The notes: generated by a model from the sequence alone, not told the origin. A stretch of 22,716 bases of DNA from Candidatus Altiarchaeota archaeon (GCA_016931955.1 JAFGDV010000039.1:1-22716); one strand, 5' to 3'; counted from the first letter of the stretch, positions 1 to 22,716 are shown. Translations and numbers: made by a program.

Positions 1-87
1 GGAAGAGGAGGCTAAGCGGATTAAGGAGGAGCGTGAGATGAGGGAAGAGGAGGCTAAGCGGATTAAGGAGGAGCGTGAGATGAGGGA
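1..87 (+). repeat. Perfect 42-bp in-frame tandem repeat (at least 2 units, may extend upstream)
   Basis: ggaagaggaggctaagcggattaaggaggagcgtgagatgag at 1-42 and 43-84, identical. Confidence 0.95.
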
Positions 88-181
88 GCATGAGATCATG
101 GAGGCGAAGGAGGGGCGTGAGAAGAAGGGTCATAGGATTAAGAAGAGAAAGGAGGAACATGGGGGAGGTAAGATAGTTTAA
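1..181 (+). CDS. 3' end of a highly charged (Glu/Lys/Arg-rich) repeat protein, truncated by the window start
   Basis: Open frame from base 2: EEEAKRIKEEREMR-EEEAKRIKEEREMR-EHEIMEAKEGREKKGHRIKKRKEEHGGGKIV, TAA at 179-181; co-oriented with the Roadblock genes. Confidence 0.7.
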   Translation, partial: EEEAKRIKEEREMREEEAKRIKEEREMREHEIMEAKEGREKKGHRIKKRKEEHGGGKIV

Positions 182-236
182 GAGTCAATCAGATCGGAAC
201 CTGATTTGATAAAAACCATACATCGGAGGTAAAAAA

Positions 237-581
237 ATGTTAGAAAAGATTTTGACGGACCTGAATTCTGTAGAGGGCGTGACCGGATCTTTAGTTACTG
301 GAAAAGACGGTTTAGTCATTGCTCAAAGAGCACCAGCGGGCGTGGATGTGGATCTAGCATCTGCTATGACTGCTACGATATTTGGTACGGGTGATAGGGC
401 TATAAAGGAGCTAAAGCAGGGGGAAATAGTGCAAGGTATGCTGGAAGGGACCGCGGGAAAGACATTGGTTATCGCTGGTAAGGATGCTATATTGATGGTT
501 ATGACGTCTCCTAGGGTAAACCTTGGTCTTGTAAGGATCGAGATGACACGTTGCATTAAGGAGATAGAAGAGTCCCTCTAG
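237..581 (+). CDS. Roadblock/LC7 (MglB-like) domain protein
   Basis: 114 aa; pattern L..L.SVEGV.GSLV.GKDGLVIA, LASAMTATIFG, C-terminal VNLGLVRIEM; RBS ggaggt just upstream. Confidence 0.9.
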   Translation: MLEKILTDLNSVEGVTGSLVTGKDGLVIAQRAPAGVDVDLASAMTATIFGTGDRAIKELKQGEIVQGMLEGTAGKTLVIAGKDAILMVMTSPRVNLGLVRIEMTRCIKEIEESL

Positions 582-665
582 GTTCCAACAATTCAGCAGG
601 CTGGTAAAACAGCCCGGTCATCTGGTAGAGTAAATAGGGGTTGATGATCTTAGTGCTGGATTCAA

Positions 666-1619
666 ATGGACGATGAAGCCTTAAATATTGACATCCTGGG
701 TGAGGTTCTCACCTCGCTCAGTAGTAATCAGGGCGTTTTAGGGTGTCTTATAACTGATGAAGAAGGTAACAGTATGGTCAGTAGGATACCTTCTGATATA
801 AATAAATCAATCTGTGAGTCAGCAATAGCAACACTGTATGGCTCATCTGAGCGGGCGATCAACTGGGCTAATCAAGGCGATTTGATGAGTGTTATGGTGG
901 AGGCCAGCTCAGGTAATCTCCTCATAGCTAATGCTAGTGGTCTTAATTTCGTTGTTATTGCTCAGCGTGATGTCAATCTTGGTTTACTGCGCGTTTCTAT
1001 GAAGAGGGCATCTGAGAGTATAAGGGGGGGTGTTGGAAGTAAAACCACTCGACCAATGCAGGCTTCAGTACAGGGCGTTGAGGCTCCGAAGCCTAAGATA
1101 GCTGAGGCTAGGTTAAAGATTAAAGAGGTTAGACCTAAAATGGAAGAAATTCCCCTACCTGTGTTACCGGATATACCCGTTAGTGTGGAAATACCTGATG
1201 ATTCTGCTGGCAGGGCAGATCTTGCCTTTGAAATATATAAAGTAGTTTTTCTGTCTCTCTCTGTTGGTGCGGCGAGGGTTTCTGGTGTAGCACCTACGCG
1301 TGGAATGATCAAGCGTTGTTTGTCTCGTGTTAGATGTCATGATCTCCTGGAGGGTGTCGCCATACAGAGAGACGCTACCCTGGACTTCAAAAAACTGAAG
1401 GAGAACCTTGAAAGAATACCCCCTAAAGACAGGGAGCGTGCGATAAAAGAGAAGTTCGGTGAAATCATCAGTTCTCTTGTTGATGGCTATGGAAGCGTGA
1501 TGGGGTACGCGCCTTTGAAGGGCATGACCATGAAGGAGATGGGTCTTGTGTTAAAGGGCTATAAGGAAGCGATGGATGAGCTCGGTATCATGAATACGAT
1601 CCCATTAGAGATCCTTTAG
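666..1619 (+). CDS. Roadblock/LC7 domain protein with Pro-rich linker and unknown C-terminal helical domain
   Basis: N-terminal ~120 aa Roadblock (GVLGCLITDEEG, VNLGLLRVSM); linker EEIPLPVLPDIP; ~140 aa C-terminal domain of unknown function. Confidence 0.85.
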   Translation: MDDEALNIDILGEVLTSLSSNQGVLGCLITDEEGNSMVSRIPSDINKSICESAIATLYGSSERAINWANQGDLMSVMVEASSGNLLIANASGLNFVVIAQRDVNLGLLRVSMKRASESIRGGVGSKTTRPMQASVQGVEAPKPKIAEARLKIKEVRPKMEEIPLPVLPDIPVSVEIPDDSAGRADLAFEIYKVVFLSLSVGAARVSGVAPTRGMIKRCLSRVRCHDLLEGVAIQRDATLDFKKLKENLERIPPKDRERAIKEKFGEIISSLVDGYGSVMGYAPLKGMTMKEMGLVLKGYKEAMDELGIMNTIPLEIL

Positions 1620-1708
1620 TTGATTGAGGATATCCGTTCCTGTGGTATGCCCTCAAGGTATTTTTATATTGGTGGGCTAATTATAACTGAATATATCTTG
1701 TGCTTAAA

Positions 1709-2875
1709 ATGTATTTGCCTAAAGGAATACGTTTAAAACATGGTGATTTTTCTGATCTGCCCGGCTTCTGCAGGGAGCTGCCGAGTGAATTCAACGGTGC
1801 AATAACCTTCTATACCAAATACGGAGGGAAATTTTATGAGGGGAACATGCTGATCATGGGGGGTAAAATAGTTGCTTCATCAATTAAGAATCTGGAGGAT
1901 GATACCGAACTGACAAAGGAGGAATCACTGGAAGATATCAAGAAAAAGATGGATGGCGCTGGGGATGTTGACATCTATTCCTTCAATGACGTTGACATGT
2001 GGCTTTCTGTTGAGCATAACCCCCAGGCCTTTCTGAAAAACGGCATTGATATCCCCTATTTTCTGGAAGGACTAGTCGTTAAACCAAAGACTAGGAAGTC
2101 GACTGAAGATGGGATTGCAGACTCAAAGAAGCATGGAAGGGATGAGGGGATGAGGAAGAGGTTTAAAGCAAAGATCGATGAATGGAGGTCTAAGGGATAT
2201 GATGTCCTGCCCCTTGAGTCTGTAATAGACTATGATCTGCAAGAGGTTCAAAGTACCTTCAAAAAGTTTGAGTTTGACATTAAAGTGCTTCAGAGGATTG
2301 AGGAGCAGTTGAACTCATTTGATACTGCCGGTTTTGAGGACGACGTGAGGGCGATAAGGTCCAAGCTTAGGGATACTCAGAGGATTGTCGAGCTGATGGG
2401 GGGGATAAAAAGGCTTGAGAAGAGGATTGAATCTAAGCAAAAAGAAATGCGGAAAGGTGGGGTAACTGAGAAAGAAAAGGAGAAACCGGTTGAGGAGAAG
2501 AAGCCGGTTTCTAAGAAAGAAGCTTTTTTGAATCTTCTGCGAGAGCTGGAGATCTCAGCGAAGGACTTAAAGGGTGTAGCAGTCATAACAAAAAACGGTC
2601 TTCCTATAGCTACGAGGCTTCCAAGGGATCTAGATGTGGAATCCTTTGCTGGAATGGCGGCTGCGATGTATGGGGCGGCGGAAACAACGATGGTGGAGTT
2701 AAAGCATAGCAACCTGTTTTGGGTCTATACTGAAGCAGAGGATTCTAAATTCGTGGTTGTTGGGGCTGGTCCTCAAGCACTCTTGGTAGCACTTGTTGGC
2801 ATGGGTGCGAATATGGGCCTGGTCCTTGTTAAACTAAAGGATACTGCCAATAGGGTGAAGGATTTAATGAAATGA
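1709..2875 (+). CDS. DUF2226-like N-terminal domain + coiled coil + C-terminal Roadblock/LC7 domain
   Basis: MYLPKG...FNGAI...EGNMLIMGGKIVAS...DIYSF...NPQA resembles DUF2226; C-terminal KGVAVITKNGLPIA...FAGMAAAMYGAA...NMGLVLVKL is Roadblock; ATG 1709 preferred over GTG 1700. Confidence 0.8.
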   Translation: MYLPKGIRLKHGDFSDLPGFCRELPSEFNGAITFYTKYGGKFYEGNMLIMGGKIVASSIKNLEDDTELTKEESLEDIKKKMDGAGDVDIYSFNDVDMWLSVEHNPQAFLKNGIDIPYFLEGLVVKPKTRKSTEDGIADSKKHGRDEGMRKRFKAKIDEWRSKGYDVLPLESVIDYDLQEVQSTFKKFEFDIKVLQRIEEQLNSFDTAGFEDDVRAIRSKLRDTQRIVELMGGIKRLEKRIESKQKEMRKGGVTEKEKEKPVEEKKPVSKKEAFLNLLRELEISAKDLKGVAVITKNGLPIATRLPRDLDVESFAGMAAAMYGAAETTMVELKHSNLFWVYTEAEDSKFVVVGAGPQALLVALVGMGANMGLVLVKLKDTANRVKDLMK

Positions 2876-2955
2876 ATCCCCATATCTATCATACTTTTTA
2901 TTAAACAAGAATCTAATATCTAATCTATTAAATGCATTTTTCACGGGGTGCTATA

Positions 2956-3672
2956 ATGCCTGACGAAGTAATTAGGGTCCCAACGAATATCAAGGGGTTT
3001 GATGAAATTGCTGGAGGCGGTTTACCTCCTGGTACGTGCATACTTCTAATAGTCCCGCCAGTGATTGACGTGCACCTATTCTGTCTTGAGTATATATACA
3101 AAGGCCTGCTCAGTGGAGAGCCGGGGCTGGTCATCACCATGAATTATTCCCCTGAGGATTTGAAGATCAGGGCCCTTCAGTATGGGTGGTTTTTGGTGAG
3201 GGGTGAGCAGCAGAACCTCCTTCGTTGGGTTGACGGTTACTCGTTGAATGCTAGAAAGGACGTGGAGAATACTCCAACGATTAAGAGGATCGGAGGATCC
3301 ATTGCGTTGTCTGATCTCACAATCGGGATGTCTCAGGCACAGAAGGATTTCTACTCGGTAAAGAACTACTACCGGTTCATCTTCGATTCGCTATCCACCC
3401 TGTTCATATACAATGACCCTAACACAATATACCGTTTCCTCAGGACGATAATACCGAAGCTTAGGGTTTCAGGTGGTATTGGGTTTTTCCTGCTTGGAGC
3501 GGGCATGCATGACCCACAGATAGAGATGACCCTCCGTTATATGATGGATGGCACTATTGAGGTAACCAATGATCTGGAGATGAAGATAATGAGCCTACCA
3601 AATCCAACGCCTGTTAGAATGGCTCAACTATCCCTCACAAAGGAGGGTTTTATAGTAGAGCAGAAACAGTAG
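2956..3672 (+). CDS. KaiC/RAD55-family RecA-fold protein with degenerate Walker A (probably inactive ATPase)
   Basis: PTNIKGFDEIAGGGLPPG N-terminus, FIFDSLSTL Walker B, MMDGTIEV; P-loop replaced by IVPPVIDVHL; RBS ggggtg before ATG 2956 (ORF track start 2932). Confidence 0.85.
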   Translation: MPDEVIRVPTNIKGFDEIAGGGLPPGTCILLIVPPVIDVHLFCLEYIYKGLLSGEPGLVITMNYSPEDLKIRALQYGWFLVRGEQQNLLRWVDGYSLNARKDVENTPTIKRIGGSIALSDLTIGMSQAQKDFYSVKNYYRFIFDSLSTLFIYNDPNTIYRFLRTIIPKLRVSGGIGFFLLGAGMHDPQIEMTLRYMMDGTIEVTNDLEMKIMSLPNPTPVRMAQLSLTKEGFIVEQKQ

Positions 3673-3714
3673 TATCTATTGTAGAGCGGTTTCCATTGTT
3701 GAAGGATCCAGTTC

Positions 3715-4422
3715 TTAGAGCTCGAACATTGGTTTCAGTACTATGCCGTCCTTGGTTATCTGGAGTATCTGTTTGTTCCTTGAGTGAGCCACACCCCTCA
3801 TCTTAACAACTTGCAGGGTTCTTATGAGTTCTCCTTTGTCTTCGTGCTCTCTAAGCATTATCACTCCATCTGCTATGAATTCTTCAACTCCGTAGACTGA
3901 ATACTGGAGGCTCATTGGCGGTATCTCTGATATGAACAGGGTTGTGCAGTCTAGATAGCCTAACTGAAGCCCTAGTTCGAATATGAATTCCCTTATGTTT
4001 TTTTCGCTGCCTAAGCTGTTGCAGATTGCTGTTATTGAGTCCACGCAAACCCTCTGTGCTTCGCTGTCCCTTATTATGGAGCTGATCATGTTTATTATCC
4101 CGTTGACGGTGAGTGGCTCCAGATTTATCAGCCTCGCATCCTGGGTTATGTCGAGGATCTTTATCTTGTCCTCCTCGACAAGTTTTGGGTCGTAGAAGCT
4201 GAAGGGTTCCAGATTCGCTATTATCTTGTCTCTTGGTTCGGAGAGTGATATATAGATCCCTATCTCATCTGCTTCCTTTGCCCCATAGAAGAGAAAATGT
4301 TCTGCCAGTATAGTCTTGCCTGTACCACAGCTTCCTGATAGCAGTACAGAACTCCCCCTTGGGACTCCGCCGCTCAATAAATCGTCTAGCTCATTGATAC
4401 CTGTCTTTATTAGCTCGACCAT
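3715..4422 (-). CDS. KaiC-like single-domain ATPase (KaiC/GvpD/RAD55 family)
   Basis: TGINELDDLLSGGVPRG, Walker A GSCGTGKT, Walker B VCVDSIT, YGVEEFIADGVIML, VVKMRG; ATG 4422 preceded by AGGTG. Confidence 0.92.
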   Translation of the reverse strand: MVELIKTGINELDDLLSGGVPRGSSVLLSGSCGTGKTILAEHFLFYGAKEADEIGIYISLSEPRDKIIANLEPFSFYDPKLVEEDKIKILDITQDARLINLEPLTVNGIINMISSIIRDSEAQRVCVDSITAICNSLGSEKNIREFIFELGLQLGYLDCTTLFISEIPPMSLQYSVYGVEEFIADGVIMLREHEDKGELIRTLQVVKMRGVAHSRNKQILQITKDGIVLKPMFEL

Positions 4423-4516
4423 GGTAAACACCTGATTAATTTAAAAGTTGCTATACTATAATTATCCCTCCTCTTTTAAATACATTACGTTTTTAGTATT
4501 TATACTTTATGGTTGC

Positions 4517-4837
4517 ATGATGGACTTCGGTGATTCAGTTCTTGCGATGACGGAAAAAATACCTCGTGGGAGGGTTACCAATTATGGTGAAATCGCCAAG
4601 GCTTTGGGGGATGTTAGGCTTGCGAGGGCTGTGGGTCAGGCACTCAAAAAGAACCCCCGACCAGTGAAGGTACCATGCCATCGCGTGGTCTGCTCTGACG
4701 GCAGGATAGGCGGCTACAGTCGCGGCGTTTCAGAGAAGATAAAGCTGCTGAGTGCAGAGGGCATAGTAGTCGAGAATAACCGGATACTTGACTTGGAGAG
4801 GATATTTGTTAGCTCATCTGAGCTGATAAAGTCCTAA
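4517..4837 (+). CDS. ogt: Methylated-DNA--protein-cysteine methyltransferase (MGMT family, short form)
   Basis: IPRGRVTNYGEIA HTH, ARAVGQAL, active-site PCHRVV; likely start ATG 4517 or 4520. Confidence 0.88.
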   Translation: MMDFGDSVLAMTEKIPRGRVTNYGEIAKALGDVRLARAVGQALKKNPRPVKVPCHRVVCSDGRIGGYSRGVSEKIKLLSAEGIVVENNRILDLERIFVSSSELIKS

Positions 4838-5543
4838 GCTGTTTAACAGTGATCCCTGGAATCCCCCTCAGTTGTTCACCCTTGTCTGTTAGATTGACTA
4901 TTCCTGCATGCGATCTCTCTGCTAACTCCTCCAATAGGGTCTTCCCTATCCTAAGCTTCCTTGGCTTAAGTTCTCTATCATAGCTTCCAGAGTATTCGCC
5001 TATCTCTGAACCGAAGTCCATTCCAGCTAGCACGATAAGACCTGACTTGAAGTGTTCTGCAAGATAAACAGCCCGGTCGCCGTCCGTAAAACCGCCGAAG
5101 TTATGGAGTCTGCCGAAGGGCTTCAACTGTGTTGTTCCGATAACGTTCCTTAGTTCTGGGACGAACTCTCTGATCTTCTCCATATTATCCGCGTGTGCGT
5201 GCACCACTGTGATAACTCCCCTCCTGTTTGCCTCTATTATCGCTTTAATGTCTCCGTCGAGGTCAGTCACCTGTATCTGTGGCAGCATGTTGTGTTCAAG
5301 CAGGGCTTTGACGGCGCCGTCGGCGGCGATCAGGACAAAGCCAGTGTGCAGCTTATCGGAGATTATCTTATCTATGTCCTGGATAAGGGATGGTCCCGCC
5401 CCGAAGACGATAATGCACCTGTCTATGATTGATTCCAGTGGCTTTAGGTCTGGTTCCTCAATCAAGTTATCAAGCAGCTTAGCAGCCTTTTCATCCCCTT
5501 CTGTATCCAACCTAAGCCTTCTTGCGATCTCTATGTAATCCAT
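4809..5543 (-). CDS. mptE: 6-hydroxymethyl-7,8-dihydropterin pyrophosphokinase (MptE/DUF115)
   Basis: GAGPSL, IAADGA, VTDLDG, VVHAHADN, NFGGFTDGDRAV, LAGMDF motifs. Confidence 0.88.
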   Translation of the reverse strand: MDYIEIARRLRLDTEGDEKAAKLLDNLIEEPDLKPLESIIDRCIIVFGAGPSLIQDIDKIISDKLHTGFVLIAADGAVKALLEHNMLPQIQVTDLDGDIKAIIEANRRGVITVVHAHADNMEKIREFVPELRNVIGTTQLKPFGRLHNFGGFTDGDRAVYLAEHFKSGLIVLAGMDFGSEIGEYSGSYDRELKPRKLRIGKTLLEELAERSHAGIVNLTDKGEQLRGIPGITVKQLRTLSAQMS

Positions 5544-5604
5544 CCCTAAAGATATTTGGCTTCACTTATTTTAACCTAATCGAATATTATTGTTGGGTGA
5601 AGGG

Positions 5605-6492
5605 ATGAAAGCAAAAACAGGAACAGACCTGCTTAAGAAGGGTTTTGCTAAGATGGTTAAAGGCGGCGTCGTGATGGACGTCACCAATGCTGAGCAGGCG
5701 AGGATCGCAGAGGAAGCCGGTGCTGTAGCAGTGATGGCATTGGAAAGGGTGCCAGCAGACATTAGGGCTGCTGGGGGTGTTGCACGCATGGCTGACCCGC
5801 AGAAGGTATGTGAGATAATGGATGCAGTAACCATTCCCGTCATGGCGAAGGTTAGGCTAGGCCACTTCGTTGAGGCTCAAATCTTGGAAGCAATCGGTGT
5901 TGACATGATCGATGAATCAGAGGTTCTGACGCCTGCCGACGAAAGCAACCACATAGATAAGTCTAAGTTCAAGATCCCGTTCGTCTGCGGCGCCAGAGAC
6001 CTGGGCGAAGCCTTGCGCAGGATCTCTGAGGGTGCTGCGATGATAAGGACTAAGGGAGAAGCGGGCACAGGCAATATCGTAGAAGCGGTGAGACACATGC
6101 GTTTGATAAATTCACAGATCAGGAAGGCACAGAATATGGGTGAGGATGAGCTCTACACCGAGGCGAAGAACCTGCAGGTGCCACTTTGTAGACTTAGGGA
6201 GGTCAGGAATCTTGGCAGGCTTCCTGTGGTGAACTTCGCAGCGGGTGGGATAGCTACTCCGGCAGACGCGGCCTTGATGATGCAGCTTGGAGCTGATGGC
6301 AACTTCGTTGGCTCGGGAATCTTTAAATCAGATGACCCTGAGAGGAGGGCTAAGGCCATAGTCGAAGCCACGGCTCACTATAATGACCCTAAGCTGTTGG
6401 CAGAGGTGTCAAGGGGCCTGTCAGGTGCTATGAAGGGTATAGACATCAGGTGCTTGGAGGAGAGCGAGCTTTTGCAGGTTCGAGGTGTTTGA
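5605..6492 (+). CDS. pdxS: Pyridoxal 5'-phosphate synthase lyase subunit
   Basis: [56 protein letters not shown]. Confidence 0.97.
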
Positions 6493-6494
6493 AC

Positions 6495-7292
6495 ATGTTC
6501 ATAGTCCTAGAAGGCATAGACGGCTGTGGTAAATCAACCCAGGCTCAGCTGCTGCATGATTGGCTTGTTGAGGAAGGCCGCGATGTTCTGTTAACGGCGG
6601 AGCCTACAAACAACGTCATCGGCTCTTATGTGAAAGAGATACTCTCAAGTGGTAGGGAGGTTGATCCAAGCGCCCTCGCTTTGTTGTTCACCGCAGACAG
6701 GCATGAACACATCAAGGGGGAGATAGAGCCTGCCCTAAAGGCCAGAAAGACGGTCATATCAGAGAGATATTATCACTCAACGGTAGCCTACCAGGCGGCT
6801 CAGGGCGTTGATAGGAGCTGGTTGATTGATATAAACTCTTTCCCGATTGAAAACAAGCCGGATGTGACTTTCTTCCTTGATATCAAAGCAGAGGTTGCTT
6901 TACCCAAGATTCAGGAGAAGGATCAACGTTTTAGAGAACTTTTGGAGAATTCACGCAAGAAGGTTGAGGACCTGAGGAAGCACTACTTGAACAATAAGAA
7001 GGCGATCTATACTAAGATAAATCAGAAGAAGGCTGCTGATGAGCTTCTTGAGGTAAGCAGGCGGCTGGAGATGGCTGAAGAGGAATATAAGCGCGAGAAA
7101 TCTAAGTACCTGCGGTTTGAGAGATTCGAGAAGCCCACGACTTTGGAGGCAGAGACCCAGAGATATGATGTCTTCCTTGGCAAGGTGAGGGAGAACTATC
7201 TGCAGTTCAAGGACGTTGTCAGAATAGACGGCTCAAAACCAGTCGACCTGGTCTTTGAGGATATCAAAAGGTCTGTCAGGAAAATCCTCTAG
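6495..7292 (+). CDS. tmk: Thymidylate kinase with long insertion in the LID region
   Basis: FIVLEGIDGCGKST P-loop, LLFTADR, ERYYHSTVAYQ, PDVTFFLDI, RIDGS; ATG 6495 follows the pdxS stop. Confidence 0.92.
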   Translation: MFIVLEGIDGCGKSTQAQLLHDWLVEEGRDVLLTAEPTNNVIGSYVKEILSSGREVDPSALALLFTADRHEHIKGEIEPALKARKTVISERYYHSTVAYQAAQGVDRSWLIDINSFPIENKPDVTFFLDIKAEVALPKIQEKDQRFRELLENSRKKVEDLRKHYLNNKKAIYTKINQKKAADELLEVSRRLEMAEEEYKREKSKYLRFERFEKPTTLEAETQRYDVFLGKVRENYLQFKDVVRIDGSKPVDLVFEDIKRSVRKIL

Positions 7293-8307
7293 ACCTTATT
7301 GTTTTCCCTTCTATTCTAACGTCGAAGCCGAATCTGTTTAATACTTCAATGTTGGTCTTCGCATGTTCGGTCGTCTCACTAACTGATACGCATCCACCAG
7401 CCAGTGCGATATATGGTATGATCTGGTCTGCCATGTATCTGTCGAGCGCAGCTTTTGAGTTGATCTCCCATATGAGGCTTTCTGCAGCCTCTTCTCCTGC
7501 AATCTCAGCCCTTTTTCCTCTCTCGCCTAGGGAACTGGAGCCCAGCCGGGTGTTCTCCGTCTCGGCCCAGAGGGTTATCCCTGAGCCATATGAAAAAGCC
7601 GGAGAATGTTCTTGTTTAATCTCTATGTCATTGTTAAAGCCCATATTCGATAGTGCGTTATAAAGCAGGGGTCTTGCCGATCTTGCCTGTCTTCTAGCGA
7701 CCCGCGATTTTTCTAAATCCGAGTGGCAATGAGAGATTCCCTTCACGGCTGTTAGTCTACCCTGTTCCATTAGTTCAATCCTATCCACCCGGTCTATCGG
7801 CTGTATCCTGGCTTCGACCTGTCCCCCGCCTGCTGGATAATACCCTCTCCTGGTCAGGTTGATCTCTGCCATGTAGCCGAATTTCTCCAGGATGGGTAGT
7901 GTAACAAACCTAAGGTAGTCTATCTGTGGACTCCATCCGACGTCTGTTCCCCCTGTAATCCTTACCCTGACCTCTTTTTTCGCGAACATTGCGGGTATCA
8001 TCAAAGCCTGCAGTACAAGCGTTATAGACCCTGCAGTCCCTATTTTGAGGCTCATCCCACCACCCTTTATGCCTCCTGGGGAGAACTCCAGCTCCTGTGA
8101 ACCTATATTGAGTCCTTCAACCTTCGCATCGCAGAGTTTTGCCACCGCATTTACTGCATGCAGGTGTTGTGGCCTAATCCCGGGATTTTCTCTTTTTGCC
8201 CGTATGCCTTCTATCCTAAAACTCTTTCCGGTGACGGCACTCATGGCAACAGAGGTCCTGAGAACCTGTCCACCCCCTTCCCCATATGAGCCGTCTATTG
8301 TTATCAT
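7276..8307 (-). CDS. rtcA: RNA 3'-terminal phosphate cyclase
   Basis: IDGSYGEGGGQVLR, PGIRPQH, TAGSITLVLQ, GGTDV, RGYYPAGGG, DQIIPY, catalytic His region TEHAKTN. Confidence 0.96.
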   Translation of the reverse strand: MITIDGSYGEGGGQVLRTSVAMSAVTGKSFRIEGIRAKRENPGIRPQHLHAVNAVAKLCDAKVEGLNIGSQELEFSPGGIKGGGMSLKIGTAGSITLVLQALMIPAMFAKKEVRVRITGGTDVGWSPQIDYLRFVTLPILEKFGYMAEINLTRRGYYPAGGGQVEARIQPIDRVDRIELMEQGRLTAVKGISHCHSDLEKSRVARRQARSARPLLYNALSNMGFNNDIEIKQEHSPAFSYGSGITLWAETENTRLGSSSLGERGKRAEIAGEEAAESLIWEINSKAALDRYMADQIIPYIALAGGCVSVSETTEHAKTNIEVLNRFGFDVRIEGKTIRSRGFS

Positions 8308-8348
8308 GCCTATATTTTATTTGAAGGAAATCATATATCTAACATCAA

Positions 8349-9185
8349 ATGACTGAGTTCAAGATCAGGCTTCGCAGTGACTTGATTGCGGAGATTGATC
8401 ACATGGTTGATGGCGTCGAGGTCAAGAACAGGTCGCACGCGATCGAGATAATCCTATCAAGGGTGTTGCATGCGAAGAAGGTGGAGTGTGCAGTCATCCT
8501 TGCCGGTGGCAGGGGTACTCGTATGCGGCCTTTCACCTACGAGATCCCAAAACCCATGATACCTGTGCGGGGTAAGCCCATTGTGCAGTACATCATAGAA
8601 CTTCTGAGAAAATACGATATAAGGAACATCATCCTATCCACAGGATACATGGGCGACAAGATCAGGGAATACTTTGGGAATGGCTCGAAGTTTGGAGTGG
8701 AAATATCCTATGTTGAAGAGAAGGAGGAGTTGGGCACAGCAGGCTCCCTGAACCTTATGAAGGACTTACTTAATGGAACCTTTCTCATGTTTAACGGCGA
8801 TATCTTAGCCAATCTAGACCTATATGATTTCATCGTATTCCACAGGGAGAACAGGGCTCTTGCGACCATTGCTTTAACTCCGGTTAAGGATCCATCGCGT
8901 TTTGGCGTCGCCCGCTTGAGGGGTAACCGAATCCTGGAGTTCATCGAGAAACCGAAGAACAACATCAGATCGAAGCTCATTAATGCCGGGGTCTACGTCC
9001 TCGAGTCGGAGGTCATAGACTATGTCCCTGAGGGGAGGGCGATGATGGAGAAGGACGTATTCCCCAAGCTGGCTGAGGAAAACAAGCTGTTCGGCTACCC
9101 ATTCGACGGCCAATGGTTTGACACCGGAACACACGAAGCCTATGAAAAAGCAATAAGAGACTGGAACGGAATCAAGGGTGTGTGA
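8349..9185 (+). CDS. Sugar-phosphate nucleotidyltransferase with N-terminal ribbon-helix-helix-like domain
   Basis: ILAGGRGTRMRP, PKPM, ELGTAG, NGDI, EFIEKP, WFDTG; extra N-terminal ~40 aa with KNRSHAIE. Confidence 0.9.
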   Translation: MTEFKIRLRSDLIAEIDHMVDGVEVKNRSHAIEIILSRVLHAKKVECAVILAGGRGTRMRPFTYEIPKPMIPVRGKPIVQYIIELLRKYDIRNIILSTGYMGDKIREYFGNGSKFGVEISYVEEKEELGTAGSLNLMKDLLNGTFLMFNGDILANLDLYDFIVFHRENRALATIALTPVKDPSRFGVARLRGNRILEFIEKPKNNIRSKLINAGVYVLESEVIDYVPEGRAMMEKDVFPKLAEENKLFGYPFDGQWFDTGTHEAYEKAIRDWNGIKGV

Positions 9186-9186
9186 G

Positions 9187-10533
9187 ATGTCTATTTTTCG
9201 TGCCTATGATATTCGCGGCGTCTTTGGTGAGGATTTGACTGAAGAGGTTGGGGAGGAAATTGGGAAGGCTTTTGGGACCTATGTTGGCGGCGGCAGCGTT
9301 GTTGTTGGCCGTGACTGCAGGTTGAGTTCTCCGATGCTCAAGGATGCTTTTGTCAGGGGCCTTATATCGACTGGTTGTGTTGCAGTGGACATTGGGATGG
9401 TTCCAACTCCCGTCTTGTACTTCTCGCTCTACCATCATGGGTTCGCTGGCGGCGTGATGGTCACTGGATCGCATAATCCCCCTGAATACAATGGCTTCAA
9501 GCTCTGTAAGGGCAATGCAGCCCTCTACGGTGAAGAGATTCAGAGGCTTAGGGAGATCATCGAGGCTGGGAACTATAATAAGGGGTTTAGGAAGGTTATC
9601 TCCAAGGAGTTTAATGATGACTATGTTCGATTCTTGAAGGAGAGGATCAGCTTAGGCCGCAGATTGAAGGTTGTAATCGACTCTGGTAATGGGGCCGCCG
9701 GACCGACTGCTTTGAGACTATTCCAAGATCTAGGCTGCGACGTAATACCCCTGTACTGTGAACCTGATGGGAGCTTTCCCAACCATCACCCTGATCCGAC
9801 CCTGGATTCTGCCCTAGCTGACCTGATCAAGGCGGTGAAGGATGAGGGCGCTGATTTTGGTGTCGCATACGATGGCGACGGCGACCGCGCAGGTTTTGTG
9901 GATGATAGAGGCAACATAATAAGGGGTGATCAGGCGCTGATACTCTTCTCCCGGGAGATCCTTGAAAAAAAGAAGAATGCGAAGATCATATTGGAGGTGA
10001 AGTGTTCTCAGGCGCTGGTCGAGGATATACTGGCGCATGGGGGTATCCCGATAATGTATCGCACAGGTCATTCCTTCATAAAGAAGAAGATGAGGGAGGA
10101 AAACGCCTTGCTTGCTGGGGAAATGTCTGGGCACTTCTTTTTTGCGGACGACTACTACGGCTTTGATGATGCAGTATTCGCCTCCCTGAGGATGGCTCAG
10201 ATCCTCTCGCATTCTGAAAAGAGGCTTTCTGAGCTAGTCTATGGGATGCCTCACTATGAGTCCACTCCGGAGATAAGGATCCGTTGTCCTGATGATGAGA
10301 AGTTTCGCGTCGTGGAGGAAGTGACCAAGAAGTTCGAGAAAGACCATGAAGTGATCACCGTCGACGGCGCTAGGATACAGTTCGTGGACGGTTGGGGTCT
10401 TGTCCGTGCATCCAACACCGAGCCTGCATTGATTCTCAGGTTTGAGGCGAAGACGAAGGAGAGGCTTGCAGAGATAAAAGAGATCATAGAAGAAGAGCTT
10501 AAAAGGTATCCTTCCCTAGCAGGTAGCCTGTAG
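9187..10533 (+). CDS. Phosphomannomutase/phosphoglucomutase
   Basis: FRAYDIRG, TGSHNPPEYNG, DGDGDR, GEMSGH, RASNTEP. Confidence 0.96.
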   Translation: MSIFRAYDIRGVFGEDLTEEVGEEIGKAFGTYVGGGSVVVGRDCRLSSPMLKDAFVRGLISTGCVAVDIGMVPTPVLYFSLYHHGFAGGVMVTGSHNPPEYNGFKLCKGNAALYGEEIQRLREIIEAGNYNKGFRKVISKEFNDDYVRFLKERISLGRRLKVVIDSGNGAAGPTALRLFQDLGCDVIPLYCEPDGSFPNHHPDPTLDSALADLIKAVKDEGADFGVAYDGDGDRAGFVDDRGNIIRGDQALILFSREILEKKKNAKIILEVKCSQALVEDILAHGGIPIMYRTGHSFIKKKMREENALLAGEMSGHFFFADDYYGFDDAVFASLRMAQILSHSEKRLSELVYGMPHYESTPEIRIRCPDDEKFRVVEEVTKKFEKDHEVITVDGARIQFVDGWGLVRASNTEPALILRFEAKTKERLAEIKEIIEEELKRYPSLAGSL

Positions 10534-10541
10534 TCAGTGGC

Positions 10542-11798
10542 TCACTTCAATAGATCCTTTGGGACTCTCTGGTGCCTGAATAGGTCTTCGAATGTTTCTC
10601 TCTCCCGTATGACCTCTGCTGTTTCACCCCAGACGAGTATCTCTGCAGGTCTAGGCCTAAGGTTGTACTGGCTGGACATGCTGAATCCATAAGCACCAGC
10701 ATCATAGAATGCTATTATGTCGCCTTCGCTCACCTTGGGTAGCCTCCTCCCCTTAGCCAAGACGTCTCCTGATTCGCAGATGTTTCCCACGACGTCGTAG
10801 GTCTCCGTTGCTTCATCACCCACCCTGTTCAGGACCTCTACGCGGTGATAGGAATCGTACATGGCAGGCCTCATCAATACGTTGAATCCTGCATCAACGT
10901 TAACGAACTTCTTGTATGGTGTTTCCTTAACCCCCGTGATCCTGCATAAAAGCACTCCAGCGTTCCCTACAATATATCTGCCGGGCTCAAGCCAGAGCTC
11001 GGGTTCATAACCTAACCGCTTCTTGAATCCATTAACCACTGAAGTAATGGCTTCAGCATAGGCCTCAGGTGTTGGTACATTCTCTCCCATGTAAGGTATC
11101 CCTAGGCCGCCTCCGAGGTCGATGAATTCCAACTTAATCCCTAGCTCCTCCCTGAGTTGGCAGGCGAATTCCATAATCTTTTCCGTCGTCTCACTGAAAA
11201 CACCCAGTTCTGTTATCTGTGAGCCGATGTGTGTGTGCACTCCAGTGATCCCAAGCCCCTTAACGCCTTTGGCGACGCCGTAGGCCTTAAACGCCAGACC
11301 ACCCTCTAGATGTATCCCGAACTTTGACTCCCTTAACCCCGTAGCTATCTTGGGGTGCGTCTTGGGGTCTACTGCTAGGTTGACCCTAAATGAGACCTTT
11401 GCAGACTTCTTTTTGTCCTTGATTGTCTTCTTTAGCCGGTATAGCTCATGCAGTGAGTCGAGGTTTATTATGACGCCCGCGTCAACAGCAGCTGTCAGTT
11501 CTTTGTCTGTCTTGCTGTTGTTCGTGAATATTATGTCCTTGGGCTTTATGCCCGCCTTAAGCGCAGTCAAAAGCTCGCCTTCGGATACTACATCCACGCC
11601 GGAATCTTCCTGCCTGAGTATGTGGCAGACTGCAAGCGACGGATTAGCCTTTAAAGCATAGCGGATCCTTGTGTTCTTGTATCTGCTTTTGATTGCTGAC
11701 AGAAAGGTCCTATAGTTTTTCCTTATCTGGTCTTCGTCGTAGACGTAGACGGGGGTGCCGAACTTCCTTGCAACCTTTAGCAGAACCTCTGGATCCAT
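10542..11798 (-). CDS. lysA: Diaminopimelate decarboxylase
   Basis: GTPVYVYD, YALKAN (PLP Lys), THPKIATG..SKFG, HIGSQI, EPGRYIV, CESGD, GAYG. Confidence 0.96.
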   Translation of the reverse strand: MDPEVLLKVARKFGTPVYVYDEDQIRKNYRTFLSAIKSRYKNTRIRYALKANPSLAVCHILRQEDSGVDVVSEGELLTALKAGIKPKDIIFTNNSKTDKELTAAVDAGVIINLDSLHELYRLKKTIKDKKKSAKVSFRVNLAVDPKTHPKIATGLRESKFGIHLEGGLAFKAYGVAKGVKGLGITGVHTHIGSQITELGVFSETTEKIMEFACQLREELGIKLEFIDLGGGLGIPYMGENVPTPEAYAEAITSVVNGFKKRLGYEPELWLEPGRYIVGNAGVLLCRITGVKETPYKKFVNVDAGFNVLMRPAMYDSYHRVEVLNRVGDEATETYDVVGNICESGDVLAKGRRLPKVSEGDIIAFYDAGAYGFSMSSQYNLRPRPAEILVWGETAEVIRERETFEDLFRHQRVPKDLLK

Positions 11799-11841
11799 TT
11801 TAATACTTACTCATAATATTATTTTGAGTTAGTTGTTTAAA

Positions 11842-12843
11842 ATGGAGAGGCTCAGCCCTGACTTCAGGTTTGATGTGAATCTGCTTGAGAATAAACTGAA
11901 AAAGATCGCAGATGAACTGGGGAAGAAGGAGTTCGATAGGGACTTATTCCGTGACAGGTTCACCTCTGAGGGCTTCAGGATAGGGAAGTTGAAACCATCT
12001 GCTAAGAACACATCCTTCCTCTCAGTTGACTCGTCTGTCGTCAAAAAAGAGCTCCGGCATAATGCGATCTGGGGGTCTCATTCAGTCGTCTTGTACTCTG
12101 AATTCGACGGAAAAAAGCACCCTGACCCGTTAGCGCAGGGCATCGTACACTATACTGATATCATGTACGACTCCCATATAGATGTCGGCGTTTTCTCACC
12201 CTATGGGCAAATCGATTCCAGGATGAACTCTATCCGGGTCGCTGAGGAGTATTCCTCCCTCTTAGCCTCCCTAAGGTCCATGGGGCCCAGAAAAGTGGAC
12301 CTTCTCTTGATTGATGGAAGCCTTTATACCACCCTGAGGAGGCTGAGGGATGAGGCTCGATTGTCTAGATTCCCGGAGCACAAGAAGGCATTGGAATTGC
12401 ATGATGAGCTTATGGGTGCTGGGAAGGTGGTCGGCCTGGTGGAGGACTCTCACTCATCCGATCTCTCGAAGAGGGTGGGCCTTGAAGTAACCAATACAAC
12501 ATTCTTTGAATCGATCTTGGAGGAAAACGAATACGTTGCAACGAAAAAGGCAGGAGTCAATGTCTGCCACATCAAGCTGCCCTCTAAGGCCCTCAGCTAT
12601 ACTCATTCCAGGATCAGCGATCCCCTGGTTGTTAGGTGGGAGTTTTCCTATGATGATTTCATGGAGGATCTATCCAATCTCGTTGGCTTATGGCTGCTTG
12701 AGGATGACATATGGCATCCGCAGATATACCCTATGAGGATTACAGACTATCTGACGAGGAGGCTTAAGATAGGGAGCGTTCTTGACTCACTGATAGCGGA
12801 AAACGAGCTGGATCCTAAGTACAGGGATCTGAGGGAAGCCTAA
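11842..12843 (+). CDS. nurA: NurA-family nuclease (DNA double-strand break repair)
   Basis: FLSVDSS and LLLIDGSL acidic motifs, VVGLVEDSHS, IYPMRITD C-terminal motif. Confidence 0.78.
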   Translation: MERLSPDFRFDVNLLENKLKKIADELGKKEFDRDLFRDRFTSEGFRIGKLKPSAKNTSFLSVDSSVVKKELRHNAIWGSHSVVLYSEFDGKKHPDPLAQGIVHYTDIMYDSHIDVGVFSPYGQIDSRMNSIRVAEEYSSLLASLRSMGPRKVDLLLIDGSLYTTLRRLRDEARLSRFPEHKKALELHDELMGAGKVVGLVEDSHSSDLSKRVGLEVTNTTFFESILEENEYVATKKAGVNVCHIKLPSKALSYTHSRISDPLVVRWEFSYDDFMEDLSNLVGLWLLEDDIWHPQIYPMRITDYLTRRLKIGSVLDSLIAENELDPKYRDLREA

Positions 12844-13580
12844 ACCTTCACCACATCAAGCCCGGTTTGCTCTAACAATCCAATAACCCTCTTCTTTTCT
12901 CTGCCCATACCTTTTTTCTCTATGAGCGCGATCTCTGGTGTCGGGGTAGTCTTTGATATCATCTGCTCTATCATCTCAATATCCAGCTTAGGTAGGTTGT
13001 GTTTTGGGCATATGTGGCCTATTGCGTATTCCTCCAGCAGGGAAAACCTTCTGCAGTAGTGTCCTCCTCCGAAGGCTATTGCAGTACCTAAATCTGGTGG
13101 TTCTGCTCCGATGAGCCCCTCTATGGCTTCGGCGGCGGCTTCGCAGGCTTCCCTGTCTCTCCAATGTTCTTCATCGCTTCCGACTTCGACGAACATTATC
13201 GGGAACCTCAGTGAAGTTGGTCCGTGATGGGTTGCTTCATAACTGACTTCGTATTGGAGTTTCACTCCCTCCCGTTTGAGCTGCATAAGCGCCTCCCTCA
13301 GGTACAGTGCCGGTGCGATCGATAACTCCCTGTCTCTGCCGCCGTAATCAGCTGCATTGAAGTTTCCGGGGGAATGGGTTGTGAGGACTGGGATCCGTGA
13401 ATCGGATTTATGGCGGGAGGCTACGACGCAGACCTCCGGTCTTATGCCCATGTCCTCTATGTAGAGTATCTCCTGCTTTACTTCGATGATCTCGGCCTTA
13501 ACGTGTTTATCCCTCAGAAAATCGACGATATTTTTTCCAGCGACGTCCTTGCTGTAGAACATGACTACCCTTTCTTGCAT
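12840..13580 (-). CDS. dtdA: D-aminoacyl-tRNA deacylase (archaeal DtdA/DTD2)
   Basis: ASRHKS, THSPGNF, YEATHHGPT, FVEVGS, FGGGHY, GHICPK. Confidence 0.93.
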   Translation of the reverse strand: MQERVVMFYSKDVAGKNIVDFLRDKHVKAEIIEVKQEILYIEDMGIRPEVCVVASRHKSDSRIPVLTTHSPGNFNAADYGGRDRELSIAPALYLREALMQLKREGVKLQYEVSYEATHHGPTSLRFPIMFVEVGSDEEHWRDREACEAAAEAIEGLIGAEPPDLGTAIAFGGGHYCRRFSLLEEYAIGHICPKHNLPKLDIEMIEQMISKTTPTPEIALIEKKGMGREKKRVIGLLEQTGLDVVKV

Positions 13581-14674
13581 TCTAACTTAAGCTCTTCCAC
13601 CATCTTTTCCACACCAATTTCTCTCTCCAAGGCCTCTATTTCTCCGATGTCTGCTCTCGTTGCAGGCTTTTTGGGAACGAAGTGGCACCTTTTTTTCCTG
13701 GCTAACTCGTAGGTTCCTATGTCTTTCGCCCTCTTGATGATCTCCTCCTTGTCCATGCCTATCAGTGGCCTGTAGATCGGTGAGGTAACTCCGCTTATCA
13801 CTTCTAGGTTTTCGAGGGTCTGGCTGGCCACTTGGCCGAGGTTGTCTCCCATGACCACGCCATGGGCTTTTTCCGTCCTACATACCCTCTTCGCTATTCT
13901 CAGCATGGTTCTCTTGCAGACTATGCAGGCGTGTTTTCCCGCATGCACTGAGATGTCTTTGAGCATTTTTTCGTGATCTACTTGGTATAACATTATCTCT
14001 TGTGCTGTGAATTCTTCCAGTGCGTTCAGGATGTCCTCGATTCCGTCGTCTTTTCCCAGGTGCAGTGCGATTATCTCGCAGCCTCGATGCATCATCATCC
14101 ATGCTGCGACTGGTGAGTCAATGCCGGTCGAGATTAATGAAACGACTTTGCCTTGGGTCTTATAGGGTAGGCCCCCCACTGCTGTGTTTTTTTTGTCGAA
14201 GATGAATGCTTTCTCGTCTGAGACCTCTATGGATATGGTCTTTTCTGGGTTGCTCAGGTCGACTGACGCGTTAATGCTCTCCGATATCCTTCTTCCAACG
14301 ACATTCTCGATATCCTTGCTGCTGAAGTCGTGTTTTCCCGTTCTCGTCGCCCTTATCGCGAATCTTTCGCCCTCTGCTATAACCTGCTTTGCGAGCCCCA
14401 ATCCCTTCTCAGTAATCACCGCCATATCTGCTTTGGTTTCAATTGCGGGGCTCGTGGATACTATACCGAAGACCTTGCTCAGCGACTCAGAGACACTTTC
14501 AGCGTCTTTTGTCTGTATGAGGATACGGTGTCTTCTCCTGATGATCTCTCCTTCAAGGTTTTTTCTCTTGAGAATTAGCCTTATATTCTCTATAAGTCTG
14601 TTTTCGAACTGTCTTTTAACGTGCTCGCTTTTCAGAAAGATTTCACCGTATCTTACCAAAACAGTGTCATACAT
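13565..14674 (-). CDS. thiI: tRNA 4-thiouridine sulfurtransferase ThiI (THUMP + PP-loop, no rhodanese domain)
   Basis: VRYGEIFLKS, VDLSNP, GGLP, STGIDSPVA, CIVCKR, GQVASQTLEN, RPLIGMDKEEI. Confidence 0.95.
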   Translation of the reverse strand: MYDTVLVRYGEIFLKSEHVKRQFENRLIENIRLILKRKNLEGEIIRRRHRILIQTKDAESVSESLSKVFGIVSTSPAIETKADMAVITEKGLGLAKQVIAEGERFAIRATRTGKHDFSSKDIENVVGRRISESINASVDLSNPEKTISIEVSDEKAFIFDKKNTAVGGLPYKTQGKVVSLISTGIDSPVAAWMMMHRGCEIIALHLGKDDGIEDILNALEEFTAQEIMLYQVDHEKMLKDISVHAGKHACIVCKRTMLRIAKRVCRTEKAHGVVMGDNLGQVASQTLENLEVISGVTSPIYRPLIGMDKEEIIKRAKDIGTYELARKKRCHFVPKKPATRADIGEIEALEREIGVEKMVEELKLECKKG

Positions 14675-14729
14675 TTTTATTTTAGGACTACCAATAGTGT
14701 GTAATAAGAATTAATTTAACCAGATAAAA

Positions 14730-15383
14730 ATGAGTTTTCTGGAGTTGATAAAGGAGGGCGTCAGCGATTTTTTTATGTTGTTGAATCCCTATAAAGTGGG
14801 TGAATTCTTTGGGAGGATGGAGGCAAAATCCGGTAGCTACATGTTCAAGTATCTTGCCTTCTTTGGTATGTCCCTCTTTTTCGGGTACTACCTGAATCTT
14901 GTCTATAAGTTGGGGTTTGAGTCTGAGAGCACCTGTTCCTCTAGTTCGTCTTTTGAGTCGGCATTTATCATCTACCTTAGCCTCTTGATCATGCCCTTTA
15001 TGGCGGGGTCGATCATATCGCTTTTCAGTAAGAACCTTGTTGGCAAGGATGTGGAGACCAACGAAATTGTTTCAATCATAGGATACCCCCTATCTGTTAT
15101 ATTGCTTACTGGCATATTTAAGGCGCATGTGCAAACAATCATCTTGCATTATCTTGGCATAGGTTATGGCCTGTATCTGCTATATAATTCAATAAACGCT
15201 AGATTCGGATTCGATAAAGCACTCATCATCTTTGTGTTCTATCTGGTAGTTAACTCGCTTATCCTGATGATCATGTTCTGGTCTGGGATCACCGTAGTCA
15301 ACTTATTCGTTGATGTCCTGCGCTTTTTAGGGATCTCTTCAAGCGACATACCAATAACCCGCATATCTCCCTGGTGCTACTGA
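14730..15383 (+). CDS. Multi-pass membrane protein, possibly YIP1-like
   Basis: About five hydrophobic segments; N-terminal MLLNP...FF pattern reminiscent of YIP1. Confidence 0.6.
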   Translation: MSFLELIKEGVSDFFMLLNPYKVGEFFGRMEAKSGSYMFKYLAFFGMSLFFGYYLNLVYKLGFESESTCSSSSSFESAFIIYLSLLIMPFMAGSIISLFSKNLVGKDVETNEIVSIIGYPLSVILLTGIFKAHVQTIILHYLGIGYGLYLLYNSINARFGFDKALIIFVFYLVVNSLILMIMFWSGITVVNLFVDVLRFLGISSSDIPITRISPWCY

Positions 15384-15418
15384 GTCCCCATCAGGTCAGT
15401 TTTGGTAGTTATCCGCAT

Positions 15419-15949
15419 CTATACCTCTTTCGATTCTAGCTGTGTTTTGAGCAGGCTGATGATTGTTTTTCTTTCTTTGGCGTCTATTTCCTTGGTTGCT
15501 TCGTTGAATCTTGTTACTCGTTCTTTCTTTTCTAGGTAGAATACTATGTCGTAGATCACTCTTTTACCGTCTTCGAGCATAGCCCTTAGATGGGAGGTTG
15601 TTTCAAGGTCTGCAGTCGCTTTGATTTTGAGGATTTCATCCACGATTCTTTTTAGTTCTCTAAGCCAGTCATTGAAGTTGTTTTCTACCTTTATGTAGTA
15701 TTCTGCGTCGCCTATGGTCCATAGTCTGACGAATTCGAGTTCTTCTCTGCTTAAGTCCTCTCCTTCTCTTAGTTTTTGGATTACTTCTGTGGTCTTCTCC
15801 TTGGTCATCTCTTGGATGTATTCTCTGAGTTTGTTCTCTGTTTCATTGAAGGTCATGGCCAATCTATTGTAGGAAATCTGATCGCCTGTTTCAGTCGCCT
15901 TATCAAAATCGCCTTCTATCGGCCCACATATCTCCTCTAAAGTCGTCAT
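15419..15949 (-). CDS. Hypothetical alpha-helical protein
   Basis: Charged helical ORF filling the gap; RBS GGGTGA before ATG 15949; TATA-like TTTATA upstream on the minus strand. Confidence 0.75.
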   Translation of the reverse strand: MTTLEEICGPIEGDFDKATETGDQISYNRLAMTFNETENKLREYIQEMTKEKTTEVIQKLREGEDLSREELEFVRLWTIGDAEYYIKVENNFNDWLRELKRIVDEILKIKATADLETTSHLRAMLEDGKRVIYDIVFYLEKKERVTRFNEATKEIDAKERKTIISLLKTQLESKEV

Positions 15950-16026
15950 CTTGATCACCCATTAATAATAAAATATAAACCTATGCTGGTATAAATACCT
16001 TTCCAGCTATCATGGAAGGAAATCAT

Positions 16027-16956
16027 CTAACCCCTTGTTGGTAGTTTTCTCATGTAGAATCTCCATCCCATATACCTTAGTTCTACCAGTTTTTCATCTT
16101 CAAGAAGTCTCTCTACGAGATCCCAGCCTTTGTTGTTTTTCTCCAGCAGCTTTCTTACAGCGTCTTCTCTCATTGGATGTACGGATGTGATGCTCAGGAG
16201 ATCCTCTTCGACATCTCCTGTGGAGGAGAATTCGTTGCCTTCATAGCCAATAAGATGTCTCACTTGTCTAATTTTTTCACTGAAGATCTGGTATGCTTTA
16301 TTGATTCTTTTCTCTGGTGGGGGTGTTGCCCATGCCTCTGCTGGTGGTCTCGTTGGTATAGAAAGATAGGCTATGGATGGTTTCAGTCCAGATATGAAGC
16401 CAGCTGTCTCTTTGAGCTCATCGTCGGAATCATTTACGTCATCAATCAGCATCGTCTCGGTTGTTAACTCTCCTCTAAATTCCTTGGCGAATCTTCTTAT
16501 CCCGTCGAGAATCTTTTCCAGCTCCAGGGATTTGCAGGGTCTGTTGATCTTTCTCCAGGTTTTCTCTTTTACGGCGTCGACCTTGAGGGAGACCCAGTCA
16601 GCTTTTTTCAGATCATCTATTACATCATCTCTCCAGAGCAGCGATGAATTTGTTATTACTGCAATCTTTATTCCCAGGGGCTTAAGTAGTTCGATCTCCC
16701 TTCCAAGGTTTATGTCCAGGGTCGGTTCACCGTCTGGGACGAATGTTATGTAGTTCGGTTTCTCCCTTCCTAATACTCTTTTTATCTCTGTCACCAACTC
16801 CTCTGGGGGATAAAACTCCTTTCTCTCTGCGAATGTCCCTTTCACTGCACCAAGTTGGCAGTAGATGCATGAGTAACTACAGACCTTTGGAGGGATGTTA
16901 TTCACTCCAAGGCTTCTACCAAGCCTCCTTGAGGGCACGGGGCCGTAAGCCTTCAT
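16027..16956 (-). CDS. Radical SAM protein (COG0731/TYW1-like)
   Basis: YGPVPSRRLGRSLGVN, CSYSCIYC, PDGEPTL, ITNSSL, SLKVDA; start ATG 16956 (the upstream GTG 16965 lies inside the repeat element). Confidence 0.92.
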   Translation of the reverse strand: MKAYGPVPSRRLGRSLGVNNIPPKVCSYSCIYCQLGAVKGTFAERKEFYPPEELVTEIKRVLGREKPNYITFVPDGEPTLDINLGREIELLKPLGIKIAVITNSSLLWRDDVIDDLKKADWVSLKVDAVKEKTWRKINRPCKSLELEKILDGIRRFAKEFRGELTTETMLIDDVNDSDDELKETAGFISGLKPSIAYLSIPTRPPAEAWATPPPEKRINKAYQIFSEKIRQVRHLIGYEGNEFSSTGDVEEDLLSITSVHPMREDAVRKLLEKNNKGWDLVERLLEDEKLVELRYMGWRFYMRKLPTRG

Positions 16957-17188
16957 TACAAACACGCAAGGATACCGTGGACTTCAGTCCACGGAGGAAC
17001 ACGCAAGACCTTTGGTCTTGAGCGTCCGCAAAATTGCAACGCGATTTTTGGGAGCCAAAACTGCCCTGCAGTTTTGCGCTGTCTGAACGTAGTTCAGCAC
17101 ATTGCGTAATACTCCTTACCTTGCGTTTGCACCTCCTTTGTTTTTGACTGTAAGTTCATACCACACCCTTTAGGGTGTGGTTGTTGAT
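16957..17188 (-). mobile_element. Non-autonomous IS200/IS605-type (IscB/ISC-like ends) miniature element
   Basis: Minus strand begins ATCAACA-ACCACACCC-TAAA-GGGTGTGGT (hairpin 17160-17181) and ends TTCCT-CCGTGGAC-TGAA-GTCCACGG-TATCCTTGCG..TGTA|ATG (hairpin 16975-16994); 33/35 identity with 22645-22679. Confidence 0.7.
16999..17100. repeat. 102-bp four-hairpin structured element nested in the miniature element
   Basis: Four consecutive stem-loops with 3-nt loops; interrupts gagga|attgcg, which is contiguous in the copy at 22674-22684. Confidence 0.65.
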
Positions 17189-18057
17189 TTTTCGCATAAG
17201 TAGACGCTTAAACTTTCCCAGATTTTTTTTATGTCAATTGAAGCCTTTCCGTCAGAGAATTCAATCAACGTCTTTCCGGCTATCATCGCCTTTGTGACAA
17301 CGGGGTCGTATGGTATCCGCCCAGCTACTTCAACCCATTTTTTCCTGCAGAAGTCCTCTATTCTGTTGGTGTTCTCTTTGTTGATGTCGTATTTGTTCAC
17401 GCAGACTACTGACCTGACTTTGAAGTGGTTTGCAACATCCAGTATCCTCTCCAGGTCGTGTATCCCTGATATTGTGGGTTCTGTGACGATCAATGCTAAG
17501 TCGACTCCTGCGAGGGAGGCTATCACAGGGCAGCCGATTCCAGGGGAGCCATCTACTATTATCAGTTCTTTGTTGTATTTTTCTGTGAGTTTTTTGGCAT
17601 TTTCTTTCACGACTGTGACGAGTTTCCCGGAGGCTTCTTCCGCTATCCTCAGTTTTGCGTGCGCCATTGGTCCGTACCTTGTCTCTGATATGTAAGCATA
17701 GCCGGAGATTTTTTCTTCAAGCTTGATCGCCTCCGTAGGGCATACGTAGACGCAGGCACCGCAGCCCTCGCACCTGATCGAATCTATCTTTAGATCCTCT
17801 ATTGCATTGAATCTGCATACTTCCCCGCATTTTCCGCATTCTATGCACTTTGAATCATCCTTTATTGCCATCTTTGAGCCCTTAAATGGTTGGGTTTCCA
17901 GGATCTTCGGCTTCAGTATCAGGTGCAGGTCTGGGGCGTCCACATCACAGTCAGCTATTACTGCGTTCTTAGCTAGGGCAGCGAACGATCCCACCAAAGT
18001 GGTCTTTCCAGTACCTCCTTTTCCGCTGATAACCAAGAGCTGCTTTATCTCAGACAT
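17170..18057 (-). CDS. MinD-superfamily P-loop ATPase with inserted ferredoxin domain (COG1149)
   Basis: SGKGGTGKTT, DCDVDAPDLHL, CIECGKCGEVC and CEGCGACVYVCP, DGSPGIGCP, VTEPT. Confidence 0.93.
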   Translation of the reverse strand: MSEIKQLLVISGKGGTGKTTLVGSFAALAKNAVIADCDVDAPDLHLILKPKILETQPFKGSKMAIKDDSKCIECGKCGEVCRFNAIEDLKIDSIRCEGCGACVYVCPTEAIKLEEKISGYAYISETRYGPMAHAKLRIAEEASGKLVTVVKENAKKLTEKYNKELIIVDGSPGIGCPVIASLAGVDLALIVTEPTISGIHDLERILDVANHFKVRSVVCVNKYDINKENTNRIEDFCRKKWVEVAGRIPYDPVVTKAMIAGKTLIEFSDGKASIDIKKIWESLSVYLCEKSTTTP

Positions 18058-18653
18058 GCTGATATACCCCCCTCTTTAAAGTGGAATCTTATGCATTCAC
18101 AGCATACGCCATGGCTGATGCACTCTATTTTGATACATGGGCAGTCAATCTTGTTAGGACAGGAAAGCCTCTCCAAATTCATTCCAGCAGACTCTTTTGT
18201 CTGCAGGTGTTTGCCCTTGATTTTGCCTTCAAGCCATCCTATCTCAATGCTTTTTCTATCATCAAATTCAGGAACATATGGTTTTATGTCCAACAGCGGC
18301 GTTCCGTCCAAGACATCGATTCCCTCCACCTTCAGGACATTTTTTTCCCGTTCTATCAGTCTTACAATGGAGAGGCCGATTGGATTCGGCCTTCTTGGGA
18401 ATCTGGTAGCGAAAACCCCCCTCAATCCAGTATCCAGGTAGGGTTTTACGTGGAGCTTGTAATCCTCTGACTTATGGAATAGGTAGAGTATTATGATGTG
18501 GGAAAATCCCTCGATGTCCTTCAAACCAGGTTCATATTCCCTGAAGACTTCAATCTTACCTATCGCCTCTGACATGGATGCCTGGATTTGTATCTCTTCA
18601 AGATTCCTGTAGGGCGAATGGATTATCCCTATTGGTTTCAGTTCAAAATTCAT
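18045..18653 (-). CDS. tsaA: tRNA (N6-threonylcarbamoyladenosine(37)-N6)-methyltransferase TrmO/TsaA with Cys-rich C-terminal extension
   Basis: LKPIGIIHSP, FSHIIILY.FH, GVFATRFPRRPNPIGLS, DVLDGTPLLDIKPY; start ATG 18653. Confidence 0.9.
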   Translation of the reverse strand: MNFELKPIGIIHSPYRNLEEIQIQASMSEAIGKIEVFREYEPGLKDIEGFSHIIILYLFHKSEDYKLHVKPYLDTGLRGVFATRFPRRPNPIGLSIVRLIEREKNVLKVEGIDVLDGTPLLDIKPYVPEFDDRKSIEIGWLEGKIKGKHLQTKESAGMNLERLSCPNKIDCPCIKIECISHGVCCECIRFHFKEGGISACLR

Positions 18654-19320
18654 TCTCCAAAACCTTTCCTGCATAGATTTCCTGATAGCCCTCAAATTCT
18701 CTCTTGAATAATCCTATTGCCAGATCCCCGGAGCAGTGGCAGGGAATCGCGTTTTTAACCCCAAGCTTCTTCAGTTCGGCTATGATCCCCAGGATCTCAT
18801 CCTCAGATTTTTCTTTGAGGTGGAAGCCTCCGAAGACCAGTGAGATCTCATCCACTAACTCTTTTGCTTTTTTTATGATCTCTACTATCCCCGGATGGGC
18901 GCAGCCTGTTATAACAGTGTCTTCAACGATCAATGATTGTTCCTTGATTCCAGGGCCGAGTTCTCCTGTCGTTATTATCCCCTCTTCTATCTCTTCCGGC
19001 TCTGAGACCTCGATCAGCTTAGCGTTTTCTCTTATCTTTGATTTAAGGGCGTCGGAAAAAGACTCCAGGATATACACTCTGAGCCCGGGATTTTTTCCTA
19101 GGATATATGGTATACCTCCAATATGGTCCCAGTGCTCGTGTGAGATGACGAGGGTGTCTATTTTTTTGGGGTCTATGTTGAGTCTCTTCATGTTGTGTTC
19201 CAGGATTTTGGCGTCGCCTCCGGTGTCGAATAAAATATTCTTATCCTCTATCAGGCAGGAGAAACCCCACGCCGCCTTCAAGTCTTTCGCCTCGTTGTCG
19301 TATAAGATTTTAAATCTCAT
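18643..19320 (-). CDS. MBL-fold metallo-hydrolase (COG1237-like)
   Basis: ILYDN, WGFSCLI, LFDTG, SHEHWDHIGG, TGCAHPG, GGFHL, PCHCSG. Confidence 0.9.
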   Translation of the reverse strand: MRFKILYDNEAKDLKAAWGFSCLIEDKNILFDTGGDAKILEHNMKRLNIDPKKIDTLVISHEHWDHIGGIPYILGKNPGLRVYILESFSDALKSKIRENAKLIEVSEPEEIEEGIITTGELGPGIKEQSLIVEDTVITGCAHPGIVEIIKKAKELVDEISLVFGGFHLKEKSEDEILGIIAELKKLGVKNAIPCHCSGDLAIGLFKREFEGYQEIYAGKVLENEF

Positions 19321-19326
19321 CCTTCT

Positions 19327-20157
19327 TCACCTATCTTTTTTGATTTTCTCAAAGACCTCCTTGAATTTTTCCTTCCACTCAGGCATCTCTTGGATGAATG
19401 GGATACCTTTTGAATACAGTTCAGCTATTTTTCTGTCATATGGAATCCTAAGTAGAATCTGGATTCCATTTTTCTTGCAGAATTCTTCAACTTCCTGATC
19501 CCCGATCCCGTCTTGGTTGATTATAACCCCTTTTCGGATTTTGAGTTTCTCAAGAACCCCTATTGCAATTTTCAGATCATATAAACCAAAGGGCGTTGGC
19601 TCGGTAACCAGTATGCAATAATCCGAGCCATGGACTGCTTCTATTACGGGGCAGGATGTTCCCGGCGGAACATCTACTATTGCTATCTTGTTTTTATCAA
19701 TTTCTTCTTTCACAGCACTTATCAGGGGGGTTGACATTGCTTCTCCGATGTTCAGTATCCCCTGTACGAATTCGATTCCATTAGATGACCCTTTTTCGAC
19801 TACGCCTATTCTCCTCTTTTTTTCTGTTATTGCCTTTTTTGGACATACTAGGGCGCATAGCCCGCAGGAGTGGCAGAGTTCTGGGAAGATCAATACGTTG
19901 TCCTCCAGTACTGCGATTGCATTGAATTCGCATGCCTTGGAGCATTTTCTACAGAAGTTGCATTTTTTCTGATCTATTTCGGGCACTGAAACAAAGCAGG
20001 GTTTTCTCTCCCTGATGTCTGGCGTCAGGAATATGTGGGCATTTGGTTCTTCTACATCGCAGTCCAGTAATTGTGCATTCTCTAGGGATAATGCCAGGTT
20101 TACGGCAACCGTTGTTTTCCCTGTTCCGCCCTTACCTGACGCCACCGAGATAATCAT
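19327..20157 (-). CDS. MinD-superfamily P-loop ATPase with inserted ferredoxin domain (COG1149), second paralogue
   Basis: ASGKGGTGKTT, DCDVEEPNAH, CNFCRKCSKAC, CHSCGLCALVCP, DVPPGTSCP, VTEPTPFG. Confidence 0.93.
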   Translation of the reverse strand: MIISVASGKGGTGKTTVAVNLALSLENAQLLDCDVEEPNAHIFLTPDIRERKPCFVSVPEIDQKKCNFCRKCSKACEFNAIAVLEDNVLIFPELCHSCGLCALVCPKKAITEKKRRIGVVEKGSSNGIEFVQGILNIGEAMSTPLISAVKEEIDKNKIAIVDVPPGTSCPVIEAVHGSDYCILVTEPTPFGLYDLKIAIGVLEKLKIRKGVIINQDGIGDQEVEEFCKKNGIQILLRIPYDRKIAELYSKGIPFIQEMPEWKEKFKEVFEKIKKDR

Positions 20158-20804
20158 TTTCTTATTTCGGCAACAATAAATGCACCGAATGGTTTAAAAA
20201 TTCTGGAGAGAATGCCCTCAAAATTTTCAAGATATCTTAAAAGGAATGGTGGGGTGAATTTAGGGGCGAATAATGTTGATTTCCACCTCTTAACTCCGAA
20301 TCTTTTCTTTAATTCAAACGGAGAAAAGAATCTTACACCCATCCAATCTCTCTCAGTTACTCTTCTTTGTAGAGCCCATAAACTGAATTTATTCAGCACA
20401 CATAAAATAATTTTCCCATCCTTCTCCAAAACCCGTTTTCCCTCTTGGATTATTTTTTCTGGGTCATCAACATATTCTAAGATGGTTATTAGAGTAACCA
20501 AATCAAAAGAATTATCCTTGAATGGCAGGTTTTTAGCATCACCAAACACGAAGTCGCATCCTTCAACCTTATTTTTAGCAATTTTTAGCATCTTCCTTGA
20601 TACATCCATCCCAACTACACCCATCCCGTTTCTCTTAAATTCTAATACATAACTTCCTGTTCCGCAGCCGATATCCAACACTTTTTTCTTTTTTTTTGGC
20701 TCTGTAAATATAAAAATCAGTTTTTTTTCTAATCTATCTGCATAACTTCCGATTGGTGTTCCATACCATGAATCATAACTCTTTGCAATCTCGTCGAAAT
20801 TCAT
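20154..20804 (-). CDS. Class I SAM-dependent methyltransferase
   Basis: YDSWY.TP.G, VLDIGCGTG, GMDVS, GDAKNLPFKDNSFD. Confidence 0.92.
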   Translation of the reverse strand: MNFDEIAKSYDSWYGTPIGSYADRLEKKLIFIFTEPKKKKKVLDIGCGTGSYVLEFKRNGMGVVGMDVSRKMLKIAKNKVEGCDFVFGDAKNLPFKDNSFDLVTLITILEYVDDPEKIIQEGKRVLEKDGKIILCVLNKFSLWALQRRVTERDWMGVRFFSPFELKKRFGVKRWKSTLFAPKFTPPFLLRYLENFEGILSRIFKPFGAFIVAEIRK

Positions 20805-21094
20805 CTCAATGCTCTAATCTTTGACTCAATCGTAGCTTTTTTGTCTCTTCTGTCATCTATCTTTATCTCAGTGACAATCCTTTTCACACCTAATCCAAAA
20901 ATAGAATTATGTGCTTTTTTCACAGCTTTGAATAAATCCTCTAAATTTTCAGTTTCAATTATAGTCCCCATGACTTCTGGTTTAACCCTAATTCTCCCAT
21001 CTTTTTCTAATTCCTTTAATACGGCTTTCACATATTTACTAACACTGGGGGTTTTTGTTCCTATAGGGATTATACTAAATTCCGCGATAATCAT
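20801..21094 (-). CDS. MTH1187/YkoF-family thiamine-binding protein
   Basis: IAEFSIIPIG..SVSKYV, MGTIIE, IKIDDRRDK. Confidence 0.9.
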   Translation of the reverse strand: MIIAEFSIIPIGTKTPSVSKYVKAVLKELEKDGRIRVKPEVMGTIIETENLEDLFKAVKKAHNSIFGLGVKRIVTEIKIDDRRDKKATIESKIRALR

Positions 21095-21431
21095 TTTTCT
21101 TTTCCTCTTTTTTATCCCCCCTTTTTCCAGGACCCCACATCCAATCCTCCTGAAAACCTTTCATATATTTTGTGTAAAAATCTTCTACCTCCTTCTCAGT
21201 AAACGAATATCTGTAGCTTCCACAGTACTCCATTATGAATTCGTAGGCTTCATTTACCTCTTTCATTTGTTTTTCACTTCTCTTTTTCTTCACCTTGCTG
21301 TATTTATCTGGATGATATTTCTTTACTAATTCTCTATAAGATTTCTTGATCTCCTCCAGAGTGGCGCTCTCTCCCAAACCCAAGGTTTTTCTTGCTTCGT
21401 TTATCCTCCTGAAATCAACTGTGTCTTCCAT
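21075..21431 (-). CDS. Small DnaJ-domain protein
   Basis: LGL...ATLEEIKKSYRELVKKYHPD, MKEVNEAY; short C-terminal tail. Confidence 0.9.
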   Translation of the reverse strand: MEDTVDFRRINEARKTLGLGESATLEEIKKSYRELVKKYHPDKYSKVKKKRSEKQMKEVNEAYEFIMEYCGSYRYSFTEKEVEDFYTKYMKGFQEDWMWGPGKRGDKKEEKKNDYRGI

Positions 21432-21454
21432 TTCTTTTCCGTATTTTTGGTGTA

Positions 21455-21820
21455 TTAATATCTATGTCTGCTCTCTCTGCAAGCGTTTGCCTCTGTTGCT
21501 TTTTGTAATCTCCCTGATCTCCAGAGGGATAAGGCATCCCTTACGGTCCCTGTTGTTCCAACGAAGACCTCTATCCCCGATTGTTCGAACATCCAGATGG
21601 CTCTTTGACCTAGACCAGAACAGAGTAGTATCCCCACACCCTCTCCATGCATTATCTCAGGGGGCTTCCCTGAACCGCCCATGTGCTCGCTTGTGTTATC
21701 AACAATCTTTACTTCATCTGTTTCTGTGTCTACTATGGTGTAGGTCGGAGCCCGCCCGAAATGGGGGCTGACTTCATCATCCAGTCCCTTATGTCCTGTT
21801 GTCGGTATTGCGACCTTCAT
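21455..21820 (-). CDS. NifB/NifX-family metal-cluster-binding protein
   Basis: [28 protein letters not shown]. Confidence 0.9.
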
Positions 21821-22635
21821 CCTCTCACCTTCTCAACAATATCATTAAAGGCCTTCCCAGCCTCCGAATCATGATGTTTAAGGATGAATGGATTTCCTTC
21901 ATCGCTGTCTTCGACAATTCTGGGATCGATTGGGATCCTACCCAGGAAGGGAACCTTAAGTTCCTTTGCTGCTTTTTCTCCCCCACCTGTCTTAAACAGG
22001 GTGATCTCTTTTCCGCAGTGGGGGCATTTAAGCCCTGACATGTTCTCGATTATTCCCATGACTGGGATGTTCAACTTCTTTGAGAAATTCACAGCCCTCC
22101 GGGAATCCATCAAGGCAACTTCTTGTGGGGTTGTTACTATGATGGATCCTGTTATGTCGGGGATTAATTGTGCGATACTTAATGGCTCGTCTCCGGTTCC
22201 TGGGGGTAGGTCAAAGATCAGATAGTCCAGATCTCCCCATTCAACATCTGATAGGAACTGCTGTATTGCGCCCATCTTCAATGGACCTCTCCAGATGACT
22301 GGCACGTCTCTTTCCAGCATGAATGCCAGAGACATTACTCTAAGGGCTCTTCCAGCGCCAATTGGTATCTTAGCAGGTTTTATACCCTCTTCAGAAGCAT
22401 CTAGTTTCGTATCTTCTATTCCAAGCATCTTCGGGACATTTGGTCCGTGTATGTCCACGTCTATTAAGCCGACGTTGTAGCCTTTCATCTGTAATGCGAA
22501 GGCAAGATTCACTGCGACGGTGGTTTTTCCCACGCCGCCTTTTCCGCTCATGACCATTATCTTGTTCTTTATCTTTCCGATTCTTTTCTGGATCGATTCT
22601 TTCTGTTCTTCCAGATTTTTCTGCTTGTTCTCCAT
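21817..22635 (-). CDS. mrp: Mrp/NBP35 (ApbC) Fe-S cluster carrier ATPase
   Basis: [44 protein letters not shown]. Confidence 0.95.
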
Positions 22636-22716
22636 TACAATTTTCGCAAGGGTACCGTGGACTTTAGTCCACGGAGGAATTGCGAACTATGTTAGTGTTC
22701 GCTTGTCTTGCGTGTA
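22636..22716 (-). mobile_element. Right end of a second copy of the ISC-like element (truncated by the window end)
   Basis: Hairpin ccgtggact-tt-agtccacgg 22655-22674 enclosed by cgcaa/ttgcg; ends TGTA|ATG at the mrp start, like the 16957 copy. Confidence 0.7.

Follow-up and report, generated by a model that had tools for sequence, protein, structure and literature searches.

Our analysis identified a 232-nt insert in a contig from a Candidatus Altiarchaeota archaeon (GCA_016931955.1, JAFGDV010000039.1:1-22716; this whole stretch of 22,716 nt is called the window here) as a probable PATE (palindrome-associated transposable element), a derivative, itself without genes, of an IS200-type insertion sequence (IS200/IS605 family) of Altiarchaeota-like archaea that has tnpA only. 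It appears to insert at TCAT in the manner of IS608 and to be tolerated through a ribosome-binding module of its own, a reading to which we give a probability of about 0.8. The insert separates the genes for an ATPase and a radical SAM protein; a first-pass annotation made from the sequence alone had taken it for a miniature relative of IscB transposons. Coordinates below count from the first letter of the window; the transposon's top strand is the window's plus strand, with the left end (LE) at 16957 and the right end (RE) at 17188.

16027..16956, minus strand: downstream host gene, radical SAM protein; its native ATG (16954-16956) adjoins the element
17170..18057, minus strand: host gene on the upstream side, a P-loop ATPase (CbiA/ParA type) that has 4Fe-4S domains; the ORF ends ...CEKSTTTP, then stop
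16957..17188, minus strand: whole non-autonomous element (PATE), 232 nt
16953..16956, minus strand: target, which is also the left cleavage site (C_L): gene-strand ATGA, top-strand TCAT; outside the element
16957..16971, minus strand: 3' arm (CCTTGCGTGTTTGTA) of the long closing stem; ends one base ahead of the ATG
16971..16974, plus strand: left guide (G_L), top-strand GATA, placed directly 5' of the LE hairpin at 18 nt from the cleavage site; its partner under the IS608 rule is TCAT
16975..16994, plus strand: LE subterminal hairpin (IPL), CCGTGGAC-TTCA-GTCCACGG; the stem covaries between lineages in the alignment
17004..17100, minus strand: extra internal hairpin modules, missing from sister copies of about 150 nt in the same genome
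17119..17131, minus strand: 5' arm of the closing stem (TGCAAACGCAAGG), from the predicted fold and the alignment
17130..17136, minus strand: outward GGAGGTG, a Shine-Dalgarno-like motif that follows the A-rich CAAAAACAAA and is left unpaired by the predicted fold
17157..17160, plus strand: right guide (G_R), top-strand CATA, placed directly 5' of the RE hairpin
17161..17180, plus strand: RE subterminal hairpin (IPR), CCACACCC-TTTA-GGGTGTGG; the loop holds TAA (17170-17172)
17185..17188, plus strand: right cleavage site (C_R), TGAT, the element's final 4 nt, 8 nt 3' of the hairpin foot
22630..22716, minus strand: right-hand portion of another family member (ATGG sublineage), truncated where the contig ends

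The insert and its host genes

Read on the minus strand, the region runs ...TGCGAAAA/ATCAACAACCACACCCTAAAGGGTGTGG...TTCCTCCGTGGACTGAAGTCCACGGTATCCTTGCGTGTTTGTA/ATGAAGG (slashes mark the junctions), as quoted in the first-pass annotation. Its proposal that exactly 16957-17188 form a discrete insert was confirmed by the consensus ends of the family, by filled and empty sites in relatives and by the guide/cleavage rule described below. The termini (ATCAAC... and ...TTTGTA) are unrelated, leaving the element without terminal inverted repeats, and both subterminal hairpins consist of an 8-bp stem and a 4-nt loop. As RNA, the insert is predicted to fold at -96.1 kcal/mol (z = -6.6, 200 shuffles).

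ORF calls agree with the earlier claim that both host genes are intact and that the hairpin nearest the ATPase (IPR, in the RE) provides a replacement stop: the final five codons of the ATPase (STTTP) and its stop derive from the element, the TAA at 17170-17172 sitting in the loop of that hairpin. Radical SAM orthologues share the start MK(A/V/T)YGPVP in 7/7 relatives examined. The 4-nt ATGA stop/start overlaps noted earlier at 20154-57, 20801-04 and 21817-20 are real, as the ORF ends confirm. Such an overlap had also been proposed for the ATPase/radical SAM junction, and excising 16957-17188 in silico does give GAA AAA TGA. We treat the overlap before insertion as plausible only, because relatives hold no orthologous empty site for this exact junction, their ATPase and radical SAM orthologues lying on different contigs or beside other genes. 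An A-rich left flank followed by ATGA always makes TGA, and the upstream gene's frame is matched one time in three. Upstream of the radical SAM gene, two relatives (G001 and G002) carry a methyltransferase, which is encoded elsewhere in the source genome. Among the assembled contigs of one DNA run that hold the region, all break at the element and none joins both flanks; two RNA runs of the same study contain next to none of the region's sequence words and give it no RNA cover. These results bear neither on empty alleles nor on expression. At the second family member in the window, the abutting ATG (22633-22635) opens a ParA/NUBPL-type ATPase ORF (21817..22635).

A repeat family with tnpA-bearing members

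Further copies of both ends, which the first-pass annotation had expected, are abundant: the insert has 44 BLAST matches in its own genome, and 17/40 related genomes have family matches. The source genome (1.55 Mb) contains 17 left and 17 right ends, most of them at contig ends; a hairpin-based count gives 17 left-end and 14 right-end copies, and terminal sequence gives the 17 right ends. At least 27/92 of its contig ends fall within family members. Copies within one genome are 83-100% identical and front unrelated genes. Across 185,579 species genomes, the terminal 18-mer has 43 exact matches. Archaeal MAGs, most of which bear the name Altiarchaeales or Altiarchaeota, account for 28 of these; the remaining 15 fall in bacterial coding sequence, roughly as many as we estimate chance would produce. 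Parts of the internal modules (query positions 121-153 and 176-205) are found alone in other genomes. One genome (G006) holds numerous 56-nt mini copies that lack the left-end hairpin, and the PATE model leaves these unaccounted for. The source genome also contains a sister PATE with ends ...GTA/ATAA and target TTTAT, which lands on ATAA, not ATG, and has no GGAGGTG module.

Full-length relatives with the same architecture carry a transposase gene (G024:C20, G038:C115, L124, L138 and L177). Two of these five copies are intact (about 660-690 bp), one is decayed and two are partly visible; they share the left hairpin of the window element and a ...CCTTGCG(T/A)GTTTGTA/ATGA end. Their sole coding gene, on the opposite strand, encodes a 157-aa Y1 TnpA that scores 137 bits against NF033573 transpos_IS200 (cut-off 55), with structural homologues in PDB 2EC2 (5.7e-26), ISDra2 2XM3 and IS608 2A6M. 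The earlier call of a non-autonomous IS200/IS605-family element therefore stands, given the subterminal hairpins, the lack of target duplication and the TnpA of full-length relatives. An assignment to REP/RAYT (REPIN) elements was rejected: the TnpA reaches 26 bits on NF047646 REP_Tyr_transpos (cut-off 80) versus 137 on transpos_IS200, and the ends are an asymmetric LE and RE without inverted REP pairs.

A PF01797 search detected no tnpA in the source genome (46 contigs, 92% complete, broken at every copy) or in its congener G001, so the source of transposase there is assumed; the missing tnpA of the source genome may lie in unassembled repeats. Five "type A" right ends in the source genome resemble the ends of tnpA-bearing copies, and a 32-mer from the interior of type A copies had no match in a metagenome scan.

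Guide pairing and the insertion target

Cleavage sites and guides follow the rule established for IS608, in which a 4-nt guide 5' of each hairpin reads the cleavage site by base pairing (as described in the excerpted text of PMC3201880). Among 41 LE sites with an adjacent hairpin, the site/guide pairs were TCAT/GATA (32), CCAT/GGTA (5), CCAT/GATA (2), TCAT/GATG (1) and an unrelated ACAT/AATT (1), an association with Fisher p = 3e-5 at a distance of 18-19 nt; pairing is broken at three of these sites. At the RE, 40 left-of-gene ends showed TGAT/CATA (27), TTAT/AATA (10) or wobble variants (3), with the guide able to pair in 40/40, a distance of 8-9 nt and G-C/T-A covariation. Sublineages thus show compensatory changes of site and guide together (CCAT/GGTA and TTAT/AATA). 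A simple parallel or antiparallel AAGGA-TTCAT guide pairing was dropped; the published IS608 scheme fits.

By analogy with IS608, a Y1 HUH transposase acting in trans would cut the top strand, and the excised single-stranded circle would be pasted 3' of TCAT with no bases gained or lost. The target TCAT would be read through pairing with the element's GATA guide beside the LE hairpin, and the RE would be cut after TGAT, read by CATA. Because TCAT and ATGA are reverse complements, an element lying with its top strand antisense to a gene would have position -1 on one side and the A of an ATGA start codon on the other; in the window this is the ATPase/radical SAM junction.

Filled and empty sites agree with this scheme. 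In G002 and G011, copies lie between ...AAA and ATG of genes whose orthologues are uninterrupted in the source genome; in both pairs the two flanks align and the insertion is exactly 5' of the ATG, with no bases duplicated. The search for empty sites that the first-pass annotation suggested was thus borne out at these other loci and not at the window's own junction.

Insertion at start codons

The annotation's forecast of ATG-R after the right end held at 52/52 tabulated right-of-element junctions (ATGA at 45, ATGG at 7); this table rests on a strict end pattern, and a looser pattern, which gave many false sites, was discarded. The abutting ATG opens at least 88 codons at 43/52 sites in the strict table and a long ORF at 66/85 distinct sites when all pattern matches, including metagenome contigs, are counted. 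Where the genes of relatives have an orthologue in the source genome, the alignment begins at residue 1 in 8/10. At the element's other side, a long ORF enters at 16/51 left ends, and its frames are evenly split (6/5/5), giving no frame signal.

How far this pile-up reflects adaptation can be judged against passive parking, the alternative that survives best: the same IS200-type PATE, with no adaptation to start codons, would simply insert at (A-rich)/ATGAA, and intragenic copies would be purged. In the source genome, the two start 5-mers used most often are ATGAA and ATGGA, the leading -3..-1 triplet is AAA, and start codons already account for 45% of ATGAA and 70% of AAATGAA sites outside genes. 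The observed 78-86% is modestly above this passive expectation, and much of the association follows from the target AAA/ATGAA plus selection. The first-pass annotation's idea that start codons are targeted as safe sites is therefore supported in part: the pile-up is there, and target motif plus selection explain much of it.

A candidate ribosome-binding module

A gene cut off from every signal upstream of it should suffer if nothing takes their place, and passive parking does not provide for this. The gene-facing end of the element carries an A-rich tract and GGAGGTG beside a long stem whose other arm reaches the ATG. All start-codon lineages, with or without tnpA, retain this outward motif beside a stem that ends at the ATG, and in 23/23 aligned copies, as well as in other lineages inspected, an invariant GGTG is preceded by GGAGG, GGGGG or AGAGG. 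No start codon follows GGAGGTG in the linear sequence. In a start-anchored profile, the Shine-Dalgarno signal of the source genome peaks with GGAGG at -13/-12 and GGTG at -10/-9, a usage that the element's motif fits. A scan of GGAGG-to-ATG distances showed codon periodicity only, Shine-Dalgarno use being visible only in the start-anchored profile.

From these features we infer that GGAGGTG and its stem form a replacement ribosome-binding site. In the mRNA of the host operon, the element would give the downstream gene this site near its start codon, and the hairpin at the other end would close the upstream gene with a new stop after five more codons. Insertion would then be tolerated because the gene-facing end carries the module, and the motif may be the reason that genes hit by the element survive.

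If, as passive parking would have it, the motif and stem serve the transposon instead, the top-strand CACCTCC could act as an anti-Shine-Dalgarno sequence that, with a T-run, damps tnpA expression or blocks read-in transcription, as the IS200 left end does, or the structure could be part of the TnpA substrate. CACCTCC lies in the 5' leader of tnpA and so could control the transposase, and IS200 is described as controlling tnpA by way of an antisense RNA and the 5' leader (abstract of PMC4513863). The closing stem is also the sole hairpin remaining at that end of the mini copies. Against this, gene-less copies, which have no tnpA to control, keep the motif while other internal parts vary freely, and the A-to-G changes within it (GGGGG, AGGGG) still pair with a ribosomal anti-Shine-Dalgarno sequence, whereas they would mismatch GGAGG on the other strand. 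The ATAA-targeting sister lineage, moreover, lacks the module.

The core of the closing stem points the same way, with 11 G-U cells versus 1 A-C on the gene strand and two compensatory pairs. The RE transposase hairpin shows no G-T/A-C asymmetry (about 8-9 A-C versus 6-8 G-T), so it offers no contrast to the closing stem. In the predicted fold of the window element, motif and AUG are both single-stranded and three steps apart. Across 62 copies, minimum-energy folds leave motif and AUG no more than 7 steps apart in just 15, which speaks for passive parking, and the median is 15 steps versus 19 with a shuffled interior; folding thus lends weak support to a bridge from motif to AUG. We regard passive parking as unlikely, though it deserves to be kept in mind.

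A stronger form of the preferred reading is that an IS200 lineage has turned start-codon specialist, living in operons with a portable initiation module, and we put this forward tentatively as a possibility that falls somewhat short of even odds. The guide would select TCAT, the complement of ATGA and thus of the hosts' commonest start context; the stem would enclose the transposase-binding hairpin and hold GGAGGTG next to the host's ATG; and autonomous and gene-less copies alike would borrow operon transcription while leaving both neighbouring genes intact. The sister lineage, with target TTAT, would do the mirror image of this on TAA stop codons.

Other origins of the insert

The IscB/HEARO ancestry proposed in the first-pass annotation, under which the insert would be a miniature IscB/IsrB (ISC) derivative left by a HEARO/omegaRNA transposon with ATGA as its TAM, is very improbable on our data. 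Its statement that some IscBs have such a TAM was correct: TTCAT, the target here and the reverse complement of ATGAA, is the TAM of the ISGst5 IscB of Geobacillus stearothermophilus (excerpted text of bioRxiv 10.1101/2023.03.14.532601). Of the full copies encoding IscB or IsrB and the TnpA in trans for which it suggested a search, only the TnpA part materialised, tnpA being the sole coding gene in the five tnpA-bearing copies found with these ends. The TnpB-bearing elements of relatives have different ends. The proposed covariance-model search was negative for the window element and four relatives at permissive thresholds, HEARO included: no Rfam family reached its gathering score within the window, the single match at E <= 10 in 16800-17350 was a chance match to RsaE (E = 4.9), and the four relatives and a sister copy gave sub-threshold chance matches only at E <= 1. 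No tRNA or tmRNA was detected. RRXRR (PF14239) was found in 0/41 genomes, a count to be read beside the equal silence of the control genomes (0/14).

An immobile cis-regulatory 5' leader RNA (a riboswitch or thermosensor) common to many genes would suit the strong predicted structure, the constant position upstream of and co-oriented with a gene and the two alternative partners of the 3' arm in many copies, but is the least credible explanation of all, given presence and absence at orthologous sites between genera, copies 83-100% identical before unrelated genes, transposase-bearing versions, ends that both follow the transposase guide rule and the lack of an Rfam match.

Implications

Because the family sits on gene starts, it breaks up Altiarchaeota assemblies and can lead the calling of start codons astray, and it adds short C-terminal tails such as STTTP to proteins. 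The natural series of guides and targets (TCAT/GATA, CCAT/GGTA, TGAT/CATA and TTAT/AATA) carries the IS608 rule over to tnpA-only elements of archaea and could serve for retargeting tests. If the ribosome-binding reading is true, the family shows how a DNA transposon can come between a gene and its translation signals without doing harm, a safe-site strategy unlike the targeting of terminators, tRNA genes or attTn7, and the module would represent a compact natural "insulated" initiation cassette for archaea. No description of this family or of a start-codon-seeking IS200 was found in the articles searched.

Comparison with known systems

In its effect on neighbouring genes, the window element appears to work like the Neisseria REP2, Borrelia IR and mycobacterial MIRU repeats, small structured sequences directly upstream of genes or inside operons that bring a ribosome-binding site; REP2 and IR also bring a promoter and an ATG, and the repeats are co-transcribed with the operon (excerpted text of PMC3184786). 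Those repeats are not known to have a transposase or a defined insertion chemistry, and some supply the ATG. The window family differs in using the host's own ATG, in having an identifiable transposase family and target rule and in a motif separated from the ATG by a stem.

Such separation has a parallel in genes 38 and 25 of phage T4, where an intervening hairpin is proposed to bring Shine-Dalgarno sequence and start codon to a working distance. The T4 split-site hairpins are about 20 nt, belong to phage mRNA and were tested experimentally; the stem here encloses 5-190 nt and has a putative bridging role.

As a mobile element, the window insert shares with the PATEs of Haloquadratum walsbyi a length too short for a transposase, near-terminal palindromes and the lack of inverted repeats and target duplication; the halophile PATEs are IS605-type elements without their core, and they outnumber the autonomous elements (excerpted text of PMC3119063). 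They derive mostly from TnpB (IS1341-type) elements, and neither start-codon sites nor a ribosome-binding site is reported in that excerpt (PMC3119063).

In Geobacillus stearothermophilus, ISGst5 (IscB) and ISGst2 (TnpB) belong to the same family and have the same two target pentanucleotides 5' of the LE, TTCAT as in the window lineage and TTTAT as in the sister PATE (excerpted text of bioRxiv 10.1101/2023.03.14.532601). PATE-like relatives without genes, mobilised in trans, accompany them as well. RNA-guided nucleases and omegaRNAs are encoded by the Geobacillus elements and were not found in the window family, and the IscB elements are reported to be co-oriented with the upstream gene, whereas the top strand of the window family is antisense to the abutting gene (bioRxiv 10.1101/2023.03.14.532601).

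IS608 (Helicobacter pylori) and ISDra2, the structural models for single-strand "peel and paste" transposition in the IS200/IS605 family, have Y1 HUH TnpA proteins homologous to that of the window family (5e-17 to 5e-20) and share its subterminal hairpins and its lack of inverted repeats and target duplication. In the window family, LE cleavage sites are outside the element at 18-19 nt 5' of the hairpin (19 nt in IS608) and RE sites inside it at 8-9 nt 3' of the hairpin (10 nt in IS608); each guide likewise takes up 4 nt 5' of its hairpin and pairs at -4, -3 and -1, leaving the A at -2 unpaired (excerpted text of PMC3201880). Unlike IS608 and ISDra2, the family has an archaeal host, targets TCAT instead of TTAC or TTGAT, carries tnpA only and no tnpB, consists mostly of gene-less copies and bears an outward ribosome-binding motif at its left end.

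The insert and its host genes

A gene-less insert of 232 nt (16957-17188, minus strand) separates two genes of the window:

17170..18057, minus strand: ATPase ORF with CbiA/ParA plus 4Fe-4S domains; its 3' end runs inside the insert
16954-16956, minus strand: ATG of the radical SAM ORF, abutting the insert

Read on the minus strand, with slashes at its boundaries, the sequence across the insert runs ...TTATGCGAAAA / ATCAACAA-CCACACCCTAAAGGGTGTGG-TATGAAC ... CAAAAACAAAGGAGGTGCAAACGCAAGG ... TTCCTCCGTGGACTGAAGTCCACGG-TATC-CTTGCGTGTTTGTA / ATGAAGGCT, and the TAA closing the ATPase ORF (...CEKSTTTP) sits in its first hairpin loop. Since radical SAM orthologues begin at the same codon, with MK(A/V/T)YGPVP, in 7/7 relatives examined, the insert-adjacent ATG is the gene's own. 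On either strand, the 251-nt stretch has a much stronger predicted fold than shuffled versions of it (z = -6.6 and -5.8), and the insert matched no Rfam family.

A gene-order rearrangement falls exactly at the junction now occupied by the element: in two relatives (G001, locus L063; G002, locus L069), a methyltransferase lies upstream of the radical SAM gene with a AAAAATGAAAG stop/start overlap, while in the window's own assembly (G000) it is found on another contig (C5:95880-96390), still ending AAAAAATGA and followed by a 10-codon ORF.

Copies, spread and insertion point

The insert has 44 matches within its own genome (1.55 Mb, 46 contigs, including an archaeal 16S fragment). Sorted by type, the family ends number 17 on the left, with an A-rich flank / ATCAACAA + hairpin, and 17 on the right, which read either ...CCTTGCG.GTTTGTA / ATGA or ...GAAAATTGTA / ATGG; the right ends bear out the first-pass annotation, which had predicted ATG plus a purine beyond the right end. 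Contig ends lie 40-90 nt from most of these family ends and at least 27 of the 92 contig ends fall within family members; the family therefore breaks the assembly. Besides the window's own copy, C42:28433-28719 (93% identical) and C18:1-144 are completely assembled. The window also holds part of another copy:

22630-22716, minus strand: second family member, ATGG-targeting sublineage with guide GGTA, cut by the contig end
21817..22635, minus strand: ParA/NUBPL-type ATPase gene, whose start ATG (22633-22635) abuts the second family member

Matches to the element occur in 17 of 40 related genomes. In GTDB (one genome per species, 596 Gb) the terminal 18-mer occurs 43 times: 28 occurrences are in archaeal MAGs, most named Altiarchaeales or Altiarchaeota, and 15 are in bacterial coding sequence, roughly the chance number estimated for an 18-mer in 596 Gb.

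Where relatives' abutting genes have an orthologue in G000, the protein alignment starts from residue 1 in 8/10, and the orthologous G000 sites read uninterrupted ...AAA/ATG, the one exception being itself occupied. Two filled/empty pairs could be aligned on both flanks (G002 versus C19 and, less cleanly, G011 versus C22); in both, the element follows the last A and directly precedes the ATG, with zero duplicated bases, in agreement with the earlier remark that no target duplication is evident.

Ends and cleavage sites

In IS608, according to PMC3201880, the left cleavage site is external to the element and 19 nt 5' of the hairpin, and the right site is internal and 10 nt 3' of its hairpin; a 4-nt guide on the 5' side of the hairpin foot reads each site. 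The paper, which states the pairing for the right end, pairs site position -4 with the second base of the guide and -3 with the first, leaving an A at -2 unpaired; the pairing of -1 with guide position 4 is our own reading of the scheme. With the top strand (the window's plus strand) defined by the orientation of tnpA, the Y1 HUH transposase gene of the IS200/IS605 family, the window element has the following sites:

16953-16956, plus strand: left cleavage site TCAT, 18 nt from the left guide
16971-16974, plus strand: left guide GATA, for TCAT
17185-17188, plus strand: right cleavage site TGAT, 8 nt from the hairpin
17157-17160, plus strand: right guide CATA, for TGAT

All three predicted pairs form at each end, with A at position -2 of both sites. 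Right-end pairing is possible in 40/40 distinct copies (TGAT/CATA 27, TTAT/AATA 10, wobble variants 3), the G-C to T-A switch being a compensatory change. Among 41 left-end sites having a detected adjacent hairpin, the combinations are TCAT/GATA 32, CCAT/GGTA 5, CCAT/GATA 2, TCAT/GATG 1 and an unrelated ACAT/AATT 1 (Fisher p = 3e-5). The guide of the five CCAT/GGTA sites is of common descent, their insertions independent; C42 provides an independent case of GGTA at CCAT, and L126, which has GGTA at TCAT, departs from the rule. The predicted pairing of guide and site is the strongest evidence for the transposition mechanism, and sets 16957 and 17188 as the boundaries, just as the first-pass annotation drew them.

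The autonomous partner

Neither the Y1_Tnp nor the TnpB zinc-ribbon domain had a match in G000. In relatives, tnpA directly adjoins matches to the element's right end; its carriers are G024:C20, G038:C115, L124 (a single-cell genome) and the metagenome contigs L138 and L177, the last with a fragmented tnpA. The gene encodes a 157-aa TnpA of the IS200/IS605 family (NF033573, 137 bits; PDB homologues 2EC2, 2F4F, ISDra2 and IS608). Both ends are on the contig only for G024:C20 and L138, which give an element length of ~660-690 bp and the order left hairpin, tnpA (antisense to the abutting gene), A-rich tract plus GGAGGT, stem enclosing a second hairpin, ...GTA / ATGA, gene. G038:C115 has an identical layout, but its contig stops at ATGA. 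Of the genes that abut tnpA copies, one, for instance, encodes a lipoprotein with a signal peptide, and another begins four bases past the preceding stop.

Because relatives with such ends carry tnpA and not TnpB, the window element is a palindrome-associated transposable element (PATE, as the term is used in PMC3119063) derived from a tnpA-only IS200-type element. Family ends were not shared by the TnpB-bearing elements of relatives. The earlier assignment to IS200/IS605 is upheld, as is the non-autonomous status of the element. The proposed link to IscB has some basis, in that the IscB of ISGst5 does use TTCAT (bioRxiv 10.1101/2023.03.14.532601), but IscB/omegaRNA ancestry is not supported: the element's relatives carry tnpA alone, and no omegaRNA model gave a match.

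Several further elements accompany the family. A sister PATE in G000 (C29:~1-130; ends of C30, C31 and C32; C44, reverse strand ~1165-1300) shares the ATCAACAA + hairpin end, has a different left end (...GCCGACTTTGTA) and is without the ribosome-binding motif; no guide was recognised in its G000 copies. Its target is ATAA, not ATG (top strand TTAT; TTTAT in 4/5 copies), and in C44 it interrupts AAA/TAA, the upstream ORF now closing ...KSTTIP within the element; this PATE is possibly the window element's counterpart at stop codons. Hairpin ends of ATAAACTT and ATAAATAT types near the ends of contigs C4, C6, C33 and C45 suggest additional IS200-like families. Two hairpin modules inside the window element (17004-17100; query 121-153 and 176-205) have many solo occurrences in G002, G011 and G024 and may be small repeats nesting in PATEs, like the Haloquadratum SMR elements. 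Family elements also directly adjoin one another at L076 (G006:C8) and the C32 end of G000, with a PATE lying against a decayed tnpA copy at its left hairpin, and may create or prefer one another's flanks.

Start codons: targeting or passive accumulation

At 43/52 distinct sites (13/17 in G000, 30/35 in other genomes), an open frame of at least 88 codons starts from the abutting ATG. With metagenome contigs, 85 distinct terminal-pattern sites comprise 66 long, 18 short and 1 undetermined; a stricter filter retained 57 (49 long), and the 28 removed were mainly variants of the family whose hairpins differ, along with two chance matches in bacteria. In G000, 25% of all ATGAA open at least 90 codons, and among the sites that crude gene calls place outside genes, 45% of ATGAA and 70% of AAATGAA are start codons; ATGAA and ATGGA are the two most frequent start 5-mers and AAA the top preceding triplet. 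A transposon needing (A-rich)/ATGAA and unable to survive inside genes would therefore settle mostly on start codons. The observed excess is real against the 45% expectation (p about 1e-10) and marginal against 70%. The left flank is richer in A than general start contexts (A at -2 in 16/16 G000 left ends versus 49% genome-wide), and the flanking As in the filled/empty pairs are host bases. Many sites have TAA or TGA 1-5 nt ahead of the element (such as gcaTAAa/, cgTAAa/ and aTGAaaa/), which would fit tight stop-to-start operon junctions.

A possible outward ribosome-binding module

All ATG-targeting lineages inspected, whether or not they have tnpA, carry an A-rich tract and GGAGGTG directly 5' of the closing stem; the 3' arm of this stem is formed by the terminal CCTTGCGTGTTTGTA. 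Lineages vary the motif (GGGGGTG, AGGGGTG, AGAGGTG, GGAGGTA), GGTG is invariant in a 23-sequence alignment, and the exceptions to this module are the truncated remnants L141 and L143 and also L110, where no motif was seen. About 14 mini copies in G006 (L079, L080, L091, L092, L098-L133) are reduced to the right-end hairpin and, after a spacer, the A-rich tract with GGGGGTG and a hairpin of 28 nt that reaches the ATG; they are without the left-end transposase hairpin and have GAAT at the guide position.

G000 does employ motifs of this kind: upstream of its starts, GGAGG has its peak at -13/-12 and GGTG has its own at -10/-9. The linear sequence after the motif has no start codon of its own, and the host ATG, 34-184 nt away, is the sole ATG that it could serve. 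On the gene strand the stem's 7-bp core shows two compensatory pairs and G-U in 11 cells versus A-C in 1, a bias that favours this strand, that of the host mRNA, as the one that folds; the transposase hairpin shows no contrasting asymmetry. In the window element's predicted fold, motif and AUG are both unpaired and three steps apart. Across 62 copies, predicted structure puts the motif within 7 steps of the AUG in only 15, the median distance being 15 steps versus 19 with shuffled interiors, and many copies have a second candidate partner for the stem's 3' arm. Alternatively, the motif's complement could act in the tnpA leader instead. With the conservation evidence offset by weak folding, alternative partners and this tnpA-leader option, we put the chance that the module serves the downstream gene as a ribosome-binding site at roughly even.

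Relation to known systems

Our literature search found no IS200-type element, autonomous plus gene-less, combining a left-end ribosome-binding motif with start-codon siting in about four-fifths of cases. The individual traits have precedents: the chemistry of the family is as in IS608 and ISDra2, and the gene-less form is that of PATEs. The target pentanucleotides match those of ISGst5 and ISGst2, and the apparent effect on genes resembles that of REP2, IR or MIRU repeats.
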